DNA of 64,000 nucleotides, from the NCBI RefSeq assembly GCF_006345805.1, contig NC_043001.1:103974001-104038000 (forward strand). Direction: 5' to 3'. Of the stretch, positions 1 through 64,000 are shown in pieces. Source of the stretch: Octopus sinensis. Lineage: Eukaryota. A program made the translations under genes and the position numbers. Positions within the stretch are counted from its first letter, which is position 1; every line of letters starts with the position of its first letter. A model generated the notes under the pieces. It saw nothing but the letters and a program-made list of their open reading frames with translations. It was not told the origin of the DNA and ran no database searches.

Positions 1-24
1 TTGCCATCTGTACTTCGTCAGTGG
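1..24 (-). ncRNA. Possible 5' half of a hammerhead ribozyme cut by the window edge
   Basis: Minus strand CCCA-CUGACGA-A-GUAC..., with the same stem II start (GUAC) as the 388-480 motif. The GAAA half would lie outside the window. Confidence 0.3.
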
Positions 25-325
25 GATCGCTAAGACAATGCATAATTAAGCAACTAATTAATTTATTTGTTCATTAATACAGAAACTCGAGTTTGGTGTT
101 AACTATAAATAATTTTTGTTTACATTCTCTTTGGAATGACTTATTTTCGTGGTTTGGGTTTGGCTGCCCTTTCTAGCATGTAAGCGTTCTGTCATGAGTC
201 ACCTCTCTGTGTATGAATATTTATAGACTCTTATATGTGAAAATATGTTGCCTATTGACATTTATTACGCATGAACACCACCGGTATGAAATTCAATCTA
301 ATTTCTACCCTTGTAATTTTCACCG

Positions 326-360
<35 letters not shown>

Positions 361-387
361 CAAAATAAGCAACAAGAATGACTCCGG

Positions 388-480
388 TAATCTGGTACGA
401 TCGTTTCGTACTACATCATTTTATTAAATGCTGTAAGTATTACAACAGATTTAAAATGCCGAGTACTCATCAGCCAATTA
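388..480 (-). ncRNA. Type I hammerhead ribozyme with extended stem II, in a Penelope-like repeat end
   Basis: Minus strand reads UUGG-CUGAUGA-GUACU...(CAUUUUA/UAAAAUG, CUGU/ACAG)...AGUAC-GAAA-CGAUCG-UA-CCAG. The core is intact, stem III is palindromic (ACGAUCGU) and the cleavage triplet is GUA. Confidence 0.85.
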
Positions 481-528
481 TAGAGGTTTTCTATTTATAC
501 AAACATTTTCATATCAAGTGGCAACATT

Positions 529-835
529 GAAACGTGGAGTAGATGAAACAAAGGCGACTGAAGAAGGGAAATTTCCTTGTTTTGTATGTCCTGTACTCTA
601 TTTTATCGTTGTTTAAGAAAAATGTCCATTTCCTTGGTTTTGTGTTTAAGTTTTCGTTTCTCATTGTGTTCGACGTTTTTTTTTTTGGTTTTCCTGTACC
701 CATATATGCATGTATATATACATGTAGAGGTAGGTACGTACATATACGTATGTATATATGCATATGTTTTATTTATTAATTAATTTATTATATGACGGAA
801 CGCACGCATCCATTTCTAAGTAAGATTGTTCTTAA
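529..835 (+). mobile_element. 5'-truncated copy of repeat family A (carrier of the permuted HHR), ending at (TA)n
   Basis: Closely matches the reverse complement of 48315-48621. It starts at GAAACGUGG and contains CUGAAGA at 558-564. Confidence 0.8.
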
Positions 836-987
836 TATATATATATATTATATATATATATTATATATATATGTACAATTTAAAAATAGGATAAAATCTT
901 TATAAGAATTTATCAAGTAGTTAGCGTGAAAAACCTCATAAGAGAAACATCCATCAATTTTTCTCTTAAATATATTTATTTATATTG

Positions 988-1126
988 AGGGCGTTACTAT
1001 ATATAAATGCCACATGCTAGGAGGGACTCTTAAAGTCAAAACTACCAAAATAAATAAACATTATTTTGGTAGTTTTGACTTTAAGAGTACCTCCTAGTGT
1101 GTGGCATATAAGTATAGTAATGCCCT
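988..1126. repeat. Inverted repeat, about 66-bp arms with a 7-nt loop
   Basis: agggcgttactat...aaagtcaaaactaccaaaataa (988-1053) is the reverse complement of ttattttggtagttttgacttt...atagtaatgccct (1061-1126). Confidence 0.85.
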
Positions 1127-1859
1127 ATATATAAATTAAGATTCAGTTGAATTAGGCACTTAAATTAAGGCCCCTTGCTGTGTCGGTATAATCCGCACAC
1201 CCAAACAATATTAATTTAATATTGAATATCAAGACTCCGTGCAGGGGTGTTTGTACCTGATATGTCTAAGAATTCTTTTCAATATACCAATATAATTTAT
1301 ATTATAATTCATAAAATAATTCTTATTTTATTTTGATTTATCCTTATTTATATCACTGTTATACCTTTTATATCATTCTGTGAAAAATAGTTTATAAAAT
1401 TTTAATATTTTATCTTATTAAATTTTCATGTAATTATATGTCTTTTCATAAAACATTATTATTATTCTAACGGTGAAGAAATACAATGTCAGAGATACAT
1501 ACATTTAAATGTAAAGTTACATATACATATGTACAAGTACACACAATCATATAAACGGGTATATACACACATATATACGTATATTCTTATAGTATACATG
1601 TATATACGCTTATCCATCTATACATATATGTCACTATTTTCAGAGACAATATTTAAATTCAAATACTTTTTTTTGTATTTTACTAGACATATATATATAC
1701 ACATATATCCACACGTACCCATACGTGCGTGCATATACACACTCATACACACACACTTAACTACACATGCATGTCAACATCTATGTATGGATTTCTACAT
1801 GTAAATGTATATGTAAATGTATGTATGTATGTATGTGCGTGTGTGTGTGTGTGTGTGTG

Positions 1860-2066
1860 TACAGGAGGGGGTACTGAAAAAAAAGACAATACTGGAGGAT
1901 CGGTTAATAATGATTTTATTCAACATATTCCACTCTCAGACTTACACACTCATTGCAGTGGTCCTTCAGTTTTTCTAAGCCCTATGAAAGAAGTCGGAAA
2001 GTTGGGCCTCCAAACAGGCCTTTCGCAATACCTTTAAAGCCAGGAACTTTTCACCACCCCTTCGTG
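1860..2066. mobile_element. Mariner-derived MITE
   Basis: Degenerate TIRs tacaggagggggtactgaaaa and aacttttcaccaccccttcgtg resemble mariner-type ends. It lies in a (TG)n tract. Confidence 0.55.
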
Positions 2067-2752
2067 TATGTGTGTGTGTGGTACAGAAGAATTTGTTGGA
2101 CCTAATAGCATGTAGATTAAAATGCATTAAAGAGACGCTTCCGTCTCACACATCCATTGCTACTCGTCAAAAGAAAACCAATTTTATCAAACAGGATAAA
2201 GAAGGCGTTAAAAAGTGTGCTAGACGCCATAACACTTGTAGGCAGCTTTCCAAAAATATGTCCCAATTTCTTTCTCTAATTATTATATTAGGTCAGCATA
2301 AACTAATTAGACTAATCAACCAATACTGATTCAATGAGTGAAGTATCATACACTCAATCATTTCTTATAATTTAACTAATTAGTTTCCTTGGGTAATTAG
2401 TTTCTGAACAATTAGTTTTGTCTGGATACTCTTGGCTTTAAAAGAGAAGCAACTGTACGATTAAGTGCACTTTTCAAAAACAATATTAATCTAATCCAGC
2501 AATGAAACCATACAAACAAATCGTGTTTTTGTGGTCTATCCTTTGTCAAGAGTTGGGCCACAGAGTTTTCCTCAGCTTCTCAACCACATGGTTCCTGGTT
2601 CAGTCCGACTACATGGCACCTTGGGCAAGTGTTTGCATATATGCATGCATGTATGCATGTATGTATGTATGCATGTATGTATGTATGTATGTATGTATGA
2701 TGTATGTATGTATGTATGTATGTATGTATGTTGTATGTATGTATGTATGTAT

Positions 2753-3090
2753 GTGGCTGTGTGATAAGAAGCTTACTTCCCAACCACATGGTTCCGAGTT
2801 CAGTTCAACTGCGTGGAACCTTCGGCAAGTGTTTTCTACTATAGCCTTGAGCCGACCAAAGCCTTGTAAGGGGGTTTGGTAGACGGAAACTGAAAGAAGC
2901 CCGTCGTATTAAAGCCCTGAGTATGTCTTAGTATCTGTATTTGTCCCCCACCGCTGCTTGACAACCGGTGTTGGCGTGTTTACGTTACGTCCCCGTAACT
3001 CAGCTGTTTAGCAAAAGAGAATGATAGAATTGGCATCAGGCCTTTAAGCCCCAGTATAGTCACACTCTAATCACTGAAACAAGTAAAAGA
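2753..3090 (+). mobile_element. CORE-type SINE (family S2, OR-like)
   Basis: tRNA-like head (gtggctgtgtgataagaagct...ggttccgagttcagt), a CORE-like motif (accttcggcaagt) and the tail ...actgaaacaagtaaaaga. There are many copies in the window. Confidence 0.8.
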
Positions 3091-3260
3091 AACAAAAACA
3101 ATAAAAAGCACGCAGCTTAGAAGGAAATACATATTCATAAACGCCAAATCGAATCACACAGTTTTCTATTTTAAACGCATGATTGCAATTAACGCGTAAT
3201 TAATCATACAGAATCAAGAAAAAGATGAGCTCTTCGCTGCACATAATACACCCAGATTTC

Positions 3261-3311
<51 letters not shown>

Positions 3312-3410
3312 TAATAATAATAATAATAATGGTGATGATGATGATGATGATGATGAGGAGGAGGAGGAGGAGGAAGAGGAGGAGGAGGAGGATGACGACG
3401 ACAACAACAA
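3261..3410. repeat. Compound trinucleotide microsatellite (AAT/GAT/GAG/GAC)n
   Basis: Seen directly. Confidence 0.95.
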
Positions 3411-3593
3411 CATCGGCAAAATACCTGAGGAATGAGAACCCAGGTTCAAAATTTCCCCAAGACACCTGATGAAGGCTGGAGGGTAAATCAGCCGAAACGT
3501 TGTGTTAACAATAAACAAGATGAAGACAGATATCTGTCAAATGTAAATAATGTAAATAATGTACATAATTCCTAATCTCTTAAATATAGAACT
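3411..3593 (+). mobile_element. Short Penelope-like repeat (family C) carrying a minimal HHR
   Basis: Recurs at 4703-4800 and twice at 22692-22975. It contains an HHR core. Confidence 0.75.
3461..3506 (+). ncRNA. Minimal type I hammerhead ribozyme
   Basis: GACAC-CUGAUGA-A-GGCUG(gaggguaaau)CAGCC-GAA-ACGU-U-GUGUU. Stem III is the palindrome ACGU, typical of dimer-acting minimal PLE HHRs. Confidence 0.75.
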
Positions 3594-4617
3594 TCAATTC
3601 CTCTTTTGACTTTGAAGATTTAAATGTCTTCGCAGCTTTTAAATCTGAAATGTTTGCTTGTCTAAAGTTTTTGATAGCTGCTTATCATATTTCTTTAATT
3701 TCATTTAATAATCCAATCATTCATAATTCCAAGCTCTATGGAACGCATTTATCTTAGAGAGATCTTTAAAAGCCACGTAAAAGCAAAAACAGACTTCCAT
3801 AATTTACTCGCCCTCTATTATGATAAAATGTGATCCATTAAATCTAGAGACATATCATGATAGTGTGGAATAAGGTTGTCATTCGAGAAAATAAATCTGT
3901 ACAAAATCAGTGTGCGTCTGAAGTTGCGTTTCATTCTACCAATCAAAATAATGAGAGAGTACTGTGAATGTGGCCTAAAGTATTCTGGAAATATGATGAT
4001 CGGTGGTCAGTAAACGACAACTTCAGGACATAACTGTGGTTGACACTCAGCTGCCCAATTCCTAACATTCCCGCTTGAGTCAGATTGGCTGGTTTTATTT
4101 ATAAATAATTAATACGTAAAATTGTTTAGATATGACATTTCGTGTACTTAGTATTGTTTCTATCGTTCTACATTCGTCTGAATTATAAATGGACACGGAA
4201 GAAGTAAAGTTTGACAGCTTACAAATAAATTACATAGACTGGCGTCATTCAATGCTTTCTTTGCAAACATTTCTCTAGAATAAGCTACGTTCTACGGTGC
4301 CAGTAAGCAATGGCCGAGTCAATACTTGAAGATTCATAAATGAAAAACGCTGTAAGCACTCTCCCTTCTTTCCTCGTCTCAAGAATAATGTTAAATACCT
4401 CACAATATTTTCCCTAATCCCTACGTCTAACTGCTCTGCGATTAATTCTGATACCAAAGCACTGTCAGTAATGAAATCCACCGTTATTTCTTCTGTGGTT
4501 TTCTTCAGATGGATCACCGAGATATTCCACAGACCAAAATTAGAACGCTCTCTCTCTCTCTCTCTCTCTCGGAGGTTATGTTCAAAACTTCATTTTGTTT
4601 TCACCCTCAACATACAC

Positions 4618-4678
4618 GCCCGAACTCGGGATCTTGGGATTAGTAGCCCGCGCTCTCAACCACTAAGCCATATGCCCG
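4618..4678 (-). mobile_element. tRNA-derived SINE head fragment
   Basis: Minus strand gggcatatggcttagtggttgagagcgcgggc...cccgagttcg has A-box and B-box-like motifs. Confidence 0.55.
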
Positions 4679-4702
4679 TGGCGTAGTGATTAATAATAAT
4701 AC

Positions 4703-4800
4703 CATCGGGAAAATACCTTAGGAATGAGAACCAAGGTTTGAAATTCCCCCTGATGAAGGCTGGAGAGTATATCAGCCGAAACGTTGTGGTAACAACAAAC
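4703..4800 (+). mobile_element. Family C copy with an HHR core; 5' strand of stem I deleted
   Basis: ctgatgaaggctggagagtatatcagccgaaacgttgtg at 4750-4788. It lacks the aagacac segment present in the 3411 copy. Confidence 0.7.
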
Positions 4801-5469
4801 AACACTACTAGCTCGACATACACTCCTTGTTTGTGTGTGTATGTGTGTGTGGGGGGGGGGGCAGGGGGTTATCTCGGACAACTTTGTTGTAAGCACTAGA
4901 AACCAGTAGAGAACGCTTGCTGATTGCGCATTACATTCTTTTTACCAGCGATGACAGCCGCAATATATTTTCTGTTGATTTTCTTTGTTTTTGTTTTTTT
5001 TTTTTATAGCTAAGCAAGTTTTTCTTGTCTTTTATTTCATTTACCGACTCTCTTATACATCACCGTTGCAGGCTAATTATCAACAGAGCTAAATTATTCA
5101 GCTCTATCCGTAGATTGGCAAGAATTACAACGTTTGTTTCCACATTCCTGAAACTGTGTTGGTGTGCAACGAAGTATTCGTTATGCCTGAAAGAGTATTC
5201 AGTTGGACGGAGCTGGTTGGACAATGCTACAAATATCATCGGTCCATAAGATATCATTATAGAGGATTCCAGAATGTGCATTGACTGGTATAATTGTTGT
5301 CCAGAGCTAATAATAATCATTACTAAAGGTGGGATGTCATTCAAGATCGAAGTAACTGATAGTTTTCCTTACAGAACTGTCAGAAATCGTCACGTAATTA
5401 CTGCTTCCATGTTAAGTATAATTTACTTGTAATTAGTAATTATTCTTAATACGTTTAATATAGTAACGC

Positions 5470-5650
5470 GGCGCGCTGATAGAATTGTTAGCACGCCGGA
5501 CAAAATGCTTAGCTGCATTTCGTCCGTGTTCACGTTCTGACTTCGAATTCCACTTAAGTCGACTTTACCTTTTATTCTTTCAGTGGTCGGTAAAACATAT
5601 ACCTGTTATACACTTGGGTCGATATAATCACTTTATCCCAACCCCCGGAC
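5470..5650 (+). mobile_element. SINE family S1, degenerate copy
   Basis: agaattgttagcacgccggacaaaatgcttagc...gtcgactttacc matches the S1 copies elsewhere. Confidence 0.65.
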
Positions 5651-5904
5651 TTGTCAATATTTCTTATATAGCAGTGTGTGTCTCTCCTTTTTTATCCATG
5701 TTTTATTCAAAAGAATTATTAGGGTCTTGTTTAAATAGGTCAATTAATAGGGTTTCTATTCGGGATAGAAGTTCATAATTGAAAAATGTACGAAAAGCTA
5801 CACGTAGAGTAACTGCAAAGATCTTTTATTCAAACAAGTTAGAAACCATCGAGTCATTTCCTCAAAAACGGCTGACGCGCATGCGCTTACTTCTTCCACA
5901 CTCT

Positions 5905-6250
5905 CACACTCTCCCTCTCTCTTCTTCTCTTTCTCTCCCGCTCTTTCCCTCTCGTCCCCCTCTCTCTTCCTCTCTTTATCTTCCGCTCTTTCCCTCTCGT
6001 CCCCCTCTCTCTTCCTCTCTCGTCCCCCTCTCTCTTCCTCTCTGTCTCTTCCGCTCTTTCTCTCCCGTCCCCCTCTCTCTTCCTCTCTGTCTCTTCCGCT
6101 CTTTCTCTCTCGTCCTCTTCTCTCTTCCTCTCTTTCTCTCTAGTCCCCCTCTCTCTTCCTCTCTTTCTCTTCCGCTCTTTCTCCGTCTTCCCCTCTCTCT
6201 TCCTCTCTTTCTCTCCCGTTCTTTCTCTCTCTTCCCCCCTCTATCTCACT
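5905..6250. repeat. CT-rich degenerate minisatellite
   Basis: Repeated units such as ctcttccgctctttctctcccgtccccctctctcttcctct. Confidence 0.9.
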
Positions 6251-6264
6251 CTCGGCTTGCTTAA

Positions 6265-6590
6265 ATTGGCTCTCCGTCGGTTTCGACGACGAGTGTTCCA
6301 GTCGATCTGATCAACGGAACAGACTGCTCGTGAAATTAACGTGCATCTGGCTGAGCACTCCACAGACACGCGTATCCTTAGTGTAGTCTTCAGGAAGATT
6401 CAGCGTGACACAGAAGGTGACAAGACTGGCTCCCTTTAAATTACAGGTACGATTTGTTTTTGTCAGCCGTGTGGACTGGTGCAAAGCGAAATGAAGTGTC
6501 TTGCTCAAGGATTGAATGCGTCTGCAGGAATCGAATTCACGACCTTACGATCGTGTACCGCTTACCCTAACCCTTAAACCACGCGCGTTC
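6265..6590 (-). mobile_element. tRNA-derived SINE family S3
   Basis: Shares the aagtgtcttgctcaagg core and the ctccgtcggtt..gacgacgag tail with 22518, 36003 and 41485. Confidence 0.75.
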
Positions 6591-8229
6591 ATCAGCTTCT
6601 GCTACGATCAGCTGAGTACCACCAACAACTCAGTCCATCCCGGTACACTTGTCACTACCCTTTTCTTTATCACCGTATTCTATGCCTTCCGAAAAATATC
6701 CACTAAGATCTCATTTTGCCAGCAAAGGAACGAGTTCAAATCTTCTGGGCGCTGCTCCTCTGCCTAAATATGTCAGTTTAAGATATTCTGTTTATGTACG
6801 AGGCATGTTTGTTGTTCCCTTATAACAGTTAAATAAAGTTATCAATACCAGAGTGTGCACCATTTAGTTGGATGTCTGTAAGAGCTACAGTTCTGCAGAA
6901 GTATGTTTATAGTTCTTTCTGTTCGAGAGGTACGACACGGCTTTGATTAAACATTTTGCAGAATCACAAACGTCCATTAAGATAGACGAATTCTACTTAA
7001 ATATGATAGAATTTCTATTATCAAATAATCACGAGAAAGGCTACAAAGTGAAAATCCACTGTGACATGCGAATACCTCATCGATTTTACTCTACTTGATA
7101 CAGGTATTTCACAACGAATTATTGCAAAGCTTTTTGCGTAACATTGATAAAAATATTATAGACATCGGAGTCTGTGAAAAAAAAATAATTGAATCACGAC
7201 ATTTATTGAATTATGACTTTACGAGGCTTTTTATTATTTAGAATGTCGTAACGGTTGCGTGATAAAGAATGTTGGATTCAATAGTTAATGAAATATATAA
7301 ATTTTATTTTAGAGCTTTGTTTTAATAAAAGTGTTTTAGCTGAGTTTTTTCAGTTCGATATAGATTATATCAGCAGGTATGAAATAATATAGCCAGAGAT
7401 AGGAAAAATATACACACTACACAGAACTAAACGTAGACTGGACTAAAGAAAATTGTTACTATAACTTGAATATTACTAAATAATATAAGGCTTGCAGGAA
7501 AGAATATGAAGCAATACAAAACCTGAAGCTTATGGTTAACAATCAGCCTTGATCATGCAATCATCTTAAGTTTTACTTTCAAGTATTCCATTTTGCTATG
7601 AGGCTTTTCTTAATCTCGATCAGAAACACTAGAACCCTTTTCTGTACAAGACAAGTAACTTAATTATTTAGTCACGATTCACTCTCTGCCTTGTATTTTA
7701 ACACGAAACTTAATCTTCGAATCAAAGAGCTTGAACGTCATCGCTCGATTTACTAGGAATAGCAACAACATCTCTCTCAATTCACATCTATACAGCCTCA
7801 AAAAAGGTAAGACAACTTTAGATATTCTGATTCTAGAGACTCTGAAACGTTGGAGACAGTCATGTCTGGAGTGGCGTTGATAACATGTATACTCGGTAAA
7901 CTAAAACAAGAAGCCAAATTATCCTCAAAAGACACACATATCTTCATAGAAAGGAAGGTCACCTTTGGTAATATTGATGTTCGTCCAACGGGTATTTATG
8001 CGAGATTCGAGCAAACTAGATGTAATATTATTGACTTTTTTGTTTACATAATGTCGTGCTGTTTAAGTGGTCGAATGCCAACTCTTCGTGTTTATTCTTA
8101 TCTATAACGCAGAACTGTCTCCACTTGTCTGGACTTAGGTATATAAGATTTTGTAGAGTGAGCTAAAGGAAAATAATAAAATGGACAGCAGCTACACAAA
8201 GCCAAATGTATGTGTTTAATTTGTTCATT

Positions 8230-9130
8230 TATACCCTAAACATCTGTGAAGAGAAGAGATTCTCGTGCAAGATTAAGCGCAACTTCATCGCAAGAAATAG
8301 CGTCCTCCCTACCTTGTATCACTTCATTAATCAACTAAAAATTTGTTGGTTTCCAGTATTAACGGACCTTTCTACAGAATCTCTTGGCTTCTAACTAATT
8401 TTCTCAAGGCCATTACTTAACACATTCGTAGGACATGTTGAAAGCTCCACCGAAGTGAGCCACAAACTGCGAGATCTCGGCCCATCCATACTAAGTAATA
8501 ATAACTACAGTTTGTGCTTGGATGTAGTTACCCTGTCCAACTCGGTCACAGCAACCCCGACTATCAACTTTTACTAACTGAACACATTGCATCCTCTCAC
8601 AGCCTTCACTGCTTTAAGCTTGCAGCTCCAAATAGTCATCAGCTATTAACTTCTAGTTTGAAGGATCCATTTACAAACAACTCTCTCGATTGTTGATGGG
8701 GTCAAGCTAATTGAGAGGGATGAATTATAATATAGAAGCAGGCCCTTGCATGCCATTTATTCTCAAAATTAGTGGAAATATGGATCCGCTCGTCGCGAGT
8801 TCGAGTCTAAGTCTGAGCTTAACATCAAGCAAAGGGAAGGAACCAGGGTTTGCTGTTACGTACGTGGACTGGTTACAGCGCAGGGCACTCAGCACCTGTC
8901 ACACCTGTAATTTTTTATGCTAGCTATATGGATGACACCCTCATGTTAGCAACATCCTGCCAGGAAGCTGATAATATATACAATATATTCAACAATAGCG
9001 ATGAAAATATAAAATTCCAAGTGCAGCACGCTGATAACCCTGGTTCCTTCCCTTTGCTTGATGTTAAGCTCAGACTCAGACTCGAACTCGCGACGAACGG
9101 ATCCATATTTCCACTAATTTTGAGAACAAA
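8230..9130 (+). pseudogene. Decayed Penelope-like reverse transcriptase fragment
   Basis: Motifs occur in PLE order across frameshifts: PTLYHFI, SINGPFYRISWLL, LDVVTL, FYASYMDDTLML...FNNSDENIKFQVQ...SFPLLDVKL (RYVDD and LPFLDV equivalents). Confidence 0.75.
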
Positions 9131-10049
9131 TGGCATGCAAGGGCCTGCTTCTATATTATAATTCATCCCTGCCAATTAGAGCTAAGATGGCCTAAAGAGA
9201 CAAGAAGCAAAAACCCGACACCATATAATTCGTCAATAGTACTGCATATATGAGGGGATTACCGTTTATATTTCTGCGTGATACTACTCCCTAAGGGTCT
9301 ATCGTAAGCGACTGTATCCATTCTGAAGACGTCAGCAATCATCTCTGATGTTGAACGGGCAAATGAAGAAAAAAACCCACATGCTCTAATTAGTTACATC
9401 AGAGCTTTTTCAAAGGCTTCTGGCCTGGCCTTTCCCCAGTAGTCTTTCGTTTAAGTCTTTCGTTCAAGTGTGCAACATAAGAATCTTCCTCTTCCTCTTC
9501 CCTCTTCAGTCCAATAAATTATTTCATTCTTTGTGAGTTTGGTTTAACGTAATCATTAGGTTTTCGTTTACTATTTGAAGAGCTTTGAATTTCATTTCTT
9601 TGATTTATAGAGAGATTCACTTTTCTTCCATTCCCAATTTTCCTTTTCGGAGACGTTCCCGACAGTTTGTAATTTATGTCCAGCCTCGATTTGCTCCTTA
9701 TCGCCGCAAAACAAAAGCGCATGCTTCAGCTTCCTGGTCGCTGGAGATACGGGTGAGATGAGACATTTTGGTCATCCTGGGAGCTGCGGCCGGTGGTGTT
9801 ATAATCCCTTTATAAATAATCATGCTCCTCATCGAAATGGATTGACAATTAAACTCATGACGTCATGTGACGTAACATGACATAACACACACTATAACTA
9901 CACTATAAACTGATAAAGCAACGGTTTGGAAATTGTATGAAACTTACAGAAACACATTCTGTCGCCGATAACTGTGGAGACCATAATTCGGAGGTAATTC
10001 AATTACAAATGAACCCTTTAGGAATTAAAAAGGAAAAAAGACGAAAATA

Positions 10050-11242
10050 ATAAAAATTAAACTTTCTAAAAGAGACACAATACAAACAGGAATATAATGT
10101 GGAAATATAAATCAAGTTAGGATATTTACACAACGAGGCAGAAGACCCGTCATACAACAAAGGAGAAATAAAAGAAAAATGGAAGAGAATTAAATTCTTG
10201 CACGCAGACATTACTAAAGAAAACACTGCCTGAAAGGAATACAGAGAAGAAGGAGAAATGGATGGTTGATGAAATTCTATCGAAAATGCAAAAAAGAAAT
10301 ACTTGAATGGCTAGATATTGCGCCCTAAGTAAAAAGATATGTTTTAGATGTAGAAAAGCCGAACCGGACAGCAAAATAATCAATGCCGTGAAATTGAAAA
10401 ACTTAATAACCAGAAGAAATCCAAAGAAATGTTTGATAAAATAAAGATCACAGACAGCAAATAAATGAATAAGCAAAGGTTGGTTGGGGCATTAATGTAA
10501 CATTAAAGACTGAATGGAAACGTACTGGTTGATCAGGAATAGATTGCATTTAGATAACTCTGAATAAATAAAGGATCTATAAGATGGTGAGAACAGAGCA
10601 ACTATGCCTAATTTCGAAACTGCTAATGGAAACACAATGTTAAAAAAATATATATATAAGGTAATAAAATTAATCAAAAATTTAAAGGAAACTGAAGCGG
10701 ATGCAATACCAGTAAACGCATTAAAATCATTTAGATAAGGACAATCTGGTTGAAATATGAGAGTCGCGTAATTTGATGAATAAATATATATACGAATGGA
10801 TGAGTAACAATCTGTCTTTGATCAATTACAAAAGAAAGACAAAAATCTCAATTCTACCCAGAATTTAGAAAGTAAAAACTAAAAACTGTCCAATACAAAA
10901 TTACATCTAGAATAAACAAAGAAATGTGTTGAGTGCAAAGTGGTTTTGGAGCGGCAAATCGTGAAGGAATGTTTAAGAATTATATACATGACTATTAATC
11001 AAGAGTTGTTAGCGTTTTGGATTGAAAGATTTCTGGTTTTCATTTTGGTTCCTTGCAGCCTGAGTTCAAATCCGGCCGAAGTCAAATTTATATTTCGTTC
11101 CTTCGGGGTCAATAAATCAGTATCGCTATTAGACCTGGATCAGTTCTTCTCCCTCTCTTTTTGCTCTATCTATCTATGTATCTATCTGTCTATCTATCTA
11201 TCTATTTATCTATCTATCTATCTGTGTCTATCTATATATCCT

Positions 11243-11331
<89 letters not shown>

Positions 11332-12720
11332 AGCTTTCTTTCCTCTACAATAAATCGGCTGCGTTCTGGTTTGGAGAGAGGTGAGCTCCCAAGTTTAAAA
11401 CGTCCGAGACATATCTTTTGTCACGACGGTGCTCCTTTGACTCAGTCGGAAGTTAAAGGTCCAAACACAATCCTCTGTGGAGGACCTCTAGATACGGACC
11501 GTAAATTTTACCGAAGCCTTAGAAATTATATGAAGTTTGTAAAGTTAAAAAAGCAAAGATGGTTAAGTGTTGATCGGAACGTGGAACATGTGATCAAGGC
11601 GTCTAAATGAGAATGAGGTACACTTCTAAATAATAAAGAACTTCTGGGATCGGCAGCAAAGGTAACGAATGAACAGGGGGAAATCTCAAGACTTAATATT
11701 TAAGAAGGATAGAGTGACGAGCTGGCAGAATCGTTAGCAAACCGGACGAAATGCTGCAAAGCATTTCGAATGTCTTTATGATCTGAGTTCAAATTCTGCC
11801 GAGATCGATTTTGCCTTTCATCCTTTCGGGGGTCAATAGAATAAGTGCCAGTTGAGCCCTGTTATTGCTGACCTCGTATCAAAATTTGAAGCCAATATTT
11901 AGGAAGGAGTTAGACAAGGTTGTGTATTATCGTTTAGCCTAATTAAGCTACACACGAAGAAGATCTTCAGGAAAGCAGAAGACATTTCAAGAATGTTAAT
12001 AGGATGTGAGGACATTAACCACGTTAGATATTCTGGCATTCCTGCCTTATTAACTTCCAGCGTAGGTGACCTCCGGAACTTTGTAACAAGAGTAAATGAC
12101 TGGGGAATACAAAGGAATAATTTATGGTAATCATCAAAAGCCAACAGCCACCAACAAGAAATATTTCAAATGGGAAACAGCCACCAAAGATGATACATGT
12201 GGGATACATGCAATGGTAAAAAGAAGAAATTTAAAGTAAAAATCAAAGGAAGAGTTGGAAGAGAGAATATAAAGCAATATTAATATGAGAAACAGAAAAA
12301 AGGTTATTAAAATGATATCGTTGATTCTAATGTATGGAGATGAAGCGTGGATATTAACAAAAGTATTATCAAATAAATTAGAAGCCTTCTACATGCGAAC
12401 ATACAGAACAATTTTGATAATATGAAGATATAACTCAAAACCTACGGTTTATTGCGAAGAGCGGCAAAAACCAATAGTCATCATCAAAGGGACAAAGCTA
12501 AAATGTTTTAGACACTTAATTAGGGGAAATGGTTTAGGGAGGCTGTTCTCAGAAAGGAAAATTAAGAGGGAAAGAGAAACGCAAAAACCAGGAATTATGA
12601 GGGCGGATAATATTATGAAGTGGATAGATTAAAAATGAGCGCATATATAAGGACAGCACAAAGATACAAGATGGCGTTTCATGGTATGTAACCAGCTGAG
12701 AGTGGAATATGCCTGATGAG
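10050..12720 (+). mobile_element. Old fragmented RTE-clade LINE interrupted by SINEs and microsatellites
   Basis: ILMYGDEAWILTKVLSNKLEAFYMRTYRTIL (about 12325-12420) and KLKCFRHLIRGNGL...KIK (about 12495-12570) are RTE C-terminal motifs. A DAIPVNALK-like motif lies near 10700. The upstream boundary is uncertain. Confidence 0.6.
11717..11895 (+). mobile_element. SINE family S1
   Basis: gacgagctggcagaatcgttagc...gcctttcatcctttcggggg. Confidence 0.8.
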
Positions 12721-13202
12721 CATAATAAGGCATGTGTGTGTGTGTACTATAGCAATACAAACGGATATACATACAAACATATATATTTATATATACTTAT
12801 ACATACATACAAGCACACATGCTCACGCACATACATAGATACACAGACATATGTATATATATGTATATGTATATATGTATGTACGTATGTATGTATAGTA
12901 ACGAGCTAACACATTATTAATAATGGTGAGAATTGTTGAATATTGAATGTAACTATATTAGAACGGAGTAGAATAATTTATCTGATGCTGGTTGAACAAT
13001 TTATCTGACGAAAATACGAAATTATCTGCTGTACTTCCTGTTACATGTAGAGAAGTGATAATATTAGTTTCTATGAGCAAACCGTTTCGAGAAGGCTAAT
13101 TTGGCAGACAAATGGCGACAAGAACTTCCTCGTATAATCCTAACACACGCAGGCATCATTCAACGCATTTTTCTCAGGTTTTCCTGTGAGCGAGAGTTGG
13201 AT

Positions 13203-13233
<31 letters not shown>

Positions 13234-13509
13234 CACGCACGCACACACCCCCACAAACAAACACACACAAACACACACACACACACACAAACACACACAA
13301 ACACACACACACACTCACACACACACACACACACAAACACCTGGTGAATATCTGAAACAAGATGAAAGCGCTAAATAGTTATTCAAAATTCTGATTCCCT
13401 CTCTTAATATATATGTATATTCTTTTATTCTTCTTCTTCATTTATTCTTTCTACTTGTTTCAGTCATTTGACTGCGGCCATGCTGGAGCACCACCTTTAG
13501 TCAAACAAA

Positions 13510-14085
13510 TCGAACAAATCACCGGATTTCGGCTCGAAAAATTAATCCAACAAAGTTCTCAATTCTGCATCAATATTGAACGAAACTCTGCGCATAGCAT
13601 TTGAAAGAGGTCGAAAGAGGTGGAAATCCGTTGGTGCCAAATCAAGCAGGAGAGTACGGCGGGTGTGCCAGCACTTCCCAGCCATGCATCTGAATGGTTC
13701 CTTCGTCATATTGGCGATATGAGGGAGGGCGTTTTCGTGCAGCAGAACATCATGCTGCCGTTTAGGTCTTTTCTCTTGAATAGCCATGTTGAGTCGTTCC
13801 ATTTGTTGAACATAGAATTCCGCGTTGACCGTTTTGTTCTGTTCAAGCAATTCGTAATGGATAATCCCTTCCCAGTCCCATCATAAGCACAACATCGTTT
13901 TACGGTACCGCTTTTTTATCGGGGCTAAGCCATTCTTTAAGCTGCTTCATTTTGATGTACAGGTACCATTTTCCGCCGCTAGTAACGATTCGGTAAGAAA
14001 TCGCTGATTGTCCCCATGAGTTGAGCGGCGATGAACAAGCAAACCAGCGGAGATTGTGGCTCGTTGAATTTTGCTGTTGTCACAT
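13510..14085 (-). pseudogene. Mariner (DD34D-type) transposase remnant
   Basis: RIVTSGGKWYLY (IVTGDEKW-like), TVNAEFYVQQMERL...LLHENALPH and DLAPTDFHLFRPL (YSPDLAPSDFHLF-like), with frameshifts. Confidence 0.85.
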
Positions 14086-14328
14086 TTTAATAGCAATCTC
14101 AAAAGGAATGAAAAATAAAAACTATTACCTTGTTATTTTATTCCGGTCAGACCTAGGTTTCTAAATTTTTTTAGCAAATAAAATAATTAGGTAGGCGAAA
14201 TTTTTCATCAGTGACCGCGCCATAACACTAACATATAATTAAGAGACGATTAACACGTGTCTCTTCGTTATACAATTCGTTTATGGCTCATACCAGACTC
14301 ACTTTAAATTTTGTATAACAGTATAAAC

Positions 14329-15391
14329 GTTGCCATAGTAACGAAGTTAAAGCACGCAGAGTGAAGCCGCTTTGCTGCACAGATTGGCCGTAAACTCTAC
14401 TATGCATGCACACTAAGTGTTAACATTTTAGCTCACTTCCATTATTGACAGAAGTGCTTGGAAGGAAGGTGTGTAGCGTATGATCGTCGCATTGACTATC
14501 AAAGAAAAGGCTGAGCAGAAAATCTGTATCAAATTTTACCAAAAACTTGGCAGTTACCTACTCAGAGGCCTACGCAGAGTCTTCAAAAAGTTTTCAGCGT
14601 TCTCGACACAATCAAAATCTTGTGCAACTTTGATCAGCTGAAAGCAGTTTTGGCACAGTGATAATAAATTAAACCTCTAACTTCTATCACTAACCTCATT
14701 ATATTTTTTATATTTATTGTGTGAGAAAGCTTTATCTCTCAACGAACAATTATTTGATTAAATCACTTAAATACAACTTTAGAATGAGATAACCGTCTTC
14801 GACATGATTTTCATAGCCACATGGCAAACAGGAGCCTTATTCATTTAATTTCATATATTATGATCTAACGAAGACAATTAGGATTTCAAGACGCAAACTC
14901 ACCATTTATAGAACTTTTTTTTCATAATCCCTTTAATATTTATTCTTACTATTATTTTAACACTAACCTTTGATTATTCACGGATGGTGAATCGACAATT
15001 TCCCCTTACAGCTGCACACACATCTGCGATGTATTTCTCAATTCTGCTGGTTGCGAGTCTCCCAGAACTTTCGTCAATATCGACATCGTTTGAAACACCC
15101 GTACACTAGTATGCGTCTCATACACTCCTCTCCATACACTTTCTGCAACTATGCGTAAGCCTCTAAGCAAGTATCGCCATAGCAACTTTCTCTGACATGG
15201 CCAATGCGCAGATCACACGCTACACATGTTCCTTCCAAGCACTGCTGTGAACAGCGGAAGTAAACTAGAAGGCTAAAACTTAGTGCTCATGCACATAGCG
15301 ATCAAGATCGATGTTTGCCAAGCGGTTTCACTCTGCATGCTGTAGCTTCGTTACTATGGCAACAATCCGGATACTTATTAACCAGAGCTCG

Positions 15392-15393
<2 letters not shown>
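14329..15393. mobile_element. Two oppositely oriented mariner-like 5' end fragments
   Basis: gttgccatagtaacgaag...gcagagtgaagccgctt (14329 onward) is mirrored at 15320-15363. The terminus tacgagctctggttaataagtatccgg (minus strand) resembles the TIR at 43151. Confidence 0.6.
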
Positions 15394-15442
<49 letters not shown>

Positions 15443-15459
15443 GTGTGTGTGTGGAGGCA

Positions 15460-15810
15460 CATGATTCCGGGTTCAGTCCCACTACGTGCCACCTTGGGCA
15501 AGTGTCTTCTACTATAGTCTCAAAACTACCAATGCCCTGTGAATGGATTTGGTAGGCTGGAACTGAAAGAAACCTGTGTGCGTGTGTGTGTGTACGTGCG
15601 TGTGCGCGCGTGTGCGCGCGTAATTTTCTCTGTGTCTGTCCCCCACTACCGCCTGAGAGCTGTGCCGGTGTGTTTATGTCTCCGTAAAGACACCGATAGA
15701 ATAAGTACCAGACTTTAAAAAGTAATTCCTGAGGTTGGTTCGTTGGTCTGAAATTCCTCAAGGCGGCACTCCAGCATGGCCGCAGTCTAATGACTTGAAC
15801 AAGCGAAAGA
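15460..15810 (+). mobile_element. CORE-type SINE S2
   Basis: gttcagtcccactacgtgccaccttgggcaagtgtcttctactatag...ccagcatggccgcagtc. Confidence 0.8.
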
Positions 15811-15824
15811 TTAAATGTATGTGT

Positions 15825-15873
<49 letters not shown>

Positions 15874-15958
15874 TACATATATATATATATACACAGACAT
15901 ATATACATATAAGTATATATATACACACATATACACACACATACATACACCCCCCCCC

Positions 15959-16012
<54 letters not shown>

Positions 16013-17079
16013 GTAGTAACTGTAAGTCACACATTAAAAGTGAGGACCCGTTAGACAAAAGGATATCAAATATGTCCGACTGGATCCAGATGAAGTCTGC
16101 AATCAATCTCTTTTATATTTTCAAGTCGGCCTCTCTCCGTTTTTGTTTGTCGAATTAGCAACTGATGAAATATTTTCAGCTCCGTCTCTCCGCGCATTCA
16201 ACGAATCGATAATGTTGCATGCGTTTCGTTTTCTCAATAGTTTCAGATTTCTCACACATATACGCAAACAGACGCACACACACACACACATACAGACACA
16301 CACACACACACACATACAGACACACATACATATATATACATATATATATATGCGTGTGTGTATGAGTGTGTCTGTGTCTGTCTGCTTGTGTTTCCTTTCT
16401 TATTCATTACAAGTCGAGCTTCTAAAGGTTATTTTGCACTTCTTTCTCAATATTATTTCCATTTTATTCTATGATGCCAATTTTATCCCATAACTATTAG
16501 CATATTTATGTCTGCCCATCTTCTATGTTACTCGATATTGACCATAAACAATTGCTGCTTGAGCTCAGGTGCATTGCTTCCTACTTAATGTTCTGGGCTG
16601 TATCTCTTTTACCGTCTTCACGTATAGACACTGAAAACGGAATCAGAATTGTTGTTGGTGCTGTCGCTGTTGTTGCCTAGCCTCAAATCAGCTCCGATCA
16701 AGTATTTCATCTATGACCATCACGTATATTTTCCGACAATTTATCAAATAACCACATATATACTGTGTCTTTTCATATTCAGTATGACATGAGGTAATTT
16801 GTGCGTTATTTCTAGTATGTCAAACGATCACGAAGAGGCACCCTCTTTTGTTCTTCAAATCAGAATAATAATTCTTTGTAATTTTCGAACAAGGCCAGCA
16901 ATTTTCCAGTGGGGTGGGGTAGGGGCAAGTTGATTATATCAGATCCAGGACTTCAATAAACCAGAAGACAATCCTAGAGTGTTAATAGGATGTAAGAACA
17001 TCAAAAACCTTCGATATTTCGGGCAGTACTGTCAGAAGAGTAGTAAATGAATACACTTGAGCACAGCTCTAACATTGCT

Positions 17080-17320
17080 TTCAGATTTTGGTACACGGCC
17101 TCCACTTTTGGCGGGAAGGGAGCAAGTCAATAGCATCGAACCCAGTACTTATTTTATGGACCCTGAAAATAACTGGTACTTATTTTATCGACCACGAAAA
17201 GATGAAAAGCAGAGTCGACCCCGAAAAAATCTGAACTTACAACGTAATGACGGGCGAAATGCCGATAAGCATTTTATATTTTATCTGGCATGCTAACAAT
17301 TCTGCCATCTCTCCGCTTTC
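17080..17320 (-). mobile_element. SINE family S1
   Basis: Reverse complement of S1 (ctggtacttattttatcgacc...gtcgacc). Confidence 0.7.
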
Positions 17321-19706
17321 TGTACACTTCTAATGCTACACCATATTTATTCTGATACAAAATCGATTCTTCATATGGACTACTGCAACTAAATATCACT
17401 AGGGATGATCTACAAATGTGGAACTAAATTATATGAGGAATAATATTATCAATAATATTAGACATTATAAGCACCAACAGAAATGAAAAGGGATCTCTGA
17501 TGTGACTCTCGGTCTGTGAATCTATTACGTAAGCTGTGATCTCATTTATAATTGCAATACAAGAGCCTGCTAATTATTTAATCATTTGCCTTAAATACTT
17601 ATTAAATTTAATTTGATCCAAAGGTTCAAATTATGTATCGAAATAGGTCACTAGCTACATTGGATGATAATATAATGGCGTATCCTTCTAGACCAGGTGA
17701 GTGGCGAATTTTGTTAGGACAGCGAAAAGAGATTATGATTTTTGGTATAAGCAAGCACAGGAACAGGGTTTGGTTGAGGAGTATAGTTGAGTCAGCTGAC
17801 TTCAGTTGTTGACCAGTTCTGTATTTTCTCGACACTGGAAGGATAACAAGAAAAGCTGACAACGGCGAATTCCAGTTCAGAACATAAAGAATCAGAAATC
17901 AATATCAATATTACAAAACATTTTGTCCGAAGCTCTAAAGATTCTGTCAGCTCAACAACGATTGTTTTAAAGAAATCCCAGTAGTTAATTTGATGATATG
18001 AAATGGAATTGTAATCGGCAATTTGTCCTGTTCAGTAGTTTTGCGGGAGTAGGGGCTCACACCTAAGTTACAACAACACTTAGGCCTGAACTAGCTCAGG
18101 ATGCAAGTACGTGTTGGGGGACCCGGTTATGGGTCATATAGAAGAAGATGGTCGTATGACCAAGGTATATAAGAATCGGAGGAGAGTTGGTCCCAAGACA
18201 TGAGTCATATAGGCTTACCGGCGTGGGAACATGTCCTGATGTCATGAATTTGTCTCCTTGCCAAGGAAGAGTTTAAATAAGGTCATTTGCCTCGGGAGTA
18301 CGCTCAGAAATTCAAGAGAAATATGAAGCGTAAATAAACCAATAGTTTCAATTGCTTTCAGCAATTGAAGCTATCGTTATAGCTTTCCGCCATGAATTCT
18401 CTTAAGAGTGGAGTTATGTGATCACTGAAGCCAGCAGGTATGACGCATGGAGGGAATCGGTAATGCAGTCATCTGTAAACTATTGGAGAGGGGATTCGTA
18501 GCCGAATCCCTGGACAAGCAATCAGACATCTCGAGCAAACCATAACAGCTTCATGTGATTGGTTTATTAAGCAGCCAATCAGAGTCGAGCCATCGCATGG
18601 TTCAGTCTTCTAGAATATTCTTCTTGAGCTCTACATAAGAACCGGTTTGTTCAGTAATTAGTTGCAAAACTTTGAGGCAGCTGAACGGCGTGTGTCTCCA
18701 TACTTTAACACATCAAACGGTTCCAGATATTTGCGAAGACATCTTCAGCTTCTGTGACAAACCCAACGAAACATTCACACAATGTCTCATAAGTAACTTA
18801 TTCGAACACGGAATAGTTTTCCATTCTCTCCCAGGATGGAATTACTGTTGTTATTTGTAACAGACCGATGCAGTTGTGGTTTAATGTGCGATAATAAAAT
18901 CTATTGAATGTTCGTGGGTGTTGGTTCAGTTAAGCACCTCTGTATGTACGGTTTCGAGTCTCCTCAATGACACTGACTTTTTTTCTGCCGCATATTTGTG
19001 CTTATAACGTCTCAGAAATATGTATTCCAAAATCAATCTGTCATTTTAGAAATCGTGTAAAATTCCTTGTGTTAAGTATTCAGTTAACCTTTTCCCAATA
19101 ACTTTGCTTCTCAATACGTTTTTTCCTGAGAAAATAATGTTTTAAATACAAATCTCTTTAACAACTGATGTGTATAACTCAGTCAGCTCCACTTTGTTCG
19201 AATAATCCCATAGCATGTAATTAAATGTTTTGGATGCGATCCACACATCCAACATGACGAGTATTCTACGTATCTAATTCATTGGGTCGGAGTGGCGGTC
19301 AATATTAAGAACCCACAGGGGTTTATTGTGAGATATACAGCTGCGTCGATCTGAATATGTTATCATTCCACGGCAGCCGTATTTGGCTTTTGTTTGATTA
19401 ATAAGACCACGTGATTAACCGCAGTCGAGCGTACAAACTGGATACAACTGGAGCTCAACATTAATCTGTTTTCTGGTTTGTCTGAAGGGATACACATCCA
19501 CGTAGATTTGTTGCTGTTGTTGTTGTTGTTTTGTGTTGTCGAGCAAATTCCACCGAGGCCTACTTTGCCTTTCATCCTTGCGAGGTCGATAAAATAAGTA
19601 CCAGTTGAGTACTGGGTTCGATGTAATCGACCTGACAGCTCATCTCCCGAATTGCAAGCCTTACACCGAGATTTAAAACAATATCACGTGCAGCTGCAGC
19701 AGCAGT

Positions 19707-20097
19707 GGAGGCGCAAAGGCCCAATGGTTAGGGCAGCGGATTCGCGGTCGGAGGATCGCGGTTTCGATTCCCAGACCGGGCGTTTGTGTGTGTTTATTGA
19801 GCGAAAACACCTAAAACCTCCACGAGGCTCCGGCAGGGGGTGGGGTGGCAACCCCTGTTGTACTCTTTCGCTCCAACTTTCTCTCAATTTTTCTTCCTGT
19901 TTCTTGTCCCCGACTTCCTACGCAACCGCTGAGCCTGAATGCGCATTCATCCATCCGTCGATGCTCTCGGTGTCGGGGGTTGACCTGCTTTCTCTTCTTC
20001 GAGTCTTACGAATAGCAAAGACCGCGTTTCGGACTTCTCCCACATGACGAAGACCGCTACGCTCAACAGCAACAGCTGCAACAGCAAGAACAACAGC
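19707..20097 (+). mobile_element. GC-rich tRNA-derived SINE (family S4) with a (CAR)n tail
   Basis: The head ggaggcgcaaaggcccaatggttagggcagcgga...ggtttcgattccc carries A and B boxes. The element ends in caacagcaacagc repeats. Confidence 0.7.
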
Positions 20098-20999
20098 AGA
20101 TCCCTCCAGAAAATCACGAGCCAAATCCCCCTCAAATCCCAATCTACGGTGTGTTTTTTTTAATAGCAAGATACATTGTATAATGTAGTCCTAGGTACAT
20201 TATGTCCAATAAAAACACACAGTGTTACTGCTGGAATGCTTTTAGTTCTATGTCTCCTTGGTGGAGCTTAATCTAGGACCGATTAAGGACGATGTAGTAA
20301 TCTGATGAAAAAATATAGAGAGTTACTTTGTGTTTAATTAATAAACAACCGTCAATACATTTCTATGAATAAATTTAATACAGATCAAATATTTCATGTC
20401 TTCAGATCTTCGCCAAAGACATTTCAGCTCATCTTCCTTTATCTGATTTATCTGACGGAGTATTGATGCTTGATCGACCTGCTAGAAACAACAACCAAAT
20501 ATTCTTCTACTGGCTTCTTATATAAAGTCAGTATAGTTTGGAAACTGTAGTGCTAGGTACGTCACGTGATGTCACATGACGGAACAGACTATTGGGTGTT
20601 ATTATATATCGCTAGTTTACAATGCACCTGGCATCGCTTTAGCTTCCGAATGATGCCAACCCGCTGGCAAGGCAAGCAGGCCAACACCTCACCCGATCGG
20701 AAGGCCAGACCGTCGTAGGTTTAGCCATTTACAGCTGAGTAGGGTGGATTAACGTGAAATGAAGTGTGTTGCTCAAGAACATAACGCACCGTTCAGCCTT
20801 TGAATCAAACACACAATGTCATGACCGTGAGTGCAACACATCTGCCCACTAGGCCAGACACCTTAACCCTAGTTATGTAATCCCTGAAAATATTGAAGGG
20901 ATGAAATCTTGAGCACCTTTCATCATAGGTTACTCAGTCAGGTCTGGCCTGGGGGTTAAACAAAGAAAACTGCATCAAACTCCTTCAAGCTCCATCATA

Positions 21000-21545
<546 letters not shown>

Positions 21546-22289
21546 AAAGAATAACAGAATAACAGAATAATAGAATAAAAGAACATCAACTTAGCGTTGA
21601 GGAAGAAGTAGATTTATAGCATGAAGCGAGCGATGCCGATTTCGACTTCCGCCGCCGCCACCGCCGCCGCTTGTCTACACTTAATAACTAAACTTGTATA
21701 TTGTATCCATCTCTCAGTCAATATTGCTTCTTTGTGTTAGCTAGGAGATTGTTGTTTCCAATGTTACGATTCTAATAACTTAAATATGCCAAAAACATGG
21801 AATGTTATCTTGTTCTATAAATACTGTTAATCATCAATATATTCATCGGAGCCTTTGAAATACGATCGTTATATCCCAAGACTGGTTAATATTGTTAGCG
21901 ATATTCCATGCATGATGTTCATTCGACCGATCTATAATATTATCTGTGGATTTACATCTGTTTAACTTCACCTTTGTTTCATGTCATCTATAGAAATTTA
22001 CCGATTCTACATAATACAGCCACATTCGCAGAAACACAAAAACCCACGCATACGCATTCTCATTCACCTATAAACCATGTGTGTGTTTGTCTGTGTGTGT
22101 GTGTGTGAGGGAGAGAGAGAGAGAGAAAGAGAGAGAGAGTGTGTGTGTCTGTGAGAGAGAGAGAGAAAGTATGTGTGTGTGTGTGTTCGTTACACATTTG
22201 AGGTCAAAATAGAATGCACAGCCTGGGGTATGCTCACCATCCAAGATTCTGAACTCGTACCTCAACCCCTATTATTTGAGCAGGCGTAG

Positions 22290-22435
22290 AGTGCTAAACT
22301 GGTACTTATATTATCGACCTCGAAAGGACGAACGGCAAAGTCGACCTCGTCGGAATTTGAACTCAGAACGTAATGACGGACGAACCGCCGCTGAGCATTT
22401 TCCCCAGCGTTCTAACGATTCCGCCAGCTCGCCAT
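22290..22435 (-). mobile_element. SINE family S1
   Basis: ...aaagtcgacctcgtcggaatttgaactcagaacg...gccagctcgcc. Confidence 0.8.
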
Positions 22436-22517
22436 CTTGTACTAGCAGAAAAATAAACGTTCTACTCTTTTCTTATATCTTTCTCATACGGTTTGTGTCG
22501 CATGATGGAAAAAGGCT

Positions 22518-23110
22518 GGTCCTCCGTCGGTTACGACAACGAGGATTCCAATTGAACCGATCAACGGAACTGCCCGCTCGTGAAATTAACGTGCAAGGGA
22601 ATGAGCACTCCAGACACGCGTACCCTTAACATAGTTCTCAGGAATATTCAGCGTGACATAGAATGTGACAAGGTCGATATACGGGTATCACTCATTATTT
22701 ACATTATTTACGTGTGTTCTCATCTTGTTTGTTGTTAACACGACGTTTCGCCTGATATACCCTCCACCCTTCATCAGGTGTCTTGGGAAAATTTCGAACC
22801 TGGGTTCTCATTCCTCATGTATTTTTCCGATGTTATTTGAAATTTTCCCCAAGACACCTGATAAAGGCTGGAGGGTATATCAGCCGAAACGTTTTGTTAA
22901 CAACAAACAAGATGAGGACAAATATCCACCAAATGTAAATAATGTACATAATTCCTCATCTCTCAAATATAGAACAGGTACCACTCATGTTTGCCAACTG
23001 GGTGGACCGGAACAACATAAAACAAAGTATCTTGCTCAAGGGTATAACGTGCCGCCGGAAATCGAACACAACCCCTGACAATTATGAACCGAATACGCTA
23101 ACCACATGCC
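22518..23110 (-). mobile_element. SINE family S3 interrupted by the inverted family C pair
   Basis: The S3 tail is at 22518-22672 and the S3 core and head at 22976-23110. Confidence 0.7.
22692..22975. mobile_element. Head-to-head pair of family C (Penelope-like) repeats, each with an HHR core
   Basis: Minus copy 22692-22834 has an HHR at 22737-22782 with a GUC triplet. Plus copy 22838-22975 has an HHR at 22853-22898 whose core is mutated to CUGAUAA. Confidence 0.8.
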
Positions 23111-23899
23111 TTGTGGTTAAGAAGGAAAATCATTATCAAGTTCGCTGTTATAAGCACTATCACCACCACCGTTATCATCCTCATCATCACCATTATTGAA
23201 TTCCACATGCTACAAAGAAAATTATTTTAAAAATTCCTTTCTGTGTGTTGTTAGTATGTGCTCGGAAAATTTGGAAAAGGTTCATCGATTCCTTTTGATT
23301 CCTAATCGTATTGTTTGTAGGAATAAAAAGAACCGAAGGACACACCGCTCCCCCACCACGTCTCCTTTCGGGTATTCAGGTTTGTTTGCAAAGAGCTTTG
23401 AACATGTTTTAATGAAATTTAAATACGAACATAACGTCAGAAATTAAGACGAAGAAAATGAAGGAATGATAGAACATTAATGAAGAGAAGGAAAAGGTGG
23501 AAAGGGAGAACTGTCCCAACCGTTGAAAGAATGGAGGTGAGAGGTGCAAGCTTGTATTCATTGCTCGTTATAGAGATTAAAGGAAGGGCTGCTATTAACA
23601 ATACCACGACTCGCAATAACCAACAATAAACCCTTCCAGAATCTCTTTCAGTAACGTCAGAATCGGCGCTGCGAGTGATAATGACATGAGCAGAAACACC
23701 TCTACATCTCACATTATGATCAACAGCAACAACGACAGGACTTCGTCTCTATTACCACCATTAATATTAACCACCAACAACGATAATATAGAGAACAACA
23801 GCAGCTCCATCAAAACCATTGTTGGCACAAATAACAAATTCTTCGCAAGAACACTCTCACAAAAGCTGAATGGCAAGAAAAATATGGTCTTTTACCCCA

Positions 23900-25900
23900 C
23901 GCCCGCCAAAAAAAATATGAAACGTTCAAAAGCTAAGGTAGAGCAAGAGTTGTCTTAAAGATATATTAAGGACAAGATTCTTCAGACGATGAAGCAGAAA
24001 TGAAAACTGAAAACTTCACCATCACACGAGCTTCGGAGAAATTGAGCCTCTTCTCAGAGAATATGTGGAATCGAACATTGAAACTAACAATGTGAAGCGT
24101 ACCGCCAGGATTGAACCTAGGCCAGCTGATAATGGCTCTATAGGCATAAAATATTGTAGCCAGTAATAGGTTAAACCCAACCAGTTCAATACAAACTGAT
24201 TAAAGATTGATTTCGAAATGATGTTATTGATAAGGTTTGCAGACATGAAAAGGACTTCTGGCCCCTTTTATTTTAAGACTGGGATGCAGCTGCTGGGGAT
24301 GCTGAAAGGCCCCAAATGTAATTATTATGGAGATTTGAGAGCTTTTTGTCCGCTGGCGAAGGAGGATATGAAGAAGAGAAACTTCACTGTCCAGCTTGCT
24401 ATCATCATAATTCGTACCGCAACAACAGCGAGCACAATCAAACTGACCAGCATTAATAACAACTAGAGTGATGACAACAGAACGGTCAAGACATATCAGG
24501 GTCATCGATGACCAAATCAGCGTCAGACAAGACCAACCATGTACACCGGATTACGGTTCACACCAAGAGGAAGCGGAAAGAAAGAAAATGGAGTCTACGG
24601 AGGATAAAGCTATATATATATATATAGCACTAAACCTCCGAGGCCCTATTGCATCCAGAAGGGACTAAAAGAGCAGCCTTTTCTTGATACCAACACTACA
24701 AACACATCAACAGCAGCAAGAGTTGTAGAATGCCACAGTAGCAGAAAAAGTATTATCAACAACAGCAGTAACAACAACATCAGTGCCGACAACAATGCTT
24801 ACCGGAAGCTCAGTGCATCATTGTCAACGTGCAAAGTTTAACGTCACTAAATTCGCGTATTTGCCAGCTGTTAATGAGTCAACTTTCATCAGGCGGTGAT
24901 GCGACGCTAATCGCCTTATTCTGGTGATTATTATAGAATTGATAGGTTTTACAACGAAGTCACGTTAAAGAGAAATAGACAAGAAGGGTGGCTGCCAGGG
25001 ACTAAATCAAAAATATACGATTAGGTAAAGCGTCGAAACTGAAGTGCTTCTGGCGTTAATAGCTCTCGACTGTTTATTTCTTCAGTGCGAAACATAGATA
25101 CAGTGTTGTCAGAGCTAAGGAGTTTGCTCTTGGACACAGAGAATGCATGCTTTTGCGTAAACCGTTACATGATCGTAGCTGTCAGAGCCATGTCGTGACA
25201 ACGCATAAAGAATTCAGTGTTTGATACACGGGACCGGTGCAAGATGATCGATTCCTGGTAGACTTGTGCGGTTTTTCCTCAGCTTGTCTTTTTGACGAAA
25301 CAGAAGTTCTATGTTGAAAATAGACTATAAAACGAGGCTCCCTTCTATTCTCTGTCATTCGGCAATTCAGCTGCTGGATAACCATCAATAATTTTTCTCC
25401 GCTTAAATTCTCTAGAAGTTGGAGTGAAAGAGCGAACCGAAGACGTACTTACAAAGACTCTAGAAGCTGCGACGAAAATTAGCTGGTTGTTCAGCCCCAG
25501 TGGACTTTTGACTCAAAAGCTGTGAATAATTTATAGAAATTCCTAGTGAGCGGCATTGCAACTCTACATACACGAAAACATGTCAGTGTGAGATACACAT
25601 GAAACAGCGAATTCGTTCTGGTGGCATTCGTTAGGCTGCTAGCATTGCCGACCGGTAGGAGTTTGTTGACTAGCTTTTGTCACGTGTAAGCTTGATCTGG
25701 CTATCGTTTGAACGCATGTTGAATTTCGTTTGTCGTTTGGCCGAGAGATTTGTTGTATCTGGTAGCTATAGCGAAAGAATTTTTTTCCTGGCTAGCGCAA
25801 CTGAGGACAGCCCTATTCCTTAGACTGGAATGGGTGGTGGAAAGGAAGATGTTGTCGTTCTGCAGATTTGACGGGCGATGGAAGTGATAAATGATCTTCT
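23900..25900 (+). mobile_element. Possible highly decayed L1/Tx1-like LINE (ORF1 zinc knuckle and endonuclease traces)
   Basis: GPKCNYYGDLRAFCP resembles a degenerate CCHC knuckle. GVNSSRL...NIDTVLSE near 25050-25115 resembles the N-terminus of an APE endonuclease. The similarity is weak. Confidence 0.3.
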
Positions 25901-26119
25901 CTCCTGTAAGCTGGAAAATTATAACTAGAAAAGAGCAGTTCCTCTTGAGGCAATCCTGGAATTATGAGCGTCCGTAATTAGTTATCGACGATGGTCGTTT
26001 CATCCTTTCGAGGCCGAAGTACCCATTGCACACCACGATAGATGTTATCGACTACCTCCCTCCAACAAAAATTTCAGACATTCTCTCTTTAGTAGAAAGG
26101 GCTATTGTCATTATGAAAG

Positions 26120-26660
26120 AGAGTAGCGCATACCATAAAAGTGATGCAAGGGTACAAATATATGAAGCCTAACACACTCAGAATGACCAACCGTCTGATA
26201 AAGATACACCATGTACATGTATCACAACCACATGTGCACGACAAGGTGACTTCGTAACAAGATACACAGTGGATGGCTTTGCAGATGGGGCCCAGTTAGA
26301 ATTTTCTTCAGGTCGAATAGCCCATCCCATTCAAAAGGTCCCTGAATAAGGGTTGTTTAAGGATGATGAACAAAACAACCATGTTTACAGAGGCGAATTA
26401 TTCTAAGTCTAAAAAATTCCTCTCAACACATGGCTATGATGCTTCCCCACTACTTCTGCTCGTAACCAGAGATGCACATATCGTCAGCCACTGAAGGACA
26501 TGGTCATCTGGTTGAGGACAAGCAACTGACAGGCAAATTGGTAGTATTCAGCAGAATATTTGCTGTATTCAATCTTTTACACCAAGACAAAATATTTACA
26601 TGATAACACTTTCAATCAATTAGGATCCGAAGCTACGAAAGCTACTCCCTGGTACTCCAT
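26120..26660 (-). mobile_element. Repeat family D, older copy
   Basis: Colinear with 56161-56710 (e.g. cccagttagaattttcttcag...aaaaggtccctgaataagggttgtttaagga). Confidence 0.8.
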
Positions 26661-26679
26661 CAAGGGATATTTGGCAGCC

Positions 26680-27060
26680 AGCTGGCAGAATCGTTTGCCC
26701 GCTGGAGGAAATGCTTAGCGGTATTTCGTCTGCCGCTACGTTCTGAGTTCAAATTCCGCCGAGGTCGACTTTGCCTTCATCCTCTCTGGGTCGATAAATT
26801 AAGTACCAGTTACGCACTGGAGTCAATATAATCGACTTAATCCGTCTGTCTGTCCGTGTTTGTCCTCTCTGTGTTTTAGCCCCTTGTAGGTAGTAAAGAA
26901 ATAGGTATTTCGTCTGCCGCTACGTTCTGAGTTCAAATTCCGCCGAAGTTGACTTTGCCTTTCAACTTTCTGGGTCATTAATTACGCACTGGGGTCGACG
27001 TAATCGACTAGTCCCCTCCTCCAAAATTCCAGGCCTTGTGCCTTTAGCTGAAAGGATTAT
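26680..27060 (+). mobile_element. SINE family S1, long form with internally repeated core
   Basis: ggtatttcgtctgccgctacgttctgagttcaaattccgccga occurs twice. The same layout is seen at 37482-37880 and 55281-55680. Confidence 0.85.
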
Positions 27061-27240
27061 TATTACTACTACTATTACAACTACTTCTACTACAACAACT
27101 ACTAATACTACTATTACAAGTACTATTACTACTACTACACAGATAATCTCTATTAATCCTTGGCCATTATTTTGTCAATACGATTAACAATTCTTTATTT
27201 CCTAACAATGTTTTGGTTTAATGGGGAAACGAAGAAGAAG

Positions 27241-27272
<32 letters not shown>

Positions 27273-27276
27273 AAAA

Positions 27277-27328
<52 letters not shown>

Positions 27329-27967
27329 AAAAGAAGAAAGATCCATTCCTAATAAACATCTAACTCACCACTTTGCAGTTCGTGTTTATTATTTTGCTGA
27401 AGCCTCTAAGAAGAATCCGTCATTTTGGATGACAGATTTCGTTATTCTTCCAAATTACTGGAACAAGACTATATAATTAAATTTCGTCGTAAGAGTTGTA
27501 GGAGAGAAGCATCACTCATTATTACGACATATGGCTACAACGAAGGCCTTAGTACCGAAAGACTTGTGTAATTGGAAAACTGTCACGTAACGACTTTCTC
27601 TCCGAATAAATTTCGGTGCAAATCCTGGCAAATTAATGTGGACAGCAGAAATGTATGCCAGTATTTCAAACTTTCGCCACTTTCCAGAAACTCCATTTTC
27701 AAGAATATATAATCTCCAATTTACATAGACGAACGCAAAACAAATAAATGCCTCCGCAACCGTACAGGTGAGTAGGTTTGTGTTTAGAGTTGAATATAAA
27801 CATAATCATATGTCTACAATGTATTGTCAATCCGTGCACATTGTACTGCAAACAGTGAGTTCGATAACGTTGCTCCTCTCAGCAAATAACAAAAAATTGA
27901 GTAAGGTGTTGTTTGAACGTAAGCTTCCAGCTTCTGACCAACTCTCAGTGATTTCAATTTGTATCGT

Positions 27968-28435
27968 GACCCCCTTCGGTCATGAATGACCATGGGATTG
28001 CACCTAGAAAGTTACCCTATGAGGCACAAATCTGGGTAAGGTTGTTTATGGAAGACCAGCAGTCACACTGCATACCAGCCTCCCCTCTCAATGTCATTAT
28101 ATGTACATAGGGTAAAGGGCAAAGACCCCCTTCGGTCATGAATGATCATGGGATTGCACCTAGAAAGTTACCCTATGAGGCACAAATCTAGGTAAGATTG
28201 TTTATGGAAGACCAGCAGTCACACTGCATACCAGCCTCCCCTCTCAATGTCATTATATGTACATAGGGTAAAGGGCAAAGACCCCCTTCGGTCATGAATG
28301 ATCATGGGATTGCACCTAGAAAGTTACCCTATGAGGCACAAATCTAGGCAAGATTGTTTATGGAAGACCAGCAGTCACACTGCATACCAGCCTCCCCTCT
28401 CAATGCCATTATATGTACATAGGGTAAAGGGCAAA
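27968..28435 (-). repeat. Three 156-bp tandem copies of a SINE 3' tail
   Basis: gacccccttcggtcat starts at 27968, 28124, 28280 and 28436 (period 156). Confidence 0.9.
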
Positions 28436-28765
28436 GACCCCCTTCGGTCATAAATGACCATGGGATTGCACCTAGAAAGTTACCTTCCAAGGCACAAGTC
28501 CAGGCAAGGTTGTTTTATGGAAGGTCTGCAGTCGCCCATGCATACCGGCCTCCCCTCTCTACCCACTGATGTTATCCAAGGGAAAGGGAAAGGGAAAGGG
28601 GCCGTTACAGCTCGGAACCAGCGATGTCGCAACTCATTTCTACAGCTGAGTGAACTGGAGCAACGTGAAATAAAGTGTCTTGCTCAAGAACACAACACGC
28701 AGCCTGGTCCGGGAATCGAACTCACAACCTCACGATCGTAAGCTCGACGCTCTAATGACTGAGTC
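28436..28765 (-). mobile_element. tRNA-derived SINE (S3-type core, alternative tail)
   Basis: Colinear with 44020-44350. Its tRNA-like head on the minus strand reads ...agagcgtcgagcttacgatcgtgaggttgtgagttcgattccc. Confidence 0.85.
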
Positions 28766-28804
28766 AATTTATTGACATCATTAATGCACGCTAAGGAAGA
28801 AAAC

Positions 28805-29020
28805 TGTGGTTAGGTTTTGAACTCATGATTGTGGTTTCGATTCCTGGACTGGGCGATGCGTTGTGTTCTTGAGCAAAACACTTCATTTCACGTTGCTCCA
28901 GTCCACTCAGCTGGCAAAAATGAGTAATCCTGCGACGGATCGGCGTTCTGTTCAGGCGGGGAATTTCTACGCCACTGAAACCGGGAAACCGGCCCTTATG
29001 AGCCTGGCATGGCTGGAGAA
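28805..29020 (+). mobile_element. S3-type SINE
   Basis: ggtttcgattcctggact...gttcttgagcaaaacacttcatttcacgttgctccagtccactcagctg. Confidence 0.7.
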
Positions 29021-29289
29021 GGAAACATTTATTTTTCTTTATTGAAGGAAGAAAACTAATTCTATCTTTTAAGCATCTATTTTTGAATGTAAACAATTCA
29101 ATAGAACAAGGGACAAACTTGCAGCTAGCTAAGGACGAGAGTTGAATATGTTTTGCAGACAAAGACGATTAGCATCACATCGCCGCTACGTGAGCGTCAC
29201 ACACTCTCAGTCCGTTCGTCGCTAATGTTTAAAATACGATAGGGAATTTGAGCGACTGGAACCGATATTTATATCTAAACAGTCTTAGG

Positions 29290-29490
29290 GCGACCAACTG
29301 GCAGAATTGTTAGCACGCCGGAGAAAATGCTTAGTAGCACTTCGTCCGTCGTTACGTCGTTTCTGGCATCGACTTTACCTTTCATCATTTCGGGGTCGAT
29401 AAAATAAGTACCAGTCGATTACTGGAGTCGATGTAACCGACTTACCCCCTCCTCCGAAATCACTGGCCTTCTCACAAAATCTGAAACCTA
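29290..29490 (+). mobile_element. SINE family S1
   Basis: ctggcagaattgttagcacgccgg...ggggtcgataaaataagtaccag. Confidence 0.8.
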
Positions 29491-30059
29491 TATTTAAACA
29501 GATTTAAAGCGGAATTTATAGCTGACTTGACCGCAAACCTCCAAATTATGGCCTGAAAATATAAGTGTTGTAGGGGATTAGTAAAACCTCCCACGTGACG
29601 AGTGGAATGATACAGTCGCTATAAGTAAAGTGACGTCGGCCAGTATCGAGAGAGTACATGTATACTGTGTTGATAGTCGTGTCTGTACTGATATAGCAAT
29701 TGCACTATGATACTGAGTGGACGGTGTAACGATCCAACCGTTTGAGAATAATAACACTGTCCGACTGGGGTCGTACAGTGCCAGATAGAACCATTCTATT
29801 GACGACTTCGGAATATAACGATATCTGTCAGAGCGACAATCGCCATACAAAGACAGATACAAGAATAAGATCCCAGAAAAACGTGCCCACAATCCGCATT
29901 TGATTGGCGTTTAGAGCAATTTCAATTCGTGTAGTTCGACCTCTTCAGAACCAGACAAGCACTTCCAATCTCCTCCATCATTTTCTCTTAAATAAGAACT
30001 TGACACTGTTCAGCAATTTTATTGTATCTTTTATTTCTTATTTTGTTTACATGTTTTGG

Positions 30060-30380
30060 CCATCAGTTGCGGTCATTCTGGAGCACCGCCTTGAAGAATG
30101 TTTTAGCTGAATGAATCCACCATAATACTTATTCCATCGGTCTCTTTTGCTAAGTCAAGGGGATGTAAACACACCAACACCGATTGTCAAGTGATGGTGG
30201 AGGACAAACACAAACAGATACACGTGTGTCTGTTTGTTTATACAGGGGAGGCTTCTTTTCAGTTTCCGTCGAGCTAATCCACTCACAAGTCGCAGACACT
30301 CGTCCAGGGCGCTACGCAGTCAAATTGAACCCGGAACCATGTTGTTAGGAAGCAAACTTCTAACCACACAGCCTTGCTTG
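30060..30380 (-). mobile_element. CORE-type SINE S2
   Basis: Reverse complement of S2 (ctggagcaccgcc...cttctttcagtttccgtc...gaacccggaaccatg). Confidence 0.7.
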
Positions 30381-30569
30381 CGTTTCTATCTTTTCTACGT
30401 TGCTCACAACACACTGCTTCCTGTTTTTCGAAATGATTCTATTTATTTGGAAAATAAACGTGTGCGTACGCGCGTGTACATATGTATGTGCATGTGTTTA
30501 TATATGTATATATACACACACACACACATATGTATATGTATATATATCTATCTATCTATCTATATATAT

Positions 30570-30605
<36 letters not shown>

Positions 30606-30621
30606 CATAAATACGTATACT

Positions 30622-30669
<48 letters not shown>

Positions 30670-30719
30670 GATATATATATATATATATACGTATACACAC
30701 ACAGATATATATATATATA

Positions 30720-30772
<53 letters not shown>

Positions 30773-30993
30773 TGTGTGTTTGTGTATGTATGTATATATT
30801 AATGTTTGTTTGATCACTTAGAAGTAAATGCGTATTTTTAGGAACACGGTATGAAGTTCCTTCCAATGCAACGTTTTGTTCGAAGTAAATAAATTATAGA
30901 CATCGCTTCAAGTGAATTATAAAATCTGGTCTGTTTTGCAGATATTGTCTTTACTCTGTTCTATACACACACAAACACAAACACACTCACACA

Positions 30994-31036
<43 letters not shown>

Positions 31037-31589
31037 CACACACACACACACACGCACACACATACATAATGTATATAGAGAGAGTAAGAGAGAGAGAAAA
31101 AGAAAAGCAGAGATAGGGAGGAAGGGCAGAGGGAGTGATGAGGGGCAGAAAGAGCTAACTATAAACGTTAGATGAAATACATACGGGAAAATCGATTGAG
31201 TGGGATGTAACCTTTCCGTGGATATTTTCAATCTGTGTACCTCACTTAGAAAACACTATTTCCAGAATTCAATTTTTGTTCTGAATTCAAGACCTAGAGA
31301 GGCCAACTTTGCCTTCTATTTTTTCCGACATCAATATAGTTAGCACCCGTGAATTACAGGTACAATGGTCCACCTAACCGACTGCTCCTCACAACAAAAT
31401 CAATGTTTCTCAATCGGGTCTACTTGAGCCTTAATGGTCCTTATGAACTTTGGAGTTCCTTGTGACTCTTGGGGGAGTTTATGACCTTTGGAGGTCCCTA
31501 TGATATTTTGCTGTTAAAATGTTTATGTGCAATAAATTGGTTGCGCTTCTGCAATAGAGAAAATAGTTTCGCAATGTTTTTATACTTGT

Positions 31590-31720
31590 TTCCCAACCAC
31601 ATAGTTCCGGGTTCATTCCACTGCATAGTACCTTGGGCAAGTGTCTTCTGCTATAACTTCGGGCTGACCATAGCCTTGTGAGTGGATTTGGTAGACGGAA
31701 ACTGAAAGAGGCCCGTCGTA
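31590..31720 (+). mobile_element. CORE-type SINE S2, 5' half
   Basis: accttgggcaagtgtcttctgctata...ggatttggtagacggaaactgaaag. Confidence 0.8.
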
Positions 31721-31742
31721 TATATATATATATATATATATA

Positions 31743-32110
31743 CAGGGTGATTCAAAAGTCTCCATACATAGGAAAAATTTATTTTTTATAAGAAACAGTT
31801 TATAAAATCCCCTAGATTCCCTGATCTAACCCCTCTTGATTTCTATCTTTGGGGGCATTTGAAACGCGTGGGGGTATCGCGGAAATATAAAAGATATAAC
31901 TGATTTGAAGGAACGAATCACCAACTCCTTTGCACACGTATCACCAGATGTGCTATTACGAGTTCACGATGAGTGGGTTAAACGTATTGCAATGTGTATT
32001 CAAAACAATGGTAACCATATAGAGCCTGTTAAATAAAAAAAACAGTTCGTATAAACTGTTTCTTATAAAAAAGATAAATTGTTCCTATGTATGGCGACTT
32101 TTTAATCACC

Positions 32111-32113
<3 letters not shown>
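31743..32113 (+). mobile_element. Internally deleted Tc1/mariner-superfamily element with TA TSD
   Basis: About 63-bp TIRs (cagggtgattcaaaagtctccatacatagg...). An internal PRFPDLTPLDFYLWGHLK matches the SPDLTPLDFFLWG motif. It is inserted in (TA)n. Confidence 0.9.
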
Positions 32114-32168
<55 letters not shown>

Positions 32169-32269
32169 GTAAATCTAAAAAATACGAAGAACAAACACAA
32201 TAAAACAACAACGCAAGGACGTGGTACATGTAAAGTATTAGCAGACGCTCAGGGAAGGAAAGAAAGATG

Positions 32270-32305
32270 GTTTAACGTTTCGAGCAGACGCTCTTCTTCA
32301 GAAAC
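32270..32305 (-). ncRNA. Minimal type I hammerhead ribozyme
   Basis: GUUU-CUGAAGA-A-GAGC(gucu)GCUC-GAA-ACGU-U-AAAC, inside a short repeat end (32168-32350) that abuts (TA)n. Confidence 0.75.
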
Positions 32306-32564
32306 ATGAAACAGGGGAAAGTCAAATAGAAATGGAAAACAGAGGGGAATAACTCTTTGAATGCTTTGGATTCCCCCCTCCCACCAAAAAAAAAAAAAAC
32401 AATCGATGAGTGGAAAAATTGATAAAACAATTCCTTATGGATTTCCCAATCAAATTGTCTGCACTCTATTTTCAGCCAAACGTTTACCAATTTCAACAGA
32501 TTACGCTCAAATTTGATGTCAGTGTTACTTAGTTGTTATTATTATCATCATCATCATCATCATC

Positions 32565-32608
<44 letters not shown>

Positions 32609-32740
32609 TAGTAGTAGTAGTAGTAGTAGTAAGTGGTGGTGGTGTCGGTGGTAGCAGTGGTGGTGGTAGCAGTGGTAGTGGTAGCAGTGGTGGTGGCTGA
32701 TATATTCGTAATATACTAGTATAATCATTGGTGCGTCGTG

Positions 32741-33390
32741 TTAACCCCTTGATGCCGGTATTACCCGAAGCATGCGAGGCACTGCTGCGGTTTTTCATCT
32801 AATGAGGCCACACAAACACACAAGTGCCAACGTGCTCGCGCCTATTTACATTCACCGTTACAATAACATAACGTCGTATATTTACCTCAACCGGTTTATG
32901 AAAACGATCTATGTGAAGCTATTTATCATAATATGATATGCACGAGATTCCAAGAAGTAATTCCTCCCCTCCTCTTACATTCCAGAAAGTAATTCCTCTC
33001 ACTCCATATAAATGTCATATACCCTTTATCTAACAGTTCGTCATTCAATGACATGACGACATTAGTTGATGCTAGAATGTCAGCGACCCTGTCTTCGCCA
33101 GTATATATTTTATAGTTCCAGGTATAGACACGTGCAACACCGGATGACTGACAAACTCTATATACTTTCACTCCAAAGCGCGCACGTTTTGTAGGGTTGT
33201 ACCATCTGAATCGCAACAGCCCCTTGAATTTCCAGAGACTTTCGTCTATGGAAATATCTTGTGTAGGCCCATGGATACTTCCTGGAAGATTTCCAGGATT
33301 GGGGACTTCCCGGAAACTTCCGAGGATTAGAGACTTCCTGGAAACTTCCAAGGATGGGTACCTCCCTAGAGTAGAAACGATTTTCTCCAG
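32741..33390 (-). mobile_element. piggyBac remnant with transposase fragment
   Basis: TTAA-CCC terminus at 32741. ISIDESLWKFKG...YNPTKRARFGVKVY...YTWNYKIYTG matches the PGBD catalytic-domain signature. Confidence 0.85.
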
Positions 33391-33750
33391 GGTGGCGATC
33401 TAGCAGAATCGTTAGCACACCGGGCGAAATGCTCAGCAGTATTTCGTCTGCCGTTACGTTCTGAGTTCGAGTTCTGCCGAGGTCGACTTTGTTTTTCAGG
33501 GGGAGGTCGATGAAACAAGTACCTAAAGTAAAAACAATTATCATTTCCTCTGAAAACCGATATGATGACAGAATCGTTAGAGCGTCAGCCAAAATGCGTA
33601 GTGGCATTTTTTTCCGATTCTTAACGTTCTGAGTTCAAATACCGCCGAAATCGACTTCGCCTTTCATACTTCCAGGATCGATAGAATAAGTACCAGTTAA
33701 GCATTGCACCCACCTCCCCATAACTGCCTTGCAACCTGCCCTTAAATTAC
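33390..33750 (+). mobile_element. Two tandem S1 SINEs
   Basis: gcagaatcgttagcacaccgggcgaaatgc at 33403 and gacagaatcgttagagcg at 33567. Confidence 0.75.
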
Positions 33751-34331
33751 AAGCCTAGTGTCTCAAATTAAATCTATTATTATGATATTTCCCGATGCCC
33801 TTGTCATTGTTATTGTCGTGTAAGTACTAATCTTGCTGCTGCTACTACTAATGTCAGACTTTTTCCTTTTATGTTCAAGCGTCTTTGGCGACGAAATTAA
33901 TTCAGATATTCTAAGAAGAAACAGTATGCCGAACATCAAAGCGTCTATCGATTTTGTCTGGAGGAGTGAGCACTGTTCAGTCTTAATGCAAGTTACGTGC
34001 AATGGAAAAGCATATGAGCGAGAAGAGAACGTTAAGAGTGTTTTAATATTGCTACTTTCAAACTGGGCAATATATTTATTATCCAGTATGCTGTTATGTG
34101 CCAAAGTGGCAATATTCTCAAAAAGTTGGTCTTGGATATATTATGGTAATAAAAGCCAGTGTAAAGTATTTCGGTTAAGGATGAAGTCTATCATCGAAAT
34201 AAACAGCAGCTACGTTGTTTGTGGTTAGAAGCGGTTTCAAACTTAAATTGGATCCAAATGTGTTTTAACCCCACCTCCCTCCCAATTAGCAGAAATATTA
34301 AGGCAATGAGCAGGCAGAATCGTTTATACGC

Positions 34332-34922
34332 TTAACCCCTTACCAAACAATTATTTTGAAAATAAATGTATTTTTTCAGACATATTTTTTAATTGTTTTA
34401 TTTTACTATGTTTTGAATGGTGATTTCGAGGTATATTTCAAACCTTATTTATTATGAATTTTAATTCAATAATATTGATTTTAAATTACCGCTTTGGGCA
34501 GAAACGAGTTAACCGGATTTTTTCATAAATCATATTACTTTTGCAAAAAGTCATGTTATTTTATTTGGTTATCGACATGGTGGGGTTATAATATAAAGGT
34601 ATGAAAAAAACAACGTAAAAACAAAGTGAATACTTCTATTCATAAAATGTGCCTTCCAACCCTTCGACTGTATCCAGGTGACTAAATCATACTCGGTCTT
34701 CAATGCCTTACTCAAGCGAAAGATGGCAGAAATCGTCACTGCCAGACGTATAAAGTGAGCGAATATACTCGTATATGTCAAAAAAGAGTTTATAATAGAC
34801 AAAGGAACTCGTTTGCTGTCGATTTTGGCGAGTCTATCTTTTGACGAGTTAACTCGCCAGAGATAGAAAAAAACGATTTCGGTCAAAACGCATATATTCG
34901 TTTCTGCCGGGTAAGAGGTTAA
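34332..34922. mobile_element. piggyBac-type MITE
   Basis: TTAA at both ends with short TIRs (ttaa-ccccttacc ... ggtaagagg-ttaa) and a non-coding interior. Confidence 0.75.
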
Positions 34923-35185
34923 GGCGGCGAGCTGGCAGAAACGTTAGCACGACGGGCGAAAAGCGGTATTTCGTTTGTCTTTACGTTCTGAGTTCAAATT
35001 CCACCGAGTTCGACTTTGCCTTTCATCCTTTCGGGGGTCGATAAATTAAGTACCAGTTGCGTACTGGGGTCGATCTAAACGACTGGCTTAATGAGTACCA
35101 GTTAACTATTGGGGGTCGATGTAATCGACTGCACATCCCCCGCCCCCGCTTCCGGAAGTTGCTGGCCTTGTGCCAAAATTGAAAA
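34922..35185 (+). mobile_element. SINE family S1
   Basis: aggcggcgagctggcagaaacgttagcac...gcctttcatcctttcgggggtcgataaattaagtaccag. Confidence 0.9.
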
Positions 35186-35774
35186 ACGTTCAGATATTTA
35201 TCAGATTTTCACTTCTTCTATTACTACTACTAATGCTACTGTTGCTGCTGCTACTACTACTACTGCTGCTGGTGCTACTACTACAACCACTGCTGCTAGT
35301 GATTATACGACCACTACTACTACTGCTGCTGTAGGTACTGCTGCTACAATTACTTCTTAATTAGCATATTGGTTACAAATTGTAGCCAGAAAACGAGTGC
35401 TAAGAGGGAATCACCTTGCAATGTTACTTTTCTTACAATAAGCTATTTTTACACAATTCCCTCTTTTATTTATATCTTCAGAATGGTTTGCCATTTCTTC
35501 AGTATGTTCCTCACTCACTACCTTACTCATTGTCGATATTTCCCAGATCCAAATGTGGAAATATTGTTCCCGGGTGGCTGGAAATCCAACCAAATTCAAT
35601 CCATCCCTTTTTCTCTTATAGTATTCTTGTCCGATAATCGATATTTAAAACCGCATAAAATATCGAAGATCCTTTCAAGTTTTCTGAAATTAAATTTTTT
35701 TACTTTCTTTTTATTTGTTTATTTAGCAAATGATCGTTTGTCCTCGGCGATATAAACTCCACTAAAAGTTGGCT

Positions 35775-35915
35775 TCAAATTTTGGCACAAGGCCGGCAAT
35801 TTCGGGAGAGGGGTAAGTCAGTTGCATCGACCCCCAGTGCGAAGCTGGTACTTATTTTTATCGATTCTGAAAGGATAAAAGGCAAAGTCGGCCTCGGCGA
35901 AATTTGAACTCTGAA
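35775..35915 (-). mobile_element. SINE family S1, 3' part
   Basis: Reverse complement of the S1 core and tail. Confidence 0.75.
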
Positions 35916-36002
35916 CTCAAGCATGAAGAAGTGATATGGCGAAGGTTCTAGTTGAAATATTTTAAGGGCACACGCGAAATATTTGTGAGTGTATGTGGCA
36001 TT

Positions 36003-36315
36003 CTGCCGGTTATGTCGACGACGAGGGTTCCAGTTGATCCGATCAACGGAACAGCCTACTCGTGAAATAAGCGTGCAAGTGGCTGAGTACTCCACAGACA
36101 ACGCATACCCTTAACGTAGTTCTCAAGGCGATTCAGTGAAACACAGTATGTGTCAAGGCTGGCCCCTTTTGAATTACCGGTACTACTCATATCTGCCAGC
36201 TGAGAGGATTGGGGCAACGTTTAACAAAGTGTCTTACGCAAGGACACAGCGCTCCGCAGCGAATCGAACGCACGTTCATGACCCAAATACCCGAACCACT
36301 GAGCCAGACGCCTTC
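36003..36315 (-). mobile_element. SINE family S3
   Basis: gacgacgagggttccagttgatccgatcaacggaacagcc...aaccactgagcca. Confidence 0.8.
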
Positions 36316-36894
36316 ACTGTGAATGAAATTCTTGTTTTCTAATTTCTTTTCCTAATCGTTCAGGTGTTGCATTTGTGATATTCGCAATATTTTCGTCCAT
36401 GCTGATCCGATTCCTGGCCACACTCTTCCACCTCTAAAATCTATTTATTCCACTGCTTTCGCTGTTGGCATTGCGTTGCTTTCAATTCTCGCGGTTCTTG
36501 TTAAAAAGCGTTTGTTTAGGAGTGAAGCTGTGAGTTTTAATCAAAGAATCGTTATCATATTTCATAACTGCTGCTTCTTTTATGATTTAACAACTATTGT
36601 TTTAGGCGTTCTCTCTTATTTTTTGTATTATATTTGTAGTTTTGTTTCTGTTTCCTTTCTTCACTCTTTTCATTTCAGCCTTTTCGTTGTTGATTCCATT
36701 CAGAATCGAGCGATATTTTCTAGAATTTTCTATCGTTCTCTTTCTGTTTGTTTTCTTTGTTGTTTTTCTTTTGCGTTGCTTGCTTATCTTTTATATATTC
36801 TTTTAATGTGTAGGATTAAGAAAGAACTTGCTGTCTTTGTTACTACTGTGGACGCTATACAAATGATTGCATACATTATGTTGAAATTAATATT

Positions 36895-37200
36895 GGTTTC
36901 AAATTTTGGCACAAGGCCAGGAATTTCAGGGGAGGGGGTGAGTCGATTACATTGATACCACTGCTCGACTGGTATTTATTTTATCGACTCTGAAAGTATG
37001 AAAGGTAAAGTCGACCTCGGCGGAATTTGAACACAGAACATAAAGACGGACGAAATGCCGCAAACGTTTCTGCCAGCTCGTCGCCTTATGAAGATGAAAG
37101 TCGACTATGGTCGTACTGGAACCCTGAACGTAAAGAGCCGACAGATATACCGGTAAGCATTCTGGCCGACGCGTTAACGATTCTCCCAGGTCACCACTTT
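36895..37200 (-). mobile_element. SINE S1 copies (minus strand)
   Basis: ggtttcaaattttggcacaaggcc...aaagtcgacctcggcggaatttgaa. Confidence 0.75.
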
Positions 37201-37234
37201 AAAGGGTTTTTTTTAATATTGAAACATTGTTAAA

Positions 37235-38520
37235 AGGCAGCAAACTGGCAGAAACGTTAGCAAGCTGGGCGAAATGCTTAGAGCTATTTCGTCTGTCTTT
37301 AAGTTCTGAGTTCAAATTCCACCGAAGTCGACTTTACCTTTCATCCTTCCGGGGTCGATAAATTAAGTACCATGTGCGTAGTGGGGTCTTTGTGCCTAGA
37401 GTAGAAAAGAATATTTTAGACGGCAAAGGTGGCGAGCTGGCAGAAACTGTAGTACGCCGAGTGAAATGCTCATTGTTAAAAGGCGGCGAGCTGGCAGAAA
37501 CGTTAGCACACAGGACGAAATGCGTAGCCGTATTTCATCTGCCGTTACGTTCTGAGTTCAAATCCCGCCGAGGTCGACTTTGCCTTTCATCCTTTCGGGA
37601 TCGATTAAATAAGTCCCAGTTACGCACTGGGGTCGATATAATCGACTCAATCCGTTTGTCTGTCCTTGTTTGTCCCCTCTGTGTTTAGCCCCTTGTGGGT
37701 AGTAAAGAAATAGGTATTTCGTCTGTTTTAACGTTATTAGTTCAAATTCCGCCAAGTCCAACTTTACCTTTCAGCCTTTCAGGCTCAATAAATTAAGCAG
37801 CAGTTGCGTACTTGGGTCGATCTAATTGACTGCCCCCTCCCCAAATTCGGGCCTTGTGCCTAGAGTAGAGAAGAATATTGAAACATTGTTTCGACGACAA
37901 CCGGAGATGACTGTGGGTGTGGTGGCAAAGATTGTGTCCTTCGAGTATCAAAATTTTACAAAATATAAAGTAAGCACGTGGCCCTTAAAAGAGACAAGTG
38001 AACGACCGGCAGCTTTCAGTTAAACCTTTCTAACATTTGAACTCACCACACAATTCCTAATAGGAGAAAGGATGAATCTGATATAGTGTTAAGTGAGTGA
38101 GCAGGTGGAATTGTTAACGCACAGGGCAAAATGCTTAGCGGTATTTCGTCCGTCTTCATCTTCTGAGTTCAAACTCCGCCGACGTCGACTTTGTCTTTCA
38201 TGCTCTCGGGGTCGATAAAATAAGTACCTGTTGAACACTGGGGTCGATGTAATCGACTCATCCCCTCTCTCAAAATCGTTACCCTTGTATCAAAGTTTAA
38301 AACCATCATTATTATTACTAAAGCGGCGAGCCGGAAAAATCGTTAACACGCCAGATGCAATGCATAGCAGCATTTCGCCCGTCTCTCAGTTCTAAGTTAA
38401 AATGCCGCCGAGTTCGACTTTGGTTTCTGAACTTTCGGGGGTCGAAAAATAAATACTAGTCCAGCACTGTGGTCAATGTAATCACTTTTCCCCCTACCCT
38501 AAAATTTCAGGCCTTATAGA
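37235..38520 (+). mobile_element. Cluster of at least five S1 SINEs
   Basis: S1 heads at about 37235, 37427, 37482, 38098 and 38322. Confidence 0.85.
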
Positions 38521-38642
38521 AAGCAACCTCATGTCCTGTTACCCAATATGACAAAGGATAGTATTCAATATAGAGCTGTAATCCAATTTTAGCTTTCTAT
38601 CTTCAAAATCACGGAGGTAGTACCATAGCCAATGAAGGCTAG

Positions 38643-39001
38643 TTACCTCCGCCTTCGTTAAGGCGGAGGTACTGTTTTCAGTGGTGTTTGTTTGTCCGTG
38701 GACAAGATATCTCAAGAACCGCTGGATAGATTCGGATGAAACTTTCAAGCATGTTTGGCCCCGTAACTGGCACGAACTGATCAGGTTTTGGGATCGATCC
38801 GATATTGGACAAGGATTCTGAATTATTTTTCCTGTTTTTTTTTTACTTAACTTTGAGAGCAGTCAGGTTCATTTTTAATATTCTCGTTTGTGAAAGCATC
38901 GGGTTTGTTTCAAATATTCTCATTTTAAAAATCATCTCTGGCTAATCGTCAAGAGAACGTTGGTGTTGCCTTGGCGGAGGTTTGCGCTCTCTGAGTGCTT
39001 T
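38643..39001 (+). mobile_element. Non-autonomous Helentron/Helitron element (HINE/DINE-like)
   Basis: 5' ttacctccgcc...ggcggaggta hairpin, gtttgtttgtccgt and gatatctca, then a 3' subterminal ggcggaggt followed by the gcgctc-tct-gagtgc hairpin and T run. Confidence 0.75.
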
Positions 39002-39509
39002 TGTTGAAAATTATTTTCTCATTCATATAATCCAGCAATAACGGATTTTGAAATATGCGAAGTGCAAACACAGTGTCACTTGAAAATCTCTTTAAAAAAA
39101 TGAAAACATCCATAATTTCAAGTGGTTGAGTGAGTCATCCCTGAGGCGTTCTATCCCCGGGAAGTTTTCATTGTCAAGGACAAGTGAAGCTGAGAGAAAA
39201 ACAACCCTTTCAACTAGAATCGAATTTGCGCTGCTCACGGCGATGTTTACGGCGATGCTTGTTCACATCCTAAATATATAAAAACTAATACAGTAGCTTC
39301 AATGACATGAGAAATATTGAATGCTGGGATCGTAGAATCAATGTTATGAAAAAATTAACTTATAATATTTCCAGAAATGAAACATTACACACAACAATTC
39401 CCGACAAAAAACGGTAACAGAAAGCCTTGGGCCTAAGGAGGTGGGGGGATTCTGTTTTTCTGTTTCAAGTTGGGGTTTATAATCCATAAAATATGTCGGT
39501 ATATAGGTA

Positions 39510-39650
39510 CAGGCGTGACTGTGTGGTAAGAAGCTTGTTTCCCAACAACATGGTTCCGGGTTCAGGTGTCTTCTGCTATAGCCTCGAGCCAACCAAAGCA
39601 TTGCGAGTGGATTTGGTAGACGGAAACTGAAAGAAGCTCGTTGGATGTAT
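39510..39650 (+). mobile_element. CORE-type SINE S2, 5' half
   Basis: aggcgtgactgtgtggtaagaagctt...ggatttggtagacggaaactgaaagaagc. Confidence 0.8.
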
Positions 39651-39651
39651 A

Positions 39652-39863
39652 CAGTATTCATTCGCCATATTGTGGTTCACATATCGCAGTTTATTATTTA
39701 AGATTCCTCTTTAGTCTGTTTGGCATTTATTATAAAATAAATATATACAAATTATAAAAATAATAAAATAAAAATATACAGCACAGTACTGTTTCTCCTT
39801 CGTGGATTTTCACCTATCGCGGGGTCTTGGAACGTAACACCCGCGATAATCGAGGGATAGCTG
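39652..39863. mobile_element. pogo/Tigger-like MITE with TA TSD
   Basis: ta-cagtattcattcg ... cgcgataatcgagggatagctg-ta. The subterminal ggaacgtaacacccgcgata is typical of Tigger-like MITEs. Confidence 0.6.
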
Positions 39864-39869
39864 TATTCT

Positions 39870-40072
39870 TTTCTTTTATTTGCTTCAGGCATTTGACTGC
39901 GGCCATGCTGGAGCACCGCCTTTAGTCGAGCAAGTCGACCCCAAGACCTATTCTTTGTAAGCCTAGTACTTATTCTATCGTTCTCTTTTGCCGAACCGCC
40001 AGGTTACGAGGGCGTAAACACATAAGTATCGGTGGTCAAGCGATGTTGGGGGAGGCAAACACAGACACATAA

Positions 40073-40126
<54 letters not shown>

Positions 40127-40280
40127 TTATATACGACGGGCTTCTTTCAGTTTCCGTCTACCAAATCCACTCAGAAGTCCTTGGTCGGCCCGAGGCTATA
40201 GCAGAAGACACATGCCCAAGGTGCCATGCAGTGGGACTGAACCCGGAAACATGCGGTTGGTAAGCAAGCTGCTTACCACA
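39870..40280 (-). mobile_element. Full-length CORE-type SINE S2
   Basis: Ends at cacagccactcctgcgcc (head on the minus strand) and has an internal (CA)n(TA)n. Confidence 0.9.
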
Positions 40281-40553
40281 CAGCCACTCCTGCGCCTGTA
40301 TATGTGTGTGTGTGTATCCCACCACTGTTTGAAAACCGGTGTTGGTGTGTTTACGTCTCCGTGCCTTAGCGACAGAATAAGTACCAGGCCTTAAAAAAGA
40401 ATAAGTCCTGGGGTTGATTCATTCAACAGAAGTTTCTTCAAGGCGATGCTCCAGCTTGGTCGCAGTCTAGTGTCTGAAACAAATAAACCGAAGAAGATAT
40501 ATATATATCTAAAACATAGTGCTAATTTTATTATCCTTAATTGCTGCTGCCAC

Positions 40554-40833
40554 TGATGATGATGATGATGATGATGACGACGACGATGACGATGACGACG
40601 ATGATGATGATGATGACGACGACGACGACGATGACGATGATGATGATGACGATGATGATGATGATGACGATGACGATGACGATGATGATGACGACGACGA
40701 CGACGACGACGATGACGACGACGACGACGACGATGACGATGATGATGATGCTGATGATGATGACGATGACGATGACGACAATGATGATGATGACGATGAC
40801 GATGACGATGATGATGATGATGATGATGATGAC
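40554..40833. repeat. (GAT/GAC)n microsatellite, about 280 bp
   Basis: Seen directly. Confidence 0.95.
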
Positions 40834-41484
40834 TGTTAGACCTAAACCATTTGAATTATGACCAAATGCAATTCCAGCCGTGGGCGTTCTGTTTTATTTC
40901 CTGCAGATCATATTCTACATTAAGTAAGTCAAAGACTGGAATTTATAGTCTTCACTTACATTTTGATAAATATAAATATTCGTTACGGCGCCGGACAAAA
41001 TACTTTGCGGCACTTCGTCTGTCTTTACGTTCTGAGTTCAAATTCCGCCGTCGTTGACTTTGCCTTCCGTCTTTTCAGAGTCGATAAACTAAGTGCCAGT
41101 CGAGCACAGGAGTCGATATAATCCCTTCACCCAAAATTGCTGGCCTTGTGCTAATTTTTGAAACCATTATTAACATAATTAATGTATAATGTGTGCGTGT
41201 TGCAAAGGACCCGTTTGCATTTCTTCAAAGCCTCAAAAATAATAGTGTAATTAGGACCTTCCAATTTTATGACCGTAGCGTGTGATCTTAGGGGCATTTG
41301 ACTGCTATTTCTAGCAGTTTCAGCTACTGCTTAAATTTCCTTCCTTGATTAAACAGCGACGTTAAGGTTAGCAGAGAGGGAGACGAAACCCACGGGTGGG
41401 AGAGGGGACTGGATTGCAAACTTTTCCAGGTAAAATAAGGAATATTTCTTCGCACTGCACTCAGTTCATGAGCATTATGGCTTG

Positions 41485-41775
41485 GTTCTCCGTCGGTTAC
41501 GACGACGAGTGTTCCAGTTGATACGATCAACGAAAAAGCTTGCTCGTGAAATGAACGTGCTAGTGGCTGGGCACTCCACAGGCACGCGTGCCCTTAACGC
41601 AGTCTTCAAGGAGATTCAACATGACACAGACTGCGAGAAGGGTGGCCCTTTGAAGTTACAGATATAACTCATTTTTTTCACAACTGACTGGACTGGAGCA
41701 ACGTGAAATAATGTGTCTTGCTCAAGAACTCAACGTGTTGCCGGGAATTGAACTCACAACCTGACGGCCGTGAAG
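41485..41775 (-). mobile_element. SINE family S3
   Basis: ctccgtcggttacgacgacgagtgttccagttg...tgtcttgctcaagaa. Confidence 0.8.
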
Positions 41776-42139
41776 CGAATACTCTTGTCGTTACACTTTG
41801 CGCTTAACATTATAATGAGCAAATTAAGGAACCGGTATTTCGTCAATTAATGTCAAATTAAAGTGGAAGATGGAAATTTGTGCCGGAGCAGATGACTAAG
41901 AAGGGAAAATATAGAAAATGGTAAACATAATTTATGGGAAGGCGCGAAGAAATTGGTAAATAGAATGAGTAGTGAAAGAGAGAAAGGAACGAAGAAAGAA
42001 GTTAAGAAACGGTGAAGACAGATGAAAAGAAAGAGATTGGGTGTTGCCAGAGAAAATCTTCCAAGTAGAGCAGAACAGATTCTGTGAATCTAATGAGTCA
42101 GATTTTAATGGTGTGAGTCAAATTCGAGTATGCGTTGGA

Positions 42140-42386
42140 TAACAACAACAACAACAACAACAACAGTAACAGTAACAGCAGCAGCAGCAGTGCTAATAAC
42201 AAGAATAACACACCTCAGATTAGAAAAGAAAATGTCCCCTGCCAGCGGCACCGGCCCCGACTCCAACCCCGTCACCATTCACCAACGGAACAAACAAGAA
42301 CAACAACAACAAAATAATGCTGTTTACTAAAACAGCGGTGGAAGCACCGAGTTTGCGGTGGTTGATGGTTTCCTTGTTGACTCTAT

Positions 42387-42427
<41 letters not shown>

Positions 42428-42810
42428 AAGGTAAAAGAAAGAAAGATGATGATGATGCCGATGATAACAACAATGTTATCATCAATGGTGATGACGACGC
42501 AGGTGATGATGATGATGATGAGGAGGAGGAGGAGGAGGAGGAAAATAAGAAGGAGAAGAAGAAGAAAAAGAAGGGGAAGAAGAAGAAGAAAAAGAAGGGG
42601 AAGAAGAAAAAGAAAAAAGGGGAAAAAGGAAAAGAAGAAGAAGAAGAAGGAGAAGAAGGAGAAGAAGAAGAAAAAGGAAAAGGGGGAGAAGGAAAAGAAG
42701 AAGAAGTTCAACAATATTTTCATCAGCAACAGAAGTATTGTAAGAACAACAGCACAGCATCAACATCAACTGCAGCAATAAAAGCCGGAGCGCAGCAGCA
42801 GCAGCAGCAT
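42140..42810. repeat. Compound trinucleotide low-complexity tract (AAC/AGT/GAT/GAG/AAG/CAG)
   Basis: Seen directly. It explains the overlapping ORFs on both strands. Confidence 0.9.
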
Positions 42811-43150
42811 GCGAGACTGCAGCGAAATGTTTATGTAAACAGATGAGAGTTGCGAGAATGAGTAATAGTCGCAAGTAGAGCATAAAAAAGATTTAAACAA
42901 CAACAACAAAAAGGGATTGAACAAAAAATTATAAAAAAGATATGTCTAAATGAAATGATGGAACGGTTTAAATGGAATTACGTTCGACATATCGCTGTGT
43001 GACTGATTGGGAGTTTGTTTTGAAATGGAATCAAAACAGAAGCCGAAGCAACTGTATGTCTTAGGTTTTATTCTCGTTTTCTGGGAAGTTTTTGCTTTGG
43101 TAATGAGCCTGTTACTGCATGCGCGCGAAGATGTACAAGGTTTGGAGATG

Positions 43151-43532
43151 TACAAGGTCTGATCAGAAAGTATCGGGACTGTTGCTATGGAAACAGAGGT
43201 AAAGTGGGCAGAGGGAAGCTTCTTGGCACGGATCGACCTTGAGCCCTGTCGCGAGTGCACGAACAATAAGCTATAAAGTGCTATAGCAGCAGACGCTCAA
43301 AATGCCACACGGTGGGACTGAACCCAGAATCATGTGGTTGGGAAGCAAACTTCTTATCACACAGCCACATCTCTGAATTCAAAATCGTTTCCTGGTTAAC
43401 TTGGCCCTTCATCCTCCTTCAGGCGCATGGCTCAGTGGTTTGTGTGGTTTGTAGCAATACTTGGGAGTAGAGTGTGGTGAGTATGGTCGTCTCTCCACAC
43501 CACAGAGGTTCCATCAGTGACCATGGAAGAGA

Positions 43533-43563
<31 letters not shown>

Positions 43564-43846
43564 GAAAGACTTGAAGATTATTACGGCCAAGAATCTTTCC
43601 GAAAATCAAATCATACTTCAAAGGAAGAAGATTTCTTGACGTCAGGGAAATCAATGAGAATGCGACGAAGCAGTCGCTCGCAATCCTCGGAAATGAAGTT
43701 CTAAGGAATGCTTCCGTCGATGGAAATGGTGCTAGGTAAAGCGTGTGCTTTCAGAAGGAAACTACTTCAATGAAGATTCAATGCTGAATTATGTAGGTTT
43801 TCTTTTTATAGCATCAGATCCCGATACTTTTTAGTCAGACCTCGTA
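43151..43846. mobile_element. Mariner-derived non-autonomous element with TA TSD, carrying an internal insertion
   Basis: TIRs tacaaggtctgatcagaaagtatcggga and tcccgatactttttagtcagacctcgta. Confidence 0.8.
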
Positions 43847-44019
43847 TATATTTCTATATGTAAATGGATTTTTATTTGGGAGTTTCTCTGGTGTGTCTCA
43901 TTATTTCATTTGTTTTCGGTACTGAATTGTTAGGACACAGCTACTTTCACGTGTGCTGTAGATCATATCGAACCTAGTTCTTAAATGGTAATCGTTTTTA
44001 TCAAATTCTGAAGGATTTG

Positions 44020-44350
44020 TGACCCCCTTCAGTCATGAATGACCATGGGATTGCACCTAGAAAGTTACCTTCCGAAGCACAAACTCGGGCAAGGTTGTTT
44101 CATGGAAGACCAGCAGTTGCCCATGAATACCAGCCTCCCCTCTCCATGCCACTGATGTTATCCAAGGGAAAGACAAAGGGGTCGATACAGCTTGGCACTA
44201 GTGACATCGCAACTCATTTCTACAGCTGAGGAAATCGGATCAACATGAAATAAAGTGTCTTGCTCAAGAACACAACACGCAACCCGGTTCGGGGATCGAA
44301 CCCACAACCTCACGATCGTAAGCTCGACGCTCTAACCACTGAGCCATGCA
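44020..44350 (-). mobile_element. tRNA-derived SINE (same family as 28436-28765)
   Basis: Colinear along its full length and has a single tail. Confidence 0.85.
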
Positions 44351-44404
44351 TCTGAAGGATGAAGGGCCAAGTTAACCAGGAAACGATTTTAAATTCAGAG
44401 ATAC

Positions 44405-44740
44405 GGCTGTGTGATAAGAAGTTTGCTTCCCAACCACATGGTTCTGGGTTCAGTCCCACCGTGTGGCATTTTGAGCGCCTACTGCTATAGCACTAGATTA
44501 ACCAAAGCCTTGTGAGTGGATTTGGTAGAGGAAACTGAAAGAATCCTGTCGTATGTGTGTGTGTATCTCCCCCACCATTGCTTGACAACCGGTGTCGGAG
44601 TGTTTATGGCCCTGCAACTTAGAGGTTCGGCAAAAGAGAACGCTATAATACGTACCAGGGTTAGAACCAGTATAAGTGTTGTGACTAACTCATTCGACTA
44701 AACATTCCTAAATTTGGTGCCCCAGCATGACCGCTGTCTA
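44405..44740 (+). mobile_element. CORE-type SINE S2
   Basis: ggctgtgtgataagaagtttgcttcccaaccacatggttctgggttcagtccc...ccagcatgaccgc. Confidence 0.8.
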
Positions 44741-44742
44741 AT

Positions 44743-44889
44743 CTCGCAACTCATTTCTACAGCTGAGTTCACTGGAGCAACGTGAAATAAAGTGTCTTGC
44801 TCAAGAACACAACACGCATCCCGGTCCGGGAATCGAACTCACAACCTCACGATCGTAAACTCGACGCTCTAACCACTGAGCCATGCGCC

Positions 44890-44890
<1 letters not shown>
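44743..44890 (-). mobile_element. SINE head and core (S3-type)
   Basis: ...ctcgacgctctaaccactgagccatgcgcc. Confidence 0.8.
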
Positions 44891-44957
<67 letters not shown>

Positions 44958-45789
44958 TAAAAGTTAAAAAAATATACAAACTGGGACAAGAACGTGAAAC
45001 ATTTAGAAGACGACACAAAAAACACGGACGGGACATTCGAAGCCCTCAATCATTTGTAAGTGTATAGAAAACCGTGTAAAGGGGTTCCTAACCCCTCGTA
45101 GAATGGTGTAAGAATTGAATGCGAGGTTGCCTTGAAAAGAGCCATGTTATTGTTCTCATAATTGTAAGAATTTGATAGTCGTGGAAGGCGGTGTAAAACG
45201 TTCGCAGGTGAATAGGGTCTCTTCGTTTTCCACGAACGGCAGCGGATGTGCTGTTACAAAACTTCATGCTGTGTTAAAAGAGAATGGATGCCCTATGTAG
45301 GCAAGAGGGGAATGAAGCATGAGTAAGTAAATATTGGTAATTTATAAAATATAGAACAATAGCATCTACTCATCATATGTCAGACTGGCAAGACTGTAGT
45401 GGTGCTGAATAGATTAATCACAACACAGCGGTGGAGATGTTTTCCTTGATGGGCGTTATGATTAAATTTGTTGTTGTATAAAATGATCTGTTGCTTAGTT
45501 TCCAAAGTGTATGTTGCGATCGTGTTGTCTCTTATGTAAACTTGAACAGTGAGAGTGTAGATGTAGGGGGTAGATGTGTCATGTACGTTGGATATAGAAG
45601 ATGAGGGTGGTGGTTTGATGATGAATGGATAGAAATAGAGGTGAGCGAAGGACAGGTGTTGATTAAGTGTGAATTAATGTCATGAAACGCCTAAAAATGT
45701 AAATGCCATCATAAAAGAGAGTCGTATGTAAGTGAAATACTAACGTGTTCGAAAATGATGAAACGTAATCCTATAAAACCTCCTTCTAC

Positions 45790-47150
45790 ACATTGTTTTT
45801 TGTTTCGAGCAGGCAACATAAAGCTGACGATGAGTGAAACATGGCTCTCCCAAATGTATTCCCGCGACAGACAGTGTTTGACCCTGCGCTTTGTTAATTG
45901 ACATTGCGAAACATGGCCTTACTGGGAACTGGGACCTCCGAAATATGAAAGGTAGGTCTGCTCCTGATGGGAAAAGATGCATCCTAGGTATGAGCACAAC
46001 GTTGCCTCGACCGCACCCTGTGATAATGGTGGCCTCAATCAGATTGGGAGATAAGGACTTAACGATCAAACGTGTGCCATTGCATTGTTTTGGGAGAACC
46101 AAATTTCTAATGAGCATTATAGGGGCACCAACTTTAAGTTTGAGAATGTGTGGTCGTAGTCCGGGGGGCTCAAAGGAATTGAGTACCTCTATTGGATAGC
46201 TGATGACGTCCTCTGGGTCAGGAGTTGTATCGATAGACTTATATACATAAACATCCCCAGGAATGAGTTCTAGCATTTCATCATTAATATGGTGAACAGT
46301 TTTATTCCTCGGGGCCAGAATAGCCCTTTGGCCAATCTAATCCATATTCTGATAATTAGCTTGTAGATCTGGGAACACTGCATCTCTGAGATCAGAAGGC
46401 GTTTTAACAATAGTACAAATGGAATCGATGGCAATATTACCATTTTCATCCCCTGGTATTTTGCCTTCGCCAAGTGCAAGGAGGGTGTGAGAAAATGCTG
46501 CTGATGTGATATCACGTCGCATATGAGCACGCATATTGGTGTGAAGTTTGAGAGTCTTCACCAGTGGCCACAGTGTGGATGACTTAAGACACGCACTTAC
46601 TGCATCAGCTGTAGTCCCTTTGGGAATAACGGGAAGTGTTTGTCGGAAGTCCCCTGAAAGAAGAAGTGTTATGCCTCCCATGGGATCTAAAGGGTGTTTG
46701 ATGTCTCTGAGAGATCTATCTAGTGCCTCAAGAGCACGTCTGTGGGCCATCGTGCATTAATCCCAAACGATAAGCTTGCATCGTCTGAAGACTTCTGCCT
46801 GATCGGAGCTGTTACTGATGTTGCAAGTTGGTGTCTCAGTCTTCGCTAAGTCAAGCGGGAGCTTGAAAGTGGAGTGATCTGTCCTGCCGCCTGGCAACAA
46901 AGTAACCGCAATTTCAGATGATGCCACAGCTAGGAAAATGCCTTGTGTTCGCCTAATCTCAGCCAATATTAATTTGTTGACAAAAGTTTTCCCAGTGCCC
47001 CCAGGAGCGTCCAGGAAAAAAATCCCCCCAGCTTTGGCCCGGACTGAATTAACAACGGAGTTGTAAGCGAACTTCTGTTCTGGAAAGAGCTTTGGCTCAT
47101 TGTCGGCTATGTACTCGGCAAGCTCGTCAACATTAAAACATGTCTCACGC
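45790..47150 (-). pseudogene. Helitron RepHel remnant (PIF1-family helicase domain)
   Basis: FFLDAPGGTGKTF, LIVWD*, GDFRQTLPVIPKG, LHTNMR, LKVGAPIMLIRNL...CNGTRL, QFPVRPCFAMSINKAQGQTL and FTHRQLYVACS, broken by stops and frameshifts. Confidence 0.95.
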
Positions 47151-47456
47151 AGCAAATGTGAAGACAGAGTGTTTGTGCCTACACATGCCAAGTCACCACA
47201 CAGTGGGACTGGACCCAGGACCATGTGTTTGGAACGTAGTTTGTTACCACACAGCCACACCTGCTCCTATGTATGTGTGTGTGTGTGTGTGTGCGTATGT
47301 GTGTATGGGTAGATATATTATGCATGTATATATGTGTATATATATATATGTGTACATATTACATGTACATCTATATATATACATCTAGACATAAAATACA
47401 AAATACAAAGTTATATCTTGATATCGCTAGTGATAACAATACTCAAAATATATAAG

Positions 47457-47508
47457 AGACTGGAATTGTAGGCCTGCCTCTTGCAATTTCGATCAATTGG
47501 ATCTTGTC
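47457..47508 (-). ncRNA. Degenerate, 5'-truncated hammerhead motif
   Basis: GACAA-GAUC(caauu)GAUC-GAA-AUUGCA...UACAAU-U-CCAGUC. The CUGA and 5' stem I strand are missing or mutated. Confidence 0.4.
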
Positions 47509-48314
47509 CTCCCTCTTGTATAGAAGTGTACGGCTGCAGCGAAATTCATTGTTGGAGTTTCTTCTATCGAAGGCATTTTAACAAAAATGCTTCCGTAAAG
47601 ACGGTGGAAATATTGTCAATTTCCCCAAACAGGGACACAATTCAATTTTGAAACAATAACCAAAGCCCCTTCTCCGAAAGGGGGGGTTACGGTTTACAAT
47701 TATTTAACAAATGCAACACAGCAACGTTTCTCTGACGAGGAACCAACAAACGTGATTACAATAGTCAAACAGTAATAATAATAACAAAAAACCTTTTTAA
47801 TTTATCCCCATTTATGTGAAAGCACTTATTCAAGTTCAAGTCATTGATGCAATTTTATACGAATTGCTAATACACACACACACACATAATAAGGGTGAAA
47901 AATTGAATATTAATTTGATTAATATGAATTGAAAACCAGTGGTGTAGCATATAAGACCATAGCAGATCTTCCTCTAGCAAAAAGGATGACCAGTATTAAT
48001 GGCTCATCCCTGTTATATAAATAGTTTCACTTTAATAGTTTCACACATGCAAAGAGAAAGTAGGAGAAAGTATGGGGGTAATAGAAGGAGTAAACCACTT
48101 GAAATGAGAGAAGCAAATCGTAAAATATTGAGTTTTCTTGAATTTTTGCTTAATTGGGGGTCAAATTGAAAAAACTTTACATGCCATGACCCAATCGAAT
48201 CTACTTGGAAAAATCATAGGTAAATTCCAATTGAAGAAATTCTATATTGTAGAATTGTATTAAAAAGAAACATGGGAACAGGCAGAGAAAATCTGCCTTT
48301 TATCATAAGAGATA

Positions 48315-48790
48315 TATTAAGAACAATCTTACTTAGAAATGGATGCGTGCGTTCCGTCATATAATAAATTAATAAATAAATAAAACATATGCATATATAC
48401 ACACATATATGTACGTCCCTACCTCCACATGTATATATACATGCATACATGGGTACAGGACACCAAAAAAATGTCGAGCACAATGAGAAACGAAAACATA
48501 AACACAAAATCAAGGAAATGGACATTTTTCTTACACAACGAAAAAAAGAGAGAACAGGACATACAACACAAGGAAAATTCCCCTTCTTCAGTCGCCTTTG
48601 TTTCATCTACTCCACGTTTTCGAAGGTCAAGGCGATACATGACTTTAATGAAACAATCCTTCCCGCGAAAATCAAATTAAATAAGATTTGAGATTTTTTG
48701 CGGAGGGGTAAAAATGGTAACAAAAACAGGACAGTAACGACAGTACAAAATATAAACAGTAAAAGACAGGACAAGGACAATAACAGTGGA
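48315..48790 (-). mobile_element. Repeat family A (putative Penelope-like end) with permuted HHR
   Basis: Matches 529-835 and is distantly homologous to 53351-53640. Confidence 0.8.
48580..48656 (-). ncRNA. Candidate non-circularly permuted hammerhead ribozyme, copy A
   Basis: UUGUUUCAU uaaag UCAUGU A UCGCCU uga CCUUC GAAA ACGUGG aguag AUGAAACAA AGGCGA CUGAAGA A GGGG. Confidence 0.7.
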
Positions 48791-48966
48791 TTCGTTTTTT
48801 TCCTCTTTACCTACGTGTGTTGAGAGTATTACTGTCTGGCGATATCTTATGGTAGTGGAATAGTATTTAACTGTTATTTCTAAATTTCGGTGCGTGGTGA
48901 AGCAATTTTTGCTGAACCCTAGTTATAATTATGCTTATAATTATAGAATTTTTGTATATATATATA

Positions 48967-49025
<59 letters not shown>

Positions 49026-49079
49026 TTGTATGTATGTATGTATGTATGTATGTATGTATTTATCTATGTATATGTATAT

Positions 49080-49975
49080 GGTACGTTGTCTGACCGCATG
49101 AACTTTGTTTTCATGCGGTTCATCTTCAGACCTACTGCAGAACTTTTGATGTCGAGCTCCGTCAGCATGGTCTGAAGCTGATCCATGTTTTCAGCGATGA
49201 GTACGATGTCGTCAGCGAAACGGAGGTGAGTGAGGAGCTCGCCATTGATGTTGACACCACCTTGCCATTCGATGCCTCTGATGATCTGTTCGAGACATGC
49301 AGTGAAAAGTTTTGGGGATATTGTATCTCCTTGCTTCACTCCCTTCTCGAATGGTGATCGGCAGTGATGAAATAGAGGAGGTGAGAGAATATGTCTACCT
49401 GGGACATGAAGTAAATATGTGCCGGGATATCAAAAAGGAGATCTCACGGAGAGTAAGGGCCGGATGGAAGGCGTTCAATGGCATAAGGGATGTGCTCAAG
49501 GGAAGGTTGGACAGGACCACCCGCGCCAACCTCATTAACAGTGCAGTTCTGCTTGCAATGTTATATGGTAGTGAAACATGGGCTACCACAAAGAGAGAAG
49601 AGTAAAGACTGGTAACGGCTCAAAGAGCCATGGAAAGGTCAATGCTTGGTATCTCGTTGAGAGAGCACATAAATAACAAGATCATCAGAAAGAAGTCCGG
49701 CGTGAGAGATGTCATCGCAGAGTATACTCGCAGCAAGTATAGATGGGCTGGACACGTCGCCCGGCTCACCGATAATCGGTGGACGCACGCAGTTGCAGAG
49801 TGGTACCCGCGTGAGCGGAAAAGACCACCCGGAAGACCTCCACGACGGTAGAGTGACGATTTCAAGAGGACGATTGGGATCACGTGGATGAGAAAGGCGC
49901 GATCCAGAGAGGAGTGAACAGCGTGCTGTGACCAGCGGTGTCAAATGGACGCCTGACGGACTGGTCGGTCAAGGG
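49080..49975 (+). mobile_element. 5'-truncated, 5'-inverted RTE-clade LINE inserted in a TA-rich microsatellite
   Basis: Minus strand 49080-49350 encodes KGVKQGDTISPKLF...LRFADDIVL...[11 protein letters not shown]. Plus strand 49345-49955 encodes SRMVIGSDEIEEVREYVYLG...YGSETW...WAGHVAR...RPPGRPPRR. Confidence 0.95.
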
Positions 49976-49980
49976 AAAGG

Positions 49981-50226
<246 letters not shown>

Positions 50227-50258
50227 GCCTGTATAATATGTGACAATTATTCGGTTAC

Positions 50259-50322
50259 CATAATAAAACTCCGAGTTTCAGATGTCGGGGCGGAAATCTG
50301 CTCCGGCATCTCTTCAAATTGT
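50259..50322 (-). ncRNA. Variant or degenerate type I hammerhead-like motif
   Basis: UUGAAGA-GAUG...CAUC-U-GAA-ACUC-G-GAGU-U, with a C3U change, an extra U and a weak stem I. Confidence 0.4.
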
Positions 50323-51244
50323 CGAGACAATCAAAATATGCTATATATACACATACATACATACATACATTGAACTATATATATATGCCTGGTTAAGGTA
50401 GCTTTCTGTGTATAATTGTCAACAATTTCTGTTTGTGTATTATATGCGTATGTATTGGCTGCAATCATGTGTGCGTATGTGTGTGCGCGCGTGTATGTGC
50501 GTGTGAGTGTGTGTGCGTGTAAGTATGTGTGCGCGCGCACATTTTGTCCATGTGTGTTTCTTTGGCTGTATCTGTATCTGTAACTCTTCACGACATGATT
50601 CATACGAAATTATCGATTGGTCTTGTGAACTGTCAGATCTAACCTTCTTCCCTCCTCGAAGTTGGGGTCAAGTTTATAGTCTCTTCAGTTCACTTATAGA
50701 CTCACGCCACACGTTAGCCAAAGCTCCGTCACCACAAGCCAGCTAGTTAACCCCTACGCGTTTATTGAAGCTGCTAGATATAAGAGTCGAAATATCCTCA
50801 AACATTAGGTTACTGTCTAAAAATACGGAATGGTGCGTAACATGGATGTGTCTAGAAAAAAGAAAGTAAAGTTGGGGATGGTCATAATGGGAACGCCTTC
50901 GGTCACGGGACTGCTTTTACCCAGGTAGATCTATGATCAACAACAACAACCACACCTGCTGGTGTAGTTGTTGAGCTGGTCATTAAATTCCGTCGAATGA
51001 AAGACGATAAAATTGAATCGTGGACGGAGAAGGAAAGAGGGATGGAGTACGAGAGAGGATGAGGGATGACGTCGGTATTGATAAAGTGAGGCGGAGAATG
51101 AGATCTTTCGATATTGGTCACTATGGAGTGGTGTGATGAGGAAGTTGGCGATCCGAGAGTTGTTTAGCCTCGGGTCAAACCTGACTCAGCAAAAGGCCTT
51201 CTGGACAGGTTGCTGTTGTGGTTGGTATTATATATATTCTTTTA

Positions 51245-51690
51245 ATCTTTTACTTGTTTCAGTTCATTTGACTGCGGCCATGCTGGAGCACCGCCTTTAG
51301 TCGAGCAAATCGACCCCTCCCCCCCCCCGGACTTATTCTGTGTAAGCCTGGTACTTATTCTATCGGTCTCTTTTGCTGAACCGCTAAGGTGCGGGGACTA
51401 AACCACACCAACCTCGCTTGTCAAGCGGTGGTAGGAGACAAACCCAGAAATACAAACATCTACACATACATACATACATATCTATCTATATGTATGTGTG
51501 TGTATGTGTGTGTGTGTGTCTGTGTCTGTGTCCATGCATGCATGCATGTATGTATTTATGTATATATATATATATATATATATAGATATAGATATATACA
51601 ACAGGCTTCTTTCAGTTTACATCTACCAAATCCACTGACAAGGCTTTGGTCAGCCCGAGGCTATAGTACAAGACACTTGCGCAAAGAGCC
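51245..51690 (-). mobile_element. CORE-type SINE S2
   Basis: cttttacttgtttcag...gactgcggccatgctggagcaccgcc...ggctatagtacaagacacttg. Confidence 0.85.
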
Positions 51691-52120
51691 ACGCATACGT
51701 ACATGCATACATGCATGCTAGTATACAACGCATACATGCATGCTAGTATACATACATATATACATACATAAATAAATATATACCTACGAACATATACAAA
51801 CACATACATAAATTCATGCATTCATATATAAATGCAATCCTACACACATATACATACATATATCCATAAACATATGTATATACACACAAACGTACATATA
51901 CATACACACATACGTACATACATTTATATACATACACACACACACACATACACACACACAAACACATGCCAAGCCTATAAGAAGGTAGGTAAAGAGATCG
52001 GCAGCGGCGACTAATCGATAGAACAGATCGGCCACTCTTCAGAATTGAAGTCGACAAGTGTGTGTGTATGATTAAAGAAAGCGAAATGTTATTGCACGGA
52101 CGGACCTCTGCTTACATATC

Positions 52121-52753
<633 letters not shown>

Positions 52754-52754
52754 A

Positions 52755-53150
52755 AGAAAATGGAATGAACGACTTTCTTTATTCAAAATCACTACGATTC
52801 TTTCGACAATTTGTCACGTGAGGAGATGTTGCGAAAGAACTTTACATTTTGATTCTAATTGTATTGACTTTTGATGATAATTGTTTTTTAATTGATCTGT
52901 GGATTTAGTTTTGTCTGTAAACTGCTGAAAATGACACATCCCTCTGGGTATGCATTCTCACTTTGCGTGAAATGACAATGGGTCATAACCAAGGACTTTA
53001 TTGAGACAATCACCTGAGGAGACGATATTTTACATTTTCCAGGGACGATAATGATTACAAAACATCTCACCGATGTACTACAGGTGTAAAAATATGTCGA
53101 AAGAATTGTAATGATTTTAAAGAAAAGATACCGTTCCTTCCATTTTCTAT
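52755..53150. mobile_element. MITE-like element with about 55-bp degenerate TIRs
   Basis: agaaaatggaatgaacg...aaaatcactacgattctttcgaca is mirrored by tgtcgaaagaattgtaatgatttt...cgttccttccattttct. Confidence 0.65.
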
Positions 53151-53298
53151 CATTTATCTAGTTATATAAACTAGATAAATTCTGTTGTATATCCAGTAGC
53201 AGGAATCATTTCCACTGTTTAATGACATCAGATAGCCAATAGCTGTGGATGGATGAGCTTTGCATAGCATTCTTCAAGGTTTTTACCAGAATCTGATT

Positions 53299-53350
<52 letters not shown>

Positions 53351-53354
<4 letters not shown>

Positions 53355-53850
53355 ATAAATAAAAATATATGCATACATACAATATATATGTACGTACCTA
53401 CATCTACATGTATATATACATGCATATATAAATAATTATACGTGAGTACAGGATACCACAACAAGACGTAGAAACGGGAAAAACAAAAAAACAGTTACAG
53501 GACGTGCTACACATGGAAAAAACCCCCGTCATCAGCTGTCGCTAGTAAACTCAAGCATGTTTCGAAGGCAAGACAGAACACTAATCCACTAGGCCTTCCT
53601 GCGAGAGAATTAAAATAAAATTCCAAGCAGCAGGGCAAAATGAGTACGAACACGAACAGGACGTAAGAATAAAATTGCAAAAATAAAAATACATGTACAA
53701 AAAATACAAATAAATACAAAACGAGAAAATAAAAAGAGAATACGATACGGGAAATCAAACACACAAGAGGACGAACGAAAAAGCCTTTTTTCTGGCATAG
53801 ACGGAAGATACTGTGGCAGCGCGTGGAAGGCAGTCTTTTCACAAATATAT
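53351..53850 (-). mobile_element. Repeat family B (divergent relative of family A) between two (TA)n tracts
   Basis: Shares the gtacgtacctac..ctacatgtatata.acatgcata segment with family A, and the same upstream hairpin plus CGCRGGAAGG. Confidence 0.75.
53523..53592 (-). ncRNA. Candidate non-circularly permuted hammerhead ribozyme, copy B
   Basis: CUAGUGGAUU a GUGU U CUGUC uug CCUUC GAA ACAU gcuug AGUUUACUAG c GACAG CUGAUGA C GGGGG. Confidence 0.75.
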
Positions 53851-53887
53851 ATATGTACATATATATAATATATATCTATCTATCTAT

Positions 53888-53977
<90 letters not shown>

Positions 53978-53993
53978 CATACTATATATTACT

Positions 53994-54032
<39 letters not shown>

Positions 54033-54516
54033 TATATATATATATATATATATATTATACATATGATAAACTCTACGATATTTGCATATTTTCACATTTA
54101 AATTTTAATGAGTTGTAATTTTGTGCTTTCTTAATTAGCTGTGTCCTTTTGTGTTTTGTGGAGCCCACTTTCTCAAGAACTCTGTCGAGACAATTAGGCA
54201 CAATTACAATTCACCAATAATTACATATATAAATCTAAAGCTGTCGTTTTGATGGAAGAATTTTAGATTTCTCATTAGCTCGGCGCAGCTTTTGAAAATC
54301 TTTCCGTTTTCCTTTTTCCTTATCTGAAGCATTATATTAACATTTCCTGCGGAACTGGCATTCTTCTACGTTTCATTCTTTCCGTTTATGTCTGTTTATG
54401 TTTGGTGTGTTTTGCTTAAATTCTGCCGAGTTATAAAAGGATCATTCCATTAGTATTCGCTACTGCTCTGAATAATTATACTTCACATATTTCCACAGTT
54501 TTTAATATATTTTTGG

Positions 54517-54694
54517 CAGGAGTGGCTATGTGGTAGGTAGCTTGCTTACCAACCACATGGTTCCGGGTTCAGTCCCACTGCGTGGCACCTTGGGCAAGTG
54601 TCTTCTACAGTAGCCTCGGGCCGACCAAAGCCTTGTAAGTGATTTGGTAGACGGAAACTGAAAGAAGCCCGTCATATATATGAATATATTTATA

Positions 54695-54775
<81 letters not shown>

Positions 54776-55020
54776 ATATATATCTATATATATATATATA
54801 TATATATATATGGGTCTGTGTGGTGTATATATATATATTTGTGTGTCTGTGTCCCCCCCACATCGCTTGACAACCGATGGTGGTGTGTTTACGTCCCCGT
54901 AACTTAGCGTTTCGGCATAAGAGACCGACAGAATAAGTCCTGAGGGTGATGTGCTCGACTAAAGGCCGTGCTCCAGCATGGCTGCAGTCAAATGACTGAA
55001 ACAAGTAAAAGAGTAAAGAG
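54517..55020 (+). mobile_element. Full-length CORE-type SINE S2 with internal (TA)n
   Basis: caggagtggctatgtggtaggtagc...accttgggcaagtgtcttctac...aatgactgaaacaagtaaaagagtaaagag. Confidence 0.9.
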
Positions 55021-55280
55021 TAGTCGGGAATGTCCTTTCTTTAGATTGCGTTGGGTAACGTTTGGGTCCCGACACCATATCCATCCGGATCGTGATGGCA
55101 TTTTCGGACAACTACTTACGATTCTGCCATACGCCAGAGAACAGGGATGAAGGGGGTGCAGTCACATTGCTTAAACTTGCAATGAAAACGCTTTGAAAGT
55201 CTTCATTGGCTAAACAAACGAACAGAGAAACGTTTTTGGAATCATCTGGAACTTTACTTTACCATTATTAGATTTACTTC

Positions 55281-55680
55281 AAGGCGGCGAGCTGGCAGAA
55301 ACGTTAGCACACCGGGCGAAATGCATAGCCGTATTTCGTCTGCCGTTACATTCTGAGTTCAAATTCCGCCGAGGTCGACTTTGCCTTTCATCCTTTCGGG
55401 GTCGATTACATAAGTACCAGTTACGCACTGGGGTCCATATAATCGACTTAATCCGTTTGTCTGTCCTTGTTCGTCCCCTCGCTGTTTAGCTCCTTGTGGG
55501 TAGTAAAGAAATTGGTATTTCGTTTGTCTTCACGTTTTGAGTTCAAATTCCGCCGAGAGAAACTTTGCCTTTCATCCTTTCGGGATCGATAGATTAAGTA
55601 ACAGTTGCGTATTGGGGTCGATTTAATCGATAGGCCCCTTCCCCATATATTTCGGATCTTGTGCCTAGAGTAGAAAAGAT
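55281..55680 (+). mobile_element. SINE family S1, long form (tRNA head plus Meta/Sauria-like core)
   Basis: aaggcggcgagctggcagaaacgttagcac...gagttcaaattcc...gcctttcatcctttcggggtcgat. Confidence 0.9.
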
Positions 55681-55705
55681 TATTAGATTTATCTGATTTC
55701 ATTGA

Positions 55706-56020
55706 TGTCTATCTATCTATCCGCTCAGTCGACGTCGCCTCTCGGTCACTCGTTGGATCAGTGTCCTCCAGTCAGTTCTATCCTGGGCCGCTTCTTTCAG
55801 ATTGGCTATGTCCATTCCGGTATCCCTCTTGATGATGTCAAGCCAGCGGGTTCTTGGTCGGCCTCTTCTTCTCTTGCCACTGACCATTCCGAGCATGATG
55901 TCCTTCGCCAGGGATTTTCTCCGCACAATATGACCGAAATATACCAATCTATGTTTGGTGATCCTAGCTTCTAGCGACATTTTCGGCCTGATCTGCTTAA
56001 AAACTTCTCCATTGGTGTAC
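55706..56020 (-). mobile_element. 3' end of a BovB-like RTE LINE with a (GATA)n tail
   Basis: RLVYFGHIVRRKSLAKDIMLGMVSGKRRRGRPRTRWLD...AAQDRTDWR is an RTE C-terminus, and the stop runs into gatagatagata. Confidence 0.9.
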
Positions 56021-56042
56021 AAATATTATTATTATTATTATT

Positions 56043-56082
<40 letters not shown>

Positions 56083-56100
56083 TTGTTATTGTTGTTATTA

Positions 56101-56160
<60 letters not shown>

Positions 56161-56162
<2 letters not shown>

Positions 56163-56710
56163 GAGTGAGCGAGCAGAGCATGCCATCAAAGTCACACTGG
56201 GGTAAAATATACAAAGCCCAGTATACCCATCATGACTACCGTCTGATAAGGGTACACCAGGCACATGCATCACAACACCATATGTGCGCGACATGGTGAT
56301 CTCATATCAAATAAACAGCACATGACCTTGCAGGTGGAGCCCAGTTAGAATTTTCTTCAGATCGAGTAACCCATCCCGCTCAAAAGGTCCCTGAATAAGG
56401 GTTGTTTAAGGACGTTGAACGAAACACCATGTTTCCAGAGGGGAATTATTCAAACCCCAAAGAATCCTTCTCAACACATGGCTATGATGCTCCCCCACTA
56501 CTTCTGCTCGTGATCAGAGATGCACATATCGTCAGCCACTAAGGGACATGCTCAACTGGTTAAGGTCAAACAACTGACAAGCAAATCTGTGGTATTGAGC
56601 AGAATATTTGCTGTAGCCCATCTTTTATACCAAGACAAAACAGTGTACATGATAACATTTCCAATCAGTTAAGATCAGAAGCCATGAGAGCCACTGCCTG
56701 GTATTGCATT
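56161..56710 (-). mobile_element. Repeat family D, flanked on both sides by (TAT/TAA)n
   Basis: A second copy lies at 26120-26660. No ORF, tRNA head or TIR was recognised. The strand is inferred from the (TAA)n tail. Confidence 0.7.
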
Positions 56711-56723
56711 ATTATTATTATTA

Positions 56724-56762
<39 letters not shown>

Positions 56763-56887
56763 CATTATCATTATTATTATTATTACTATTGTTGTTGTTG
56801 TTGTTGTTGTTGTTGTCTTTTTACTTTTAATCTGCATCTTTGTTACATATAAATGTGTGTGTATATATATACACACACACACACACA

Positions 56888-56918
<31 letters not shown>

Positions 56919-57468
56919 GTGTGTGTGTATGCACACGTACATACACGCACAAATTCACGTGCGATCGTGAAGATATGCATACTGTAATGAAATTAGTATG
57001 GCTTGGCTGTATATAAATTTTAAACTATACACACGCGCACAAACATCCCTGTAAGCACGGACTCACAAACACACTCACAGACACACAGACACACTCACAT
57101 ACACTCGCAGTAACTATATATAACTATACATGTATGAATGCACCTACATCCATGTGTGTGTATTACACTAGTGCATATGTACCAAATATATTGTATCACG
57201 TGATAGCAGTAACCAATATTACTTTTTCACTCAATATTTCTTTTTATAAATATGTTTAATATACAACAGACATTAGGATAACATGAACATTATGATATAG
57301 TGTAAGAGCGATATAACACAACAGAGAAAAGGAGAGAATATCATAGATTCATTCTATCGCGTTGCTGCTAGACGAGTGCTAAGTCACGTGCTCTTCCCAT
57401 GCAACCACATCACAGTCTGTCGTCTGCTGAATCTTCGTCGTTTGCTTGCCCTTGCCTTTATTGTCTCT

Positions 57469-57718
57469 TATGTGTGTATGTATGTATATATATATGTATG
57501 TATGTATGTGTGTGTGTATGTATGTATGTATGTATATGTGTGCATGTATGTATGTATGTGTGTGTATGTATGTATATATGTATGTATGTGTGTATGTATG
57601 TATATATGTATGTATGTGTGTATGTATGTATGTATGTATGTGTGCATGTATGTATGTATATATATGTATGTATGTATGTATGTGTGTATGTATGTATGTA
57701 TGTGTGCATGTATGTATG

Positions 57719-57749
<31 letters not shown>

Positions 57750-58250
57750 GTGTATGTATGTATGTATGTATGTGTGTGTGTATGTATGTATGTATGTATG
57801 TATGTATGTATGCATGTATGTATGTATGTGTGTATGTGTGTATGTGTGTATATATGTATATATCTATGTATCTATATATATATATGTATGTATGTGAATG
57901 TGTGTGTATGTGTGTAAGGGTGTATGTGTGTAAGTGTGTGATTGTATGTATGAGTGTGATGGTGTGTGTGTGCGCGCGTGTGTGTGTGTGTGTGTGTGTG
58001 TGTGGTTCTGAGTTTGTTTATGTCTGTGTGTGTGTGAGTGCGTGTGAATGCGTGTGAAGTTGTGATTTCATGACTCTGTGTGAGTGTGTGCATGAGTGTA
58101 TGTGTTAGTGTGTCTGCATGTGTGTATGTGCTGTGAATGTATGTGTCAGTGTGTACGTGAATGTCTGAGAGTGCGTGTGAGTTTGTGAGTGCATGTGTGT
58201 GTGTGTTTGTGTGTGTGTGTGAGTGCATGTGTGTGTGTGTGTGTGTGAAT
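57469..58250. repeat. (TATG)/(TG)n compound microsatellite
   Basis: Seen directly. Confidence 0.95.
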
Positions 58251-58765
58251 GTTTTTGCTAACAGATTCCCCTGGCCTTGCTCGCATGCAAGAATGATTTT
58301 CAAAGTTAAATGACGAAATTCATTCCAACTTCTTACTCAATGCTTTTTGTATTAATATAAGCTTCTTATGGCAATTAGCAAGTTTTTCTAAATGTAACAA
58401 TGTTTTCTAATAGTGCTTACTCCATAAACAATAACACCTGGCTGTGTGTGTGTGTGTGTGTGTGCGTGCGTGTGTGTGTGTGTGTGTGGTGTGTGTGTGT
58501 GTGTGAAGAAATAAATGAAGTTAAAAATGTAACGGCAAGCATTGTCTGTTTGCAGTTTCAGCTTCTTTTGTGCTTTTTATGTTACACACACACACACACA
58601 GCATACATGTTTTGCTAGCCACCTCATTTTTACTATTTTTAAGAGTAATATTACTTCACATATATATATATATATATATAGGTAGGTGTGTGTGTGTGTA
58701 TGTATGTATTTATGTATATATATATATATATATATAGTATATATATATACATATATTATATATAT

Positions 58766-58803
<38 letters not shown>

Positions 58804-59177
58804 GATATATATATATATACCTATATTATATATATACATATACCTATATATACATATATCTATAGATATATATCTGTATATACATATATATATACATATA
58901 TATATCATATATATATAATATTATATAGATATATATAATATTATATATATTATATGTATGTATATATTTATATTATATGTATATGTACGCATATACGTAT
59001 GACAGCGTGATGACATCATTCGAAAGCTAAAATAATGCAAAACGGATTGTGGCCAACGACGTATAACTACAGTCTGGTGGATCACGTGATAATGTGTGTG
59101 TGTATGTGTGTGTGTGTGTGGAAGTGCTGAATGTGAGTATCAGTGATCACGCAAAGAAATATACATAAAGGCTCCGA

Positions 59178-59560
59178 CATGGCAGTGTGGTAAGAAACTT
59201 GCTTCACAACCATATGGTTCTGGGTTCAGTCCCACTGTGTGACACCTTGCGCAAGTCTCTTCTACTATAGTCTCGGGCTGACTGAAACGTTGTTAGTGGA
59301 TTTGGTAGACGGAAACTGATTGAAGCGAGTCTTATACAGCTGTGTGTGTGTGTATATTAGTGTCTGTTTTTGTTCCCACCACCGCTTGACAACCGGTGCT
59401 GGTGTGCTTACGTCCCTGTAACTTAGCGGTTCGGCATAGGTGACCAACAGAATAGGTACCAGACTTTAAAGAAAGTACTGGTGTCGATTCGTTCGACTAA
59501 AATTCTCCAAGGCGATGCCCCAACATGACCGCAGTTAAATGATCGAAGCAGGTAAAGGAT
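59178..59560 (+). mobile_element. CORE-type SINE S2
   Basis: tggcagtgtggtaagaaacttgc...gacaccttgcgcaagt...catgaccgcag. Confidence 0.85.
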
Positions 59561-61220
59561 AATCGATATAACAAACTGAGGAAAATTGCACGGAAAATTG
59601 AGAAATTACAAGTCAAAAATTTAGAAAAATAGTTTGTTATATTCCCTTAATAAATCTAACAAGAATGTGTTGTCTTGTAATTGCTTTCTCCCGCCGTTGT
59701 CATGGTAAACTATACAATCATTTCATTTAATTCTGTTAGGATTTGCTGACAACATGTTATTCATATTTTTCATAAAGTAATCACAAGACAGTAATACATT
59801 TCTACACTTGTCTCTCTTAGAATTGTTGCTAAATGTCTTAACGTCATCCTTTCGAAAACTTCTGACATATTCACATTCCTTCCTCATATCACTTCTCTTT
59901 TATTTCTGCCACAAACACATTTTGCCCAATTTTCCCTTACCAAAACTGCAACATTCTTTAACTTTTAACCTGCTCAAGAGAAAACCCAATTTTTGACCTA
60001 CAAAACTACGGAGGTCTAAACTAAACAATACCGGTCTGGGAGGTCCCCAAATTATTTTCTATAAAAAGATAAGCCATTTAGGCTGGGGTCACAATCAGGA
60101 ATATTTACAGCATTTTTTACTTAGAGCAAAAATATATTTTTTTCCAAACGTTCACTACCTTACAAATGCTAAACCAGCTGATCTAATCACCTTCTCTAAA
60201 TGCATTAGAAGCACTAAAACCTATTCAGAACACTGTTTCAGAAAATTATCTCCGTTCCCTTTTAGAATAAAATAGACAAATTTTGCTGGGGGGAAATGAT
60301 TAAGACAAATTAAGGTTAATTTTCCTCATCAATTCTCAAGAATTCCATTTGAAAAAAGACCCAAACACATCAGTATCCATCTTTAGACATCAAAAAGATC
60401 AGAAATACAACAAAAATCTTGAATATTTAGGTCGAATTGAAAAGGTTAATGGAAAATGGCGTCTGATATGAAATTAATGAAGTCTAAAACCTCAGAATAA
60501 AATATTTTCTCTCTCTTCTTCACGATTTGCTGGACTGACTCTTTTCCTGATATATTTAAGCACGATGCAATTAATGAGAAGTTTTGGAAATTAGTCATAA
60601 TCATTTATTTTCCATTTTGGACATCATTTTTGAAAATTGAAAATCATCAAATTAGACAGAATACAACAGAGAAAATAATGTTGATTGTTAAATACTAAAA
60701 ATTATCCAGATATGTTATTAACAACCTTAATTACAATCCGATCGATGTTGAAGAAACATTTTTTGAAAAAAAGCAGTTACCTGTCACCTGGCTATGTCTT
60801 AAACTCTCTCAACTTCAACAACAACAACAACAACAACAGCTATGCTGACCAACTTATACTCCCAAGGACGATGCAACAGTACAAAACGATGATGTAATAC
60901 TTGCAATGTAATGGTTTCAAGCAAGGTAAAAAAACGAATCAGAAATTACTCACTTTGCCCCACTTACACATTTGGTTCCCCACTACTTATATTCGTTTGT
61001 AAAATCAATTACACCTTGTGAGTGTCATATGTGAACGAATGATTGGATTATTCCCAGAGATCGACTGGCAGAACCGGTAGCGCATCGGGTAAATGCTTGG
61101 CGGCATTTATTCCGGTTTTTTTCACTTCTGAGTTGAAATCCTGCCGAGGTCACCTTTGCCTTTAAATCTTCCGGACAACACAGTGGCATAAAACTTCCAG
61201 AACGGATTCTAACCCCGCCT

Positions 61221-61276
<56 letters not shown>

Positions 61277-61759
61277 CAAACTTTCTGCTCTGCATTGTCG
61301 GAAGCACATGGAGTAACTCCCATGGATCATTTTCCTCTTACACAATTATATCCACCCTCTTACTTAGTAATAACCTGGTAGAGCATCCCCCGTGATGGTA
61401 ATTACCGGTATTAACAATGTTCGAACGTAAAACGATTAATATCTGTGTGTACTAGCGTGGAATATCTAATCAGCCATACTGCCTCTGCACCCGGTCTGCT
61501 ATGAGCAAGCCATCAAGGAATCACCTAACGAGAAATAGTTAGCAGATCTACCTCAAGTCATACCCTACCATCTTAATAAAAAGGAGGATAATGTCACACA
61601 GAGAACAAGGTTGGATGGAAGTGGATGGATTGTTTTTGTTCTTAAAGGTTTTCGCTTATGGTTGACTTGGACCTCAACAGCATTCTTCGTTTTTCCAGTT
61701 AATACTTTACGCAATAAATTACAGTTTATTTTATGTGATAAGAATTGCTAAGAATTGAT

Positions 61760-61990
61760 GGCGGTGAGCTGGCAGAAACGTTAGCACGCCAGGCGAAATG
61801 CTTAGCGATGTTTTGTCTGCCGTTACGTTCTGAGTTCAAATTCCGCCGAGGTCGACTTTGCCTTTCATCCTTTTGGGGTCGATAAATTAAGTACCAGTTA
61901 CGCACTGGGGTCGATGTAATCGACTCAATCCGTTTGTCAGTCCTTGTTTGTCCCCTCTATGTTTAGCCCCCTGTGGGTAGTAAAGAAATA
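61760..61990 (+). mobile_element. SINE family S1
   Basis: ggcggtgagctggcagaaacgttagcacgcc..., flanked by the direct repeat taagaattg (TSD-like). Confidence 0.9.
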
Positions 61991-62936
61991 AGAATTGTTA
62001 AGAATTGGTAAGACACTCTCTAGAGAGCTGAACAGTAGAAAGTCTTCAGAGAACAAATCCACCTTCAGCAAGTGTTTTGGCCCTTAACCTCTTACACTCT
62101 AACAGGGCTGGACCGCATCCAGGTCATCACACTTTAGTTCCCTTCTGCTGACACTTTTTTAGCCGCTTGGATATCGGAAACTTGTGCATTTAAACTGCTT
62201 GGAGATTTCATCTAGTTGGAACTGTTCTCGTTAGCTCAGCTTTATACTGGACAAATCGAGAAAATAATAACTTCAATAAAATCCGCCAATATTTTCAAGT
62301 ATAGTTGCTCTCTGTGTAGCTGTAACTGTGAATTAATTTCAGATAACATAAATTTTCCATTCTTTTTCAGAGACTTCAAATTTCTGTTTAATTTTATTCT
62401 TCAAGATAAAAGAGATGAAATAGCAAAGCTGTTTTTTTTTTGTTTCTTTTTCCTTCTACAGACTTTTATTTTATTTTGACGATTGTCTTAAAAACATTAT
62501 TTCCCGTTTCCGGTTAATAGATTTCTCTATGAATTTATTCCTCTTTTACGTTTTCCATTTCGTAATATCCTCAAATTTCGAGTGTCTTTGTTGTGTCAAT
62601 GTTGTTGTTGTTGATGGTGATTTGTTTTATATCGATCTGATTATCATTATAATCTTCGTAGTTATTCCTACAAACAAACTACCTCAAACACCAACATCAA
62701 CATCGACAACACCAGCGACTGCAAAATCCTCAACACAATCATCATCACCATTACCATCGTTATCATAAACATCATCATAACCATTATCATCAATGCTGTA
62801 TAATAATACTTTCATTATTATTGCCGGTTTATTACTACTAAAAATTGCTGACTGGCCTGCTGGTGTTCCCTCATCTATGCCCCATTGGCTAATATAAAAT
62901 TAACATCATCATCATCGTCATCGTTATTATTTTCTT

Positions 62937-63150
62937 AAGGCGACGAGCTGACAGAATCGTTAGCACACCACGCGAAATGCTTAGCGGTATTTCGTCTGCA
63001 GCTACGTTCTGAATTCGAACTCCGCCGAGGTCAACTTTGCCTCTCATAGTTTCAGGCTCAATAAATTAAGTACCAGTGAAATATTGGGGTCGATGTAATC
63101 GACTACCCCCCTCCCCCATATTTTAGGCCCTGTGCCTATAGTAGAAAGGA
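62937..63150 (+). mobile_element. SINE family S1 with (ATT)n tail
   Basis: aaggcgacgagctgacagaatcgttagcac...tagtagaaaggatgattattatt. Confidence 0.9.
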
Positions 63151-63152
63151 TG

Positions 63153-63214
<62 letters not shown>

Positions 63215-63314
63215 CATCATCATCATCATTATTATTATTATTATCATTATTATTATTATTATTATTATTACTATTATTATTATTATTATTTTTATTATTA
63301 TTATACCACTCAGA

Positions 63315-63525
63315 CTAGAATCAAACCCACATATCAATGCTAACATAGCTCCTTGCGCATCCGATTGAGCTAGGACACTCACCTATAAATTTCAGCCAAA
63401 TCTTATGTATTAGACAGTTTATTATCTATACATAAAATTTGGTTGAAATTTACGGGTGAGTGTTCTGGCTCAATCGGATGCTCAAGGTACCATGTTAGCG
63501 TTGTGATATGTGAGTTCGATTCTAG
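63315..63525. repeat. About 210-bp palindromic (fold-back) element
   Basis: ctagaatcaaacccacatatc...catccgattgagctaggacactcacc...aaatttcagccaaat is mirrored by atttggttgaaattt...ggtgagtgttctggctcaatcggatg...gatatgtgagttcgattctag. Confidence 0.85.
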
Positions 63526-63583
63526 CGTTAGTTAGCTCATGATTTTTCAGTCAATTGTTTAGATAAATGTCGCTTTAATCAGA

Positions 63584-63652
<69 letters not shown>

Positions 63653-63819
63653 ATGTATATATTAATATTATGATATATATTATATAGTTATTGTATAGAA
63701 AAGACTGTCGTAGTCGCTTTTTTTCCGTAACTTATCAAGCCTCTAGGTTTGTTTACAAATATTATATGTAGCATATATATGTATATGTGTTTGTGTGCAT
63801 GCATGCATGTATGTATATT

Positions 63820-63975
63820 TGACGGGTTTCTTTCACTTTCCAATGACCAAATCTACTCACAAGACTTTGGTCAGCTCAAGGCTATAGTAGAAGGCACATG
63901 CCTAAGGTGCCACGCAGTGGGACTGAATCCAGAACCATGTGATTGAAAAGCAAACTTCTTACCATACAGCTACGC
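63820..63975 (-). mobile_element. CORE-type SINE S2, 5' half
   Basis: aaggtgccacgcagtgggactgaatccagaaccatg. Confidence 0.8.
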
Positions 63976-64000
63976 ATGCGACATTATTGTGTCGTGTCTC

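What the first reader, a model, noticed from the sequence alone, without database searches (positions are those of the whole stretch)
48580..48656. Second, sequence-divergent copy of the permuted hammerhead (family A)
Seen: UUGUUUCAU uaaag UCAUGU A UCGCCU uga CCUUC GAAA ACGUGG aguag AUGAAACAA AGGCGA CUGAAGA A GGGG. The extra helix UUGUUUCAU/AUGAAACAA (9 bp) directly abuts stem I UCGCCU/AGGCGA (6 bp). Stem III is UCAUGU/ACGUGG and the triplet is GUA (predicted cut 48636/48635). This copy has one surplus A (GAAAAC), whereas the sister copy at 529 has canonical GAAAC, so the surplus A is probably a post-insertion mutation. The 1-nt insertion after CUGANGA is shared with the ordinary minimal HHRs at 3461 and 32270, which points to common ancestry (inference).
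Basis: partly seen in the sequence, partly recalled or inferred. Interest (0 to 1): 0.85.

Follow-up and report, generated by a model that had tools for sequence, protein, structure and literature searches.

The report
Rewired hammerhead ribozyme in Penelope retroelements
This is one copy, likely damaged by an extra base, of a sequence repeated over 5,000 times in the genome that is predicted to fold into a self-cutting hammerhead RNA with its parts strung in an order not found in the papers searched, and similar sequences sit at the ends of Naiad retrotransposons that were reported to lack a standard hammerhead.

Summary
The sequence is as described, but it is not a divergent copy. It is a 98%-typical member of a repeat superfamily (5,504 core matches against 2 for the control) and carries a sporadic extra A (15 against 472 copies). 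Stems I and III and the extra helix covary across subfamilies. Across nine lineages the strand before GAAA pairs with a 5' leader just outside the reported coordinates (48662-48658), not with bases after CUGANGA. The fold is the type-SGC ring of Eckert 2023, opened inside the catalytic core between A9 and G10.1. In families A/C, 5' ends of copies pile up just after the predicted cut (25 of 111) and drop just before it (3 of 86). Family B does not show this (0 of 29). The carrier behaves like a non-autonomous Penelope-like element. Published Naiad consensus sequences, reported to lack canonical hammerheads, show the same leader form (octopus, squid, an acanthocephalan) or type CSG (nematodes); these I read by eye. 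Cleavage was not assayed, and monomer versus dimer action is open.

The parts
48312..48787 (-). Whole family A insertion: 5'-truncated copy of the ~790-835 bp non-coding unit, from -153 to +321 relative to the cut, including the ~45-nt 3' tail
   Evidence: blast; 3' end mapping
48658..48662 (-).
48648..48656 (-). Helix X, 5' strand (equivalent of the stem I-stem II 'I' helix of type SGC)
48629..48642 (-). S block: stem III 3' strand, GUA triplet (A17 = 48636, predicted cut 48636/48635), stem I 3' strand
48612..48626 (-). G block: stem II 3' strand CCUUC (C11.1 = 48622), GAAAAC with the surplus A, stem III 5' strand
48598..48606 (-). Helix X, 3' strand, abutting stem I
48585..48598 (-). Stem I 5' strand and CUGAAGA core
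48570..48584 (-). G-run and possible 3' hairpin; alternative weak stem II partner; not better than shuffles
529..840 (+). Sister family A copy, 5'-truncated 15 nt after the cut; no cleavage block or leader
53529..53598 (-). Family B ribozyme of the same architecture with other stem I, III and X sequences (element 53350-53841)

Best explanation
The stretch is one copy, likely inactivated by its extra A, of a repeated motif predicted to fold as a hammerhead ribozyme whose stem II likely takes its 5' strand from an upstream leader, so that the backbone would be open inside the core between A9 and G10.1, and which likely cuts the transcripts of non-autonomous Penelope-like elements inferred to use Naiad-type machinery. 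Order 5' to 3': stem II 5' strand, helix X, stem III strand with the cut and stem I strand, stem II 3' strand with GAAA and stem III strand, helix X, stem I strand with CUGANGA. Shown: the sequence order, the copy numbers, the covariation, and the distribution of insertion ends. Inferred: stems I, II and X meet in a distal three-way junction that replaces the usual loop-loop contact. Cleavage gives RNAs that start at the cut. Reverse transcription starts at a fixed point 276 nt downstream, on (TA)n targets. It either stops at the cut end or runs through uncleaved or re-ligated (possibly circular) RNA, which gives partial tandems.
For: Stems I, III and X: 86.9% of cells paired against 78.2% in shuffles and 43-51% in slid controls; 226 double-sided changes against 91.7; 0 of 500 shuffles as high (56 copies). 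Stem II: over 149 descriptor hits in 9 lineages, the cognate leader helix averages 4.1 Watson-Crick pairs against 2.3 non-cognate, permutation p 1e-5. C11.1 is present in 147 of 149 hits, and the triplets are GUA, GUU, GUC, AUC and AUA (the descriptor required NUH). Two lineages swap pair 15.2-16.2 to U-A. HRIMA-1 rows show the same ring of strands with other ends. 5' ends: 25 of 111 at-risk copies end at 0 to +11 against 3 of 86 at -12 to -1; the mean of the other bins is 0.038 per bin, p 8e-13. An alignment-free check gives 26 copies with core and G block but no S block or leader, against 4 with core, G and S blocks but no leader. PLE traits: 3' end at +276 in 17 of 30 copies, mostly followed by (TA)n; a ~40-nt tail in 5 of 30; inverted 5' pieces and partial tandems. 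Naiad link: 483 matches against 2 for the Naiad-type motif; 11 of 30 loci with the ORF end carry it downstream on the same strand and 0 antisense.
Against: No cleavage assay and no RNA-end data. The 5'-end pile-up is absent in family B (0 of 29 at risk in 0 to +11, by eye) and in a sample anchored in the 3' tail (2 of 31 in 0 to +11). Within families A-F both the leader and the G-run are nearly invariant, so they cannot be told apart there. Five of the nine lineages rest on 1-2 copies, and two (AGCAC, CGGCC) show no leader excess. Helix X did not beat non-cognate pairs across lineages. The pattern fixed CTTC and NGG. Shuffle control (a) ignores relatedness. Families A and B share no sequence with the Naiad loci outside the ribozyme, apart from one separate family A-like copy in L300. 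The RT evidence in G000 is one RVT_1 hit below the cut-off among 45 fragments. Rfam finds no hammerhead here, and the nested MFE fold is no better than shuffles.
Confidence: 0.75

Rival explanations
1. It is an ordinary type-SGC hammerhead: stem II is CUUC with the G-run after CUGAAGA, or the G-run supplies G10.1 alone, and the leader is an off-switch or a distal extension.
For: Families A-F keep a 4-bp option with two G-U pairs (98% of cells paired). GATCC and TGCTC lineages also have 4-5 downstream pairs when G-U is counted. In the AGCAC lineage the leader may lack the G for C11.1.
Against: Zero duplex energy. Downstream pairing is 1-2 bp in 6 of 9 lineages even with G-U. Naiad_Plae, Naiad_Esco and other published records have no complementary G after the core. 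The G-run position was fixed by my pattern.
Confidence: 0.12
2. The same helices form, but between two copies: the loop of one X-plus-III hairpin pairs with the flanks of another copy in a tandem transcript, so the active form is a dimer and the knotted monomer is not needed. This can hold together with the best explanation.
For: X and III form a nested rod in the MFE fold. Elements occur as partial tandems 765-838 bp apart. Minimal PLE hammerheads are proposed to work as dimers (PMC4209133). Eckert 2023 notes that the I helix and stem III ends are far apart in the crystal structure.
Against: Single type-SGC RNAs of 79-81 nt cleave almost fully during transcription. Most copies examined are single.
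Confidence: 0.25
3. The motif is a conserved structured signal or a relic that no longer cleaves, and the 5'-end pile-up reflects reverse transcriptase stalling at the structure.
For: No pile-up in family B. The peak lies at +6 to +8 rather than at 0. No activity data.
Against: All catalytic positions are kept while the stems turn over in nine lineages. Reverse transcriptase would meet the structure first at +30 to +50, where the hazard is low, and the sharp edge lies at the predicted cut.
Confidence: 0.1

Closest known systems
Type-SGC hammerhead ribozymes (HRIMA-1; Eckert et al. 2023, PMC10085705)
   Same: Blocks S, G and core in this order; 1-5 nt linker from stem I to stem II; an extra helix next to stem I; one unpaired base after CUGAnGA; the same ring of strands.
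   Different: There stem II follows CUGAnGA directly, and the paper assumes it must. Here its 5' strand lies upstream of everything else. [quoted passage not shown]
Naiad Penelope-like elements (Craig et al. 2021, PMC8557442)
   Same: (TA)n targets, partial tandems, inverted 5' pieces, 30-40 bp tail. The same leader-type motif lies in the 3' UTR of Naiad_Ovul, Obim, Esco and Plae.
   Different: Families A and B have no ORF over 93 aa and no sequence likeness to the octopus Naiad loci outside the motif. The paper reports no canonical hammerhead in Naiads, only 'HHR_core' and 'HHR_half_core' marks.
Metazoan non-LTR retrozymes (Cervera and de la Pena 2020, PMC7229834)
   Same: Non-coding, low-GC tandem units each holding a hammerhead; PLEs proposed as helpers.
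   Different: Those have type I hammerheads and 150-450 bp units with shown circular RNAs. These have a permuted ribozyme, 765-838 bp units in families A-D, mostly single truncated copies, and circles were not tested.
Minimal type I PLE hammerheads (PMC4209133)
   Same: CUGANGA core, G10.1-C11.1 pair, base between positions 9 and 10.1, location near the element's 3' end.
   Different: Canonical strand order with a weak stem III; here stem III has 4-10 bp and the order is permuted.
Pseudoknot-containing hammerhead (PMC11300833)
   Same: A short stem II held to stem I by an extra Watson-Crick helix.
   Different: A9 and G10.1 stay linked and the core order is canonical (passages).

Membership tests
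Hammerhead ribozyme | CUGANGA and GAAA core with an NUH site | tested here: met
   Family. The window copy has one extra A in GAAA (15 of 487 such copies).
Hammerhead ribozyme | Stems I and III flanking the core, with covariation | tested here: met
   5 of 6 and 4 of 6 pairs with changes on both sides.
Hammerhead ribozyme | Stem II closed by G10.1-C11.1 | tested here: met
   Through the leader. C11.1 in 147 of 149 hits.
Hammerhead ribozyme | Site-specific self-cleavage | not testable with these tools
   Only indirect: insertion ends (for; against).
Type-SGC hammerhead | Order S, G, then CUGAnGA | tested here: met
Type-SGC hammerhead | Stem II 5' strand directly after CUGAnGA (block C unbroken) | tested here: not met
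   Median 1-2 pairs in 6 of 9 lineages; family A keeps only a weak 4-bp option.
Type-SGC hammerhead | Helix joining the distal ends of stems I and II | tested here: inconclusive
   Covaries within families A-F; not discriminating across lineages.
Penelope-like element (non-autonomous) | Partial tandems, inverted 5' pieces, fixed 3' end with optional 30-40 bp tail, microsatellite targets | tested here: met
Naiad clade | ORF with N-terminal GIY-YIG and C-terminal RT in the element | tested here: not met
   Family A and B units have no ORF over 93 aa. ORF remnants lie upstream of the related GUGUC lineage only.
Non-LTR retrozyme | Canonical type I hammerhead in 150-450 bp tandem units | tested here: not met
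   Permuted motif; units 765-838 bp in families A-D.
Non-LTR retrozyme | Expression as circular RNA | not testable with these tools
   Only assembled contigs were available.

The most novel reading that the evidence does not exclude
Naiad Penelope-like retrotransposons across several animal phyla, and their non-autonomous satellites, carry active non-circularly permuted hammerheads. These include a form opened inside the catalytic core between A9 and G10.1, which would make permuted hammerheads a common part of animal genomes and explain why Naiads seemed to lack ribozymes.
Probability: 0.7. Interest if true: 0.9.

Novelty: new variant of a known kind. Interest (0 to 1): 0.85.

Why it matters
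Non-circular hammerhead permutations were reported almost only from metatranscriptomes, with no known host element. This places them by the thousand in an animal genome and ties them to a retrotransposon clade. It breaks the stated assumption that stem II must follow CUGAnGA, so current descriptors and Rfam miss the motif. It offers a testable answer to why Naiads appear to lack the hammerhead of other Penelope-like elements. The insertion-end profile suggests what the ribozyme does: it sets the 5' end of the template RNA. Many natural sequence variants are ready for assay.

Tried and rejected
Rfam scan of the window: no hammerhead among 133 matches at E up to 1, mostly microsatellite noise. 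Nested folding does not beat shuffles (z 0.01 and -0.91), as expected for a knotted fold. A closing helix between GGAAGG and the downstream TTTTCC varied mostly on one side only; I dropped it once the leader proved to pair with CCUUC. A conserved 3' hairpin after the core did not beat shuffles in any of 15 representatives. The first 5'-end map (91 copies) was flat, but its anchor lay in the 3' tail and so sampled a subset. A pattern-sampled set gave 10 of 72 in the first bin against 0-5 in the next 13 bins and 9 in one later bin, with (TA)n flanks confusing the alignment. The family B replicate was negative. RNA: no RNA holder on record was listed; 19 rows from four organism labels hold part of the unit; the four runs laid were contigs and show no ends. 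No ORF belonging to families A-F was seen in the part of the ORF listing shown. Three look-ups of earlier scan findings returned nothing. No relatives' genomes were on hand. The RT-like fragment next to the copy was not taken as its driver.

Full report
Observation. The helix coordinates and the predicted cut at 48636/48635 are right. G000 is a 2.72 Gb, microsatellite-rich animal genome. It holds 483 matches to a motif read from published octopus Naiad sequences, so it is probably an octopus (inference). A search with the 121 nt around the finding gave 2,744 first-look candidates; apart from the window copy itself, the 40 scored were 97-98% identical. None of the other 29 fetched has the extra A, and the window copy differs from the column-commonest letter at two internal positions. 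Genome-wide there are 15 GAAAAC against 472 GAAAC in this context. So the copy is typical, with a sporadic insertion in the core or a homopolymer error. The sister at 529 starts 15 nt after the cut and is only a half-motif.

A superfamily. The pattern CTTCGAAAC, 14-30 nt, CTGANGANGG has 5,504 matches against 2 for its reverse. I fetched 70 of the first 100 places: 30 came with the search, and 40 I chose for variety. They gave 72 motif copies. I aligned 54 that retained the upstream part plus the two window copies, and left out 18 truncated or rearranged ones. There were 226 double-sided changes against 91.7, and 0 of 500 shuffles reached that. Five of 6 pairs of stem I, 4 of 6 of stem III and 8 of 9 of helix X change on both sides. 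The shuffle ignores relatedness, and stem II was fixed by my pattern.

Stem II comes from a leader. In alignment A1 this helix is 93.9% paired but invariant. A descriptor that ignores stem II found 136 hits against 0 in block-shuffled sequence, including a lineage (CAGCC) met by chance in flanks. With a looser stem I it found 149 hits in nine lineages. The cognate leader helix ending at C11.1 averaged 4.1 Watson-Crick pairs against 2.3 for non-cognate leaders (permutation p 1e-5; 4.4 against 3.0 with G-U, p 5e-4). The own downstream strand gave 1-2 pairs in six lineages and 4-5 in three when G-U is counted. Five lineages rest on 1-2 copies, two show no excess, and helix X did not discriminate in that test. 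In family B the spacer before the G-run is A, C or TT (TT in 10 of 30), while the leader is unchanged.

Relation to known permutations. Eckert et al. 2023 (PMC10085705; abstract, sections 13-15, part 1 of section 18, passages, supplement passages) define blocks S, G and C. [quoted passage not shown] Their HRIMA-1 rows read: stem III strand, site, stem I strand, linker, stem II strand, GAAA, stem III strand, I helix, stem I strand, CUGAUGA, one base, stem II strand, I helix. Joined into a ring, this is the order found here. The difference is where the ends lie: here between the base after A9 and G10.1, inside block C. That the A9-G10.1 link can be open is inferred. A base is commonly inserted there in PLE hammerheads (PMC4209133, passages), which also makes that insertion uninformative about ancestry.

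The carrier. Units are 765-838 bp in families A-D, with no ATG ORF over 93 aa in A or B. Copies have variable 5' ends, inverted 5' pieces and partial tandems. The 3' end lies at +276 from the cut in 17 of 30 copies and within +268 to +276 in 21, mostly followed by (TA)n. Five copies, the window copy among them, run to +313 to +321. Craig et al. 2021 (PMC8557442; passages, supplement searches, supplement parts 12, 24, 25 of 59) describe these same traits for Naiad PLEs, including a 30-40 bp tail and (TA)n targets. They report no canonical hammerhead, only core and half-core marks.

Naiads carry the motif. I read by eye the nine Naiad records whose 3' ends I saw whole. Five have the leader form: Ovul, Obim, Plae, the record before Plae, and Esco, whose stem II is imperfect. 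Four have none: Omin, Dcar, Adux, Skow-1. In Plae, Esco and the unnamed record no complementary G follows the core. Search passages show four more leader-form records near parts 9-11 (names not seen). They also show seven records with order C, S, G (type CSG) near parts 13-16, three of them directly before the headers Naiad-2_Nbra, Naiad-3_Nbra and Naiad_Hcon. No script checked these. In G000, 11 of 30 loci found with the ORF's C-terminal 68 aa carry the motif downstream on the same strand, and none antisense. One of 45 upstream fragments hit RVT_1, at E 8.5e-4, below the cut-off. Families A and B share no sequence with these loci outside the ribozyme, apart from a separate family A-like copy in L300. 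Their use of Naiad machinery is therefore inferred from architecture and insertion traits only.

Trace of cleavage. I took 142 family A/C copies anchored 73 nt after the cut, in list order. 5' ends per 12-nt bin were: 7 of 132 at +24 to +35, 14 of 125 at +12 to +23, 25 of 111 at 0 to +11, then 3 of 86, 2 of 83 and 2 of 81. The mean hazard of the other bins was 0.038, p 8e-13. The site was predicted beforehand; the bin width was my choice. One of the 25 is an internal deletion and two are neighbouring near-duplicates. An alignment-free landmark count over 147 anchor hits (12 duplicates not removed) gave 26 with core and G block but no S block or leader, against 4 with core, G and S blocks but no leader. 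A hard edge at the predicted cut fits templates that begin there. Against this: family B showed 0 of 29 in that bin and little truncation overall (by eye), and a tail-anchored sample of 91 was flat. Sequencing runs were contigs only and show no RNA ends.

Mechanism. Shown: order, covariation, copy number, end profiles. Inferred: the leader, helix X and stem I form a distal junction that holds stems I and II together. Intact copies cut after GUA. Reverse transcription starts at +276 and copies cut RNA to its end, or runs on through uncleaved or ligated RNA. A dimer between tandem copies is a live alternative. The window copy is probably impaired by its extra A.

Novelty. Eight library searches found no report of permuted hammerheads in Penelope-like elements or of an opening at A9/G10.1. 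I read passages of a 2026 preprint on retrozymes and PLEs (10.64898/2026.07.22.740005; its supplements were not seen), of PMC11300833, PMC13725137 and PMC7229834. Other listed papers I saw only as search listings. Subscription papers are not covered. Verdict: a new variant of a known kind, interest 0.85.

Noticed in passing
window 53350-53841 (-): Family B element with the same ribozyme architecture, a GUU site and other stem sequences; shares about 180 nt downstream with family A at 76%.
   Followed up: yes
window 3466 (+), 4750 (+), 22777 (-), 32301 (-): Ordinary type I minimal hammerhead cores with a base inserted after CUGANGA; Rfam did not report them.
   Followed up: partly
L122, L159, L032 against window 3466: The stem II strands of the CAGCC lineage (GGCUG with CAGCC) equal those of the ordinary type I family at 3466; a possible hint of how the permuted form arose.
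   Followed up: no
family A/C copies, -145 to -156 and -181 to -192 from the cut: Two smaller clusters of 5' ends (6 of 67 and 6 of 57); possibly transcription starts.
   Followed up: no
window 49067-49429 (-): 121-aa frame that looks like a LINE reverse transcriptase fragment (likeness recalled, not scanned), about 280 bp upstream of the insertion.
   Followed up: no
PMC8557442 supplement, Naiad-1_Skow and a further record in part 26: 3' UTRs share a different conserved motif with GAAAC but no CUGANGA; possibly another structured RNA.
   Followed up: no
L007:1576-2365 (-): The cut-to-cut 790-nt unit folds better than 20 of 20 shuffles (z -3.1), partly through a long AT-rich palindrome near the element's 3' end.
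   Followed up: partly
L300:817-1068: A family A-like copy lies within the ORF region of a Naiad remnant.
   Followed up: no
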